From Scyliorhinus canicula (lineage: Eukaryota): a stretch of DNA of 64,000 nucleotides. The notes under the pieces were generated by a model. It was given only the letters and a program-made list of their open reading frames with translations. It was not told where the DNA came from and did not search any database. Where the stretch lies: NCBI RefSeq assembly GCF_902713615.1, contig NW_024055728.1:4057978-4121977 (forward strand), in the 5' to 3' direction. Both the position numbers and the translations under genes were made by a program. This document shows positions 1-64,000 of the stretch, piece by piece. How positions within the stretch are numbered: the first letter of the stretch is position 1; the number at the start of each line of letters is the position of its first letter.

Positions 1-484
1 TGATCCCTGGAATGGCGGGTCTAACATATGATGAACGGCTGAGGATCCTGGGATTGTATTCATTGGAGTTTAGAAGGTTAAGGGGAGATCTAATAGAAAC
101 TTACAAGATAATACATGGCTTAGAAAGGGTGGACGCAAAGAAACTGTTTCCGTTAGGCGAGGAGACGAGGACCCGTGGGCACAGCCTTAGAATTAGAGGG
201 GGTAAATTCAGAACAGAAATGCGGAGACATTTCTTCAGCCAGAGAGTAGTGGGCCTGTGGAATTCATTGCCGCGGAGTGCAGTGGAGGCCGGGACGCTAA
301 ATGGCTTCAAGGCAGAGATAGATAAATTCTTGACGTCGCGAGGAATTAAGGGCTACGGGGGAGAATGCTGGTAGGTGGAGTTGAAATGCCCATCAGCCAT
401 GATTGAATGGCGGAGTGGACTCGATGGGCCGAATGGCCTTACTTCCACTCCTATGTCTTATGGTCTTATGGTCTTATGGTCTTA
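1..484 (+). mobile_element. CR1-clade LINE 3' end (ORF2 C-terminus, 3'UTR, (TATGGTCT)n tail)
   Basis: ORF 12-374 carries CR1 C-terminal motifs (LYSLEFRRLRGDLIETYKI, TRGHSL, FFSQRVVGLWNSLP); tail tatggtcttatggtcttatggtctta; same family as the 58.2-62.8 kb copy. Confidence 0.95.
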
Positions 485-1830
485 TTTCTTGAAGAAACTT
501 TTTCCCGTTATTGGTGATCATCAGATTTATACTTTTCCGCCTCTTGGACCATACTTGCGTCTTATTGCTGCCATACTGCGGGAAATCTTCGTCCAGTTCC
601 AACAATAGATAATCATGACTTAAGTCAATATTGGTACACGTGAAGCACCCCAAAAACCACAAAACGACTTGTCTCTGGGGAATGGAGTATTTTTCAATTT
701 GGGCCACTTTGTTCATCATAAACGTGCTGTGCGCCGAGATTGTAACAGAGTGGTCAGGCATAAATGCTTCACAGCTCCAGGGTCCCAGGTTCGATTCCCG
801 GCTGGGCCACTGTCTGTGCGGAGTCTGCACGTCCTCCCCGTGTGTGCGTGGGTTTCCTCCGGCTGCTCCGGTTTCCTCCCACAGTCCAAAGATGTGCGGG
901 TTAGGTGGATTGGCTATGCTAAATTGCCCGTAGTGTCCTAAAAAGTAAAGGTTGGGAGGGGGGGGGGGTTGTTGGGTTACGGGTACAGGGTGGATGCGTG
1001 GGTTTGAGAGTAGGGTGATCATTGTTCGGCACAACATTGAGGGCCGAAGGGCCTGTTCTGTGCTGTACTGTTCTATGTTCTATGTATCAAAACAGGGATG
1101 ATGTACCTTGCCACTAACTGTACAGGTTTTATGTTGCCCAAGTCTTCCATATTTAGAATTTGTCTTTAACGTTTCGATCTCACGAGCGTGGATTGGGCGA
1201 CGCCCTGAGCAACATTGGTCTGCTCTCAGGTTTGTCCTAACTCTTGTCCTTTACCCCACGTATTCGGACAATATGTTGCGGGACCACATCTCCATAATTG
1301 CACTCGACTTGTAAATCGCCAACCCATACCTGCAAACTATCCGGTCAGTTAACTTGGTTTTGCACAGCTAATGTGAACTTATACATCTCGCCCGTTGTCC
1401 TTCTGGAACAATGATTTGTAAAAGGGAATCTTGTTGCTGATACGACACTGGCATTGCGGTTGCCGAAGTATCCTTGAGGTTTCCCTTGCATCCGACGCTT
1501 GTTTGGTGTTTCTACTTCTCAAATTCAAAGGCTGAATTCTTCCTTGAAGATATTATATTATCTGTTATCACAGAGCAATGGTGGACATCGCTCCATCGAA
1601 CTTACTGGTCGCCCGTTAACAATGAAACAATTTCTGTTGGACCGGGTTTGCTCATTTTCACCATATTGAACCTGTTAATATTTGACCATTAGATTTCTTC
1701 TCCTTATTACTGACTGTAATCTGTGTTTGTTTCTTAGACTCAGCACGCCCTGCCTGTCTTAGCAACATGCCCTAATTTGCCCCTCATTTTTGCACATAAG
1801 CGAATGCATTTTCTGCAATGATCCACTTCT
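485..1830 (-). mobile_element. Decayed Gypsy/Ty3 LTR retrotransposon gag-pol fragment, interrupted by a SINE
   Basis: Minus-strand translation ...LNMEDLGNIKPVQ...IIPVL [SINE] DHSVTISAHSTFMMNKVAQIEKYSIPQ...NIDLSHDYLLLELDEDFPQY resembles the Gypsy RT N-terminus (DGSVRICGDYK.TVN...D.YPIP...KLD.S.AY.QL.LDE.S). Confidence 0.7.
749..1084 (+). mobile_element. HE1-type tRNA-derived SINE
   Basis: B box GGTTCGATTCCC, conserved body (gggtttcctccgg...gttaggtggattggc...gctaaattgccc), CR1-derived tail ending gttctatgttctatg. Confidence 0.92.
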
Positions 1831-1832
1831 TC

Positions 1833-2800
1833 GGGGTTGATAACCAAATCAATGGACGTCTCAAGACGAGTGCTCGACGCATTACGTGATAACAGACGTC
1901 AGGGCCACCAGTCGGTAGTAGTTTTGGCACTCTCCTTTTTCTTCTTTGGTGATGGTACAAAGGTTATCTACTTGAAGGAGGTGGGGATCTCGGAGCGAAG
2001 GAGTGAGGTGTTGAAGATGTCTTCGGATACACTCGCCAGCTGGTCTATGCAGGTCTTCAGTTCTTATCTAGTGATGATCTAGGGACTGCGTCGGCGCCCG
2101 TCGCTTTCCGCAGAATAATTTTGAAGATTACCTCTGAGGATGTAATAGTGGGTATGGGCGTGTCCAGGGCTGTTGGGGCGGGTGGCACTGATGCATTGGC
2201 TGACTGCTCAAAGGGGGAATACAATTTGTTCGGTCATTGAGGAGGGATGGTCCAGCCCCTGATATTCAACCTGGCTTTGCTTTGTAGCCTGTGATCTCGT
2301 GTAAGCCTTATCATGGTCGTCGTGGGTCAGTGCCGTTGACCTGAGATTCTGGATTGATGCGGTCATGACTTTTGGCGCACCAGATGGCTTTCCGCACGTC
2401 TTACAACGGGTCCTCATATAGGTCAGGGTCGTCAGACGTGAACGACCCGATTTGGGATTTCAGCAGGGGGTGGACATTTTGGTTGAACCAGGGTGGCCGA
2501 ATAGGGAACGCCCTTATCTTTCGCATATCGTCCTCGACACACTTTATGAAAAAAGTCTGTTTTCTCCCTTAGCCAGCAAAATCAGGATGAGAGATCCCAT
2601 GGTATTCCCTGGATAGTAGTATTCCAATGGTGGCTGTGCCTCTTCCGTGTCCAACTGTCAATGGGGAGAAGATGAGGAACTGAATGAATTCACACTCCAT
2701 CAATGCACAGTTGATCTGTGAACAGGTGTAGTACATTTTGTTGAAGAAATGCCCACTATCCTGGCAGCAGTCTCCACATCTTCATTCTGAAACACGCAGT
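1833..2800 (-). mobile_element. Decayed Rex1/Babar-clade LINE fragment
   Basis: Reverse strand encodes ...DQLASVSEDIFNTSLLRSEIPTSFK.ITFVPSPKKK...DW WP type motif typical of the Rex/Babar RT pre-domain; many stops. Confidence 0.65.
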
Positions 2801-2849
2801 CACTCCAAAGATCAGACTCCCAAGGCGCCCAGAAGTTAGTTTCTCACAA

Positions 2850-3135
2850 TCCCTTCAGTTCAATAGAAGGTGATACGGCTCATCTAGTCTGCGCCGACCC
2901 TCTGAAAGAGGATTTATGATACAACCTCCAATCGAGCATTGCGACACTGCTTGACGACAATTTAGCATATCCAGTCAACCTAACCTGCACATCATTGTAT
3001 AGTGGAACGAAACAGGCGCACCTGGATGAAATCCACGAAGACAAGGGAAGGAATTGCAAACTTCAAACAGACAGTCAGAATCGAACTTTGGTCCATGTTC
3101 TTGTGAGACACCAGTGCTGACCACGGACCAACAGT
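2850..3135 (-). mobile_element. Old degenerate SINE
   Basis: Reverse-complement SINE body (acctaacctgcacatc...aaacagacagtc...cagtgctgaccac). Confidence 0.6.
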
Positions 3136-4488
3136 TCCTCCACCATGCAGGCTGCCACCTCGAAACATGGTGCAAACCCCACCCACCCCACACTTCCCAC
3201 TGGACCAATCATGTGAAAATAACAAGTGCATACAAAAGCAATGACACCACCTAGGACACCATCGATGTGATGAAACAACACTGTGGTACCTGAATGGCCG
3301 AGTGAAGCCTCATGTACAGCTGGTCCATCGAGTATACGTGGAGTTTTGCTGCACTCTTCACATCATCACCATAATGAGGACACAAACATTCATTTTATAT
3401 TTCACGGTGTGTGTATTTTACTTGATTAGCTATTGCCAATCCCAAAATTGCCAAACCACATCCTATGTTCAATGGCATTGACAATAAATCAGTATACACC
3501 TTTAGAATCCATCATGGTCCTCAGGCGCCACTTCAGACGTTACATTCAGCAACAGAAGACAGGAAGCCCTCGGACTGACGTTCCAAATGGTTATAAATGC
3601 CCAGAGCATAGCATCGCCAACCTGGCAGCGGTACGACAAAAAAAAATCATAGCGTCATTGACTGGTCCATGCATCTACCAATGTTTCTGAAACTTATTCT
3701 TTCCGGCAACCAAATTATATAGAATGGCCAACTCTCGCGACCCACACCGCATTCCGCAGATATTCTGCACAATTATTGTTAAACACGCAGACTCATTGTT
3801 GGCATTTCTATATCATTAAATGTATACATTGTAATTTGCACTGCTGTTTCACAATGCCGAACAGTTATATCCTGTCACATTGCTCAAGGCGAAGACCCAG
3901 GATGATTTGATTATTTTATTTCTTCACAGCAATTATTAGCATTTGCAAAATTGTTTGCAAGCGATGGAAAATTTAACAGGCTCAAGAGTTTTAACAACGT
4001 CGTACACATTTGTTCAAATCCTAACATGACATCGGACTGGAAATTAAACATAAAACTTACACTTCAGAAAGGCTCCTACTGGGTGAATTCAAAGCACCGC
4101 CAGGCAGAATGTCACTAGATGCCTGTCAATACCGTTTCCGAGGTAAATATACAACATACTGAAAACATTAGAAAAAGCAATGTTTGGCAAATCTCAGTTG
4201 ACCAATATGCACAATGTGTAGGCGCATTCCATTCCATCCACCTGCGACATTTTACCAGGTCCTGTATAGGTGAGTGTAGCTGTGTCGACAGCTAATGCCA
4301 TCGTTGACGAACAATTAGATTCTCGATAAAGCTTAAAGCGAAAGACCTCGCAGTCGATGAACAAATTCAGCTGATTACGTCCATTTAGCGACACGGCACA
4401 GATGGATTCTTGAAGACGAGGATCCCGGATGCCGGGGTGGATAGAGGCTGAAGCGGTGATGAAAAGTGATGATTTTTTGAAGGAGACT

Positions 4489-4715
4489 GGGCGAAGCCGT
4501 GGCGCAGTGATCATCACTACTGTCTCAAAGCACGAAGGACTTGGGTTCGATCCCGGCACCGGGTTCCTGTACGAGTGGAGGTTGCAAATTCTCCCCTAGT
4601 TTCCGTGGGTCTCACCTCTACAACCTATGATGGCCAGGGTAGGTGGATTAGTCATGCCAAATTGTCCCTGAATTTGAAAAACAAATAATTAGATAGTCCA
4701 AATGTATTCCGAAAT
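4489..4715 (+). mobile_element. Old tRNA-derived SINE (short variant)
   Basis: gtggcgcagtg A-box-like, GGTTCGATCCC B box, gtaggtggattagtcatgccaaattgtccc. Confidence 0.7.
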
Positions 4716-4879
4716 ATAAGAAAAAGTGTTTGAAGGACACGAGCCCAGATCTGGAGAGGCAGTTGAGAAATTAAAGGAGTGGACATAGGGGCTAGTCCGG
4801 ATGATGGAGAATGCAGGTCAGGATTAACACGGGGTTTGTGACAGACTAAAATAAAGAAATTTATACAGATCCACACTGT

Positions 4880-6669
4880 GAAAAGAATGACTAGAGTAAG
4901 ATTAGGGCCAATCAAGGATAGTAGTAGTGGAAAGTTGTGTGTGGAATCAGAGGAGATAGGGGATGCGTTAAATGGATATTTTTCGTCAGTGTTTACACTG
5001 GAGAAAGACAATGTTGTCGAGGAGAACACTCAGGTTCAGTCGACCAGGCTAGATGGAAGTAAGGTTCAAAAGGAGGAGGTGTTAGCAATTTTGGACAATG
5101 TCAAAATAGATAAGTCCCCTGGGCCAGATGGGATTTATCCTAGGATTCTCTGGGAAGCCAGGGAGGAGATTGCAGAGCCTTTGTCCTTGATCTTTATGTC
5201 GTCTTTGTCGACGGAAATAGTGCCGGAAGACTGGAGGATAGCAAATGTTGTCCCCTTGTTCAAGAAGGGGAGTAGAGACAACCCTGGTAATTATAGACCT
5301 GTGAGCTTTACTGGTTGTGGGTAAAATGTTGGAAAATATTATAAGAGATAGGGTTGATAATCATCTTGAAAAGAACAAGTTGATTAGCAAAAGTCAACAC
5401 GGTTTTGTGAAGGGTAGGTCATGCCTCACAAACCTTAATGAGTTTTTTGAGAAGGTGACCAAACAGGTGGATCAGGGTAAAGCTGTTGATGTGGTGTATA
5501 TGGATTTCAGTAAGGCGTTTGATAAGGTTCCCCACGGTAGGCCATTGCAGAAAATAAGGAGGAATGGAATTGAAGGTGATTTAGCGGTTTGGATCAGTGA
5601 TTGGCTAGCTGAAAGAAGACAGAGGGTGGTGGTTGATGGCAGATGTTCATCCTGGAGTTCAGTTCAGTTACTAGTGGTGTACCGCAAGGATATGTTTTGG
5701 GGCCACTGCTGTTTGTCATTTTTATAAATGACCTGGAAGAGGGTGTAGAAGGATGGGTTAGTAAATTTGCAGATGAGACGAAGGTCGGTAGAGTTGTGGA
5801 TAGTGCTGAAGGATGTTATAGGATACAGAGGGACATAGATAAGCTGCAGAGCTGGGCTGAGAGGTGGCAGATGGAGTTTAATGCGGAAAAGTGTGAGGTG
5901 GTTCACTTTGGAAGGAGTAAAATGAATGCAGAGTACTGGGCTAATGGCAAGATTCTTGGTAGTGTAGATGAACAGAGAGCTCTAGGCATCCAGGTACATA
6001 CATCCCTGAAAGTTGCCACCCAGGTTAATAGGGCTGTTAAGAAGGCATATGGTGTGCTAGCCTTTATAAGCAGGGGGATTGAGTTTCGGAACCACAAGGT
6101 CATGCTGCAGCTGTACATAACTCTGGTGCAGCCGCACCTGGAGTGCTGCGTGCAGTTCTGGTCACCGCATTATAGGAAGGATGTGGAAGCTTTGGAAAGG
6201 ATTCAGAGTAGATTTACTTGGATGTTGCCTGGTATGGAGGGAAGGTCCTACGAGGAAAGTCTCAGGGAATTGAGGTTGTTTTCGTTAGAGAGGAGAAGGC
6301 TGAGAGGTGACTTAATAGAGACATATAAGATAGTCAGAGGGTTAGATAGGGTGGACAGTGAGAGTCTTTTTCCTCGGATGGTGATGACCAACACGAGGGG
6401 ACATAGCTTTTAATTGAGGAGTGATAGATATAGGACAGCTGTCAGAGGCAGTTTCTGTTCTCAGAGAGTAGTAGGGGTGTGGAACGCCCTGCCTGCAACA
6501 GTTGTAGACTCGCCAAATTTAAGGGCATTTAAGTGGTCACTGGGTAGACATATGGATGAAAATGGAATTGTGTAGGTCAGATAGGCTTCAGATGGTTTCA
6601 CAGGTCGGCGCAACATCGAGGGCCGAAGGGTCCGTACTGCGCTGTAGTGTTCTATGTTCTATGTTCTAT
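4880..6669 (+). mobile_element. 5'-truncated CR1 (HER1-type) LINE, RT with frameshifts
   Basis: ORFs 4878-5324, 5317-5727, 5643-6413 carry KSPGPDGIYPR, NYRPVS, SQHGFVKGRSCLTNL, YMDFSKAFDKVPH, SGVPQG, SKFADETK; (TTCTATG)n tail at 6650-6669. Confidence 0.95.
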
Positions 6670-7440
6670 AACAGGATAGATGGAAAGGCCAGCCACAGAG
6701 AACGCTGGAGGTCACTGTCTGCAAACGACACCGACTATATTTTCGACTAGAGAGGCAAGGGTTTCCATGGTCCCAGGTTCTGCATCAGCCATGTTTGGCC
6801 ACACATTCTACTGCAGTAAGATTTTACCTCGTGAGTAAACGGAAAAATGGTCAGGAAATCATTGATATTTCCTTTCGGTGACCTTTTGGCGGCCCATTTG
6901 CCACGGTCCTCCGACCCATCCGTGGGTCACTACCCCCATTTAAGAAAGCAACGGATTGGTGCATAATCGTCATCCATTGGTTTTATTACTGGTCAGGAAT
7001 TATTCAGCTCCTCGAAGATAATGATCTCTCCCAGAGCCTCAAAGGTAGCTCATCTCTCAATGGTCCCTAGCTATTAAAAGGTTAATAGGTTAACTCTTTG
7101 ATATTCTGCTTAAGCCTGTCCTGGCTTTATCCCTAAATTCCGACATTATTACCTGTATGACTTGGAAAGCAATTCGTGTCCATCTTCAAGAACCGTTCTT
7201 GCCGCCTCATAACCCTTATAGACCTCCTCTGACAAGGAAGCATACACTTCCTCTGCTCACCCCTTCAATTTACACTGCAGGAGTAATTAAGGTTCACTTT
7301 TGACAACTCAATTTGGGTCACTATTTTCTCAATGTTATCAGACACGAGCTAACGTACAATAGAAAGCAAGCGACTGAAAAAAATAGTAAAACGGGGTTTA
7401 ACAGGAGAATGCTTCCACAGGATCATCCATCACGGTATTT

Positions 7441-7749
7441 TAATAATAATCTTTATTAGTGTCTCAGGTAGGCTTATTTTAACACTGCAATGTGGTTACC
7501 GTGAAGAAAGCCGAGTCTCCACACACCGGCGCCTTTCCGGGTGCACGGAGGGTGAATTCAGAATGCCCAATTCACCGCACAGCTTGTCTTTCGGGATTTG
7601 TGGGAGGAAGCGGGAGCACCCGGAGGGAATCCACACAGAAAAAGAGGGAAGGGCAACATCTGCACAGACAGTGACCCAAGAAGGGAATCGTACCTGAATC
7701 CGAGAGCTGCAAAGCAACACTGCTCTCCACTGTGCTCCCGTGCCGCCCC
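7441..7749 (-). mobile_element. Second SINE family (tail ...ACTAATAAAGATTATTA)
   Basis: Reverse complement begins gggcggcacgggagcacagtgg and ends in the gcctac...gacactaataaagattatta tail. Confidence 0.8.
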
Positions 7750-8999
7750 ATTTTGGAAGGGAGGAACGAAATAAGAGCAAAGGAGAACAATTCCCCAACG
7801 TTGGATAACGTGACCATTATCCGGAAAGATCTATGTCTGCGCGCCGGATGAAGACTGCAGCAGTGGGCTTTTCGCCGTGATGGAGGCTCCCATTGTCACT
7901 GGAATTGGAACTGGACCTACCCTCTGTTAACGACCCGCTGTCTTCTGATGTGCAACGGCCGATCCACCTTCTAAATGTAGATATTATGATCCGCACCAGA
8001 CGCAACAGTGGTTGGATACTGGACAGAACCCCAATATTTTATCTCAATTTTGTAAAACAGTGAGGAAAGGATCATTCGCTCCAGAAACAATTTACCGGAA
8101 AATATGGAAATGGTATACTAAAACTAGCTTCATTGCTAAAAGTAAACCAAACGTATTTAGCATCAATGAAGAAAATGGCGTTCGATTGCCCCTTTAGAAA
8201 TGCTAATCAATACATTGCCGCAATAGGCCGTCACTGCCGTGTCTCCAGACTCAAAGAACGAAACAATCCCAAATCCAAATCCACTGCAAGCAATCAGGAA
8301 CACGTTTTGTTCAGAGATATCTTGAAAACTTTAGTCTGAGAAAGAAATATGTGTTGAGACTTCTTTAAAGAACGAGTCCCGTCAGAATAATTCAAAATCT
8401 CGTCTTGATTTTTTCACAGAATTTTCATAGCTGCATTTCTAACCACGAACAAAACCTGAGCCTCATCACCTGACTGCCTCATAAACTCATGGTACCACTC
8501 ATTTCCGACATCATCTCACTAAACAAAACAGAACGTATCTGATGAACTATTGCAGACGGAAACATCTTGGTATAAACAAAAATTCATTAACCCAGCCGTT
8601 TACAGAACGTTAACTGCATCTGTTGTTGCCCCAGATTCTAGCAGTCTTGCAAATCAGGATTTTCTGTTTTCGAAAAAAAATACGCAGCCGATATACACAC
8701 ACTAATTTGGAAGGTTGTTAACCCTTAGTGCACCAAACACATAAAATATAATACATCTGAAATTCATACATTCAGCACTTCCTGCACCGGGGGTTTACTC
8801 GAGCAAGCCACAACTCACCCGGCACACAGCAAATCCCCTGTGACCATCGGCGGGAGAAGATGGGAAAAGGACTGTCATATCGCCAAGACCCGATCTTCAG
8901 ATTGGAATGATAGTGGTGGAGTTTTAGTCAATAGTCTAGCACTTGGAATAAGAACAAAAGAGCGTTTCGCCTGCTACTGTCATGACTGAGCAACGCTCT

Positions 9000-9330
9000 T
9001 CAGCCTGCTCTCTGCTCGCCCTGCCATGATTCTATTTCACAAAAAGCATTACCTAACATCTCTCTATATAAAACGCCATCTACCATTCTTCGCCCCACTG
9101 CCCAATTGATTAATATACTGCTTAAATCGGAGATTACCCGCCTCAATGTCCGACCATGCCACCAATCTACAAACTTACTAACCATGCCTCCTAAATGCTC
9201 ATTTAAATCAGGATAACTAACAAATAACATTGGAACCGGCACTGATGTTGAGACACTGTGCAGGTCACAGGCCTCCAATTTCACAAATAACCCTCCGCAA
9301 ACACCCTTTGTCGCCACACTCCGTCGCCTC
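9000..9330 (-). mobile_element. Old CR1 RT fragment
   Basis: ORF 9000-9341 contains ...LFV...DL...LGGMVSKFVD (SKFADD region). Confidence 0.6.
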
Positions 9331-9750
9331 TTTGGATACACTCAGGGAGAATTTAGACTGACCAATTCACGTAACAAGCACGCCTTTCGGGACTTGTTAA
9401 GGGAACTGGAGCCCATCTTGATGGGGATGGTGAAGGCTGATTTGGCAAGGAAGAACATTCTTCGTTTGTCATTGGCAGCTCCGGAACAGGTTGTCAAATT
9501 GTATATGTTACCGCAGTTCCTGTTTCTCTTCCAGCTGTGCCCGCAGTTCCACATATATCGTTCATCAAGGGTAAGGATAGGGATAATCTGATTCATTTGG
9601 GCGAGGATGGGGCACCAGAATTAGAAAGGTGAAATTAAAGAGCGGCGACTGGGCCTGGAGAATTCGCTTTACCATTACTGGGGGTTAAATGCTGATAATC
9701 GGCAAGGTTGGTGTAAGGAGGGGACTATTCTGTGGATATGGACTTGGTAG

Positions 9751-10000
9751 GTAAGGATGGAGACGGGATATGTGGTTAAGGATGAAGACAGACTCTGTGG
9801 GTAATGATGGAGACGTGCGCTCTGTTTAAAGATGGAGACGGGTTCTGTGGGTAAGAATGAAAGGGTATTCTGTGGGAAAGGATTGAGACGGGATCCGTGG
9901 GTAGGGATGGAGACGGTCTCTGTGGGTCAGAATGGGGCTGGGATATGTGGATAAGAATGGAGTAGGTCTCGGAGGATAGCGATGGGAATGGACTCTGTGG
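9751..10000 (+). repeat. 25-bp minisatellite, 10 diverged units (consensus GTAAGGATGGAGACGGGNTCTGTGG)
   Basis: Ten consecutive 25-nt units counted directly, no indels. Confidence 0.9.
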
Positions 10001-10566
10001 GGCAGGTTGAGTCTGGGCTCATCCAGATTGTCAGGGTTGTGGCAGTTGGCAACATCAGCGCTCCCAATGGTCACAGGTAATACTCGGGGAGAAAGGTGGT
10101 TGTGGTCACACTGAGGATTTGTAGGCAGTTAAAGCAACATCTGAATTTGAGGGCTGGGTGAGTGGATATGCTGATTAGGGGGAATCATCTGTTCAGACCA
10201 GGAAGGTTGCATCCTAGGTTAAGGAGTTCGTAAGAGAAGGATGTTCGTGAAATGAATGATTTATTTATTGGGGGAGGGTTTCCGAGTCTATCAGAGCTCA
10301 GAGACATATGGATGTACACAGAAAGAGGAGTTTAGGGATAGACGGGTGAGGGGTTTGGTAAGAAAACGGTTCCCGTCGTTCCAAGTGACGCCGGCAATTT
10401 AGCTTTTGGAGAATGTTGTCAGTGGGAGGAGTGGAAAAGGGAGTTGTCTAGGCTATTAACGGAATGATCCAGGAGATGGATTTGGTGTCCATGAATGTGG
10501 TTTAATATGAAATGAGAAGAGGAACTGGCGATGGTGCTCACAAAAGGACCGTGGTGTGAGGTGTTG

Positions 10567-11510
10567 AATAAGAACATAAGAACTAGGAGCAGGGGTAGGC
10601 TATCTGCCCCCTCGAGCCTGCTCCCCTATTCAATGAGATCATGGCTGATCTTTTCTGGGCCCAGCTGCACTTTCCGGCCCAAACACCAGAACCCTTAATC
10701 CATTTATTTTTCAAAAAGCGATCTACCACTGTCTTAAAAACATTTAATGAAGGAGCTTCTACTACTTCACTGGACAAGAAATTCCATTGATTCACAACCC
10801 AGTGTGTGAAGAAGTTCCTCCTAAACTCATTCCTAAATCTACTCCTTATTTTGAGGCTATGCCCCCGAGTTCTGCTTTCACCTGGCAGTGGAAACAACTT
10901 CTTTGCATCTATCCTATCTATTTCCTTCATAGTTTTATATGTTTCTATTAAATTCTCCCCCCCCCCCCATCATTCTTCAAAGACTACACTCCCAGCCTAC
11001 TCAATCTCTCCCCGTAATCCAACCCCTTCAGCTCTGGGGTTAACCTAGTGAATCTCCTCTGCACATCATCCAGCGCCAGAAAATCGTTTCTCAGGTAAGG
11101 AGACCAACACTGAACACAATACTCCAGGTGTGGTCTCACTAACACCTTATACATTTGCAGCATAGCCTTCTTAGTCTTAAACTCGACCCCTCTAACAATG
11201 AAGGACACATTTCCATTTGCCTTCTTAATCACCTGTTGCACCTGTAATCCAACTTTTTTGCGACTCATGCACTAGCACACCCAGGTCTTTCTGCACAGTT
11301 GCATGTTTTGATATTTTATAATTTAAATAATAATCCCGTTTGCTGTTATTCCTACAGAATGGATAACCTCGGACTTGTCAACATTGTATTCCATCTGCCA
11401 GACCCTAGCCCATTCACTGAACCTATCCACTTTTTGCTTTACCACTCATCTTAGCATCGTCTGCAAATTGGACACATTACGCTTGGTCCCCAACAACCAA
11501 TCATCTATGT
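10567..11510 (-). mobile_element. CR1 LINE 3' part with (TTCTTATG)n tail
   Basis: ORFs 10583-10930 and 10984-11268 (LVRPHLEYCVQCWSP, TRGHSLK); ataagaacataagaac tail on + strand. Confidence 0.9.
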
Positions 11511-12599
11511 AACGTAGGGTGACTGCTTGCACTTTATCTACGATGTTGGTGATGATTCAACTGAAGATAGTGCAGTGCTTACCTCAGTGAGTCAAGGATA
11601 AAACAGTTGGTCGTAGGGATGGGGGTGGAGGTGGGGTGGGCAGGTAGATGCGAGCGATGTAGTAGGGGCTCCGCAAATCGTGTTCACATGTTTTTGTCCT
11701 GTCAGAAACTCGAACATGTTTGCAGGTCGGTACTCGGGAAAATTCTAGAGGTCCGACCTGTGCGTGTGATGCCCGACCACCTAAAACGCATTTTAGGACC
11801 AGCACGAGGTGCAGCGGGCACGCGGACAGACGTCTCAGCCTGCACCTCGTTGATCGCTAAGGCCGGATTGTATGTTTGTCAGCATCTGTGTGTGAAAGAG
11901 TTAGGATATATATACATATATACACATACATATATATATATATAGTGATATAAGGGGAGAGAGAGAGAGAGAGAGCGAGAACTGTTGGTATCCGCATTTG
12001 TGTCTTCAAGCTTCTATGTAGGTGCATGGTTTTGTGTGTCAGCGTATGCTCTTGGCCGTGTGTGATTGTGTCGGCGTAAATGTGTATAAATGTGTGTGAG
12101 AGAGCGTGTCGCTGTGTGTGTTTATGTGCGTGTGGAAGTGAACGTAGGGAGTGTTTGCTTATGTTAGTGCCCGGGTGCATTTGTGTGAGTGTTTGTGACT
12201 GTGTGACTGCGTGTCAGTATTTGTGTATCGGTGTTTGTATGTGAGTTAATGTTGCGGGTCCATGGTTATCCGTGTGCGTGTTTATGTGTGTTTATAGGTC
12301 TATATGTCTGTGTGGCAAAGTGCGTGTGGATATTAGTGGGTGGGTGTGTGAAGGGTGGGGTGTGAGTATGTGTGTGGGCGAGTGTGTTTCAGCGGTATGC
12401 GTGCCATTGTGTGTTTCTACGTGGCTGTGTATCCGTGTGTTTTTGTGCGTATTTGTTGGTGTGAGAATGTGTGTATGGGCATATATGTGTATATGTAAGT
12501 GCGTTTGGGTCAGTGATATTTGTTTGTGGAGTGAGCGTGCGTATGTGTTTGTGTCTATTTGTATGGGGTTGCGTATTCCTGGGGTTTGTGTGTTGTTAA

Positions 12600-13310
12600 T
12601 TGAGTGTCCCTTTCAGAACTGTTTTTTGTTATGACACGGCGTCAGTAGTGTCAATTTGAGGGTGGAGCTGAGCTGTGGCTGTGAGGTTTTCTTACTTTCA
12701 GTTTTGACTGCAGTGGACTCATGGAGAAGGAAATGTATTTTCCTTTTTCTCTTTTTTTCATTTTAAATATATGTTACATTAAAATATAATTTTAATATAT
12801 GTTACATTAAAAAAATAATCTAGTTACCTGCTAGTTTAGTAACATTACAGAGACACTTTGTTTTCAGGATGGGTTTATACCTGCTGGTGAGATGGAGTCC
12901 GAATTGCAGGTCAAGCCAGTCTTCTTCATGTGAGAATGTGGAGTGCTGGGATACGCCTGAAACGTTTGTTTTTATTTCTGCGATATAGTGTTTAAATTGG
13001 AACAGCTAAGGGGGAATTCATTAAAAGTTCTACATAGATTACTGTTGATGTGTGCGTCTTTCTGTTTGTAATTGACGAACATTTCTTGCTGCTTCTTCAT
13101 ATAAATGTCAGCTAAGTTCTTAGAATAAAGCCTATTTTGATGAACGTGTCGAGGAAGACTATTAATTCGCTCCTCAATTTTTGGTTGAAGTAGACGACGC
13201 TGGGCACAAGTGAAGGATCTTGCGCCGAGCCTAGTCTAATTCAACAAAAACATTTAATCATGCGAACTACATAATACACTCTGAAGATTCTTATGCTCAG
13301 GCCAATAAAA
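12600..13310 (+). mobile_element. Probable solo LTR inserted in the TG tract
   Basis: Abrupt composition change; start tgagtgtccctttcagaa...gggtggagctgagctg resembles shark LTR starts; AATAAA at 13123; termini not resolved. Confidence 0.4.
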
Positions 13311-13358
13311 TAGTGCATGTGTGGCTGTGTGTCTGAGTTTGTGGTTGACCGTGTACTT

Positions 13359-13702
13359 GGAGCAGCACGGTAGCATGGTGGTTAGAATAAATGCTTCACA
13401 GCTCCAGGGTCCCAGGTTCGATTCCTGGCTGGGTCACTTTCTGTGCGGAGTCTGCACGTCCTCCCCGTGTGTGCGTGGGTTTCCTCCGGGTGCTCCGGTT
13501 TCCTCCCACAGTCCAAAGATGTGCGGGTTAGGTGGATTGGCCATGCTAAATTACCCGTTGTGTCCTAATAGTAAGGTTAAGGGGGGAGTTGTTGGGTTAC
13601 GTGTATAGGGTGGATACGTGGGTTTGAGTAGGGTGATCATTGCTCGGCACAACATCGAAGGCTGAAGGGCCTGTTTTGTGCTGTACTGTTCTATGTTCTA
13701 TG
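13359..13702 (+). mobile_element. HE1-type SINE, full length
   Basis: gcagcacggtagcatggtggttag head, B box, tail gttctatgttctatg. Confidence 0.95.
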
Positions 13703-14764
13703 GGACATGTTTCCATATGTGTGGGAATCAGAGTTGTGTGGGTTAAGTGCGTGTCAGTGTGTACGCGTAAGTGTGCCTGTGTGAGCGTGTGTGTATGAGC
13801 GGGGTTTATTTGTAAACGTGTGTGTGAATGTTGGTATATGGATCTGTGTGTGTTTAGATGTCGGGATGTGAGTAGGTGTGTCGATGAGTGTGTGCAGCTG
13901 ATGCGTTTATTTGCGTTCGTGTTTGTGCCAGGGTGTGTGAGGCAGACAGTTTGAAAGACTGATTTTGTGTGTGTCAATCTGTCTGTGTATAAGTGTATGT
14001 CTGTGTGAAAGAAAGAGTCTGTGTGACAGAAATAGTTTTCATGTGTGTTCGAGGGTGCATGTGTACAATGTGGCGATGGTGTGTACCTGGTTGTGAGCAT
14101 GTGTCTGTGTATCAGTCTGATTTTTTATATTGGTCTGAGAGGTGTGCGTGTTTGTGTATTCCCGTGTGTCGCTGTGAATATATCCGTCCATCTGTGATCG
14201 TGTATGTATTTGTGTCTGTGTGTACATGCGCGTGTGTTTTTGATTGTTTACTTGTGGGGGGGGGGGGGGTGTTTGTGTCTGTGCATACGTGAGTTTGTGT
14301 GTGTGCGTGTTCTATCGGGTGTATGCAGATTGGCTGGTTGACAGTGTGGGGAATAATATCTGTCTGCTTTTGTATCTGGGCCTGTTTTTGTGACTGTATT
14401 TGTCCCTGATTGTGTGTGTGAAGGTGTGTCTGTGAGCTCGTGTTTGCGCTTGACTGTTTACTTATGCGAGTCATTGTATGTGTCTGCGATTGTTATTTGT
14501 GTGAATGTGTATATGCAGATGAATCTGGGTGCATTGCTGTATGTCCGTGGGCTTATGCCAGTGGATGTGAGGATGTGCATGTGGGTTTATTCGTGTGTGC
14601 CCCGGTGGGTGCGTGGCCGTATGTGGGTCTGTGTTTCATTGTTGTGTGTGTGCCAGTGTCTGTGTGTCGGTGTTTTAGTTTGTATATGAGTGTATGTATG
14701 TGGACGTGCATGCTTGTGCGACTGTGTGCTTGTGAGTAGGTATATTTCTCTATGTGGCTGTGAG

Positions 14765-15079
14765 AATCATAGAATTTACAGTACAGAAGTAGATTATTCG
14801 GCCCATTCAGTCTGTACCTCACCTCTTAAGCCCACGACCTCACCCTATCGTCATAACCCAGAGACCCCACTGAATATTTGAGACTCTCACAGCAATTATC
14901 ATGGCCAATTCACCTAAATTGCACATCTTAGTACTGTAGGAAAAAATCCGAAGCACTCGAAGGAAACCCACCCAGACGCAGGATAAAGTGCACACTCGAC
15001 ACAGACAGTCACCAGACTGTAATTCTGCTACGTGGACTTGTGAGGCAGCAGTGCTAACCACAGTGGCACTGTGCCGCCC
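14765..15079 (-). mobile_element. Older HE1-related SINE
   Basis: Reverse complement starts gggcggcacagtgccactgtggttagcactgctgcctcac. Confidence 0.8.
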
Positions 15080-15819
15080 GTGCATGGTGGATGTATTTGA
15101 GTGTAGGTTTGAGGGTATGTGTGAGAGTGCGTGTGACTCCGTATTTGGGTGTGAGGAAGTGTGTGATTGTGGGTGTCTGTGTGCTTTTGATAGTTTATAT
15201 GGGGGTGTCATTTTTGATTGTTGGTGTTTGTGTGTCTGTGTGTGAGTGTATGAATGTTTGTTTGCACGTGTGCATGTTTGATTTTCTGGGTGTGTCTGTG
15301 TGTGGAGTGTTGTGTGTCTGTGTGGCTGGATGTCCGTGTTTAGTGTGTGTGTGTGTCTGTATGTGTTTTTGTTTGCGTGGGTTCACAGGTTGTTTGTGGT
15401 GTGTGTAAGAGACTGCTTAGCATGAGAGTGGGGTGCGTTTGCATGTATGTGTTTGGATGTACGCTCGTGTGTTTCAATGCCTATGCTTTTGTAGGGTTGT
15501 ATGTTTATGTCGGTGTCTGTGTGTTTGTGAATGTATCTGTTTGGAAGTGGATATGTGAGTGGGTATGTTGAAGTGCGGATGCATGCAGGTGAGTGAATAA
15601 CGTTGCCTGTGTACATGTCTGTGTGGAGATTATGGGTGTGTAGGGCTTTGCAGGTGTTTGTATATCTGTGTGGGGGTGAGACAGTGAGTGAGGGACATAA
15701 TGTTTCGGCGAGTATGAGAGGTAAACGGTGCGTGTCGGTGTGTATGTGTCAGGGTGTGAGTCTGTGTGTGGGTGGTTGTATTTATGTATCATTGTTTGTA
15801 AGTGTATATTTGTATATTC

Positions 15820-15935
15820 CCGTACCAGCCTCCCCGGACAGGCGTTGGAATGTGGCGACGAAATGTGGCTTTTCACAGTAACTTCATTGAAGCCTACTCG
15901 TGACAATAAGCGATTTTCATTTTTTAAATTTTTCA
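15820..15935 (+). mobile_element. Short SINE 3' part (...ACTCGTGACAATAAGCGATTTTCATTT tail)
   Basis: Matches the copy at 52990-53158. Confidence 0.75.
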
Positions 15936-16019
15936 TTTGTGTGTATTGTCTTTGTCAACGCTGGTTATCACTTCCTCTGCCGGATGTGTAATTTCATTGT
16001 TTATTTCCCTTCCTCACAG

Positions 16020-16921
16020 TGAACTTCCTCACAATTGCGATCCTGAAGAGGAAAGTATGTGGACTGTCCAAATGTGTTACTTGTTACCTGGTGGCTATGT
16101 CCGTGGGGGACTTACTGGTAGTTACACTCGATCTGATATTGAGACACATTCCCATTGCTTTTAAAGATCAGTTTGATTTCTTGTGGTACATTCCCGTGTG
16201 TAATATACACGCCGCCCTGCTTTATGCAGCCACTGACTGTTCTGTCTGGTTCACCGTCGCTTTCACATTTGATAGATTTGTGGCAATTTGTTGCCCGAAA
16301 CTGAAAAGTAAATATTGCAGCGAGAAAACGGCGTCTGTCATTCTGGGAACAGTAACTGTACTGAGCTGTTTGAAGAACATTTTCTGGTATTTTATGTTAA
16401 CAGGTCATTATTGGTTAGTTAACCGACCCTGGTTTTGTGAGATCACAGATGACGCTCTGTTCTCTCAGATCTGGGTATCAATCGAATTCCTCCACAACAT
16501 TCTAACTCCGTGTGTTCCATTTGTCTTGATTCTTCTGCTCAATGTTCTCACCGTCAGATACATTGTCGTGAGCAGCAGGGCCCGCAGGAGACTTCGGGCT
16601 CACAGCTGTGGGGAGAAACCAAGAGATCCAGAGATGGAGAGTCGGAGGAACTCGATTGTTTTATTGTTTATTATCTCGGCGAATTTCATCCTTTTATGGT
16701 CAATGTTCATGCTTTATTCTATTTGGAAACGGATGAGTTTTTTTGTATATAGTACTGTGAGTTTCAATGATTATGTTCAAGAATTAGGCTTCATGCTACA
16801 GCTCTTGAGTTGCTGCACAAACACTGCAATTTATGTAATTACACAGGATCAGTTCAGAAAGCAGTTGAAGAATGTGGTGATATTTCCATTCACGCAAATG
16901 TTTCAATTCACTAAATCCTGA
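16020..16921 (+). CDS. GPR139/GPR142-like orphan class A GPCR, large final coding exon (mid-TM1 to stop); exon 1 not identified in window
   Basis: Acceptor ttcccttcctcacag|TG AAC; uninterrupted 300-codon frame with hydrophobic TM segments, YLVAMSVGDLL (TM2), FTFDRFVAIC (DRY equivalent), TPCVPF (TM5), SCCTNTAIY (NPxxY equivalent); TGA at 16919-16921. Confidence 0.9.
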
Positions 16922-17239
16922 GTGGAAAAACATTTCACGGGGCATTTTCCGTTTACCACTGGCATGGAAAACTGTCCATAGTCACAGATGCTCACCATCC
17001 TTCCAGCCGGCCTCATGTTCCATCCGCGGATCTCGGACGCTGACTGGACAGAAACATCAATCATTTGACAATTCACTGTTCCCACTGAGCAGCCGCCCTG
17101 GCCATCGTCAAAAGCCCTCTCACGGATGGGACAGGAATACTTGATTCCAGTGGGGACAAAGAGAGTGAGGTGGCAGATGATGTGCACACAGCGTATTCGA
17201 GCAGCTCTGCGAACGGGGCAGGTATCAAAGTTCAAAGGA

Positions 17240-17645
17240 TATGGGGAAAACGTGGTCTGTTGTCATTAGAACGACGGAGATTGCAGGGAGAACTGATACA
17301 TATCTACAAGATTATGAGGGGCATGGACAGAGTGCACTGTCAGGATATGTTTTCCACGTTGGAAGAGTCAATTAGTCGGAGCATAGGATAAAGGTGCGAG
17401 GGACAAAGTTTCAGGGGGTGTAGAAGGCAATACACAGCGGATGGTGGGTACCGGGAACTCGCTGCCTGGGAGGTAGTTAAATAAAATAGATATTGACTCT
17501 TGAGGGGCGAATTAACAAATACATGAATAGGATGAGGATGGAGGGATATGGTCCACGGAATGAGAGGGGATTTTAGCTCAGATTGACAGCATGGTGACTG
17601 AAGGTTTCGAGGGCCTAAGCGCCTGTTCATGTACTGTAATTTAAT
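17240..17645 (+). mobile_element. Old CR1 3' end
   Basis: GLLSLERRRLQGELIHIYKIMRGMDRV. Confidence 0.75.
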
Positions 17646-17699
17646 GTGTACTTTATTCTGTTCATTTTCCTACATCATGGTCAAGATTGTAGACAGAAA

Positions 17700-18170
17700 G
17701 GGCGCCAGTGAGAGATAGAAAGAGCGATACGTGAGCGATCGGAGGGGGGGGGGGGTGGCAGAAAAAGTGTGAACGATATAAAGAAATGAAGAGACAGAGA
17801 CAGTGTAAGTGAGAGAGACAGCCAGAGAGAGGGGGAGAGAGGGTGTTGACATATATTGAAAGACAGACAGACAGAAGTTGAGGCATATTGAGCTAGAGAG
17901 GTAGAGATTGAGGCAGAGAGCGAGAATGTGAGCCAGAGATACCAATTGAGGAACTACGGCAGCCAAAGTAAGCCAAGGGCGTGGCAGAGAAATGAGAAAG
18001 AGGGTGAGGCAGAGAGGAAAGAGATCGAGAGAAAGAGAGAGCAAGAGATAGGTTGAAAGAGTGATAGCTAAAAGGAGAGATGATGGCAAGGATAGTGACC
18101 CGGGCACATAGCGAAACATGGAATAAGGAAGAGAGTGAAGCATGGAAAAAATGCTAAGAGCGAGAGAGTC
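17700..18170. repeat. GA-rich low-complexity tract
   Basis: Degenerate (GA)n/(GACA)n. Confidence 0.8.
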
Positions 18171-18724
18171 TGTGACTCGGTGATTTGGTCTGCACAGCCT
18201 TCTGCGTCAGAGATGCACAGATTCACAACCCTCTGGCTGAAAAAGTCCTCCTCATGTCAGTTTTAAAGGGATCCCCCCTTTCGTCTGAGATTGTGCATTC
18301 TACCTTTTCCAAGAAGTGGAAGCATCCCCTCCACATCCACTTTATCCTGGCCTTGCATTATCATTTAACCATCTGGGCAGCAAGCTTATCTGGACTTCAA
18401 ATTCTGTAATGAGGTGGGATTAATGAGTGACCTCACAGTTCAGGCTCCTCGAGGAAATAGTGAACATAATATTATAGAATTCAAAATCCTGTTTGACGCT
18501 AGAAAGTGGAGCCCTACACTGCATTCTGGAATTAAACCAAGGAAAATGATGCCGGCATGAGGACAGATATTTCACACGTAGAGTGACCAGGAGGGTGAAA
18601 ACATAGGGCAATTGATGAACAGTGGCAGTTGTTCAAGAACACGCTGACAAGTAAAATGATTCCCATTAAGGAAGAACGATGTTAAGAGGAGTAAAAAAAC
18701 ATTCATGACTAAACACGGAGATTA

Positions 18725-19121
18725 CATAAGAACATAAGAACTAGGAGCAGGAGTAGGCCATCTGGCCCCTCGAGCCTGCTCCGCCATTCAATTAGATCAT
18801 GGCTGATCTTTTGTGGACTCAGCTCCACTTTCCGGCCCGAACACCATAACCCTTAATCCCTTTATTCTTCAAAAAACTATCTATCTTTACCTTAAAAACA
18901 TGTAATGAAGGAGCCTCAACTGCTTCACTGGGCAAGGAATTCCATAGATTCACAACCCTTTGGGTGAAGAAGTTCCTCCTAAACTCAGTCCTAAATCTAC
19001 TTCCCCTTATTTTGAGGCTATGCCCCCTAGTTCTGCTGTCACCCGCCAGTGGAAACAACCTGCCCGCATCTATCCTATCTATTCCCTTCATAATTTTAAA
19101 TGTTTCTATAAGATCCCCCCT
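18725..19121 (-). mobile_element. Young CR1 3' end nested in an older + strand CR1 remnant (about 18440-19345)
   Basis: ORF 18819-19091 intact (TRGHSLKIRG...FFTQRVVNLWNSLP); cataagaacataagaac tail. Confidence 0.9.
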
Positions 19122-19350
19122 TAAGGAGATTAAGGACTTAACAAAGATAAAAACTAAATCTATTCATCAGTTCTCACTGTAGAGCGCAACAGAAACATTC
19201 CTATTGGAACGGGAATTTCCAGGTAATAGAAAGGGAGGAACTGCGATGAATTCGCATCAATAGGGAAACTGATTTGAACAAACTCTTGGGATTAAGAGTA
19301 CACATGTCCTCCGCGCCTCATAACCTATATATTAGGGTGTCAAATGATGC

Positions 19351-19635
19351 GGCAGAACATGGTGGTACAATCTGTCGCACTGCTGCTTTCAGCGCCAATG
19401 ACGCACTTTCGATTCCCTGGTTGGCTCACTGTGGAGCCTGTACATTCTCGCCGCGCCTGGGTGGTTTTCCTCTGGATGCTCTGGTTTCCTCCCGCAAGTC
19501 ACTAAAGATGTGCTTGTTAGGTGAATTCGATATTGTAAATTCGTCCTCTGTGTACCCGAATTGGCGCCAGAATGTGACGTCTGGGAGATATGCACAATGA
19601 CTTAATGTCAGTGTTAATGTGAACCTACTGTGACA
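19351..19635 (+). mobile_element. Old SINE (second family)
   Basis: SINE head and body, degenerate ...aacctactgtgaca tail. Confidence 0.7.
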
Positions 19636-20049
19636 TACTGAACTCAAGGACGAATGCAGATTCCTACGTTGGAACAGCAAATGGAAATTGGACCCTCAGA
19701 GACCTTTCCAGGTCACTGGCTGCAACATACCTTAACTACATTGTGGACCAGAGTTAAGGATTTCCATGTCACCGGGTTGGACATCGGCCTCCTGTGGTCA
19801 GACACTGGACTGCAGTTAGACTTTTTACAGAGAGAAAATGGAAAAACAAATCAACAAGCGATTCTTGCAGATAATGTTTGGAATCTTATGGCGACCTCGA
19901 CGTACTGCGACCCATCCGTGTTATTGCGACCCCTACCATGAGCAAGGGTTGTTGCCGCCCCTAAGGGCCGAATGGCCTTATGCTTCACTGCAGGGATTCT
20001 AAAGCATAAGAGAGTGTGCAGTACGATAGTCAAGGGCAAAGATGGGAGC

Positions 20050-22260
20050 ATCTGTGGACACCCATGTCCCCTCTCCCAATTTACAACAATTCAGGTAGCA
20101 ATCTGCCTTCCTGTATTTGCTTCCAAAATGAATGACCTCACAGTTATTTAAATTATAGTGCATCTTCCATTGGTTTTCCGACTCGTCCAACCTGTCCAGC
20201 TCATGCAGTGGGACCCTTACATCCTTGTCACAATTCACCGTCCCACCGTCCTTGGTATCATCTGCAAACTTTGAGAAGTTACATATTTTCCCTCATCCAA
20301 ATCATTAATATATGTTGTGAATAGCTGGGGTCACAGGACCGATCTCTGTGGTACCCTCCTAGTAACTGCCATCCAGCTTGAAAAGGACCGATTAATCCCT
20401 ACTTTTCGTTTTTTCTCTGTCAACCAGTTTTCTATCTACCTCAATACCTTTCCCCCCAACCCATACACTTTAATTTTGCTCAATATTCTCTTATACGGGA
20501 CGTTGCCAAACGCCATCTGAAACTACAAATATCGACTGGCTCCCCCTTGTCTACTGTACTGGTTACCTCTTCAGTGAATTCCAACAGATTTGTCAAGCAT
20601 GATTTTTCCTTCATATATCCATGCTGACTTTGACTGATCCTGCAAATTTCTAAATGTTTCGCTAAAAATCTGTAATAATGGATTCAGACATTTTCTGCAC
20701 TACCCAATGTTAGGCTTTCTGGTCTATAATTCCCTGGTTACTCTCAACCTCCCTTTTTAATAAAGGAGTGACTTGAGATACCCTACAATCTACAGGGACG
20801 GTTGCAGACTCTATATAATCCGGGAAGATGATCAACAATGCTGCAAAGCTTTCTCGAGCCACCTCCTTACGCACTCTGGGATGCAGATTCTCAGGCCCTG
20901 GGGATTTGGCCGCCTTCTATCCCAACAAGTTTCCCAGCACAATTAATCTCCTAATTTCGACGTCCCTCAGTTCTTCCATCTCACTAAACATTTCATTCTC
21001 GAACTTTGCTGGTATCTGATTTGTTTCCTCTTTTGTGAAGACAGAACCAAAGTATGTATTCAATTGCTTAACCATGTTTTTGTCCCTTATTATGCACTCC
21101 TCTGTTTCTCTCTGCAGGGCCGACATTTCTCTTTACCAATCTCTTTCTCTTCACATATTAATATAATCTATTAGTTGCTGTCCTTGTGTTCCCAGCAAGC
21201 TTCCTTTCGCACTGTACTTCTCCTTCTTCATCAATTACTTGATCCGTCTTTGCTGAATTATAAAAGGCTCCCAACCCTCAGTTATATTACTTTTCTTGAC
21301 CAATCTGTAGGCTTCCTCCTTGTATAGGATATTATTTCTAATTTAGTTTAAAAGCCATGGATTGGCCCTCTTGCCTCCTTTGCTTTTGTGCCAGTCAGCA
21401 ATGAACAGTTGCTGGAGTTTGCCACGCTCTCCTTGAATGTTTGCCATTGTCTATCCACCGCTATCCCTTTCAGACACTCTCCCCGGTCTATCAAGTCAAA
21501 CTCCCGCCTCATATTTTATATATCTCCCTTTATTAAGATTATGTACCCTCGTCTCCGAATAAACTACTTCACGCTCCATCTTGATAACAATTTTACCATG
21601 TTATTGTCGTTTATCCCCAAGGTGTCTCGTTCGGACAGATTGGCAATGATTCCCTTCTCATTATACAATACCCAGTCTAAGATGGCTTGCTCTCCATTTG
21701 GTTCCTCTATTAATTGGTCAAGCAAACCATTCCGCATGCTCTCCAGGAAATCCTCTTCTCAGGCATTGTGGCTAATTTTATTTGCACTATCGATGTGAAG
21801 ATTAATATCGCCCATTTTCACCGATATTCCCTTGTTGCATGCATGTCTAATTTCTTGTTTAATGCCATTCCCAACCTCACCACTGCGGTTTGGGGATTTA
21901 TGTATGAAACCCACTACTGTTTGTTACCCCTTGGTATTTCTTAACTCTGCCCATACATATTCCACATTGTCAGAGCTAAATCCATTCGCACTACTATGTT
22001 AATTTCCTCTTCAACCAGTATTACCATGTCGCCACATTTTTAATGTATGTTATTTCTAAACACTGTGAACGCTGATACATTAAGTTCCCATCCTTGTTCA
22101 CCCTGCAGCCATGTCTCCGTAATCACAATTACATAATGAGCATTTATATCAACCTGCACGATTTGTTCATCCACCTTGTTGCCAATGCTCCGTGCATTAA
22201 TGTACAGAGTCTTTAAGTTTGTCTTTTTCACAGTGTTTGTCTTGCTCCCAATATTTTCTC
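20050..22260 (-). mobile_element. Decayed CR1 ORF2 (APE endonuclease through RT)
   Basis: LYINARSIGNKVDE...ITETWLQG (22040-22297), LNTYFGSVFTKE, downstream RT motifs with stops. Confidence 0.85.
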
Positions 22261-22744
22261 TAATATCCTGTTTGAATGTTGCCCTTGATTTCTTCACCTA
22301 TCACAAGCTCAACCTTCAACCTTCCCCATGAATTCGATTATCTTCTTATCAATTTAAAGATTAGTTTTTTTCACATGTCCTGCTTTTCCTGGGAACACAT
22401 TTTCAGGATTGAACAAGCCATAAGCAAATGATGCTGAGAAGAAGTGACAATACACGTCAACTTCCATGTGTCTCGATCAACTCCAGAGGCACCGACACCG
22501 ACATTATTACATTTCCCAGACCACCTCACATTCTCTTTGCTGCATGTGGAAAAAATAACCTTATTGCAATGTCTTAGGCTCATTGAAGTGGTTTGTTCAA
22601 TGGCAGCAACATTAATGGTGGACAGGCATTGAAAAGCGAGACCGTGAAACGGTGGGGGATAGAATTCCAGATGTTAATTTGGGAGGCTGTACTCCCAACA
22701 TAGAAACTCATAACACCTTCATACAATACAGTGCTGTTAGTATT

Positions 22745-22950
22745 CCGGAAATTGGGTGAACACTTTGCGGAAAACCTTCACCCGGTCTGTCAACATGATA
22801 TTGAACTCCCTGCCTCCCTGTTACTAGCCATTTCTGGTCAACATTTTTTAAATTATGCTCACATTTCTGTCCTCCACGCGCGGCAGTATATGAGTGAAGC
22901 CGCAGGTAAAACCATGGCCCGATTAGACAATTTAAACCTAAACGACATAG
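22745..22950 (+). mobile_element. Penelope-like element, GIY-YIG endonuclease C-terminal remnant
   Basis: RKLGEHFAENLHPVCQHDIELPA...HAHISVL...SEA matches the R.LG.RF.EHL.SV...D..LPV..HF pattern. Confidence 0.6.
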
Positions 22951-23290
22951 ACCAGCTGCTGACTATCGACTCTGTCTTTCATTTTCTTTGCTTCCATCCC
23001 TCCCTTTCCCTACACCAAGTTCCAATCACTGACGTGTTCTCGTTTTTAATTTGAGAAAGCAATGAACCTTATTCTTCTGGGAGCACAACCTGTTATATGA
23101 CCTTTCTGACTTGGCACTGTTAACATCTGCTATAATTTGTACTATTATCATTACGACCAGTTTGATGTCATTTCACCTTTATAATTTTATCCATCCTGAT
23201 CTCCACTCGACCCTTCACGTTCTACTTTGCTTCTCCTGAACCACCATCCACTTTGTCAAGTGCAGAAAATCCACCATATTTCTCCCTCAC

Positions 23291-23508
23291 AGGGCAGCAC
23301 GGTGGCGCAGTAGGTTAGTAGTGCGGCCTCACGGCGCTGAGATCCCAGGCTCCGGGTCACTGTCCGTGTGGAGTTTGCACGTTCTCCCTGTGTTTACGTG
23401 GCTTTCGCCCCCACAACCCCATACAAATGTGCAAGCTAGGTGGATTGGCCTCGCTAAATTCCCCCTTAATTGGAAAAAATGCATTGGGAACTCTAAATTT
23501 AAAAAAAA
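23291..23508 (+). mobile_element. tRNA-derived SINE (short variant)
   Basis: gggcagcacggtggcgcagtaggttag head; gctaaattcccccttaattggaaaa end. Confidence 0.85.
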
Positions 23509-24849
23509 ATCTTCCTCTCCAGGTCTGCAGTGTCAGGCCACAGTGGAAGTATTAACTCCGTTTCTCTCTCCGCTGCTGCTTTTTGACCTTCTGGCGTTTT
23601 CGAGCACGATCTGCTCTGACTGCTGTTGGGCACTTTCTGGAACCTTCACTGCAGAGAGGATGGGCCAAATGGACTCCTGCGCTGTAACTATTATGTCCAT
23701 CAGGAACGTGGTCATGTTAACGTGTTGATGCCCACAGCCGACATTAGCTGCTCTCTGATTGGCAGGTGGCTGCCTTTGTGATGTCACCTGGCGACACGCT
23801 TTCCACCTCGTTACAATTCCCCAGTTCTGGTGACTGTGGGCGGAATTTCGAGTTTGCAGCGGGCCCTGTGACTGAGGGTCGTTCATGTAAAACATGGCAC
23901 AGGGAAGGAACGACTGGTCATGAAACCCATTGACTCATCATTAATGAATCACAAACATGGCGAAATTATTTATGCTATTAGCTCCAACACAAAATCGACT
24001 TGATGTGATTTACATATACTCAACACTAACTATCAGCAAGCAGTTGTGGAACAGTTATACATGTTTTTATTCCATGATGCAGTGGGCATCGCAGTTTCAG
24101 ACAGCATTTGTTACCCATCCCGAATTTACATTTCTAACCTGATGGTGAGCTGCCTTCTTGAAGAGTTACAATCCCTGATGTGTATGCATATGCAACGTGC
24201 TGTTAGGGAGGTCGGTCGGGGATTTTTACCCAATGGCAATAACTGAACGGTGATATATTATCCATTCGGAATGGTGAGTTTGAGAGAGGAACTTCCAGGT
24301 TTCGACGTGCTCGTGGTCCCAACTATCTGCTGCTCTGAACCTTGCATATGATAAATATCTTTAGTCTGTAAGATGCTGTCTGAGGATCCTTGATAAGTTT
24401 CTGCTTCTTGGAGATAATTCACATTGCTGCTGCAGCGCGCAACAGTATGAATATTTGTGGACGGAAGCATTGCCTCGAATGGTGTCGAGATTGTTGATTT
24501 AGCTGAAGCTGTTGTGCAGTGGATGATATTCCGCTAAATTTCAGATTTCTGTCTTGTCGGCACTGCACCGCATTTGGGAGTGAGGAAAGGAGATACTCAC
24601 TACATTATTCTGATTTGTACTTGTAGCTACAATATATCAATCAGCCCGTTCTGTTAGTGATAAAAGGTAATACCCAAGAGTTGTTTCGCGGCGAATTCAG
24701 TGATTGCAATGCCAGCGAATATGAAGGGGGAATGGTCAGAACCTCTTTTGTTGGACATGATCATGTTCTGGAAATTCTATGATGCAGATGCTAATTTCCA
24801 CATTGTCAGCCTGAACCTTCACATTGTAATTTGGACATTGTGGAAGCCA

Positions 24850-25860
24850 AAATTGCCTGCTCCAGACTGAGTCAGCATGAATTTACGGCAACAAAATCCT
24901 GCTTGATAAATAGATTGGATGTTGTCGAGGGTGTAACTGCTACAGGTGCCAGTGGATGTATTTTACCTGGATCAGAAGGTTTTCGACAAAGTCCTAAATG
25001 AGAGATTAGTGTGTAAAACTAAAGTGCATGGCATTGGGATTATATTCAGATGCAATAAATATTGGTTGACAGACAAGAAACAAAGAGCTGGAATAAATGG
25101 CGTCTACTTTTCCAAATTGTAGGCATTGATGAGTGGGACGCCCACAATTGTCAGTGCTGGGACCCTTACTATGCACAATATAAAAGAATGGTTTAGATGA
25201 TGGAACTGTGTGTAATATCTTCAAATTTCCAGCTTCCATAATGTTGGATGGGAGAGTGAGCTGTGAGGAAACACAAAGATTTTTCAATTGATTAGGGCAA
25301 TTAAGTGAATTGAAAAATGCATTACGCATGCAGTTTAATGTGAATCAATATGAGGTTATCCAATTTGCTGACAAAAAACAGGGAGATCGAAAATCGGGAG
25401 AGGGGAATGGGAAACTAGACCTGTGAGTCCTTGTGCAAGATTCGTTCGATGTATCATGCAGGTGCAGCAGACGCTGAAAAATGCAATTGGTATGTTTATC
25501 TTAATGATGAGAGGATTCTATTACAAGAGAAGGGACTTTCCTGCTTCAAATATACAGGCCATGGTGCCATCGTACAACGAATTATGTGTGCAGTGTTGAT
25601 CTTATCTGATGAATTATATCCTTGTTAGAGGGAGTGCAGCAAATGTTTAAGAGACTGTTTCCTGGGATGGCAAGACTGGCGTACGCGGAGAGATTGAGGT
25701 GGTTATTGTCGTTTAGATGAATGGAGCGGGACCCGCAGTCGCCTACACAATTATTATATGACTAAATAGAATCGATGGAGGAGGGATGTTCCTGAACGCT
25801 GGACAGTCCATAACCAGGCTTCATAACCACAGAAAACAGGGAAAAGTATTTTGCCGGAGA
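24850..25860 (+). mobile_element. Highly decayed CR1 RT
   Basis: Remnants of KSCL.N, YLD.QK.FDKV and later CR1 motifs. Confidence 0.65.
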
Positions 25861-26046
25861 AGGTAGTTCGATTCTAAATGCGTAGTTTTGGTCATGGTGT
25901 CAAATTCAGTCAAATTTCTTTTCCCTATTTTTTTTTCTAATTCAATGAGCAGTTTACCACTGACATTATCTTCTCTTCGCTGCTCCCACAGTTATCCCTG
26001 ATCGTTCATTTTCTTTATTCTTTTCTGGGATTTGGCGGCGCTAGTT

Positions 26047-26372
26047 CATAGAACATCGAACAGACAGAGCAGAAGGAGGCCATACGGCCCATCGAGTCGG
26101 CAACGACCATTGAAGCCCTCACTTCCATCCTATCCCCGTAAGCAAATAACTCCTCCTAACCTTTATGGTCACTAAGGACAATTTATCATCGCCAATCCAC
26201 CTAACTGCACGTCTTTGGACTGTGGGAGAAAACCTGAGCACCCGGAGGAAACCCACGCAGAAACGGGGAGAATGTGCCGACTCCGCACAGAAATTGACCG
26301 AGCTGGGAATCGAACGTGGGATCCAGGCGCTGTGAAGAACAGTGCTATACACTTGTGCTACCGTGCTACCCC
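26047..26372 (-). mobile_element. SINE inserted in an old minus-strand LINE 3' end (about 26010-27010)
   Basis: catagaacatcgaacag tail and reverse SINE head ...ctaccgtgctaccc. Confidence 0.85.
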
Positions 26373-27099
26373 TATTCTGGCAACACTTATCTCTATTTTA
26401 CCTCGAGAAGGCGGTGGAGAACTTCCTTCTTGAAACGCTGCAGTTTCTGATTTGTAGGTACACCCAGAGTACTGTTAGGGACAACGTTCCAGAAAGTTGC
26501 TCCAATATTTCGTGGGAAGGTTGATCTATTCACAAGTTGAGGTGTTGAATGACTTGGAGCGGGCCTCCTGGTGATGACGTCCCCAGGTCACTGCTTCTTG
26601 TCCTGCTAGATAGTATTGGTCGTGGTTTTGATGGTACTATCTGAGGATCCTAGGTGAGTTACTGCAGTGTATCTTGTAGATGGTCCTGACTTGTGCTTTG
26701 TGGCTATTCGTCAGGGTTTGGAAGGTCCGGAGGTATGTAATTGACCGTAGGTTCCCTTCCATTGAGTTGCTCTGGTAGCCACAGTATTAATATGGTTAGT
26801 CCAATCATTTATAATCTATGGTAACACCAGGATGTACATTAGGCATTCAATCGATACCAATACTATGAAATGTCAAAGGGCAATGGTTACATCATGTCTT
26901 CTAGAAGGTGGTCAGTACCGGGCACTTGTGTGGCGCGAATCTTCCTTGCCAGTTGTCAGCCCAAGCCCGGATATTGTCCGTCATTGCTACATTTGGACTT
27001 GGGCTGCTACATTATAATCTTAAAATATTTTATGAAATGTTTGAATTGTATAGTGTGCCCTCGTTAATGATGCATGCGACGATACACGCTACAAGTTGT

Positions 27100-28125
27100 T
27101 CTTTTTCTGTGTCCTCAATCGCCCAGATCCCCCTTGCCCCATCCCTTCATCCGCTGTTTCGGGGTCCTTTCCTTGATTCTTTATTTTACCGTGGGTAGTT
27201 GCTTGTTGTTTATATGTTGGTCATGCGCTCCTTCTGCCTTCCAATCCCCTCCCTATCGCTAGACCTCCCCACCTTTCTTCTCCCTCCCTATCCTGCTGTT
27301 GGCCTGCCTTTGAAGTTGCTCTCGTGCGATCTTCTGTTGGGCCCTCTGGTCTCAGGCACAGAAAATGTGGGCGTTGGTGACCGGGCCTCCCTGGCACCGT
27401 TGACAACTATCCTCCACCTCCGGGAAGAACCTGCTGATTCGGATTCTTGTCATGTGTGCTCCGTGCACCACCTTTATCTGCATGAGGCTCAGCTTTGCGC
27501 ATGAGGAAGTAAAGTTGGCTCTTTTCAATGCTTTGCTCCTGAGTCCCCATTCTATTTCCGCCCTTTGCTCTTCCTATCGTTTCATCCAGTGGGGAGTATG
27601 TCCTTTCCAAACGTGGTCCGGACAGGTCCCCGCAATTCCCTTACGCATATGTTCCACCTCCAGTAACTCCTGCAGCATTCTGGTTTTCTGGATTTGTCGG
27701 TCTATTGTTGTCTCGTTGCAGAGAAAGCTGTTGACCTGCAGATGCTGTGGTTCATTGCCGTTCGGAATTTCCAGTCTCTTTCTCAGTTCCTCTAATGTCG
27801 ATCGTCTGTCTCGCGTGTAAGAAATCCGAACCGTCAGTTGCCCCTTCCTGTCTCCACCTCTTCAAGGTGGCTTCGACTATTGCCGGTGGAAACTTGTGTT
27901 TTCTGCTGATGGGATGCATGGTGTCACTTCGGTCACACCTAAGAGCTGCTTCATCTGGATCCGTGTTCTCAAGGTTGTCACCCGCACTGGGCTTGTTGAC
28001 TATTTTATTGGCAGGGAAAGGAACGCTGCGTCGTGTAGGCTGGAAGGGTCATGCCTGAACAGGAGGACTCCTCCATCCTCACCCAGTCTGTGTTTGGTTC
28101 CTTCATCCACCATCTCACACTTTAA
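27100..28125 (-). mobile_element. Decayed L1-clade LINE ORF2 3' part
   Basis: Reverse strand ...WMKEPNTDWVRMEESSCSGMTL... and later L1 C-terminal motifs. Confidence 0.75.
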
Positions 28126-28137
28126 GACGTTTGCAAT

Positions 28138-28665
28138 TTAGATATGCTCGGCCTCTAAGACTTGTAAAACTTAGCCATGCTTAGCGTCATAGATGTTTAA
28201 TATTTAGCCATGCTCGGCCTCTGAGGTGTTCAATAGTTTGCCAAGCTCTGAATTGAAGATGTTATAATGTAAGCAATTATCGGCCGATACGAAGTTTGAA
28301 ATTTAAACATGCTCTGCCTCTAAGGCATTTAAAATTTAGCCTTGCTCGGCCTCTAAGGTGTTTAAAATTTAGCCATGTTTGGCCGGGAATATGTTTAGAA
28401 TTTAAACATTCTCGGCCTCGAAGACGTTCAAAGGTTAGCCACACTCGGACTCGAAGATGGTTAAAGTTTAGCAAGACTCATCCTCGAAGGTGTTTAAAAT
28501 GTAGTCATGATCGACCTTGAATATGTTTACATTTTAGCAATGCTCAGCCTTTATGCCGTTTATAATTTAGCCATTCTCGGCCTCGAAGGCTTTTAAAATG
28601 TAGCCATGTTCGTGGTGAAAAATGTGTAATATTTAGCCATTATCGGCATCTATGGCTTTCAAATA
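28138..28665. repeat. 33-bp tandem array, 16 diverged units (consensus TTAGCCATGCTCGGCCTCTAAGGTGTTTAAAAT)
   Basis: Units counted at strict 33-nt spacing from 28138 to 28665. Confidence 0.9.
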
Positions 28666-28796
28666 AAGATCTAATCTGTCCGTTTACACCTTCCAGCTCA
28701 TCGTCTGTAGCCCTGTAGGTAACAGCACATCAATCAGAAATCTGGTGTTATTGATTAATGAGGTGATTTCGTGATTAATATGGAAACATTAATATA

Positions 28797-29140
28797 GGGT
28801 AGCACGGTAGCATTGTGGATAGCACAATTGCTTCACAGCTCCAGGGTCCCAGGTTCGATTCCAGCTTGGGACACTGTCTGTGCGGGGTCTGCACCTTCTC
28901 CCCGTGTGTGTGTGGGTTTCCTCCGGTGCTCCGGTTTCCTCCCACAGTCCAAAGATGTGCTGGTTAGGTGGACTGGCCAGGATAAATTGCCCTTAGTCCC
29001 CAAAATTGCTCTTAGTGTTGGGTGGGGTTACTGGATTATGGGGATAGGACTGAGGTGTTGACCTTGGGTAGGATGCTCTTTTCAAGAGCCGGTGCAGACT
29101 CGATGGGCCGAATGGCCTACGCCTGCACTGTAAATTCTAT
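28797..29140 (+). mobile_element. HE1-related SINE
   Basis: gggtagcacggtagcattgtggatagc head, B box GGTTCGATTCC, ctgtaaattctat tail. Confidence 0.9.
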
Positions 29141-29499
29141 CAGGGGTTTTGGGGAGATGGCTGGAGAATGGGGATGTGGAACATGTCAGCCATGATCGAA
29201 TGGTGGAGCAGACTCGATGGACCAAATCGCCTGATTCGGCTCCAATATGTTATAAAATTATGAAGTTTCACTTTTCATGCTCCATGAATCATTGAAAAAT
29301 CAAACTTTAGAGTGGAATATATGAAATTCCCTTTTACATATAAATACCATTTTATTCATTATTCTTCCACACTCTCTTGGGGAATTAACGTTTCCCCTAC
29401 GTTGGATTGTCTCCAAATCGTCTGCCTAATTTTGCGTTGGATTTAGGACTACAAGAACAGTTTTCAATTTATCCTTGCAGGGAGGTGGGTCCATCAATA

Positions 29500-30078
29500 T
29501 CCTGTGAGGTAATGCATTTTGGAAGATCTCATGCAGGTAGGGGATATACAGTGAATGGTAGAACCCTAAAGAGTATTGAAAGTCAGCGAGATCTATGTGT
29601 ACAGGTCCACAGGTCACTGAAAGGGGCAACAGAGGTGGAGAAGGTAGTCAATAAGGCATATGGCATGCTTGCCTTCATTGGCAGGGGCAATGACTATAAG
29701 AATTGCCAAGTCATGTTGCAGCTGTTTAGAACTTTATTTAGGCCACACTTGGAGTATAGTATTCAATTCTGGTAGCCATATTACTAGAAGGATGTGAAGG
29801 CTTTAAAGAGGGTGCAGAAGAGATTTGCCAGGATGTTGCCTGGTATGGAGGGCATTAGGTCTGAGGAGCGGTTGAATAAACTCGGTTTGATCTCACTGGA
29901 GCGACTGAGGTTGAGGGGCCACCTGATAGAGGTCTACAATGTTATGAGGTCTTGGACAGAGTGGATCGTCAGAGATTTATTTTCCCAGGGGAGAGGGGTC
30001 AATTACTAGGGGGCATAGGTTTAAGTTGCGAGGGGCAAGGTTTAGAGTAGATGTAGGAGGCAAGTTTTATACACAGAG
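29500..30078 (+). mobile_element. CR1 RT C-terminal fragment
   Basis: CEVMHFGRS...KAYGMLAFIGRG...RPHLEYSIQFW; SLERLRLRGHLIEVY. Confidence 0.9.
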
Positions 30079-30089
30079 TTTTATTATGA

Positions 30090-30760
30090 TTACTGTTTAG
30101 ATAAAGTTAGAGTTTAGTAAACAAGTTTTTATACATACTTAGTTATTTGGTAAATGTCTTTAACAAAAGCAAGTTAAGTTTTGGCGCTGTCATGAGGATG
30201 GTAGGTGCAAGGCCCGCATTCACACGTTAGAAAGAGAGGTAATCGAAAAGATCAACGAACATACTCATCCCCCATCTGCAGTTGCTATCGAAGTGGAAAA
30301 GGTCATAACTGATGCGAGAGACCGGGCTGAAAAGACTTGTGAGCCTCCAAGTACGATTATCAACAAGTGCATTGAAAAAATGTCCGTGGCACAATTTAAC
30401 AAACTAAATGCGTTTTTTCCAATGAATATCCAATGAATGTCCAATGAACTTTCCTTTTAATGATTGATTTTATGAACTTACAGATTTGTAAATTGTTTTA
30501 ATGTACTGTTTTTGGATCTTTATAAGTGGATCTTTTACAATAAAAACATTTAGTTAACACTTGAGTTTTATTTCATTTTCTGAACTTGCAGATTTGTAAA
30601 TTGCTTAGTGCAAAAAAAAATTCTGCCATAACTATATGACAACATTGGAGATTTTTTTTTTTCTGGCGCTGAAATGTCCTGGCGCTGAAAAGTCCTGGCG
30701 CTGAAACGGCGGTGCTGAAACAGCAGCGCTGAAACGGCGGCGCTGAAACGTACCGCACCC
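30090..30760 (+). mobile_element. Internally deleted Mutator-like (MULE/Phantom-type) DNA transposon: FLYWCH zinc finger remnant plus right terminus with subterminal repeats
   Basis: Open frame 30164-30436 QKQVKFWRCHEDGRCKARIHTLEREVIEKINEHTHPPSAVAIEVEKVITDARDRAEKTCEPPSTIINKC (W-R-C-x5-C-x-A-x-I...H-x-H); six GGCGCTGAAA-type repeats at 30665-30749 ending cgtaccgcaccc. Confidence 0.75.
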
Positions 30761-31070
30761 TCTGGGATTGATCCTTCAAACTGCCCTCCAATCCAATGAG
30801 ATTGCACGAGGAGCTGAGCCTGGTCATGTGACCCTGAGTCACTCTGATTGGATGGGCTCAGCTATGGCCGCTGTATCATAGGCGATGCCTCTTTTCGTGA
30901 TGTGACCTGGAAAGAGGTTTCCTCCCTTGGTTCCAATTCCTCAGTTGTATTTACCGTGGGAAGGAGCTGCCCCTGACTGAGGGTAATGATTAGAAAGTAG
31001 GAGAAATTAACGAGAATATAATTTGTTTACTTATATTCATGCCTTCGTGTGAATATTTCCACCCCTAACA
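30761..31070 (+). repeat. ERV 5' LTR (partial; left end abuts the MULE terminus)
   Basis: CCAAT/ATTGG boxes and AP-1 TGAGTCA near 30835; ends ccacccctaaca; last 45 nt homologous to the 3' LTR end. Confidence 0.7.
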
Positions 31071-31072
31071 TT

Positions 31073-31090
31073 TGGTATAGTCTGGCGGGA
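31073..31090 (+). promoter_or_regulatory. Primer binding site, degenerate, closest to tRNA-Ser
   Basis: TGGTATAGTCTGGCGGGA immediately after the LTR CA; compare PBS-Ser TGGCGTAGTCGGCAGGAT (CpG decay plus one extra base). Confidence 0.6.
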
Positions 31091-31839
31091 GGTTGGCGAG
31101 GCGAACACCGCTCGAGCCGGTGGACAAGGCGAGTAGTCAAACCTCTGACCGCCATAAATTAGAGTCAGTTGGCGAGGCGGACGGACGGTGAGGTAACATC
31201 CAACGAATCTGGAGTCAAGGCCAAGTGAGTAAAAGACTCAGTTTAACATTTCTTATATTTAGGGTTTAATTTGTTGGTCAGCTATACCATTTTCAGTATT
31301 ACTAATTGGCTGCTCGAGGACCCGTGCTGAGCCTGAATTAAGGGGACATTGAGCTCCCACGTGATGGCCATAATTAGTTGGGAATCCCAGACGCACAGAC
31401 TGTTGAGTGAATTACAGGTCGCGAAATGTATCGTGACACAGTGCCAAGCCAGTGGATGAAAGGCAAAGGCTCTGAGCACAGTCGCCTAGTCACACCGGCT
31501 ACGCGCCTGATGGAGAAGACACGGTTAAAACATCATGGAAAAGGGAGGCATGAGGCAGCTTTCCTGGAGTCTCACGGGATCCTTGAGTCTGGCGTTCGGG
31601 CAAGTGCAAAAAACTCTGTTAAAGAAGATGATCAGAGATGGGTGGGATACCCACGCAGCCCCCGTGGAACAAAGACAATGGTGGGAAACACAGATGCGAA
31701 ATAAGACAAAAATGGCGGGGAGAATTGTTGTTCATCAATTAATTATAGTTACAGAATCAGCACTGGTGCAAGCACAACAGACTACGGAAATCATAAACAC
31801 ATTCAGCCAAGGAAACCCACCTCCATGCGCTTCTGCCCC

Positions 31840-33820
31840 CTGCGCACTGTGGTGCACTTGGCCGAGATTACAGCAGGAATTCCTCAACAGCCCAGCTATT
31901 TTCCACCGAGTTATGAGCTCGCTGTTGGAGAACGTAGATTTGATCCAGGATCGCAGCACCTTGATGGCATGCTGATTGCCTCGGAGGATGCGGCCGGTAA
32001 CGCCGTCGTGTTGACCGAAGTCTTCCAGGCATTTGAGAAAGATGACTTAAAGTTATCCGCAAAAAAGGCCAAATAGGCCCAATAGCTCTTGCCTGCGCTG
32101 CTTTGGAGCCAGAGTTAGCGAACACACAGTGATGGCCTGCAAGGGGGGAACCCTGGTAACCACAGCAGAGACTGGATCAGGAAGACGCATACGGGAAATT
32201 GTAACAGGCATTAACCTCAGCCCCAGACCTCTGTCTCAGGAGCCGAGGAAGCCATTCTACATACATTGTGGCAACGAGGGCCGTTTCTATGCAGCGATGA
32301 TAACGCAGGTCCACGGGGGCAGGCGCAGACCGGTGGCATCATATTCAACAGATCATATTATCCAACCGTAAGCTGGGTTTTCCCGCTGCGGGGCAGCTCT
32401 TACCTGCGCTGCTTTGGAGCCAGAGTTAGCGAACACACAGTGATGGCCTGCCATATCATCTAAAAAACCGAACATACAACATCAGCAACGTATAGCGTCC
32501 ATGTTGGCAGCCGTGAATTTACCAAAGCAGGCTGCAGTAATAAAGGTTAAAACCCACCAGAAGGTAGATACGCCACAACAATGTGGCAATGAAGCAGCGG
32601 ACAAGGCGGCTGAGGCTACCTTGGTCAACGGCTTCACTGTTATGTGTGCCCAGTTTGAAGAAATCAGTCTTGCGAAATTACACGCAGACACACCGAGGGA
32701 AGAAAAGGAGGGTTGGTGTCCAAAGGGGGGTCAACACGATGAAAAGGGAACTTGGAGAAAAGACGGAAGAGTAATTGCCCCGGATTGTATCCGGCAGACC
32801 CTGTTCACAGCACATCATGGTTTGCACTACGCAGGGAGGCTATGGTACTCGTAATTGGTAAAGACTTGTGGTGGCATGGCTAGGGACGGGATACAGCCAA
32901 ACACTAATAGTGATGCATCCCATGCGCACAACATAATCCCGGATCCCGGTTAAAATCAGGATGGCACATCAGCCGAGACCTAGTGGCCCTTCGGAAAACC
33001 TGCAAATTGACTTTACCCGACCACTGCCCCAAAGCAAAGGGAAGCGACATTGTCTCGTCATCATCGATCAATTTACGCGCTGGGTTAAGGCATTCCCAAG
33101 ACGCAACTGCACAGCAAATACGATTGCATGGATAATGACAGAGGATATTATGCCGCGCTATGGTGTGCACTTACAGATTGATTCATTTCACTTGATTCAT
33201 TTCAGTTCACATTTCGCTGGACTAGTTACCAAGAAAATACATGAATGGATGGGTATCAAACAGAAATTCCACATACCATATCATCCACAGAGCTCTGGGA
33301 TGGTGAAACGTATGAATAGAACACTCAAAACTGCCCCAGCGAAAGCCCGAGGAAAGAATCCTCAGCAGTGGGTCGACCTTTTCCCCACTGTCCTGTAGAA
33401 ATTACGAGCAAGCCCTAATCGGACATAAGGATTGTCTCTCTATGAACTGATGACGGGCCGTACAATGCAATTACCAGCGGGTATAATTAGAGGGGTGGGG
33501 GGGGGGGGAGATGTAGGCCCACTGAGGGGCATAATGCGCAAATATATATTTGAACTCACCAACCAATTCAAAGACATGCTCCAACAAACACGATCTTAGA
33601 GAGGAAACTAAGAATAAGAACTTAGAACTGACAGCATTATCCGATATTCCCCCCGCTGGCTCAAAGGTTGTGGTCAATGTCCTGCCTGAAAAACCAGGGT
33701 CTGCATCCGGGTGGACAGGAAGCCATCAAGTCCTGATCAGTGGTGACACTTGCGCATGCGTTGACATAAAAGGCATGGGACGCTGGAAACACTGGACGCA
33801 ATTAAAAATGTATAACGCTT
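31840..33820 (+). pseudogene. pol: ERV pol remnant (RT fragment, RNase H, integrase)
   Basis: WPRLQQEFLNSPAIFHR; LPKQAAVIKVKTHQ...GNEAADKAA; LQIDFTRPLP...LVIIDQFTRWVKAFP; FHIPYHPQSSGMVKRMNRTLK; multiple frameshifts and stops. Confidence 0.9.
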
Positions 33821-33873
33821 TATTCATTTATTATATTTTCGATAGGTACCGAAGTCCTCTACTCAGTCGAAGC

Positions 33874-35140
33874 ATGATGAAGCCCAGCATGTCAGCCTTC
33901 TACATTTTGATTGTGATGTTTCGGAATACGCGTTGTGTAACCAAATGCTCTTATCTGAAACATGCTATCATTAAGAATACACTTTTTGGCTCTACAATGT
34001 GAATATGCACAGGTAACAAATGCCTACTCCTGTTGGGTGTGTGCGCACATTCCGGACCGGCTAGATAACGGAATCCCCTTATGGCCAATACCCCTTAATT
34101 ATACCGAAAGAATGAATGTGTGGTTCTTTGTTAATATCACTGTGGCGTAATATCGAGCGGCAAAGATTTTGGGGACTCACTCGGTTGACTGGGTGGCAGA
34201 TGCCGCGCTTTGATGAAAATTGGGGCCTTGCTTCTCTCAAAGATGTCCCACACCTTAAACTAACCAGTATCGCTGCCCTCCATAATTCTACAACATGCCA
34301 CTGTAATGTTCAAAGCGATAGCCCGCTTCTCGGGAACGGGGAGAATGACAAGGCGCAGGTGCGCATGTGCGGTCAAATAAAAACTCTGCCAATCCTACGG
34401 AATTTAACTGGAACCTGCTGGGTCTGCGGACTTAAAGCATATCCATGGTGGTCAGCGGTTAGCGGTTAAATGTAGAGGGTGCTGATTTTACCTTTTGTCG
34501 TTCCGCACATAAGGAAGGCTAGGACTCTGATGCAGCCCCCGGCCCTTCGGTCCTATCTTGGCATTACCGAGGCGCAACGGTTCTGGATTGTAGCCTTTCC
34601 ACCATTTGGTAACGCAAAATCAGCATAGCACCTGCACGCGGGCGACTAGCTAACGAGACCGCATTAGCTCTCGGTGAGGGGAGCCAAGCGCTTCAGGCCA
34701 CATCAGCAGAATTAGTGGCAGAGCGAACTATTGCCTTACAGAATCGCGTGGCTTTAGACTTCACTGTGGCGGAGAAGGGGGAACATTGTAGGAAGGGAGT
34801 GTTGGCGTTGCATTCCCGACTCCACTGAAAACATCACTGATTTGGCAGCCCACAATTGCAAGGAGGCCTCAAAGATTCAGGGAATTGCGGCGGTGTTTTA
34901 CGACGACAACTCAGGGGCGGTGGCTGGTTCGAATGGCTGTTTGTGGGCTCTTGGCGATCATACCTGTTGTCCGGGGTGATCTTAATTGCTGAACTTTTGC
35001 TAACATGTTGCCTCATAAGTGTACGCTTAAACTCCTGCTGCAAAGTCATGGCAGCACAGATCGCGCCTGTAGCTAGTGTGGATGTCGAGGCACTCCTAGA
35101 AATTACGGCAGATGAAAAGGAAGGTCATTACTATTTGTGA
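33874..35140 (+). pseudogene. env: ERV env remnant (gamma-type)
   Basis: SU CxxC motif CWVCAHIP (about 34031), immunosuppressive domain LQNRVALDFTVAEKG (about 34736-34780), TM YLLSGVILIAELLLTCCLI; frameshifted. Confidence 0.85.
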
Positions 35141-35300
35141 GGGGTGATCTTTGAATCACATGCGCGGTGTACATACGGAACATCTGGGAGGTTACAAACC
35201 CCAAAGACCGTATATCATTACGACATACCCTCCAGCCTCATATCGTTTCATTTTGGCCAGTTGGCGCTCTGGAAACATATTCCATTAACAAGAGGAGGGA

Positions 35301-35951
35301 TGTGTTGGTGAGAATTCTGTCTTCCACATTATATTCAATTCTGTCTCTCACAGTATATTCAATTCTGGTCTCACATTATATGACTGTGGGACATGTTAGT
35401 GGGGAATCCTGCTGTTTGTACTGAAACGAATTGTTTCAAATTGTAGCTTACTTCGGAGCCCGACATGCTTTCTGTGTCCAAGAATGAAGACAGTCCTTGG
35501 TGCAAAACAAATGACTCATCAGGTACATGAGTGCTGACCCAGAGACAATGAACTATTCACAAATTTTGCCCAGAATCTAAATGCCTTAAGGTAACTCTAT
35601 TCTGCCCGGCTCGCTACGAGCTGGCAATTGAACAACAACAGGAAGAGGCAATAGATTACAACTGAATAACCATTTATGGCATGGACTGAGACAATGGAGG
35701 ACTAATTAAGTCTAATTAGTTGCACGTAATGTTTGTGACGTGAATAAAGGTGATTGATTGTACGTAAATGAGAGTCCGAGCTGATTTCGTTTCTCTATCT
35801 GTATATTAACCCATGTGAGCTTTAGCTCAAGTGGGATAAGGTGCTGTCAAAGACTGCGGAGTTCTCAGATCTTGTCACCCATATTTCTGGCATAATAAAC
35901 TGTTTATTTTACTGATACTCATGCTTTCGTGTTAATATTATATCTCTAACA
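35301..35951 (+). repeat. ERV 3' LTR preceded by polypurine tract AAGAGGAGGGA (35290-35300)
   Basis: TG...CA termini, three 24-bp tandem units near the 5' end, TATA-like tgtatattaa near 35800, AATAAA at 35894, ends tatctctaaca. Confidence 0.85.
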
Positions 35952-36139
35952 ACGGAATCTCAAACATCCCACTAAATGCACAGCTTTCACAGATTGGTCC
36001 CTAGCTTGCGCAGCTTTGAACACTAAAATTTTGCTAAGTTAGTGTTACATTTCCTCTGGAGCCATCTCATCATCCATGAGGTACATTGTCTAGAACAGAA
36101 CACGATACTCTAAAACGTGGCCTAAATCAGACGTCTTAA

Positions 36140-36800
36140 TAGTTAGATCGAATAGAAGCTCTGAATAGTGCTGAAGGAGCTCTGTCCGCCCATGGAGTCC
36201 ACAGCTATCCTCTGGGAGCACCCGTCCTGGCTCCTGTGCCTTTTCCTAACCCGTATCCCCACCGAACCTGATAGAATCTGGACAATAACGGGTATTTTTA
36301 GCATGGCCGAGCGACCTAACCACATCAACATTGGATGCCACGCAACGATTTTTGATTTGCGAATGGAACTAATAAGCTACTCCCTCGACACGAAGGGGGA
36401 ATCTAAGCATGGCCAATCCAGCTAATCTTCAAATGTTTCGACTGTGGGAGGAAACGGGAGCACCTGGAGGAAACCCACCCAGAGAGAGAGAAAGTGCAAA
36501 CTGCAGACAGTCATCCAAGGTTGAAATCGTGCCAGATCCGGGCAGAACGGTAGTGCAGTGGTTAGCACTGGTGCCTCGGCGCAAAGTTTGATACTGGTCC
36601 CGGGTCACTGTTCCTGTGCAGTTTGCACATTCTCAGTGTGAATGTTTCAGTATCACCCTGACAATCAGAAAATGTAGGGTAGGTGAATCGGCAACGATGA
36701 ACTGCCACATCATTGGGGAAAAATAGTACATGAAAATTATCTTAATGACGTGAATTATTCCCGGGCACCGGGCGCTGTCAGGCAGCAGTGCTGACCATTG
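36140..36800. mobile_element. Cluster of nested, degenerate SINEs (both strands)
   Basis: Minus-strand SINE pieces 36140-36540 and 36750-36800 flanking a plus-strand SINE 36541-36740. Confidence 0.65.
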
Positions 36801-37499
36801 TTCAATCAACTCCCTTATTCATATCTAGACCGACAATTAGAAAATCTAAGCTCAGTGTTGAATTCAATAGGGTTCTCGCAGTTGCCGGATACATATTTCG
36901 TGCTGTTGAAGTGACAGATCCCTTTTGGAAAATAATGGATCATTTAGCTACCCTGCAGGAAGCTGTATATGGCATCGGCTTCAAAAATACACCAAGCAAG
37001 GTTATTATGCAAATTCTTGGTGATATCGGCTTTCACCGTTAACTTGGAACCGAGGATCACTGTTTAGTTCCACTCATACTCGGGAAACAGATATCATTCG
37101 ACGACAGATATTGTAAGAAAGAAAAGGTGACTAATTGAGAGAGTCTGCCCTGAGAATGACCCTGCAGCGTCACCAAGCGGGAGAGGTAAAATCTGCAGTT
37201 ATAGAGAAACTAATTTGCCCATAATTTACTGACTCGCCAGCTTTGCATTTGGGGCATAAGTTATTGAAGCGCTGAGGTATCCCTCTGGGAAGTTCCCATA
37301 TAAGGGTTGATACTGCAATTTTCCAGAAACGCTACTTTTCTCAGAATAATTGCGGTGGGCTTTCAACAATCGGACGGAAGCAATTCAAATGCCGAATATC
37401 CGATGGTTTAGGACCGCTTAATGCTGATAGTTACTCAGAGTGTAGAAGGGAAAACACATCACTTCTAACACCACAGTAACGATATAAAAACCCAGATAC

Positions 37500-38510
37500 A
37501 GCCCCTCCCGTGTAATTTATATCCCTCCCACACACACGACCGTGCAACAGACCCCCGCCTGAATCCAAATCCTGACCCGACTTGCCATGGGCCCAGTAAA
37601 CTCTCCAACCGCTCTGAACCCCCTCCCGGGTAGATCTGGCCCGAAACCCACACACCCAATCACACTACCGCGACCCACCCAATCTGCGCCAAAACGAGCT
37701 GGCTGGCACAACCCCAGTCCAGCTGGAGCCCCAATTCCAGCGGTGTGACCCAACCTGAAGCTCTCGCCCGGTCTCCACTGAATCGATGTCCGCACTGTGC
37801 TCGCAATCTACCCACCCTGTATTCGCTCTCTGCCCGAACTGAGCCGACCACACCACGCGTCCCTGACCTCTTCAAAGTACCTTTCCGGCGCCCACACTCT
37901 GGGGTCTCACAACCCCAAACGACGACCCCACTCACCCTCTCGAACCTACCCGGCCCGCCGGCTCAACAGGCCCGAATCAACCCGAGCAGCGACTCAAATC
38001 CGAGCCGAGCCTCCATGTAGAACTGACCTAACTCAACCTTCCTAACAGCAGTTCCACTGACACGTCCATCGGGTCACATTCCCTCACTCATGATCGTCCA
38101 CCCGGCAATCTGGGGATAGAGACCTGACCCCGTCTCATCAACCCATCGATAAACCGTTTCTGGCGAAACACTTGCCAGAAAACCGAGTCTAATATGATCC
38201 CAGCCTCCGCTTCGGTCGCCCCCTGGGACCGCTCCCCTTCCAACCCCAATCCAATCATGCACGGTTCTATCCCACCCCAATTGACCCCGCTTTCTCCAAT
38301 ACAGCCTTCCAGTCTGACCCTCCCCCCCCCCACTAAGGCCCAAACGAACACCCATCCATCTGCACCTGACCGACACCTCACTGTACAATCCCCACATCCT
38401 CCCCTACCCACACCAGCCCATACACCCCTAAACCATTGCACCTACCACGTCCCTCCATCCTACTGCCGCTACCCCCTGCCCCGCTCCCATCTCCCTCACA
38501 GTCGCCCTCC
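37500..38510. repeat. C-rich, CpG-containing low-complexity tract
   Basis: Strong C/G strand skew; no clean period found. Confidence 0.6.
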
Positions 38511-38672
38511 AATTCAACTATTTACCTCATCCACTTATATCGTCCTTTTAAACAGCATCCAAGATGCTACTCGCAGATGCATCCTTGGGGTACTTCACTG
38601 TAAGTGTCCCAGCTCAACCGTCGTTGCTGAGGGATGTTAGACCATAAAACATTGAGACCCAGGAGCGTAAGT

Positions 38673-38925
38673 ACATAGAACATAGAACATACAGTGCAGA
38701 AGGAGGCGATTCGGCCAATCGCATCTGCACCGACTGACTTAAACCCTCACTTCCACTCTTTCCCCATAACTCATTACCGGCTCCAAACCTTTTTTGTCAC
38801 TAAAGACAATTTATCATGTTCAATCCACCGATCTGCTCGTCTTTGGACTGCGGGTGGAAACCGTAGCACTCGGAGGAAACCCACGCAGACACAGGGAGAA
38901 CGTGCAGACTCCGTACAACAGTGAC
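38673..38925 (-). mobile_element. SINE (3' part) nested in an old CR1 3' end
   Basis: catagaacatagaacatacagtgcag tail and SINE body. Confidence 0.75.
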
Positions 38926-40419
38926 AACAAGATTATGTCCCCTGGTCCTATAATCGTCCAAAAGAGTAACCATTCTGACACCATGAATCCAACAACCATC
39001 AAAAAATCCTATATGTCTCAGTAAGGCCGCCTCTTATCCGTCTACACTCCAATGTGTACAGGCACCACCTCGTCAATCTCTCCTCATCAGAAAACACCTC
39101 CAAACCCGGAATCAAACTAGGAAAAGTTCTCTCCCGTCCCTCCAATGCCAGTATATCTTTCATTAAATCGAAATCTTTGTGGAATCAAAGCTACGAAGGC
39201 CCAGACTTTTATTCACCGATACCATGAAGAACCGAGAGTGTAAACATTTTCAAATGTGATGCAGGCACAATGTTTGGAACATCCAAAAGGCGAATGGAGA
39301 TATTCCCGCTTGTCCGCTTACCTGTTTGTAGAGAACGGATGTGACCAGACTCTTTCATTTGTAACTCTGTTTGCTAAGCAATAGGTGATGCCAGCAAACA
39401 TCGCTCTCTCCCCACATTGAGGCAAACTCTTTTGAAAGGACTGAACAATATTCCTTATTCTCAGTGTTTAGCTGAGGAAAAATTGTTTCTAAACATGACT
39501 TTAATATGCCACAACTGTCTGCATAGTCCAGCCTCATACAATGGAAAGTACTAGTTTCATACGTTAGTCATGACCCTGCCTCCGCGCGTCAATCCCATTG
39601 TAGTGCCTCTTCCTATTACCACACATTCACTATTTCCAGGTCTATGGAAGAATGTGGGTTTCCCATGTTTGTCGGCTGCTAGTCTTTTCTCATAATCCCT
39701 CTTTACATCTCATATGTCCTTTTCCAGCTGTCCTCCAACCCCCTGTGCTAAGTTTGTAATTTCCACTTGATATCGCTCATCAGCTCACTTTTCTCTTCCT
39801 TATCTTAATTGTTTTCTCCATTTTCTTTCAGGGAGCTATGGAATTATGTGCCCTACTTTTCAATTTTTAAGGCAATGCCACTTGAACGTTTCCGGACCAT
39901 TTACATTTCAAGGGTAGCCCATTGAACAGTTAGAACTATGCTATCCAGTCTAACTACATCGAGGTGCGCACTCGTTCATTAAATATTGAAACAACGCACA
40001 GACTATTTGCAATTGTTACCTTCACCCGGACCGTTACAATACAATGATCACTGTCTCGCAAATTGCCTCCCCCCCCCCCCCCCCCCCCCCCACCCGCTGA
40101 CATCAGATCTATTTGGCTCTCGTCATTTCGAAGCTAACTGTCCAGAAATCCAGCCTTTCTTCCTGGGGTGGGCAAAAACTGGGATTGAAAAATATCCTGA
40201 ACACAAACTTGGAACTTTTGTCCCTCCCTGTCCTTTACACTACGACTGCCTCCGCCAGCATTGGGGTCAAAAAGGTCCTCCATTAAACCTACTCTACAAT
40301 GTTTTCAAACCTCGGCCGTTTCCTTGCAGATTTGCTCCTTCGCATCATTATCACTAGGTGGCGGTAGAAACACTGTACAGTGCAGTGCAATTGCTGCTCT
40401 GTGTTCCTGTTCTCCAGTC

Positions 40420-42530
40420 ACAGAGTCCCAGAGGTTCACAGCACAGGAAGGGTATTTCAGTCCATTGCGTCTGTGCCAGTCACAACAAATAGCAACACTT
40501 CCAATCCCATTTTCCAGCATTTTCCGCATCCCCTTGGATATGTTTTCATTGCAAGTACACATCTAAGTCCGTCTCAAATATCACAAGGGTCTCTGCCACC
40601 AGCACACTTTCAGGGAGAAAATTCTAAACTCGACCCACCATCTGTAATAACCGTTTTTCCTCACATTCCACCCTCAACCATCCGCCCGACCCGAGGAAAT
40701 TTCCCCTTGTTCATTGGTCCCTCCGCCAAGGGGGACTGTTTGTTCCTGTGTATTCTAGCTATGCCTCTCTACTTTTATGTATCGCAATCATCTCCCCTCA
40801 TTTTCCCCTGGTCCCAGGAAAATAACCCCAGCCTATCGAATCCCTTCACAGCGAAAATTCACCCGCCCAAGCAACATCCCAGTAGATTACCTCAACACCG
40901 ACCACATCCTCCTCTCATGTCAATTCCAGAATATCACACAATGTTCCAGCTGTGTCCTAACGAACGTTTAATACGGTTCCCACATAAACTCTCTGCTCTT
41001 AAACTCTATGCCGCGGCTTATAAAGGGATGTATAAAATATGCCTTTTAAACTACGTGTCGACCAGCTCTGCTACGTTACGGGACCGGTGGGCGTGCACAA
41101 CACAGACCCTCTGTTCCTCGCTGCTCTTTAATGGTCCTGCTTCGCTTATATTGCATTGCGTTGCCTGTTAGTCCTGCTCGTGCATCGTCTCACAAGTATG
41201 CAGGTTTGATTTAATTTGCAACAGATCAACCCATCTGCACTGTCCGTCTCTATCCTATTTTAATCTCAGCCTATCGTTTCCACTTTTTACCACCCAACCA
41301 TCTTCAGAATAATGCGAGAGCTTACAAATCAATCCTCGTGCATTCATACATAACCCATTGTTATAAACCACAAACTGCAAGGACCAAAATATTGATCCCT
41401 ACCAGTCCCCACACTACACACGCTTCCTGTTAGAAAAACTGCCTTTGAATGTTATCCTCAGCTCAGCTTCTGTCTCTCAGCCAATTATGGATCAAATATG
41501 CCAAATTCCCTTGTATCCCATGAGCACAAACCTTCATGATAAGTGAAATCTTACTAACAGGCAAGTAGAATAATTCAAATGCATTACCCTCATCTACATA
41601 TCTTGTCTCCTCCTGTAAAAATGAAATCAATTTGGCCAGACATGGCCTTCTCTTAAAACAATCATGCTGACTCTTCTTGATTAATCTCTGCCTTGTCAAA
41701 GGCAGAAATTCGGTCTCTCAGAATTGCTTCCCCACCACTGAGGTTAGACTGACTGGCCTCTAATTTTCTGGTATTTCCCTTCCTGCCCTCTTGAATAATT
41801 GTACCACATTGTCTATCGGACAGTCTTCTGACACCATTCCTGCGGCAAGAGAAAATTGAAGATTATTGTCAGCGTCCTTGCTATTTCCTCACTTGCCTCA
41901 CTCAACAGCTTGCGATACATTTTATTTGGACCTGGCGATTGGCATTCTTTTTAGCATGGCAGACAAGTCAGAAACTCTTTTCTGTCTCGTTGAATCTATT
42001 TTATTGTATCACAGTCCTCTCCGATATCTATAACGACCCGGCCCTCAAACCAGTGAACAGCGAAACAAGGTATTCATTGAGCACCCTACCTCCGTCCTCC
42101 AGCTCCATGCACTGATTACCGCTGTCGTTCTTATTGGGCCCTCCTGTCTCCTTTTACCCTTAACATACTTGTGAAACAAGCTAGAATGTTTTTTCTGTCC
42201 CCTGCCAGTATCCTTTCATGGCGCTTTTTCACTCTCCTAGTTTCATTTGTAAGTTAACTTTCGCACATTCTATACGTCCAGTTATGAGTGCTCAATATTT
42301 GCCATGTGCCTCACCTGTTCTCCTTATCCAATTGTGTAAATGCCTCAATATCCAGGGTTATCCAACTTGACTTGTTGTACAAGCCATTTTTCTTGATTGG
42401 AACACGTTGGCCTCGTACTCTCCCTATCTCCTTCTTGAATACATCCCACTGCCTGCCACATATTTAGCTAAAACTGTCCACTCCCAGTATAATTAAACTA
42501 TTTACTAACATCGCCTTCACCCAGTTGGAA
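40420..42530 (-). mobile_element. Decayed CR1 ORF2
   Basis: ORF 41463-41699 LIKKSQHDCFKRRPCLAKLISF...VDEGNA; CR1 3' UTR near 40420. Confidence 0.8.
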
Positions 42531-42554
42531 CTTTTATTTTACGGCCATCCTTTT

Positions 42555-43656
42555 ACGCATATTCCGATCCCACACCGAACCCCAACAGTGGCGAGGATAG
42601 TGCAGAGAAACACCAACATTGTATTTCAATTTTGTAAGACTGTGAGTAAAGGATACCTCACTCCGGTAATAAATGCATAAATAAATAGAGATATGGTATA
42701 AGAAAACAAACTTTATTACAACACAGCATCAAAATATCTTTAACATGATAGAATAATATAACTTCCAATTTTCCCTTAAGCAATGCGAACCAATACATGA
42801 ATAACATATATTTAACTGTGATTATTATTCCCAATTAAACAACACCAAGACGAAAACGAATTGATTGATGACACTTGAGCCAAGCTGCGATTACATATTC
42901 ATCCTCCACTGTTCGAAAGCAAAGTCATTTCATGATTTAGCTGTATATCTTATTTTAACCATTAGCACTGCAGCACAAGATTTAACACAACTCAAACTTA
43001 TTTTTCAATGGCTTCAACAACGCAATTGCATGAACATAATAGTCTGGTTCTAAACAATCTAAGTTTTGCAATATTGGATATTTTCAACTTTCTCCAAGAA
43101 TCCCCTTTTCACAATGTAAGCCTACTTGTGACAATAAAAGTTGATTATTATGTATTCCTCAATTAAATGTCCCCTCGTACTTCTAAACTCTCGAGAGTAT
43201 AGGCCTAAATTGTTCAACCTTCAGCTTGATTCTGCTGAGCTGCTTTAACAGGTTATCGCAGCCGGCTGAGTATGTTTAAACTAATTTAATTCGAACTTCC
43301 AGAATATAAAATGATCTCTCAAAGCTGTTATTGGAGGGTTTGCAGATTCCAGGAATCAAACTCTTCAGCCAATTAAACATGTTTTATAGTTTCTTCAATT
43401 CTATAACTTAAACGTATCGTCTAAAAGTTATTATCATAAAAGTATCAGCTCCACTCAAACAATTAACACTGCACTGCATTTCCGTAACTAGATGTCAATA
43501 TAAGGATGATCAGCTTTTATTCAGCACGGATATGACATTTTTCTCAGCCAAACATTCCCCTAACATGACTGAAACATGTTTCATTTACAAAGCGACCAGA
43601 ACTGTTTAGATTTGTTTCCGCGTGTTCTAATGAATTAATTTGGACCTCATCCTACA
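42555..43656 (-). mobile_element. Probable solo LTR with small internal insertions
   Basis: Reverse complement begins TGTAGGATGAGG; its 3' part (ggtatcctttactcacagtcttacaaaatt) resembles 54890-54925. Confidence 0.5.
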
Positions 43657-43734
43657 GAATGATGACCATTTTGAAACATATATTTTACTGCAAACAAAAA
43701 CAAGATTGTGTTGCAAAAAACAACCACAATCATC

Positions 43735-43905
43735 AATAATAACAGTAATATATTGTCACAAGTAGGCTTGAATGAAGTTACTTTAAAAGCCGCGAGTCGC
43801 GACATTCCGGCATCTGTTTGGGGAGGCCGGGGCGGCAATTGAACTCGCGCTGCTGGCCTTGTTCTGCGTTACAAGGCAGCAGTATAGCGCACTGTGCTAA
43901 ACCAG
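43735..43905 (-). mobile_element. Short SINE (second family)
   Basis: attgtcacaagtaggcttgaatgaagttact... is the reverse of the family tail. Confidence 0.75.
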
Positions 43906-44094
43906 ACATTGCACATCGTCTGTAACACATTTACCAATAATCTCCCTATTCTCACACCCCAGACCATTTGCGCGTGGTTCGCCGGAAACCGCCCACACTT
44001 CTCGTTGTGAAGTTCACTCCCTGGAAATAACATCCTCATTGGGGCACGTGTCATATGTTCCCTATGCACCACGTTAGATTGAACGAGACACATC

Positions 44095-44437
44095 ATAGAA
44101 TAGAATAGAATCACTGTAGTTCAGAAGGAGGCCCTTCGCAACATCGAGTGTGCATGGATAATTTGATCGTGCACGCTGCCCAGGCCCACGCCCTCACCCT
44201 ATCCTCGCAACCCAAAACCCCACCTAACCATATCTGAGAACAAGGGAGAATTAGCATTGCCAATCCACTTAACCTGCAAATCTTTGGACTATAGGAACAA
44301 ACCGAACACTCGGAGGACACCCACGCAGTCACGGAGAGAACGTGCAGACTCCGCTCAGCCAGTGACCAGAGGTTCGAATTGCATCTGGGTCCTTGGCGCT
44401 GTGCGGAAGCAGTGCTAAAATGTGCCACCGTGCGGCC
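44095..44437 (-). mobile_element. HE1-related SINE
   Basis: catagaatagaatagaa tail and reverse head ...gccaccgtgcggcc. Confidence 0.85.
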
Positions 44438-44877
44438 TTGCAAATGAGGACTTCGCATTAATCCAGTACAAGATGTTACTCTATCCTCCAAACTACGTGG
44501 GTCCCAACTTCTTTTCCCCTCCTGCCCTTGAACCTTTGCACTCATGTCGTCTCCTCCTCACAACCACGTATTAATAGCACAGATTCTCCCTTCCCCAAAA
44601 TATCTGGCGCAAACAGCTTATCCAGTAACAGAGACTCCAGGATTTGGGAGAAAGTGAGCAGCCCCTACTGCGCCAATCCCCTAACTGCAATTATCGGAAC
44701 TCGTTCCCCTGCGTTAACTCACAATTCTTAAGCACAGCTAAACCTGCAAACTTTTCCCCTAAAAATAGATTCCCCACCCACCATTCTCCTGCTTCTCCCA
44801 CCTCTCATAGATTGCGTTCATCCACCTATGATTCCCACATATAGGGGTCAGTACCGACTACAGTCACATTGATATGT

Positions 44878-45222
44878 CGGCGCCATGATAGCACAGTGCT
44901 TAGCACAGTTGCTTCAGAGCTCCAGGCTCCCAGGCACGATTCCCGTCTTAGGTCACTATCTATGCGGAGTCTGCACTTTCTACCCGTGTCTGCGAGGGTT
45001 TCCTCCGGGTGCTCCCGTTTCATCCCACCATCCAAATATGTCCAGGTTAGGTGGATTGAAGATGATAAATTGCCCATAGTGCCCCACAAAGGTTTGGTGG
45101 GGCTAATGGGTTAGGGGGGCAAGGTGGATGTGTGGGCATAAGTAGGGTGCTCTTTCCAAGGGCCGGCGCAGTCTCGATGGGACGAAAGTCCTCCCTCTGC
45201 ACTGTAAGTTATATTATTCTAT
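44878..45222 (+). mobile_element. HE1-related SINE
   Basis: SINE head and body, gcactgtaag...ttctatg tail. Confidence 0.85.
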
Positions 45223-45631
45223 GAGTAATCACAACAAAAGCGGAGGCATGTTCCAGCAGCTGGTATAAAGCACCAAGAAAGAAATGCTTAAATTCCACAC
45301 ACTTGGAATATGCCCTCTGGAGAAGTTACTCTTGAAACAGCGAATCAACCAAGCCATATGTGGACTGTATTGTCCCAGTTGTGAGGTAACGCAGAAACTC
45401 TTGTGTTCAATGGTATCCTTCCTGGAGGCAATAACAAAACATGAATTCACTGTTGTGTGTTAGAATATTACTATTGAGTTTGGCAAGGTGTTTTTCTGTC
45501 CTCTGGAACTTTTACTAAAATGCTAAATGCGTCCTCAGAATGAGGAGCACTTCTCGGTTCTATTACGGGGTTTTGCCTAACCCCGTACTCGGAGGCGAAG
45601 AAATTATACTGAACTTCTTCATAGAAAGTGT

Positions 45632-46045
45632 CATACAGATAGACTCAAACATGCGTACATAGACAGAAGCACGCGCACACGAATGCACACATTTACATAC
45701 AGAAGCATACACATATATACACAACAGGTGTGCAGACAAAACAGGTACATGCACGTACACAAACACAGAGACGCACACATAGCACACATCACACACAGAA
45801 ACACACGTATACATCTACACACACATTCACACCCATATTCAACACGATCATCTACACACATATACACAGAAACATACGCACACAGAACATATACCACACA
45901 CATATGCACCCACATATAGTACACACATACACACATACAACATGCTCATACACATACATACCCACCCACGCATCACACACACACACAGAACAGTCATACA
46001 CACACGTATATGTGTGTGTGTGTGTGTGTGTTTGTACATACATAT
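45632..46045. repeat. Degenerate (CA)n tract switching to pure (TG)n
   Basis: Direct inspection. Confidence 0.85.
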
Positions 46046-46589
46046 ATTGATGGCTACACGCGCAAATAGAACCAATACCTGAAGGGAGCATTATGAAAAC
46101 CTGAGCACTGAGTAAACGTAATGACGAGGTGCTGAACTACCCAATTGCGCTTGAACTGGAAATGGAGTCGACATTGACCAGTAGGACAATGTCATTTCAT
46201 GCAATCTGGAAACTGACTTCCCATATTGAAAACGGACCTTCACTCTTTCTCGTGACCAACAGTACAGTTAAATAAAAGCAAATCCTCATCTAACTTCTGC
46301 AGACACTTCGGCAGCAACGTTGTTCTGACATCACAGGAATTGCATGTGTTCCACTTTGCGGCTGAATGCCACTTTTTGCATGGGCAAGTTGGGTGGTCAA
46401 TAGATTGTCGGCTAGCCAATCACACATCAATTCCCTGACGTATATGCCGCTTGGGTAATTGAACGTCACCTCATCTCGCACCTGAATGGTCGACACATTC
46501 TGAGATATTGAGCATTAGTTATTAGCCTCATCATCCGTTCTGCTTCAGACTTTGTCATGTCTGTTGGCAAGCCCTATATGAATCAAATT

Positions 46590-47435
46590 AGGCATATACT
46601 CGCTGGAATGCACAAGAATAACAGAGGAGCCGATGGATGTCTATAAAATATTAGGAGATATTAATGAAATCACTGCCGAAAAATTGTTCGCCCCTTGGGG
46701 GGAAATCTGGAACTAGAGGTCGCCGCTCTAGATTCAGAGGTGGTAGATTTAGAGCTGGAAGAGGAGGAAGACCTTCTTTCAGAGACTGGTTATTTTGTGG
46801 AACTCGTTGCTCTATGGTGCGCTGTAGTCTGAGTTATTAAATAGTTTCAAGAAGGAGGCAGATATATTTCTGAGTTAGGCACGAAGGGTTAAGTGGATGT
46901 GGAGAACAGGTGGAAGGTGGATTTGAGGCCAGGAAATTATGACTCGCATTGCGAGGACATGACCTGTCAATTTCTGACAACGGTCCCGGGGATGGAGTGA
47001 TTTTCTCTAAGGAGAGGGCCTGTATTCAATGGAGTTTAGAAGAATGAGAGCGACCTTATAGAAACATACTGGATTATCAGGGGTTTGACACAGTAGATGC
47101 TGAGACCATATTTACTCTTGTCTGAGTGATTAAGTATTGAATGCATCAATTCAGAGTAACCTGGCGCCCAATTGGAACAGAGATGAGGACGGATATCTTC
47201 TCACCGAGGGCTGTGAATCTGTAGAGTTCTTTACCACAGAGAGGTGTACAGGGTGGGGCGTTAATTGTGTTCAACGGCACATTTTTAAACTGAAAGGGAA
47301 TCTTGGATAATGAAGGTGTGGCGGAAAAGTGGAGTTGAGGATAATCATTTCTGGGCAGCTATGATCTCAATCAGTGGCGGAGCTATCTCGTTGAGCCGAA
47401 CGGCCTACGTCTGGACCTACGTCTCATGGACTTAT
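46590..47435 (+). mobile_element. Two consecutive old CR1 3' ends
   Basis: Degenerate ...TRGR...LWNSL and ...SMEFRRMR.DLIETY motifs. Confidence 0.7.
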
Positions 47436-48047
47436 TTTGAATCAAAACACAAATTGTAACTTCAGTGATGAAAAGAATTTGGTTGAAATGGCAACATTTG
47501 AAAGCATGGTTGCATTGGTTGAATCATAATCCATAAGACCTCTTTATGAATTGGCATGGAAATAAATTATTGCACAGATAATGTTGACAATCATATTGTT
47601 CAGTAAAATAGAAGTCAAGTTACATGACAATTAAATAAAGGCACAAGGAGAGGTGGAATCCCAGAGCAAGGATACAAAAACAACTGACTGGTCCACTTCA
47701 GAGATCCATAAGGCACAATAAACTAATGAACAAACATTGGTTTTAGTGTCTGTGGAGAGCATTGGAACGCACAGAAATAATAGACATATTCTTTGGAAGC
47801 CAGGTGTAGCCACGCTTGAGGTATTTTCAGCACGCATGTGATAGATATAGGGACAGGCCTCATCCAAAGCGTGGGAGGAGTATCATTGAAGAATTGGAAG
47901 CCAATGCCAAACATGAAAAGATGAACAGACTGAAATGATTGTGTTTCAAAGCAATTGAGAAATTACTTGAGAGTCCGCTGAGGTGCTGCATGAAATTACT
48001 ATTAAAATAGTAGAACTAGAGGAATGGGTTTGCATTCAAGAGAGAAT

Positions 48048-49400
48048 GAGCGGCACAGTCTCAAATTGGGTTAGCACTGCTGCCTCACTGTGCTGGTTTC
48101 AATTCCCACTCGAGGTAAATATGTGGGTTTTGCGCTTCGGGCCGTATTCTCCGGGTGCCCGGTTACCACCAACAGCCCACAACTGTGCAGGTGAGGTGGA
48201 CTTGCCATATATTTTTTTTGAAACAGTTAAAAATATATATATCAGGCCGAACTGTAAAAACACTAATTTTGTATTGGAGAACCAGGGTACCCTACCCTCA
48301 GTACCAACATACGGGAAGGTGGGGGTGAGGTAGATTACTCTGATTATTTAAACAGTTCTCAACACAGTTCTACAAAGAAAAATAAAACGGTGCAAACTCT
48401 AAACTTTGCTCTGAAGAGACCAGATACGCTCGCCCGTGCACCAAGCGAATGGAAAGACAGGGGTCTGGTGGGGCGAGAGGGGCAAGGAGGGTGGTGGAGA
48501 GGGGCCAATAGGACACTGCCTGAACTGTCTACCGAGGCAGAAAAACAAAATAATTTATGATGTGCCAGACTCCGGGAGTAGGGCAGCTGAATTGCCACTT
48601 TGTGCTGAAAGAAGTGCAGGGTAGTTGGATTGGCAATGCTAAATTGACAATTTTGTGTCCCACGATGTGCGGGTTAGTTGTTTTGGCCATATATTTTTTA
48701 TTAAAAGAGTAAAAAATATATACAAGGCCAAACGGTACAAACAATAATTTTGTGTTGGAGAAAGAGGGTACCCTCCCCTCAGTACCAACGTACGGAGAGG
48801 GGGGGTCTCTGATTATTAATACAGTCCACAACACATGTCCACAAAAACAAATGGTACACGCACTAAACTTTGCGCTCGAGAGACCAGATACCCTCGCCTC
48901 TGCACCAACAGAAGGGAAAGGAAGGGGGTGTGGTGGGGAGAGGAGAAGGGCGGGTGCTTGGTGATTGAGTGTATCGGGGTATTGGTGGCGTGGGATGGGG
49001 GCGAATAGCACACTGCCTGCACTACTTACGGAGGCAGAAAAAGAAAGGAACCTTGAATTAATATGTTCCAGATTCTGGGAATCCCCCAGACGGTAATTGG
49101 ATCGGCCGTGCTAAATTGTGCTTTTAGTCTCCCCCATATGCGTGTTTGTTGGATTGGCGATGCTACATTGCCCCTGAGTGTCCCAGGATGTGCATTTGAG
49201 GTGGATTGGCCATGGTAATATGGCCCTTTGCGTCGGAAGATGTGCAAGTTAGGTGGAGTGGCCATGCTAAATTGTCCCTTAGTGCCTCGAGGCGTGCAGG
49301 TTAGCTGGTTACGCTGGGGAAGTGGGTCTAGGTAGGTGCTCTTTCAGAATGTCAGTGCACTCTCGATTGAACGTATGGCTTTAGCATGCACGGTAGGTGT
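48048..49400 (+). mobile_element. SINE with tandemly expanded internal ~52-bp unit and two ~370-400-bp minus-strand retroelement 3' ends inserted (48209-48577, 48691-49090)
   Basis: Repeated ggattggccatgctaaattg...gatgtgc units; both inserts start right after GCCAT with a T-rich run and are homologous to each other. Confidence 0.75.
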
Positions 49401-49560
49401 AGGTTCCAACCATGAACCAGGGATGAAGGTCAGTAGGGCATTGCCTTGGGTGGTCGGCTGTCGGTCTGTGTTGGACATTCTGCATGGCTGGATGCTATTT
49501 CTTATTTGTCTACACATTACTGACTTTGTAGAGAACAGCAGAATAACTTCATAGCCGTAC

Positions 49561-49671
49561 CTTTTTGTGATAAGTCATTCACTTTGTGTTCAACGATGAT
49601 TAGCACAATAACAACGAGCAACAATGCACTCAGGCAATGCCTCACCAAGGGCACCGAGTTGGGAGGGATGT
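49561..49671 (-). CDS. Transmembrane exon of LRC-like Ig receptor: (D)IPPNSVPLVRHCLSALLLVVIVLIIVEHKVNDLSQK(G)
   Basis: Acceptor ctttttattatcctttcatag|, donor AAG|gtacgg, 111 nt phase 1-1, hydrophobic segment with N-terminal Arg and closing Glu. Confidence 0.8.
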
Positions 49672-50059
49672 CTATGAAAGGATAATAAAAAGGGTTTAGT
49701 ATTTCGTTTGTCCCAGCCATCCCTGCACAATGGGAGTAACTCGGACACATCGATTCCCTCATCTATTGCAGGCTTGTAAGGCTGCTGACAGCTGAACTGT
49801 GTGAAAAACAAGTGGTGCACCGACGTGAATAGTGTCACACTCAACGTGGCCCAACGCACGGTTCAAGGGTGCAGGTTTATTAGCTGGATATCAGTATCGG
49901 GAAGCTTTGGAAGTGACCACTGGATTTGTGACAGAATGAAATCTGGGCAAAGGAATGCTCAGGAACGTTAGTTAGTATTAGTATTTCTAAAAATGTCTTT
50001 CCAAATGAACTTCCTTCTTTCTTTCAGCAATTGTCGATGTAAAACACAGAACATGACTG

Positions 50060-50345
50060 GGATTAGGGATGCTCCATCCTTTCACACTGGTGGGATTTCC
50101 GGTGCACCGGAAGCGCTCCCATGCCCAGGGATTTTGCCAACGGTGTGGGGCTGCCCACTTTATCCGGCTGGCGAGACGGGGAATCCTCCTGCCGGCTCGC
50201 ATGCGGCGTGCAGGAAAAATCGATGCAGCGGGACAGAGAACCCGGCCCGCTTGGGAACCGGCCATTTGCGTCTTTCTCAACCGCGGTGTGGGCTGACTGC
50301 AATGGAAAAATCTCAGTGACTGGCGGTGGGATGAGAGAATCCTCC
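50060..50345. mobile_element. Probable non-autonomous MITE-like element
   Basis: GC-rich insert with degenerate inverted ends (gggatgctccatcc ... gggatgagagaatcc). Confidence 0.4.
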
Positions 50346-51015
50346 AGCGAACAGCGCGCCGCCGCGAAACACGTGTCTGCGGAAGAAGAAAATCCCCTGT
50401 GATAATAACAACGATGAAAATCTGTAAAATGTATCTGTACCAAATATGGTTCGACCAATCAAGTTGCGTTTTGAACTCAAGCGCATTTCATTAAATAGCT
50501 GAAAAATAATACGGATCAATTTTGAGTTAATCAATACCTGCAGCTCACAGACATGCCCCTTCAATTCAATGGGCACTGCACATATATGTATGCCGATGTT
50601 GCGATTTCAAATGCTTATTTAAAACAATATCTGTTACATTAAATCTCAGATGTCGTTGGGTCTTCCTCGAAGAATAATTGCAATTCTACCACTGTGATTT
50701 TTCTCTTAAACCTGGTTTTAACTCTGGTCCACACTATCCCGGGAAAGCTTTGTTTTGTCACTGTTGGAAAACTACTCGCCTTCCCCCTGGTCCCGAGAGG
50801 AGCAAAGACGACCAGGTCATCAAGACAACAGACATTTCCATTGTTATAGATTGGACAGTATTTTCAAAGGCAGGTCCGAGCGTTGCGCTCAATCGGTATA
50901 GAAACACTTACAGTTGTTGGATGATGCATTTAATGCAGTGTAAAATTGGGCTGTATTGCTCTTCGACCTTAATTTGGAATATTACGTTACCGTTTCCAAT
51001 ACCTCACTTGTTTAC

Positions 51016-51039
51016 CAGTAATCTGGTGGGATTGCGCAT
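51016..51039 (-). CDS. Candidate 24-nt stalk mini-exon (D)AQSHQIT of the Ig receptor
   Basis: atttcag|ATGCG...ACTG|gtaaac, frame-preserving phase 1-1; weak pyrimidine tract. Confidence 0.35.
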
Positions 51040-51399
51040 CTGAAATCGATATCATTTCTGCCTCACTCACTGACGTGCCTGCAGTAATCTAGCTGCTTTG
51101 TTATCGCATCAAAGAATTATTCCGGCATTAATTAAGAACATTTTGCCCATCGTCTCGACAACGGCCCCGTGAATGAGAACCATCACATTGTGCATTTCCC
51201 CTGCCCCTTCCCCGCACATCTGTGTATTGCTTCTATGGGTAACGCCATCCAGTGGCCTCCTGAGTGCTTCGATTGAAACTGCCACACCGACACTTTGAGG
51301 CAGTGCATTGCAGAACCCGAACTTTGAGAATGTTGTGTTTCAGAATCATTTTGTCTGCGATTCGACAGATAATCTGCTCTCGTTCGTTGTGTGAGCTAC

Positions 51400-52100
51400 A
51401 CCTGGGCGAAGCATTGGTATTCTCGTATAACAGTAGTTGAACGTAAGCGCCCAGGTACAGCGGGCGATAAAGAAGTCAAATGGTATGTCTGCCTTCATAG
51501 TGACATAATTTGAGTACAGGAATAGGGATGTTTTACTGCAATCATATAGAGCATTGGTGAGGCCACACTTGGAGCATTCTGCGCAATGCTGGTGCCTTTA
51601 TCTGAGGGAAAATGTCATTGCTATCGAGCGAGTGCGCGACTGTTTACTTGGGTGATTCCTGGGATGATAGATGGGGAGGGATTAAGTTGCTTGGTATTAT
51701 ATTGATTGGCGTTAGGAAGATTGAAGGGGTATTATAGAAACAGAAAATGATAAAGACGAGACAGGGTAGAATCAGAATCAGTGGTCCAGTTGGAGGGCAG
51801 CCCAAAACTGATGGGCCACAGTTTGAGGATACAGATTTATATCTCAGCAGAAATATGTTTCCCGAGAGCTTGATAAATCTGTGGAATTCACTACCAAGGG
51901 AAGTATTTGAGGCGAAAACGTTGTGTTATTTCAAGAAGGAATTTGAAAGAGCACTTGGGACAAAAGGGATCAAGCATTCTGGAATGAAGGTGGTATCAGG
52001 ACATGCCATTTATGATCAACCATGATCGTAGTGAAAGATGGACCAGGTTCAAAGGGCCGAATGACCTCCACCTTCAACTGTTTGATATGTATATTTCTGT
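51400..52100 (+). mobile_element. Old CR1 3' part
   Basis: YRALVRPHLEH..., INLWNSLPREVFEAK. Confidence 0.75.
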
Positions 52101-52149
52101 GTATAATTATCGGCTCTGTCCAGCCACATTCTCATATTGTGCACATGCG

Positions 52150-52730
52150 TCAAGTCTCCTCTTGGACAGTTTTCTCCAAATGACCCTCCAATCTAACCTC
52201 ATAACTGACGTTTCTCATCCCTGGAACCATTCTTGTGAACCCCTTCTGCATTCCCTGAACCACAACATTTAGAATTGAACACAGTACTCCACCTGAGGTC
52301 AAACTGGTGTATTATATCAGTTCTGCATAACTCACTTGCGCTTGCACTCTACGCCGCTCGTAATAAAGCCCAGAATACTGTACTCTAAATTATATTTTCA
52401 CTCAACATTTCCTGCTAATCTCACTGATCAGTACACTTATGCACCCAAGTCAATTTGCTCCTGCACAACCTCAAAAATTGCAGCGTATGTCGTCTGCCCA
52501 TATGCTGGCAGCCGAAATACACGAATCTGCATCCCAATTGGAATTCGCCCCCCACCTATCTATTCACGAAACTAAGTTGTCAGTGTACGTTTCAGACTCT
52601 GGTCTGTCCTCCTCCCAATTTTCAATGATTCAGCGTTCTGCACCATTCATTTCGCTTAGAAATCCTTCCCCCTGAACAGCAATCAAGTCTGTCACAATAC
52701 ATAAATAAAGCAATCCTTCCAGAAACATTA
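52150..52730 (-). mobile_element. Old CR1 fragment
   Basis: Reverse strand PQVEYCVQF...RFTRMVPGM. Confidence 0.65.
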
Positions 52731-52989
52731 TTTGACCTTTAACTCTCTGATTTTCCAGATCACTGTGTCGTCGAATATTTGGAGTTCCCTGTTTAAGTTT
52801 TCATTTCCTGACTGTCACCCATAATTTGATTCGCGGCATACCATTTTTCAGAAGTTGTAAGAGCCAGCTCAGGGTAAGTTTCCCTGGATAGGGATGTTGC
52901 CCTTCTATCCGTTTCAGCAGTTTTATAAATGTAATCTAAAGTACAGAGTCCTGCTAAACTGGCAAATGTTCAATCGTTTATATACTTGC

Positions 52990-53158
52990 GGGGGCAGTAG
53001 ACTGGGCTAAATGGCTGGCTTTTAAAGCAGACAAAGGCAGCCCAGCAGCACGGTTCAATTCCCGAACAGGCGCCGGAATCTGGCGACTAGGGGCGTTACG
53101 CAGTAACTTCATTTGAAGCCGACTTGTGACAATAAGCGATTTTGATTTCATTTCATTT
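52990..53158 (+). mobile_element. Short SINE (second family)
   Basis: GGTTCAATTCCC B box, ...acttgtgacaataagcgattttgatttcatttcattt tail. Confidence 0.8.
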
Positions 53159-53790
53159 CCAATGTTTCAACAGTGTCCAATAGTTTTAACTATTGTTATG
53201 TGAAGGATAAATTGGTTTAACGACGGAAAAATTGCCGAACGTCGATTCAATTCAAAATAACTACTGTTTATATATTGTGGCCGATTCAACGAATGTATTC
53301 AACGCTGAAAATGAAATGATAATTTTCATCTCTCCCCTTGAGCAGCGTAGAATATATGCATCCAGTCATTACCGACAATGAACCCTACCTTCAATACAAT
53401 GAGGGGACGACTCAATTTCGGACAGGGGAGGACTTTGAATACAGAAATTGCCTGAAAGTTAGCGGCATCTAAATTGAAAAACTACAACACACGTTACAAC
53501 GTTTGGTATGAGTTGGCCATACTGCATTGTTGGTAGCCATGCATGTGACTTTAATTTGAACTTCCCCCCCCCCCCTTTTTAACGATGCCATCATTATTTG
53601 AAGATGAAAGATGAGGGAGTGGTTGATACTGGCATTTAAAGATGCATGGAAACGATAAGGCCACACAGTCGACCACCCGCACTTGTTCCTTGCAGATATT
53701 CACTAAATGTTAGATCATTTAAAAACTAAATTAGTCTTCTCTTTGACTACAGTCGAAACAATAGAAATACTTTGAGATAAAGAAACTTGC

Positions 53791-54123
53791 CTGGCATTGA
53801 CATATCCAGTTCCTGATCATTCTCAGTCACCACAACATCTTTGCTCCATGGAGAATCCGTCCAATTTCCTCCAACATGTGTCTGATACCGGCAGCCGTAA
53901 CTTCCCAGATAATCATTTCCCGTAACGTTGACTTTGAAGGTCGCAGTTCGCTGATCGCCATTCATTTGATGAGATTGTATAGGTTCCATGCTCCGGTTTC
54001 TGTACAAGTGGAACATGCCCCCGGAGGAGCGAATGTCCCCATTGCATGAAATAAGAACAATTTCGCCACTTGAAGTCAGACCGACATTTTTGAATTTGTT
54101 GATAGTCGGTTGAGAAAGTCGAT
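53791..54123 (-). CDS. Ig domain 2 exon (membrane-proximal, C2-type, LRC-like)
   Basis: Acceptor ttttattttcctgttacag|; (D)RLSQPTI...GEIVLISC...FHLYRN...ATFKV...GSYGCRY...WTDSPWSKDVVVT...SMP; 333 nt phase 1-1 using donor CAG|gcaagt. Confidence 0.85.
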
Positions 54124-54206
54124 CTGTAACAGGAAAATAAAAATCAGAAACTTTTTGAAGCACAATGACAAATAAAAAATCTTGCGTGCAGACAATGTTG
54201 ATGAAT

Positions 54207-54990
54207 GTTGGAGTTACAGATATATTGGATATCTGTGGTTAGTGCAGTGAGGCTTCAGGGTCTAGGTTAGTGTGTGCTTCACTACTGCAGTAGTGTTTTT
54301 TAAACTCCAGATTTGAAATACAGCAGAGGGGTCGATTAAAGCATCGTGAAAGCTTGGTAAATGGACCTGCATTTAAATTAAGAGGGTTCCTTTCAGGTTC
54401 GTGAATTAGAGGCATTGTGATCAGATGAGTAAGATGGAGTAGCTAATGGGAGGAGCCAGGGGTCCAAGTAGTCAGCTGTTGAGGTTTCCAGCTTTAGCTA
54501 TTGGCAGCAAAGGGAACTGATCATGTTTCTGAAGAAAGTCAGCCGGATGATCTGCAGTATTCTGACAATGTGCCAGGCATCTCTCTTTCGCGCAGTCTCA
54601 AAATATCTCTTGCTCCAAGTAGAGTATTCAAGACATCTCTAAGCAGCAAATACTCCTGAGTCTGCGAACTGTATTTAAAGGTGGATTGTGACCTGAGGTA
54701 GCCTTGCTGTTCGAGTGGAAGTCAAGGTACCAGTTAAGAGTTATTGTGTCACTGCATTGATTGGAATTGTTTAAGGAGTAATTGTAAGCTATTTTATTTT
54801 GGTATGTTAATTACATTTCAATACTGTATTCACAATTAAGCGTTTTTTATATACCGTATCCTTTAACTTCGGAAAATTCCCCCAGGAACAGGATATCCTT
54901 TCCTCACTATCTTACGAATTAATAAAGCAATACATATTCGGGATTCCTTATGGGATCGCAGAAACCGTTGTGGTTTTTGGGCTCGAATGC
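54207..54990 (+). mobile_element. Probable solo LTR in the intron between the Ig exons
   Basis: Begins TGTTGGAG; 3' part similar to the 42555-42700 element; AATAAA at 54921. Confidence 0.5.
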
Positions 54991-55055
54991 ATGCCCTATT
55001 CCTAAGTAATAGCAATGTCGATTAAGTGCTCAGATAAATTATTTCGATAAGCTAC

Positions 55056-55346
55056 CTCCAATATTTATCGGTATGGGATGGCTCAAATTTGACCTCCTCC
55101 AGCCTTTTTCGCTCCAATCCAAGCATTCACAACTGTAGATTCCTCCAATGGCCACGGTGTCGTTATATTCAAGGTACGTCCTGCACTGCCGTTTGTCATA
55201 ATCCCTTCGATTTGTTGGATTCCGGTTGTGATAATATTGGATCCTTACGGCAGGACATTGACAACGACAATTCAAAGTTATATTCTCTCCGGTAAAAAAG
55301 TGTCCGTACGACGGAAACGAAGTTAAGTCTGGCAGCGGTAAATCAA
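55056..55346 (-). CDS. Ig domain 1 exon (membrane-distal, Cys-rich)
   Basis: Acceptor ctgtttgacttcag|; DLPLPDLT...GENITLNCRCQCP...GGIYSCEC...SNLSHPIPINIG; donor GAG|gtagc; 291 nt phase 1-1. Confidence 0.85.
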
Positions 55347-55504
55347 CTGAAGTCAAACAGATCAGATATTGAATACATTTCACCAATCGGCGTGCCAACC
55401 ATACAGCAGACCTAATTATTGGTTTGCCAGTAAGTCGTCTCACATTGACATTACAGAAGGGTCGCAATGTTGCTCGATCCGAGCTTTTAATTTTGCAATA
55501 CATA

Positions 55505-55840
55505 TACAGTGAAGAAGGAGACAATTCGGTCCACTGAGTCTGCACCGGCTCATGGAAAGAGCAGCCGACCCAACGTCCACACCTCCACCCTCTTCCCACA
55601 ACCCAGCAACCCCGCCCAACACTAAGCTCAATTTTGTACACTATGGACAATTTAGCATGGCCAATACACCGAACCCGCACAGCTTTGGATTGTGGGAGGA
55701 AACCGGAGCACCCGGAGGAAACCCACGCACACACGGGGAGAATGTGCAGACTCGGCACAGACAGTGACCCAGCGGGGAATCAAACCGGCGTCCAAGAAGC
55801 TGTGACGCAATTGTGCTGTCCATAATGCTACCGTGCTGCT
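55505..55840 (-). mobile_element. HE1-related SINE
   Basis: Reverse complement starts gcagcacggtagcattatggacagc. Confidence 0.9.
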
Positions 55841-56654
55841 CTAATTACCATGTAATATGTGTTATTAACGATAGAGAATAAAGCTTCGTAAACTTTCTTA
55901 CAACAGAACTGGTTCCAAAACCAGAATATACTGGACAATCCCAACATCTTGAGAATTAAATTAGCTAAATATTTTCGTCTGGATGGCTCTTTGTCACAAG
56001 TGGAGATAACTGGAAATAGCACCAAATTTATAAAGTTCTGGGCATAGGACTTTGAGCAGCGCCTCAAGATAGGGAGCCTTCCATGTTGGCAAATTGACAA
56101 AGATATCCTGGACAGAAAGACAAAAGGAATGTAAATGCGTGTGATTATGGCTAATGAGTATGCTGGCCGTGGCACATTAAAGACCTCAGAACATGTGAAT
56201 TGCAAATCAAAGGTAAGCAGGATACAAAATGCAAATTGGAGCTGGGAAAAGATGGACATAATGGGATCGGAGGTCCGCCCAGTGCACCATCTCTGCTTTC
56301 CACTTCCCTCTTGGAGTGTGACAACGGTGTGCTATCTTAACTGCAACATAACTGGTTTGTTCAACTGTTTCAACGTTAAACACTGTCGTTCACACGTGGT
56401 TAGTTCTGAATGTTGTTGCCAAATTGAATCTACAAGAAGAGGGCAGGTCGCAATCATTGCTCCGAACATAACTGGAAGACCGTCTGAGAGCACAAACATT
56501 GCCCAAGCATTTGAGGAACGTTGCACGCTGATTTATTTAACAGGTTATTTCCACCTTGTGTTATTCTCCTCACCAAGAATGAAAGCAATTAAATGATAAT
56601 ACGTTAGCCCAGCAACTGCAATTATTGTCTTCAGCTTTATAATCGTTTACTCAC

Positions 56655-56687
56655 ATATGTCCATTCCGAGAAGCCAGCCGAAATAAA
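56655..56687 (-). CDS. 33-nt leader (signal peptide part 2) mini-exon: xYFGWLLGMDI(F)
   Basis: Strong sites cttttcttttcag| and |gtgagt; phase 1-1; joins in frame to the Ig1 exon. Confidence 0.7.
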
Positions 56688-56829
56688 CTGAAAAGAAAAG
56701 GAATGAGAATTTAAAAAAAAACTGTAACGTGGATCATTCCGTTCACTCTCTCCACACATTGAAACTAACAGAATGTGGAGATAGAAACTCAAACTATTTC
56801 CTGAGCCGAAGACCGCTGTGGTTTAAGAG

Positions 56830-57950
56830 ACATACAGCTTTCAGCACATATTATGGTCTTCGGTCTATTCTGTCTCCACTGGCAATCATGCACCTATCTT
56901 TCCAATCTCATTTTCCAGCCCGTCAGTCCGTCCTCCTGTATACTGTAGAGTTTGAAGTGCTCATTAAAATGCTTCTTAAAATTCTGAGTGCTCTGGGCTA
57001 TACCATATTTTTAGGCAGTGGTTTCCAGGTCGAGGCACCCTCTGGGTGAATGGTTCTTCCTCAACCTCTTCTCCCATCTCCTGGTCCTGTCCTGTTGTTT
57101 ATAGATTTAGAGTACCCAATTTTTTTATTTTTTTTGCAATTAAGGTAATTTACCCTGCACATTCTGCTCTGGTTGCAGGGTTAAAATCCACGCAGACACG
57201 GCAAGAATGTTCAAACTCCACATGGATAATGATTCGAAGCCGGGATCGAACTGGGTCCTCTGCACCCTGAGGAAACATGCTAACCACTGCGCCACCGTGC
57301 TATCCCTTACCTTACACTGCGCCCTTTCCCTACATGGTTAATTACCCCGCCGTGAAGGGTATACGTTTCTTTCGAGGTGCCGTCTCTCCGTCTCTCATTG
57401 TTTTGTGCAGCTCAGTAAGATCGACCACCAGCCTCCTCTCCTCCGAGCGAAACCATCACAGACCATCCACCTTCTCCATAGCTTAAACACTACAGCTCAG
57501 GCAGACTGTTGGTGAATCTCCTATGCAACCTTTCTGGTGCAATAAAATTCTTCCCAGAATGTGGCGGTCAAAATTACACAGAGATCTAGTATGGACTGAA
57601 GTGTTTTTAAAGCTCCACCATGACCTCATGTGCTGACATCTAATGACTGAGCTAATACAAGGATGCATCCCATGTGATTGTGCCACCATCCTACAGGGAT
57701 CTGTGGACATGCACCGCAAGGTATCTCTGTTCCTTTGTAATTCCTAGCGTCCTGCCGTTCATTGAGTATTCCCTTGCCTCGCGTGTCCTCCCAAAATGCA
57801 TCACATCGCACATCTCAGGATTAAATTCCATTTTTTCACTGATCAGTCAATCTCAGCATCTCATTTATATAGTCCTGGATTCTAACGGTTTTCTCCTCGT
57901 TATTTACTGTTTTGTTTCTACGCAGACACTAGTTCACACTGAACTTCGGT
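56830..57950 (-). mobile_element. Old CR1 3' part with a SINE fragment (about 57110-57305)
   Basis: Degenerate CR1 3'UTR and MRCDAFWED (C.VMHFG region). Confidence 0.65.
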
Positions 57951-59992
57951 GCACGTCACACTAAATCTAAATCTCAATCGAATCTACCACACCACCAATT
58001 ATCTTGCTGTTGCGAATATTCTGATCATTTGATCAACTGGGTAGGGAGATGGTTGGGTTGAGATGGTTGTTGGAAGTTGTGTCAATCTTGGAAAATTGGA
58101 AGGTAAGGTAACTAATTCGGTGTTAATCTAATGATAAATACTTCCATTGACATCAACCATACGACCATAAGACCATAAGACATAGGAGTGGAAGTAAGGC
58201 CATTCGGCCCATCGAGTCCACTCCGCCATTCAATCATGGCTGATGGGCATTTCAACTCCACCTCCCAGCATTCTCCCCGTAGCCCTTAATTCCTCGTGAC
58301 ATCAAGAATTTATCTATCTCTGCCTTGAAGCCATGTTGCGTCCCGGCCTCCACTGCACTCTGCGGCAATGAATTCCACAGGCCCACCACTCTCTGGCTGA
58401 AGAAATGTCTCCGCATTTTTGTTCTGAATTTACCCCCTCTAATTCTAATGATGTGCCCACGGGTCCTCGTCTCCTCGCCTAACGGAAACAGTTTATTTGC
58501 GTCCACCCTTTCTAAGCCATGTATTATCTTGTAAGTTTCTATTAGAACTCCCCTTAACCTTCTAAACTCCAATGAATACAATCCCAGGATCCTCAGCTGT
58601 TCCTCATATGTTAGACCCGCCATTCCAGGGATCATCCGTGTGTATCTCCGCTGGACACGCTCCAGTGCCAGTATATCCTTCTTGAGATGTGGGACCCAAA
58701 ACTGGACGCAGTACTCCAAATGGGGCCTAACCAGAGCCTTATAAAGGCTGAGTAGCACATCGCTGCTTTTATATTCCAACCCTCTTGAGATAAATGACAA
58801 CATTGCATTCGCTTTCTTAATCACGGATTCAACCTGCATGTTGACCTTTAAGGAATCCTCGACTAGCATTCCCAGATCCCTTTGTACTTTGGCATTATGA
58901 ATTTTTTCACCGTTTAGAAAGTAGTCTATGCTTGGACTCTTTTTTCCAAAGTGCAAGACCTCACATTTGCTCACGTTGAATTGCATCAGCCATTTCCTGC
59001 CCACTCTCCGAAACTGTCTAGATCCTTCTGCGGCCTCCCCACTTCCTCAGCACCACCTGCCTAACCACCTAACTTCGTATCATCGGCAAACTTCGCTAGA
59101 ATGCCCCCAGTCCCTTCATCCAGATCATTAATATATATGGCGAACAGCTGCGGCCCCAATACTGAACTCTCTGGGACACTGCTGGTCACCGGCTGCCATT
59201 CCGAAAAAGAACCTTTTATCCCAACTCTATGCCTTCTGTCAGACAGCCAATCCTCAACCCATGCCAGTAGCTCACCTCGAACACCATGGGCCCTCACCTT
59301 ACTCAGCAGCCTCCTGTGTGGCACCTTATCAAAGGACTTGTAAATCCAGATAGACCACATCCACTGGGTTTCCCTGGTCTAACCTACTTGTCACCTCCTC
59401 AAAGAATTCTAACAGGTTCGTCAGGCACGATCTCCCCTTACTAAATCCATGTTGACTTGTTCTAATCCGACCCTGCTCTTCCAAGAATTTAGAAATCTCA
59501 TCCTTAACGATCGATTCTAGAATTTTACCAACAACCGATGTTAGGCTAATTGGCCTATAATTTTCCATCTTTTGTCTTGATCCTTTCTTGAACAACGGGG
59601 TTACAACAGCGATCTTCCAATCGTACGGGACTTTCCCTGACTCCAGTGATTTTTGAAAGATCTCAACCAACGCTTCCGCTATTTCTTCAGCCACCTCCCT
59701 CAGAACTCTAGGACGTAGGCCATCTTGGCCAGGAGATTTGTCAATTTTAAGACCTTTTAGCTTTTTTTAGCACCATCTCTTTTGTAATGGCAAACATACT
59801 CAACTCAGCCCCCTGACCCTTTATAATTTTTGGGATATTACTCATGTCTTCCACTGTGAAGACAGACGCACAGTACTTATTAAGTTCTCCAGCCATTTCC
59901 TCGTCTCTTATGTATTGAAATAAACTTTTACTATCATTTCTTATATTATTGGTTAGCGTGCCTCCATATTTGATCCTCTCCTTCCTTAGTTG

Positions 59993-60322
59993 TAGAACAT
60001 AGAACATCGAACAGTACAGCACAGAACAGGCCCTTCGGCCCTCGATGTTGTGCCGAGCAACGATCACCCCACTTAAACCCACGTAACCCGTAACCCAACA
60101 ATCCCCCCATTAACCTTACACTACGGGCAATTTAGCATGGCCAATCCACCTAACCCGCACATCTTTGGACTCTGGGAGGAAACTGGAGCACCCGGAGGAA
60201 ACCCACGCACACACGGGGAGGACGTGCAGACTCCACACAGACAGTGACCCAGCCGGGAATCGAACCTGGGACCCTGGAGCTGTGAAGCATTGATGCTAAC
60301 CACCATGCTACCGTGAGGCCCC
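59993..60322 (-). mobile_element. Young HE1-type SINE inserted in CR1 ORF2
   Basis: Full head gggcctcacggtagcatggtgg and (TTCTATG)n tail. Confidence 0.95.
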
Positions 60323-62112
60323 ATTGTCTCTTTGTTAACCTCTGTTTGTTTTCGTAGCCTTCCCAATCTTCTGTTTTCCCAGTGCTTTTGGCATCTTTAT
60401 TGTATCACTCTTTTTCTTTGATACATTTCCTGACCTCCTTTGTCAGCAATGGCTGTCTAATCCCTCCCTGGATAATCTTTCTTTTCATGGGGATGAACCT
60501 CTATACAGTGTCCTCAATTATGCATACAAACTCCTGCCATTTTTGCTCTACTGTCTTCCCCACTACGGTCTGCTTCCAGTCGATCTTCGCCAGTTCCTCT
60601 CTCATGCCCTCGTAATTATTTAACTGTAACGCCATTACATCCGATTTTGCCTTCTCTCTTTCAAACTGCAGATTGAACTCAACCATATTATGATCGCTGC
60701 TTCCTAAGTGTTCCCTTACTTTAAGATCTTTTATAAAGTCTGGTTCATTACATAGCACTAGGTCCAGAATAGCCTGCTCCCTTGTGGGCTCCATGACAAG
60801 CTGTTCCAAAAAGCCATCTTGTAAGCATTCCATGAATTCATTTTCTTTGGATCCACTGGCTACGTTATTTACCCAATCCACCTACATATTGAAGTCCCCC
60901 ATGATCACCGTGACTTTGCCTTTCTGACATGCCTTTTCTATTTCCCGGTACATGTTGCGCCCCTGGTCCTGACCACTGTTAGGAGGTCTGTACATTACTC
61001 ACATTATGGTTTTTTTTGCCTTTGTAGTTCCTCAATTCTACCCACACAGACTCCACATCATCCGACCCTATGTAGTTTAGTGCCATAGATTTAATTTTGT
61101 TCTTAACCAACAAGGCAACCCCACCCCCTAGGCCCACCTCCCTGTCTTTTCGATAGGTTGTATATCCTTGGATGTTTAACTGCCAGTCCTGAACCCCCTG
61201 CAGCCATGTCTCTGTGATGCCTGCCACCTCATAATCATTCACGATGATCTGTGCCATTAGTTCGTCTACTTTGTTACAAATGCTACGAGCATTCAGGTAA
61301 GGTGCCTTAATGCTAACTTTCTTATCATTACAGATATTGGAAGTCCTAAGATGTCCAAAGTTATCCTTCCTTTTTGTTGCATTCCTAGTCTGCCTCAAGC
61401 TTAAATCCAGCTGCCTACATGTTATCCTTCTGCGTATCTTGCCATTTAACTCCATGCCCCCTGTCGCTTTCACTTTCCCTTCCCCCCAACTCTGAAATTT
61501 AATGTCCTACTGACCACCCTATTTTTCCTCTTCGCTAGAGCACTGGTTCCAGATCAGTTCAGGTGGAGACCGTCCCAACGGTACAGATCCCACCGGTTCC
61601 AAAACTGATGCCAATGTCCCATGAAGTGGAACCCCTCTTTCCCACCACAATCCCTTAGCCACGTGTTTACTTCCCTAATTGTCTTATCCCTATGCCAATT
61701 GACACGTGGCTCGGGCAGTAATCCGGAGATTATGACCCTTGAGGACCTGTGTTTCAATTTTCTTCCTAGTGCTTGATAGTCCCCGAACAGATCCTCCACC
61801 CTAGCTTTACCTATGTTGTTAGTCCCAACGTGGACCATAACAACTGGATACTCCCCCTCCCGCTCCAATATCCTTTCAAGCCGGCCAGAGATGCACCCTG
61901 GCACCGGGCAGGCAACACACCATGCGAGTCTCCCGATCCGTCTTGCATAGGATACTATCTGTCCCCCTAATTATAGAATCCCCTATAACAACTACTTGTC
62001 TTTTTTACTCCCCCTTCTTGAATGGCCTTCTGTACCATGGTACCGTGGTCAGCTGGCTCATCCTGTCCAGAGCCCTTTTCTTCATCCATACAGGGAGCAA
62101 GAGTCTCATACC

Positions 62113-62445
62113 TAGAACATAGAACATAGAACAGTACAGCACAGAACAGGCCCTTCGGCCCTCGATGTTGTGCCGAACAATGATCACCCCACTTAAACCC
62201 ACGTAACCCGTATACCCGTAACCCAACAATCCCCCCATTAACCTTACACTACGGGCAATTTAGCATGGCCAAGCCACTTAACCCGCACATCTTTGGACTG
62301 TGGGAGGAAACCGGAGCACCCGGAGGAAACCCACGCACACACGGGGAGGACGTGCAGACTCCACACAGACAGTGACCCAGCCGGGAATCGAACCTGGGAC
62401 CCTGGAGCTGTGAAGCATTGATGCTAACCACCATGCTACCGTGAG
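62113..62445 (-). mobile_element. Young HE1-type SINE inserted in CR1 ORF1
   Basis: Near-identical to 59993-60322; apparent short target duplication ACCT (ctcatACCT|agaac ... gtgag|ACCTgttgg). Confidence 0.95.
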
Positions 62446-62923
62446 ACCTGTTGGACAAGGTCAAGGGCTGAGACTCTTGCACTCCTGAACTCAGGTTCCC
62501 CCTGCCTGCCTCACTTACAGTCACACTCTGAAGTCCCTGATCACTTACTGAATGTTAATTACTTAATCTCCCAGGTGTGACTGCCTCCTGAAACAAAGTG
62601 TCCAGGTAACTCTCCCCCTCCCGGATGTGCCGCAGTGTTTGAAGCTCAGATTCCAGATCATCAACTCTGAGCCGGAGTTCTTCCAGCAACCAACACTTGC
62701 TGCAGATGTGGTCATTGCCATTCACAAGGGGAACAGCCAGCTCCCACATTATACAGCTACAGCACATCACCTGCCCAGCCATCTCTGATTAGTTAATTAC
62801 TTTATTACTTTGTATAAATGTCAGTTAAAACAAAAACTTGGATACCTCTGCTATAGTCTTTTCCAACCTAGTTCTGGTTAACATATAAGAAAAAGAAAAA
62901 TAATAATGTAATAAGGCACTCAC

Positions 62924-62939
62924 CTTCTCGCCACAACAT
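62924..62939 (-). CDS. Tentative first coding exon MLWRE(V) of the Ig receptor
   Basis: ATG TTG TGG CGA GAA G|gtgagt is phase 1 and in frame with the 33-nt mini-exon; weak Kozak context and poorly hydrophobic; could instead be CR1 5'UTR. Confidence 0.25.
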
Positions 62940-63044
62940 TTAATAATTCTGCGCGACTTTTTCTGTGAATGGGGTTGGGGGTTGTTCATGACTGCAAAGG
63001 TTTGCAGCCTCCACACTAAAACCCGGAGGATCCTCAGACCCAGA

Positions 63045-63130
63045 TTAATGTGACACACGTCATTGGAGCAGTCTGGCAATTAGCTCATCTGTACTTCCAG
63101 TGACGTTGGGCGCTGCTCTGGTTGGTTCGC
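63045..63130 (-). promoter_or_regulatory. Possible promoter (CCAAT box adjoining CRE/ATF-like TGACGT sites)
   Basis: Reverse strand CCAATGACGTG at about 63056-63066 and TGACGT at 63101; motif presence only. Confidence 0.25.
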
Positions 63131-63199
63131 AGCATAAGGCTCCGAGATGGACGAATGGATGAAAGAAGCAACAAGATAGGGGGCTCTGCACTTCGAAAC

Positions 63200-64000
63200 A
63201 CAGAAACAGTAGCAGGAGGAAGCCATTTGATCCTTCGAATCTTTTCCAACTTCGATTATGATCATGGCAGATCATCCAATTCAATAGCCCAATGCTGCTT
63301 TCACCCAGTAGAAACAGAGGGGTATCATCGAGACGTAGGCCCCTGTTGTGCAGAAGGCCATTCGGCCTACGGACTCTGCACCGACGTTCTGAAGGAACGC
63401 CAACAAAGGCCCACTCCCCGAACCCTGTCCCCACAGCCTCAGCTAATCTTTGGACTATGACGGATAATTTAAAATGACAAATCCAGCTAATTTACATTTC
63501 TATGGACACTAAGGGGCAATTTGGTGTGGCCGATGTACCTAAACAGGCATGGATTAGGCAGCTAACATGCTTAGATTTTCACCGAATCATAGAAGAATAC
63601 AATGCAAAAGATGTATTTTGGTACAAAGGACGTGCATCAACACATGTAAAACACGTGACCTGCCTATCTAATCCCTTTGCGAATACTTCGCAAATAACAT
63701 TTAATGTTACGAGATGCCAAGTGCTCATCCAGGTACTTTATGAAGGCAACGCGCCTCGATCACCGACCCAGGAATTAAATTCCAGTCCATGACCGCCCTC
63801 TGGGTAAGAAGGTTTTGCTCAAATCTCCCCAAAATCGTCTGACCCTCAGCGTGAACCTGTGTCACCAAGTGACTGACCCTTCAAGTAAGGGGTATAGCTT
63901 CTCCCTATCTACCCCGTCCATCTCCATCATAATCTTGGATACCATAACTAGGTTACCTCTCAGTATTTTCTGCTCAAGTGAAAATCCTCAAAGGCTCTCT
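63200..64000 (-). mobile_element. Old CR1 3' ends and a degenerate SINE
   Basis: agcaggaggaagccatt..., SINE body 63330-63540, CR1 3' part 63590-64000. Confidence 0.6.

Follow-up and report, generated by a model that had tools for sequence, protein, structure and literature searches.

A transcribed two-Ig-domain leukocyte-type receptor gene of the catshark Scyliorhinus canicula and its elasmobranch family with LRC-like domains

Results

A receptor gene in the catshark window

We analyzed a 64,000 nucleotide stretch of the Scyliorhinus canicula genome (the window) and found that it carries a real, transcribed gene for a two-Ig-domain leukocyte-type receptor. The gene is part of a large family in sharks and rays that is most like the mammalian LILR/OSCAR/GPVI group, and although annotated automatically it has apparently not been described so far. 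Considering the explanation as a whole, we think it probable that this gene, LOC119960732, encodes a type I leukocyte-type activating member of an elasmobranch paired-receptor family with LRC-like domains.

Direct reading of the window confirmed four minus-strand exons, all phase 1 and stop-free, with the translations given in the first-pass annotation. Their positions and open frames stood, with one correction to the splice sites: the donor of the Ig2 exon is GC and not GT. The second leader (signal peptide) mini-exon (56655..56687, 33 nt) is preceded by cag and followed by a gtgagt donor, encodes (V)YFGWLLGMDI(F) and is 97-100% conserved in two paralogs. The exon for Ig domain 1 (D1, 55056..55346) is bounded by AG and GT and contains paired CxC motifs (CRCQC ... 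SCEC), extra cysteine pairs that are invariant throughout the shark family. A possible alternative acceptor inside this exon (55243, minus strand, gtaag followed by g) would drop 103 nt and change the reading frame; one X2 contig fuses leader-2 letters straight to 55243, a single contig that may be an assembly artefact. The exon for Ig domain 2 (D2, 53791..54123) has an AG acceptor, the GC donor (ccag followed by gcaagt) and a C strand reading FHLYRN with no Trp. The transmembrane (TM) exon (49561..49671) is bounded by AG and GT, and its Arg (LVRHCL) is close to the outer face. Its GT donor suggests that a further small exon follows; a search for exons after the TM exon found none.

The gene had been presented as hidden in the DNA, and it is in fact annotated by NCBI as "uncharacterized protein LOC119960732" of Scyliorhinus canicula (P0001, 243 aa), which is 100% identical over the leader-2, Ig1 and Ig2 exons. 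The split leader and the single exon per Ig domain read in the sequence are also present in this model. The model adds leader exon 1, which is located beyond the window, some 10.6 kb upstream on the same strand (L027:3280, with an ATG, 31 coding nt and a gtgagt donor). This distance is great because a CR1-like LINE (58252..61904, minus strand) inserted in intron 1; its ORFs match Pfam RVT_1, Exo_endo_phos and Lipase_GDSL_2, and the element forms no part of the coding receptor gene. At the other end, the model reads through the Ig2 donor, leaves the TM exon unused and ends with …GKFLYLKVFLLFRL and a stop, as would result if the GC donor were unspliced. This read-through extension occupies 53747..53790 (minus strand), and one ORF (53747..54163) spans it together with the Ig2 exon.

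Transcript evidence and conservation of the exons

Splicing was assessed in contigs from three public runs (X1, X2 and X3) that look like RNA, their RNA origin being our guess. The Ig1-Ig2 junction (54123 joined to 55056) was found in contigs of all three studies. The junction of leader-2 and Ig1 was found in two, where the loose ends at 55346 in X1 and X2 are the reverse complement of the leader-2 mini-exon. The joint of Ig2 and TM (49671 joined to 53791 via a GC-AG intron) was seen in one X3 contig, which spans Ig1, Ig2 and TM and bears the variants of a paralog, C341a on contig C341, and not those of the window copy. Judged by variants, the X2 contigs match the window copy, while X1 and X3 match C341a. 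Of the junctions that the first-pass annotation had proposed checking in RNA reads, leader-Ig1 and Ig1-Ig2 were thus recovered, but Ig2-TM for the paralog only.

Identity between the window copy and C341a was 96-97% in exons and about 91% in introns; of the codon differences, 12 were synonymous and 11 non-synonymous. The comparison is indicative of purifying selection acting on each of the four exons. The TM exon was 95.5% conserved versus about 90% in the flanking intron. We considered whether the exons could be open frames that arose by chance or the remains of a dead gene. Apart from Pfam scores that were weak and sub-threshold for single domains (Ig1 matched Ig_2 at 8e-5 and Ig_3 at 4e-4, both under the curated cut-off) nothing spoke for such an origin, and we rejected it as exceedingly improbable given the protein model at 100% identity, the spliced contigs in three studies, homologs with E-values to 1e-139 and the higher conservation of exons than introns.

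It is also conceivable that the window copy mainly lacks the TM segment, either as a secreted decoy with a short hydrophobic read-through tail or as a decaying duplicate, and that its paralogs encode the membrane-bound activating receptors. Secreted LRC members (LILRA3, A1BG) are known and count in favor of this. The NCBI model that reads through to a stop, the weakness of the GC donor and the assignment of the Ig2-TM contig to C341a fit it as well, as does a near-identical neighboring copy, C336b, with 1-bp indels in Ig1 and TM. However, the window's own TM exon is intact, lies between proper AG and GT sites and has less conserved flanks. C341a has the same GC donor after Ig2 and splices there. 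Further, the X2 contig, which matches the window copy, breaks off precisely at the Ig2 donor, leaving 6 letters unplaced, and the read-through stretch was covered by no X2 or X3 contig. We therefore regard a mainly TM-less window copy as quite unlikely. Under the preferred reading as a membrane-bound receptor, we infer that the window copy is spliced to the TM exon, that the gene has its 3' end beyond it and that leukocytes express it.

An elasmobranch family with activating and inhibitory forms

Searches returned 413 homologs at E<=1e-3, and every one of the upper-ranked homologs that were looked up is a shark or ray protein. The nearest teleost match seen, a catfish 'A1BG-like' protein, had an E-value of 1e-12, far below the elasmobranch matches. 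Homologs from other sharks carry the automatic names LILRB3, TARM1-like, IGSF1-like and A1BG-like. The catshark genome itself contains at least 98 related Ig exons. Among the homologs of other elasmobranchs there were both activating members, with a charged TM and a short tail, and inhibitory members. P0014 and P0029 have an Arg in the TM, and the same type of TM with the Arg replaced was found in P0007 (Gln) and P0024 (His). P0008, P0012, P0017, P0023 and P0031 have an uncharged TM and an ITIM-bearing tail, the motifs being LLYATL, VVYGEV, ITYATL and SMYADV.

Affinities of the two Ig domains

The domain-affinity approach to LRC-type receptors of Guselnikov & Taranin 2019 (PMC6557307) was applied to D1 and D2, and family profiles of both domains were searched against the solved structures in PDB. 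As a single sequence, Ig2 matched LILRB4 at 1.8e-4. The D2 profile matched PIR-B (1e-17), LILRB2 (5e-12), LILRB1 (2e-10) and LILRB4, and the 22 best chains were all PIR-B or LILR. KIR, NKp46, OSCAR, CHIR, FcαRI and LAIR1 followed amid scattered non-LRC chains (VEGFR, titin). The sole FcR-family match of D2 was FCRLA (8.7e-3), with antibody chains at about 5e-3 or weaker. The D1 profile likewise matched PIR-B (8e-11), LILRB2 D3 (4e-10, 43 bits) and KIR3DL1 D2 (7e-9, 39 bits), and it also matched FCRL5, FCRL4, FcεRIα D1 and FcγRII D1 with per-chain E-values of 1e-6 to 1e-7 (34 bits for FcεRIα, 34 for FCRL4 and 32 for FcγRIIb). The match of D1 to FCRL5 reached 91 bits and 4.8e-25, but this score is summed over many FCRL5 domains. 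By profile, Ig2 groups squarely with LILR/PIR and then KIR, NKp46, OSCAR and FcαRI, and Ig1 matches both LRC and FcR/FCRL domains. An FcR/FCRL subtype did not extend to all Ig domains, D2 having one marginal FcR-family match and D1 being ambiguous.

Structure prediction gave an AF2 model with a pLDDT of 89. In a Foldseek search against PDB its first match was OSCAR (2.4e-11, 25-26% identity, TM 0.54-0.60), followed by LILRB4, NKp46, PIR-B and KIR, with FcγRII ranked below the LRC ectodomains. Against AFDB Swiss-Prot, NCR1, OSCAR, TARM1, A1BG, LILRB4 and IGSF1 ranked above FCRL5, and FCRL1 was also among the matches. The predicted two-domain fold is thus closest to LRC ectodomains, and the structural comparison proposed in the first-pass annotation came out in line with its LRC-type assignment.

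Small leader exons provided a further comparison. The second signal-peptide exon of KIR and LILR genes is about 36 nt; the catshark exon is 33 nt in the window gene and C341a and exactly 36 nt in the paralog LOC119960770 on C341. The signal-peptide exons of FcR/FCRL genes follow a 30/21 bp rule, with a 21 nt second exon in FCRL1-6 and FcγRI (PMC2413239). Unlike these, the catshark leader exons have 31 coding nt and 33 nt (36 nt in the paralog).

These data bear on a rival reading in which the family lies outside the LRC proper, descending from a common ancestor of LRC and FcR/FCRL receptors or being the counterpart of teleost LITRs, with an FcR/FCRL-like distal and an LILR-like proximal domain; it would then be chimeric in appearance and older than the LRC/FcR split or outside it. 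The D1 matches to FCRL and Fc receptors besides LILR D3 and KIR D2 agree with it, as do FCRL5 and FCRL1 among the AFDB matches, one ray homolog automatically named FCRL5 and the lack of LRC synteny in our search. TMs of the NxxR type also occur in Xenopus FCRL-like genes (PMC2413239), and LITRs are distantly related to FcR/FCRL and LRC receptors alike (PMC4810170). In contrast, the D2 matches are nearly all LRC and lie about 18-20 bits over the best FcR-family match, the LRC alignments of D1 run the full length of the domain (profile positions 3-95) whereas the FcR ones are partial and end at 74-78, leader exon 2 has 33 or 36 nt and not 21, and the top structural matches are LRC members. We consider an origin outside the LRC proper to be possible but clearly the less likely course. 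The LRC-type identity first proposed for the gene accordingly stood in part: its nearest solved and Swiss-Prot relatives (PIR-B, LILR, KIR, NKp46, OSCAR, TARM1, A1BG and IGSF1) are LRC-encoded, but Ig1 also matches FcR/FCRL D1 domains, the NxxR motif is absent and LRC synteny was not found.

The transmembrane segment and a candidate adaptor

The window TM reads LVRHCLSALLLVVIVLIIVEH, with the Arg followed by Glu at +17 and His at +18 and then a short basic/polar stretch. Its R-x-C-L start and the acidic residue 17 after the Arg are, we presume, like those of GPVI and FcαRI. In a tblastn comparison of the TM exon with the TM segments of shark homologs, P0007 matched with 58% identity over 26 aa (E 7e-6) and P0014 at E 8e-6. 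The pattern of Arg, Glu at +17 and His at +18 recurs in P0029; in P0014 the Arg is retained and Gln stands at +17. In the activating TM subtype of LRC receptors, an Arg sits close to the outer end of the segment and one or more acidic residues are found at the C-end (PMC6557307); by its residues the window TM belongs to this subtype. LRC activating TMs also have an Asn three residues before the Arg (NxxR) with a DYT motif upstream (PMC6557307). A strict NxxR was absent from the window TM, where N-S-V-P-L-V-R puts the Asn at -6, and no DYT was present; the corresponding residues in the homologs are TDAIVR and VTAIR, with QYL where DYT is expected. At C6:201010333-201010413 the catshark genome has an FcRγ-like TM exon, and on C7 it has one that is CD3ζ-like.

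Search for LRC framework genes

The LRC is framed by TTYH1-LENG8-LENG9 and by RPS9-TSEN34-MBOAT7-TMC4-LENG1-CNOT3-PRPF31-TFPT (PMC6557307). The linkage to such genes proposed as a check did not materialize, as none was found on C336 or C341, including the window's scaffold; this is a weak test with most of the family on unplaced scaffolds. CNOT3 was located on C23 (1.81 Mb), TTYH exons on C15, C18 and C342, and SAC3/GANP genes on C2 and C18. Prp31_C was searched for in the catshark genome and not found. We also observed related Ig exons on C342 (654-686 kb), about 90 kb from a TTYH exon.

Discussion

We propose that LOC119960732 encodes a receptor whose signal peptide is split and whose two Ig domains, both of C2 type, are followed by a TM exon with a buried Arg. 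The ectodomain would bind a ligand, and the TM Arg would pair with an Asp in the TM of an ITAM adaptor of FcRγ type, an adaptor-like gene being in the genome. ITIM-bearing relatives would give the opposing signal. Where the weak GC donor after Ig2 is left unspliced, a second, TM-less product of 243 aa would be made, equal to the NCBI model.

Among known systems, mammalian LILR/PIR receptors of the LRC come closest to D2 in sequence and rank with the closest to D1. They share the C strand without Trp, the split leader with a small second exon, the single phase-1 exon per Ig domain, the separate TM exon and the pairing of Arg-TM and ITIM-tail forms in one family. They differ in that identity is about 17-25%, that LILR/PIR have two to six domains versus two in the catshark receptor, and that the latter has the extra CxC pairs in D1, no NxxR and no LRC framework linkage that we could find. 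OSCAR, which with GPVI and FcαRI forms a two-Ig, FcRγ-coupled set, was the top PDB structural match; like the catshark receptor it has an ectodomain of two Ig domains, an Arg in the TM and a short tail. The catshark TM lacks the Asn of NxxR, however; the interdomain geometry is that of a predicted model and orthology is not implied. FcR/FCRL receptors are alike in the D1 matches, the split leader and the paired ITIM/adaptor logic, but D2 had almost no FcR-family matches and the FcR alignments of D1 were partial. Teleost LITRs, compared here by description, form a polymorphic paired family in one lineage of fish that includes stimulatory as well as inhibitory receptors (PMC4810170), and the mixed affinities of D1 and D2 in the catshark present the same kind of picture.

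The Xenopus KIR-related (LRC-related) receptors are all activating; their TMs are of the FcRγ type, and their ectodomains resemble those of mammals only weakly (PMC6557307). They have NxxR and comprise four genes only, with no inhibitory partners reported there (PMC6557307), whereas the shark family has its 98 or more related exons and ITIM-bearing forms. The Xenopus receptors have been the most basal LRC relatives described until now. The first-pass annotation held that such families are poorly described in cartilaginous fish, and the searchable literature agrees, treating them as absent from sharks or mammal-specific. Published surveys had reported this type of family as absent from cartilaginous fish, and here we find a shark-and-ray family of it.

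Exon structure and annotation of the receptor gene

Four exons on the minus strand were read directly from the window: a 33-nt second leader mini-exon (leader-2, 56687-56655) with a polypyrimidine-cag acceptor and a gtgagt donor, and the Ig1 (D1, 55346-55056), Ig2 (D2, 54123-53791) and transmembrane (TM, 49671-49561) exons, all in phase 1 and stop-free. Positions, phase, frames and translations were as given in the first-pass annotation, and so were the splice sites, except that the Ig2 donor proved to be GC (ccag/gcaagt) and not GT. GC donors are a minor but legitimate splice class.

The same annotation had regarded the gene as hidden, which turned out to be incorrect. A search with the Ig1 open frame returned a single protein, 'uncharacterized protein LOC119960732 [Scyliorhinus canicula]' (243 aa, 100% identity; referred to here as P0001). 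The NCBI model joins a first leader exon (MFKTLIFLPF), the 33-nt mini-exon, Ig1 and Ig2, leaves the GC donor unspliced, reads through 14 further codons to a stop and does not use the TM exon. The gene is therefore annotated rather than hidden, and it is the membrane anchor that is absent from the annotation. Leader exon 1 lies outside the window, ~10.6 kb upstream; it has an ATG and 31 nt of coding sequence, followed by a gtgagt donor. Using the tails of four activating homologs, tblastn found nothing credible downstream of 49561 as an exon 3' of the TM exon; unspliced read-through past the TM exon would end after 14 more codons (ORF 49517..49762).

Much of intron 1 is occupied by a CR1-like LINE on the minus strand (58252-61904) with reverse transcriptase, endonuclease and GDSL-esterase-like frames, and another related fragment was present at 62-63 kb. 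SINE-like interspersed repeats were found in introns at 53000-53160 and 55560-55830. In each of the four sequencing runs compared with the window, depth over the first of these climbed to as much as about 1000, indicating a repeat that is common across the genome or transcribed from other loci. A long imperfect (TG/CA)n-type simple repeat at 45560-46090 produced spurious Cys/Val/His/Thr-rich frames on both strands.

Splice junctions in public sequencing runs

Twelve public runs contained part of the Ig1-Ig2 stretch. None is recorded as RNA; their small size is consistent with transcriptomes, as is the depth in run X1, which was about 90-110 over Ig1 compared to 2-12 over the intron. Contigs of four runs (X1, X2, X3 and X12) were compared with window positions 49460-55459. 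The Ig1-Ig2 joint (55056 to 54123) was present in X1, X2 and X3, which represent three studies, and a 732-nt X3 contig spanned Ig1, Ig2 and TM, its second joint (53791 to 49671) falling on the GC...AG sites that had been predicted. The leader mini-exon, in reverse complement, accounted for the loose ends seen at 55346 in X1 (80 nt) and in X2. In run X12, low-depth coverage was confined to repeats and part of the intron sequence, without any of the exons or joints.

Variant letters assigned the X1 and X3 contigs to a paralog on contig C341 (C341a) and not to the window, and the X2 contigs to the window copy. Of the junctions predicted in the first-pass annotation, leader-2 to Ig1 and Ig1 to Ig2 are thus shown for the window copy, as the X2 contigs carry its letters, and Ig2 to TM is shown for the paralog only, as the X3 contig carries C341a variants. 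The GC donor and the acceptor around this last junction are identical in C341a and the window copy. One X2 contig broke off precisely at the Ig2 donor, leaving six letters unplaced, and the read-through stretch was without coverage; this is weak evidence that the window copy also splices at the GC donor. In addition, one X2 contig joined the leader mini-exon to an internal AG/G in Ig1 (55243, minus strand), skipping 103 nt and shifting the frame; this join reflects either unproductive splicing or an artefact of the contig.

Paralogs and copies in the catshark genome

Exons of the window gene and C341a were 95.5-97% identical and introns about 91%, and across 254 codons there were 12 synonymous and 11 non-synonymous differences. 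These exon and intron identities and codon differences place all four exons, mini-exon and TM exon included, under constraint. The possibility that C341a is the other haplotype of the window gene was rejected, as the introns are only about 91% identical and a gene neighbouring C341a has no counterpart near the window. Judging from this comparison, the two loci are paralogs, not alleles.

A near-identical copy, C336b (C336:4267256-4274372, loci L033/L034), was located 160 kb from the window gene on the same contig. All four of its exons were 99-100% identical, with single-base indels both in Ig1 (three of them) and in the TM exon. It represents either a pseudogene of very recent origin or a false duplication in an unpolished part of the assembly.

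The catshark genome was found to contain nine copies of the Ig2 exon with 90-100% protein identity, some ten further copies that are more distant, and fewer copies of Ig1; a D2 profile search of the genome detected at least 98 exons with clusters on C29, C336, C342, C30, C22, C19, C6 and C20. At six loci (L004-L009, on C614, C128 twice, C167, C127 and C30:3.19 Mb) the Ig2 exon and its downstream intron were ~91% identical, the likeness ended 9 bp upstream of the Ig2 acceptor and a D1-like frame was absent within 1.4 kb upstream. This arrangement suggests that the loci are genes with D2 alone or a subfamily whose 5' half differs.

Homologs in elasmobranchs and other vertebrates

A word-based protein search with P0001 recovered P0001 alone; an exhaustive HMMER search returned 413 proteins at E<=1e-3. 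Thirty matches were looked up in all, and every one of the 20 checked in the upper ranking (P0002-P0027) was elasmobranch, from Scyliorhinus canicula, S. torazame, Heterodontus, Cetorhinus, Pristiophorus, Hemiscyllium, Mustelus, Carcharodon, Heptranchias, Stegostoma, Narcine, Pristis, Amblyraja and Mobula. The elasmobranch homologs carried the automatic names 'uncharacterized', LILRB3, TARM1-like, IGSF1-like, A1BG-like and FCRL5. The first non-elasmobranch proteins among those looked up all ranked below these and were an IGSF1-like protein of a coelacanth (Latimeria, E 1e-16), an A1BG-like protein of a catfish (Tachysurus, E 1e-12), IGSF1 of a bird (Eurystomus, E 3e-11) and an A1BG-like protein of a chimaera (Callorhinchus, E 7e-11).

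Two-Ig homologs occurred in two forms. One has an uncharged TM and a long tail with ITIM-like motifs (LLYATL, VVYGEV, ITYATL, SMYADV, VTYASL), and was seen in species other than the catshark. The other has a short tail and an Arg-bearing TM (…AIVRLCLCALVIIVMLIIIVEHF…, …AIRLCLGALVV…) close to LVRHCLSALLLVVIVLIIVEH of the window gene. In tblastn, the alignment of the window TM exon with homolog TMs extended as far as the Gly at the end of the exon (E 7e-6 and 8e-6).

Two giant ray proteins, P0002 (Narcine, 2368 aa) and P0003 (Pristis, 3218 aa), contained 12-15 tandem copies of the D1-D2 pair, reminiscent of the IGSF1/A1BG-type multi-domain relatives of the leukocyte receptor complex (LRC). D1 of the whole shark family also carried invariant CxC pairs in the B and F strands (CRCQC … CEC; family alignment A1/A2). 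This pattern suggests that D1 has a disulfide in addition to the canonical one, and no equivalent was seen in LRC or FcR alignments.

Affinity to LRC and FcR/FCRL receptors

As single domains scored below the Pfam curated cut-offs, family profiles of D1 and D2 were built. The best 22 PDB chains for the D2 profile were all PIR-B or LILR (PIR-B 1e-17, LILRB2 5e-12, LILRB1 2e-10; also LILRB4, A6, B3, A2, A3 and A5). KIR3DL1, NKp46, OSCAR, CHIR-AB1, FcαRI and LAIR1 came lower in the ranking, interspersed with a few non-LRC chains such as VEGFR1 and titin. The sole FcR-family chain was FCRLA at 9e-3, and antibody chains were no better. The D1 profile gave full-length alignments with PIR-B (8e-11), LILRB2 D3 (4e-10) and KIR3DL1 D2 (7e-9), matched D1 of FcεRIα, FCRL4 and FcγRII over its first three quarters only (3e-7 to 1e-6), and matched FCRL5 through many summed domains.

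The AlphaFold prediction for the ectodomain was confident (pLDDT 89, pTM 0.74). Foldseek against PDB placed OSCAR first (E 2.4e-11, 25-26% identity, TM-score up to 0.60), followed by LILRB4, NKp46, PIR-B and KIR, all before FcγRII; against Swiss-Prot models the order was NCR1, OSCAR, TARM1, A1BG, LILRB4, IGSF1 and then FCRL5. The earlier assignment to the LRC type was borne out by D2 and the predicted fold; D1 matched both LRC and FcR/FCRL domains.

The second leader exon is 33 nt in the window gene and exactly 36 nt in its paralog LOC119960770. In KIR and LILR genes this exon is 36 nt. A 21-nt second leader exon is characteristic of the FcR/FCRL family (PMC2413239). The conserved LRC TM comprises an Arg and a C-terminal acidic residue, the Asn of NxxR and a DYT motif (Guselnikov & Taranin; PMC6557307); the window TM shares the Arg and the C-terminal acidic residue but lacks the NxxR Asn and DYT.

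As D1 matches LRC and FcR/FCRL alike, the shark family may be positioned at or before the LRC/FcR split. A comparable placement has been argued for teleost LITRs (PMC4810170). That the elasmobranch family is the direct descendant of a receptor set ancestral to both LRC and FcR/FCRL is a tentative reading, and we hold it to be somewhat improbable.

Candidate adaptors and proposed signaling

Two TCR_zetazeta (ζ/γ)-type TM exons were present in the catshark genome, both on the minus strand: one on C6 (L042, C6:201010333-201010413; 23 protein letters not shown), which we take to be FcRγ-like from the human FcRγ chain, and a CD3ζ-like exon on C7 (L041, C7:44542922-44543008; …CYILDGILFVYGIIITALYLKLR). 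The genome thus contains the kind of exon that adaptor pairing would presuppose. On the model of LILRA, OSCAR, GPVI and FcαRI, an FcRγ dimer would be the partner, its Asp pairing with the TM Arg and its ITAM carrying the signal, and ITIM-bearing relatives would oppose the activating receptor. If the GC donor is not spliced, the outcome would be the product without a TM predicted by NCBI. Pairing with FcRγ, like ligand and cell type, is inferred.

Linkage to LRC framework genes

Linkage to the LRC framework genes, proposed as a check in the first-pass annotation, was not found on the contigs of the window gene and of C341a. Genome-wide Pfam searches located CNOT3 on C23, Tweety on C15, C18 and C342, and SAC3/GANP on C2 and C18; none of Tweety, Not3 and SAC3_GANP was on C336, the contig of the window gene, or on C341. 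The Prp31_C search was uninformative, as it gave zero matches anywhere in the genome. On the unplaced scaffold C342, related Ig exons were observed at 654-686 kb, ~90 kb from a Tweety (TTYH) exon (772473-772661). TTYH1 is an LRC framework gene (PMC6557307), and the C342 arrangement, the sole sign of such linkage in the genome searches, is a possible remnant of the LRC type.

Implications for the origin of paired leukocyte receptors

A study of many shark genomes reported no FcRγ, no FcRL and no C2-only LRC-type genes and concluded that FcRγ, FcRL and LRC-type genes arose with the bony fish (Akula et al. 2014; PMC4016189). LRC relatives have been considered uncertain even in bony fish, with amphibians the most basal lineage with LRC-related genes (Guselnikov & Taranin 2019; PMC6557307), and a 2026 survey described the KIR/LILR cluster as mammal-specific (PMC13262535). 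The premise that LRC-like receptors are little described in cartilaginous fish agrees with these surveys, which report absence (PMC4016189) or mammal specificity (PMC13262535). We found no published description of the shark family in the literature outside subscription journals, so an earlier description is possible.

Genome pipelines have already given several family members LRC-type names, which tempers the value of the finding: the existence of the gene was known, and what is new is its recognition and the evidence for it. The finding is of real interest for comparative immunologists and is not a new principle.

The catshark gene and its family combine LILR/OSCAR-like domains with an FcRγ-type TM, and members are found in many sharks, rays and a chimaera. 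If the ancestral reading is true, the last common ancestor of jawed vertebrates would already have possessed a complete paired system: Ig domains like those of LILR, a TM whose Arg couples to FcRγ, partners with ITIMs, a second leader exon of 36 nt and the FcRγ adaptor itself. The published view that its components appeared first in bony fish, or are mammal-specific, would be overturned. Whether paired leukocyte receptors originated at the base of the jawed vertebrates is now directly testable, and members of the family are specific candidates for the NK or myeloid receptors of cartilaginous fish, none of which has been characterised.

Follow-up and report, generated by a model that had tools for sequence, protein, structure and literature searches.

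A 111-nt exon on the minus strand of a Scyliorhinus canicula genomic stretch (64,000 nucleotides of contig NW_024055728.1, referred to here as the window) encodes the transmembrane (TM) segment of a receptor with two immunoglobulin (Ig) domains. It is a real exon, spliced straight onto the second Ig exon of the gene LOC119960732 through a GC-AG intron. The encoded helix carries an Arg at its outer end and a Glu behind exactly 16 intervening residues, and we consider it probable that the exon belongs to an LRC-type receptor whose R-x16-E helix pairs, through the Arg, with an ITAM adaptor, FcR gamma being the likely one. The features of the gene found in the window are collected in Table 1.

Table 1. 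Features of the receptor gene LOC119960732 in the window, listed in the direction of the gene. P0001 is the protein of the public NCBI model; X1, X2 and X14 are public runs whose contigs were mapped.
Feature	Positions	Strand	Description and basis
Second signal-peptide exon	56655..56687	minus	33 nt, phase 1-1, ...YFGWLLGMDI; matches P0001 residues 12-22
Ig domain 1 (Ig1) exon	55056..55346	minus	291 nt, phase 1-1; 100% identity to P0001
Ig domain 2 (Ig2) exon	53791..54123	minus	333 nt, phase 1-1; 100% identity to P0001 residues 120-229; contigs X1, X2, X14
GC-AG intron	49672..53790	minus	4,119 nt; donor CCAG/gcaagt, AG acceptor; contig joint
Transmembrane exon	49561..49671	minus	111 nt, phase 1-1; translation, splice sites and contigs
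Arg codon	49640..49642	minus	extracellular side, residue 3 of the 19-residue hydrophobic stretch; translation
Glu codon	49589..49591	minus	17 residues past the Arg, cytoplasmic end of the helix; translation
Donor past the TM exon	49559..49560	minus	GT; AAAAAG/gtacgg

The plus-strand frames at 49561-49671 are interrupted by many stops, and the coding feature lies on the minus strand, where the exon translates as D-IPPNSVPLV-R-HCLSALLLVVIVLIIV-E-HKVNDLSQK. The product consists of a short stalk, the helix LVRHCLSALLLVVIVLIIV, the pair E-H and 8 residues that begin the cytoplasmic part. A pyrimidine-rich acceptor (...tttcatag/AC, with the AG at 49673-49672) precedes the exon, which is in phase 1 at both ends, as is usual for Ig-superfamily genes. 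A preliminary description of this DNA, made from the letters alone, had reported an Arg, exactly 16 residues and a Glu, a Pro in place of the Asn of the NxxR motif, and a good donor (AAG/gtacgg) at the exon end. All three are borne out by the minus-strand reading: the spacing is as described, Pro stands at -3 from the Arg, and the GT lies at 49560-49559.

The pattern of an Arg, 16 mostly hydrophobic residues and a Glu or Asp is found once when the 64-kb window is translated in all six frames. Since mononucleotide shuffles contain it 0.24 times per window on average, the bare pattern is weak evidence when taken alone; it is raised above chance by the splice joint, by its recurrence in relatives and by the in-register match to a tetrapod profile, all of which are described below. 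A Pfam search with the TM peptide gave no match.

The helix class in question is the NxxR, or TM1, helix; among LRC elements, Guselnikov and Taranin regard it as the most conserved (PMC6557307). Association with FcR gamma requires its Arg, an Asn stands ahead of the Arg, a DYT motif lies upstream, and the C-terminal end carries unusual acidic residues (PMC6557307). The helix is present in LILRA, PIR-A, NKp46, GPVI, OSCAR and FcalphaRI and in Xenopus FCRL/SLAM receptors (PMC6557307, PMC2413239), and in transfected cells FcR gamma associates with the Xenopus receptors that carry it (PMC2413239; also PMC4536121).

For comparison, we used five tetrapod LRC helices that were found through the Ig2 domain alone, namely those of bat LILRA6 (P0084), a tortoise A1BG-like protein (P0073), a lizard IGSF1-like protein (P0107), a TARM1-like protein (P0135) and a sea-turtle protein (P0141). 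All five have the form N-x-x-R-x16-E. Against an HMM of these helices the catshark TM exon scores 14.9 bits, with Arg aligned on Arg and Glu on Glu (profile position 28), and the shark proteins P0046, P0104 and P0070 score 18.4, 15.5 and 12.0 bits. The controls remain far lower, at 4.8 bits for the best of 220 composition-matched shuffles of shark segments and 4.7 bits for the highest-scoring helix from the rest of the family that is uncharged or has Arg only at its flank. The likeness to the FcRgamma-coupling helix class claimed in the preliminary description is thus upheld as an in-register profile match.

The likeness extends to several separate features. The Arg is located near the outer (N-terminal) end of the helix, 16 residues follow it, and a negatively charged residue closes the C-terminal end, with Glu at +17 as in the five tetrapod proteins; moreover, in both groups the segment forms a separate short exon past the last Ig exon and is found on the short-tailed members of paired families. 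The catshark helix differs from the tetrapod one in having no Asn at -3 (Pro here, and A, T, S, V or I in ten other elasmobranch helices), no DYT-like motif ahead of the helix, and a His directly after the Arg. Its acidic residue is also followed by His, whereas the tetrapod comparison helices have Ala, and the human GPVI and FcalphaRI strings quoted in the preliminary description show Asp/Asn-Trp at the acid end of the helix. Three of the relatives (P0104, P0025 and P0069) have Q-Y-L-T, which places a Tyr at -7 like that of the tetrapod proteins. From this alignment we infer that the shark helix corresponds, in elasmobranchs, to the NxxR (TM1) helix of tetrapods, in a version without the Asn.

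The extracellular part was compared at the level of both sequence and fold. Single-domain searches gave weak matches to LILRB4, CHIR-AB1, OSCAR and FCRL5. A profile of 13 shark ectodomains (A1), searched against the PDB, matches PIR-B (1e-31), FCRL5 (6e-26), LILRB2 (8e-20) and KIR3DL1 (6e-19), as well as NKp46 and, across both domains, OSCAR (7e-11). With the AlphaFold model of the ectodomain (pLDDT 87.3), Foldseek returned human OSCAR first (E 9e-12, 25-26% identity), and LILRB4, NKp46, PIR-B, LILRA5 and KIR2DS2 next. The profile and fold matches therefore place the ectodomain in the LRC type, with the usual FCRL kinship; the whole receptor is predicted to be a two-Ig, LRC-type, OSCAR/LILR-like cell-surface protein. 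Human OSCAR (PDB 5eiq, 5cj8) shares with the catshark receptor the two C2-type Ig domains and is the best fold match at about 25% identity, a likeness of fold from which neither orthology nor the collagen ligand can be inferred. OSCAR itself has an NxxR helix and couples to FcR gamma (PMC6557307).

An exhaustive HMMER search with Ig2 yielded 217 representatives, among which the two-Ig elasmobranch members form two classes. Members of the first have an uncharged helix and a long tail with ITIM-like motifs (P0024, P0031, P0036, P0042, P0064, P0068, P0072 and P0076). Those of the second have a short tail and a polar helix of the form [R/H/Q]-x16-[E/D/Q]-H. Carcharodon P0070/P0169 reads R-H...E-H, as does the catshark gene. 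The sawshark Pristiophorus has R...E in P0104 and R...Q in P0025/P0151; Heterodontus has R...E in P0046, followed by Tyr instead of His, and Q...D and Q...E in P0050 and P0069, respectively. Chiloscyllium P0090/P0170 reads H...E, and the Scyliorhinus paralogue P0138 reads H...D. Arg helices with other endings are present in Mustelus P0044 and in the sawfish Pristis P0123.

Within the short-tail class the spacing of the two polar columns is invariant, and the same spacing is seen in relatives from six other elasmobranch species. The catshark TM exon aligns to the helices of six shark relatives with E values of about 1e-5 to 1e-4. The occupants of the two columns are less constant: unlike the tetrapod NxxR helix, the shark helices vary in the Arg column, which is His (P0090, P0138) or Gln (P0050, P0069) in 4 of 11 elasmobranch representatives, and the Glu column is Gln in P0025. 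Because the relatives show R, H or Q in the one column and E or Q in the other, neither charge is indispensable to the module. In the databases, the family members bear automatic names such as "TARM1-like", "OSCAR", "LILRB3" and "IGSF1-like"; our literature search found no paper on this shark family, the members of which already receive LRC names from database pipelines. The helix and tail of P0104, used as query in a word-indexed protein search, matched P0104 alone. As a separate observation, the ray protein P0123 (Pristis pectinata) combines an Arg at the helix start with a longer tail that ends in a tyrosine motif (...ATYAEV...), and fits neither class.

In the sawshark Pristiophorus japonicus, the ITIM-bearing P0024 and the Arg-helix protein P0151 are identical at 198 of 211 ectodomain residues (94%), which is the signature of paired receptors. 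The preliminary description had suggested looking among paralogues for paired activating and inhibitory members, and for the family such pairing is borne out by the two helix classes and by this sawshark pair. P0151 ("TARM1-like") and P0024 ("LILRB3-like") belong to the same family as the catshark receptor, with 43% and 41% identity to its ectodomain. P0151 has the helix type and the exon size of the catshark gene, but has Gln for Glu and a known tail exon. As for the catshark gene itself, its closest uncharged-helix relative in the catshark, P0041, is 47% identical and is modelled without ITIMs; no near-identical inhibitory twin of the gene was seen.

In the mechanism that we propose, the Arg, which lies close to the outer leaflet, would pair with the Asp that a dimeric ITAM adaptor carries in the membrane. 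FcR gamma would be the most likely partner and CD3 zeta a possible one. An activating signal of the Syk type would then follow the binding of a ligand, and the Glu at the inner end of the helix would be a part of the same conserved module. This putative association with an FcRgamma/CD3zeta-type chain through the Arg is suggested by homology together with the work on frog and mammalian receptors (PMC2413239, PMC6557307). It is weakened by the Asn(-3) that is missing in all shark members and by the replacement of the Arg with His or Gln in several of them, including P0138.

The alternative that survives best, although we judge it unlikely, is that there is no adaptor at all. The Arg would then lie at the membrane-water boundary, and the receptor would act through its own short tail or be a non-signalling or decoy protein, with soluble forms produced by skipping of the symmetrical TM exon. 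Such a reading would agree with the 4 of 11 related helices in which the Arg is replaced by His or Gln, and with the conserved tail exon common to the relatives, which might signal on its own. It would also agree with the predicted sawshark isoform P0153, which differs from P0151 in skipping precisely the TM exon while the tail exon is kept in frame, so that soluble forms of an Arg-helix receptor are possible. However, the positive-inside rule disfavours a basic residue at the outer face of a type I helix, and the paired architecture with ITIM counterparts likewise speaks against this reading. Receptors with an NxxR helix are often present at the surface without FcR gamma (PMC6557307), but the class with which the catshark helix aligns in register is one with proven adaptor coupling (PMC2413239).

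It is more doubtful still that an Asp-bearing adaptor is engaged but that this adaptor is a DAP12/DAP10-like chain, or CD3 zeta only, instead of FcR gamma. A lone membrane Arg does not specify its partner, as Ly49D/H and NKG2D use an Arg with DAP12/DAP10, and the catshark helix lacks the Asn that marks the FcR gamma-linked motif. Activating KIRs, for their part, carry their TM Lys in the middle of the helix. The KIR2DS/DAP12 system resembles the catshark case in that a short-tailed partner of an inhibitory receptor has a basic residue in its helix, but the residue is Lys and the KIR2DS helix is derived from that of the inhibitory KIRs (PMC6557307, PMC2413239). The catshark helix is in register with the FcR gamma-coupled NxxR class at both the Arg and the terminal Glu, whereas the KIR2DS helix, which couples to DAP12, shows no relationship to that class (PMC2413239) and the activating KIRs have a TM Lys (PMC6557307). 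We retain an FcR gamma-type chain as the probable partner of the catshark Arg.

The remaining alternatives concern the exon itself, and are weighed against the public contigs. Contigs of runs X1, X2 and X14 and the raw reads of X21 were mapped on 48131-54130. This interval contains a single clean joint, from 49671 to 53791, which skips 4,119 nt and is present in X2 and X14, two runs from two studies; its ends read CT..GC on the plus strand and hence GC-AG on the strand of the gene. In X2, the joint lies in a 732-nt contig (depth 10.3) that spans 107 nt of the TM exon, the whole of Ig2 and 290 nt more, about the length of the Ig1 exon (291 nt). In X14, it lies in a 195-nt contig with zero mismatches. 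The genome match of the X1 contig also ends exactly at 53791 and is followed by 6 unplaced letters. At the acceptor of the Ig2 exon, the X1 and X2 contigs depart from the genome and extend for another 216 and 290 nt. Joining of the Ig2 and TM exons creates an in-frame Asp codon at the junction. The preliminary description had made its reading depend on splicing of this exon to the Ig exons, and this is what the contigs of both studies contain.

Neither X2 nor X14, the runs that carry the joint, is recorded as RNA, and X21, a raw-read RNA run, has no reads on the gene (48131-54130). The Ig2 exon is present in several small, transcriptome-sized contig sets of Scyliorhinus canicula, and the sampled words of the TM exon were found only in four runs of one other study. 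The X2 sequence is a variant, with 6 differences from the genome in 107 nt of the TM exon (49565-49671) and 4 in Ig2 (53791-54125). All four Ig2 differences are synonymous. Three of the six TM-exon differences are a V-to-G change, an I-to-M change and a silent one, all away from the Arg and Glu codons, and the other three lie near the end of the contig. The X2 variant represents either a second allele or a very recent copy.

The public NCBI model for the locus (LOC119960732; 243 aa, P0001), which was found by a word-indexed search with Ig1, consists of a signal peptide, Ig1 and Ig2, followed by 14 residues that are read through the GC donor to a stop. The model is truncated and lacks the TM exon. 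Reading through the consensus GC donor (CCAG/gcaagt, window 53750-53790) is what makes a membrane receptor look like a secreted protein, and the GC-AG joint described above corrects this public model. It is very improbable that the secreted 243-aa protein is nonetheless the main product and the TM exon minor or spurious. Apart from the 14 read-through residues of P0001, this would be suggested by the RNA-like runs X1-X4, which contain Ig2 but 0 sampled TM-exon words; the missing words are, however, accounted for by the variant TM exon of X2. In addition, contig depth is zero across 53531-53730 in all runs mapped (X1, X2, X14 and X21), so that the read-through of the GC donor assumed in the model is not seen, and the contigs of X1, X2 and X14 stop matching the genome at 53791, those of X2 and X14 going on into the TM exon. 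That the stretch is a chance open reading frame and no exon, as the expectation per shuffled window given above might suggest, is scarcely credible: barring a genomic retrocopy of the joined form, the splice joint that the contigs of two studies place exactly at its boundary speaks against it, as does the homology to the helices of six shark proteins.

In LOC119960732, as in LRC-type Ig receptors, each Ig domain has its own exon, the introns are in phase 1, and the membrane segment is encoded separately (exons of 291, 333 and 111 nt, all phase 1-1). Exon 1 (MFKTLIFLPF) was not found in the 64-kb window, which contains no paralogues of the receptor gene and, near it, no other recognisable gene.

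Downstream of the TM exon, the preliminary description had considered further cytoplasmic exons past the donor possible, and at least one more is indicated: the X14 contig follows the genome to 49560, one base past the exon end, and then continues with 3 letters that do not occur at this point of the stretch, departing from the genome right at the end of the exon. Such a departure agrees with splicing at the GT donor to an exon whose first letter is G, which would complete a Gly codon like that of the relatives. A tblastn search of the window with the last 75 residues of six relatives gave nothing significant, an HMM of five tail exons, run over every open frame in the window, had a top score of 8.5 bits (E 0.35), likewise not significant, and no joint downstream of the TM exon was present in the mapped 1.4 kb. 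The catshark tail may comprise only a few codons, as in the paralogue P0138. The first 10 cytoplasmic residues of the catshark receptor contain no Tyr. In the short-tailed relatives, the tails are 10-35 residues long and without canonical ITIMs, and the conserved tail exon encodes about 20-25 residues.

The conserved NxxR helix has been traced only to amphibians and birds (PMC6557307), and in cartilaginous fish a survey of 2014 reported no genes for LRC, FcRL or FcR gamma (PMC4016189). A literature search on shark LRC receptors and ITAM adaptors returned nothing relevant beyond this negative survey. We tentatively put forward, with rather less than even confidence, that the FcR gamma-coupling LRC helix composed of an Arg, 16 residues and an acid was present in the jawed-vertebrate ancestor, and that the Asn, after which the tetrapod motif is named, was added later. 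This reading conflicts with the 2014 survey. If it is true, the presence in sharks and a ray of an expressed counterpart that matches in register, within a paired activating/inhibitory family, would move the signalling module to the root of the jawed vertebrates and separate its ancestral features, i.e. the Arg, the spacing and the terminal acid, from a later one, the Asn.

A more speculative idea is that the fixed spacing of 16 residues reflects two contacts with the adaptor, one between the Arg and the membrane Asp, and the other between the terminal Glu and basic residues past the adaptor helix. Such adaptors have an Asp in the membrane and basic residues after the helix. If the idea is correct, the R/H/Q and E/D/Q variants of sharks would be graded versions of this clamp. 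These natural variants also constitute ready-made mutants for asking why the helix is so conserved, a question that was left open in 2019 (PMC6557307).

The surroundings of the gene are rich in repeats. The intron upstream of the second signal-peptide exon contains, at 58252-61473 of the minus strand, a broken LINE-type retrotransposon whose reverse-transcriptase (PF00078) and endonuclease (PF03372) pieces lie in different frames. Interspersed repeats are located inside the gene at 52931-53330 and just downstream of it at 49131-49330; over these two intervals the summed contig depth rises to about 140,000, and the base differences are consistent across all of the runs. ARAGORN detected no tRNA-like head in the repeat-rich introns. 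Farther downstream of the TM exon, open frames on the minus strand at 48360-49110 contain diverged copies of one unit (...SVGAEARVSGLSSAKF... and ...SLGARASVSGLFRAKF...), which are probably tandem or clustered repeat copies. Finally, a long low-complexity tract rich in TG/CA extends over 45560-46100 and gives rise to pseudo-ORFs rich in Cys, Val, His and Thr on both strands.
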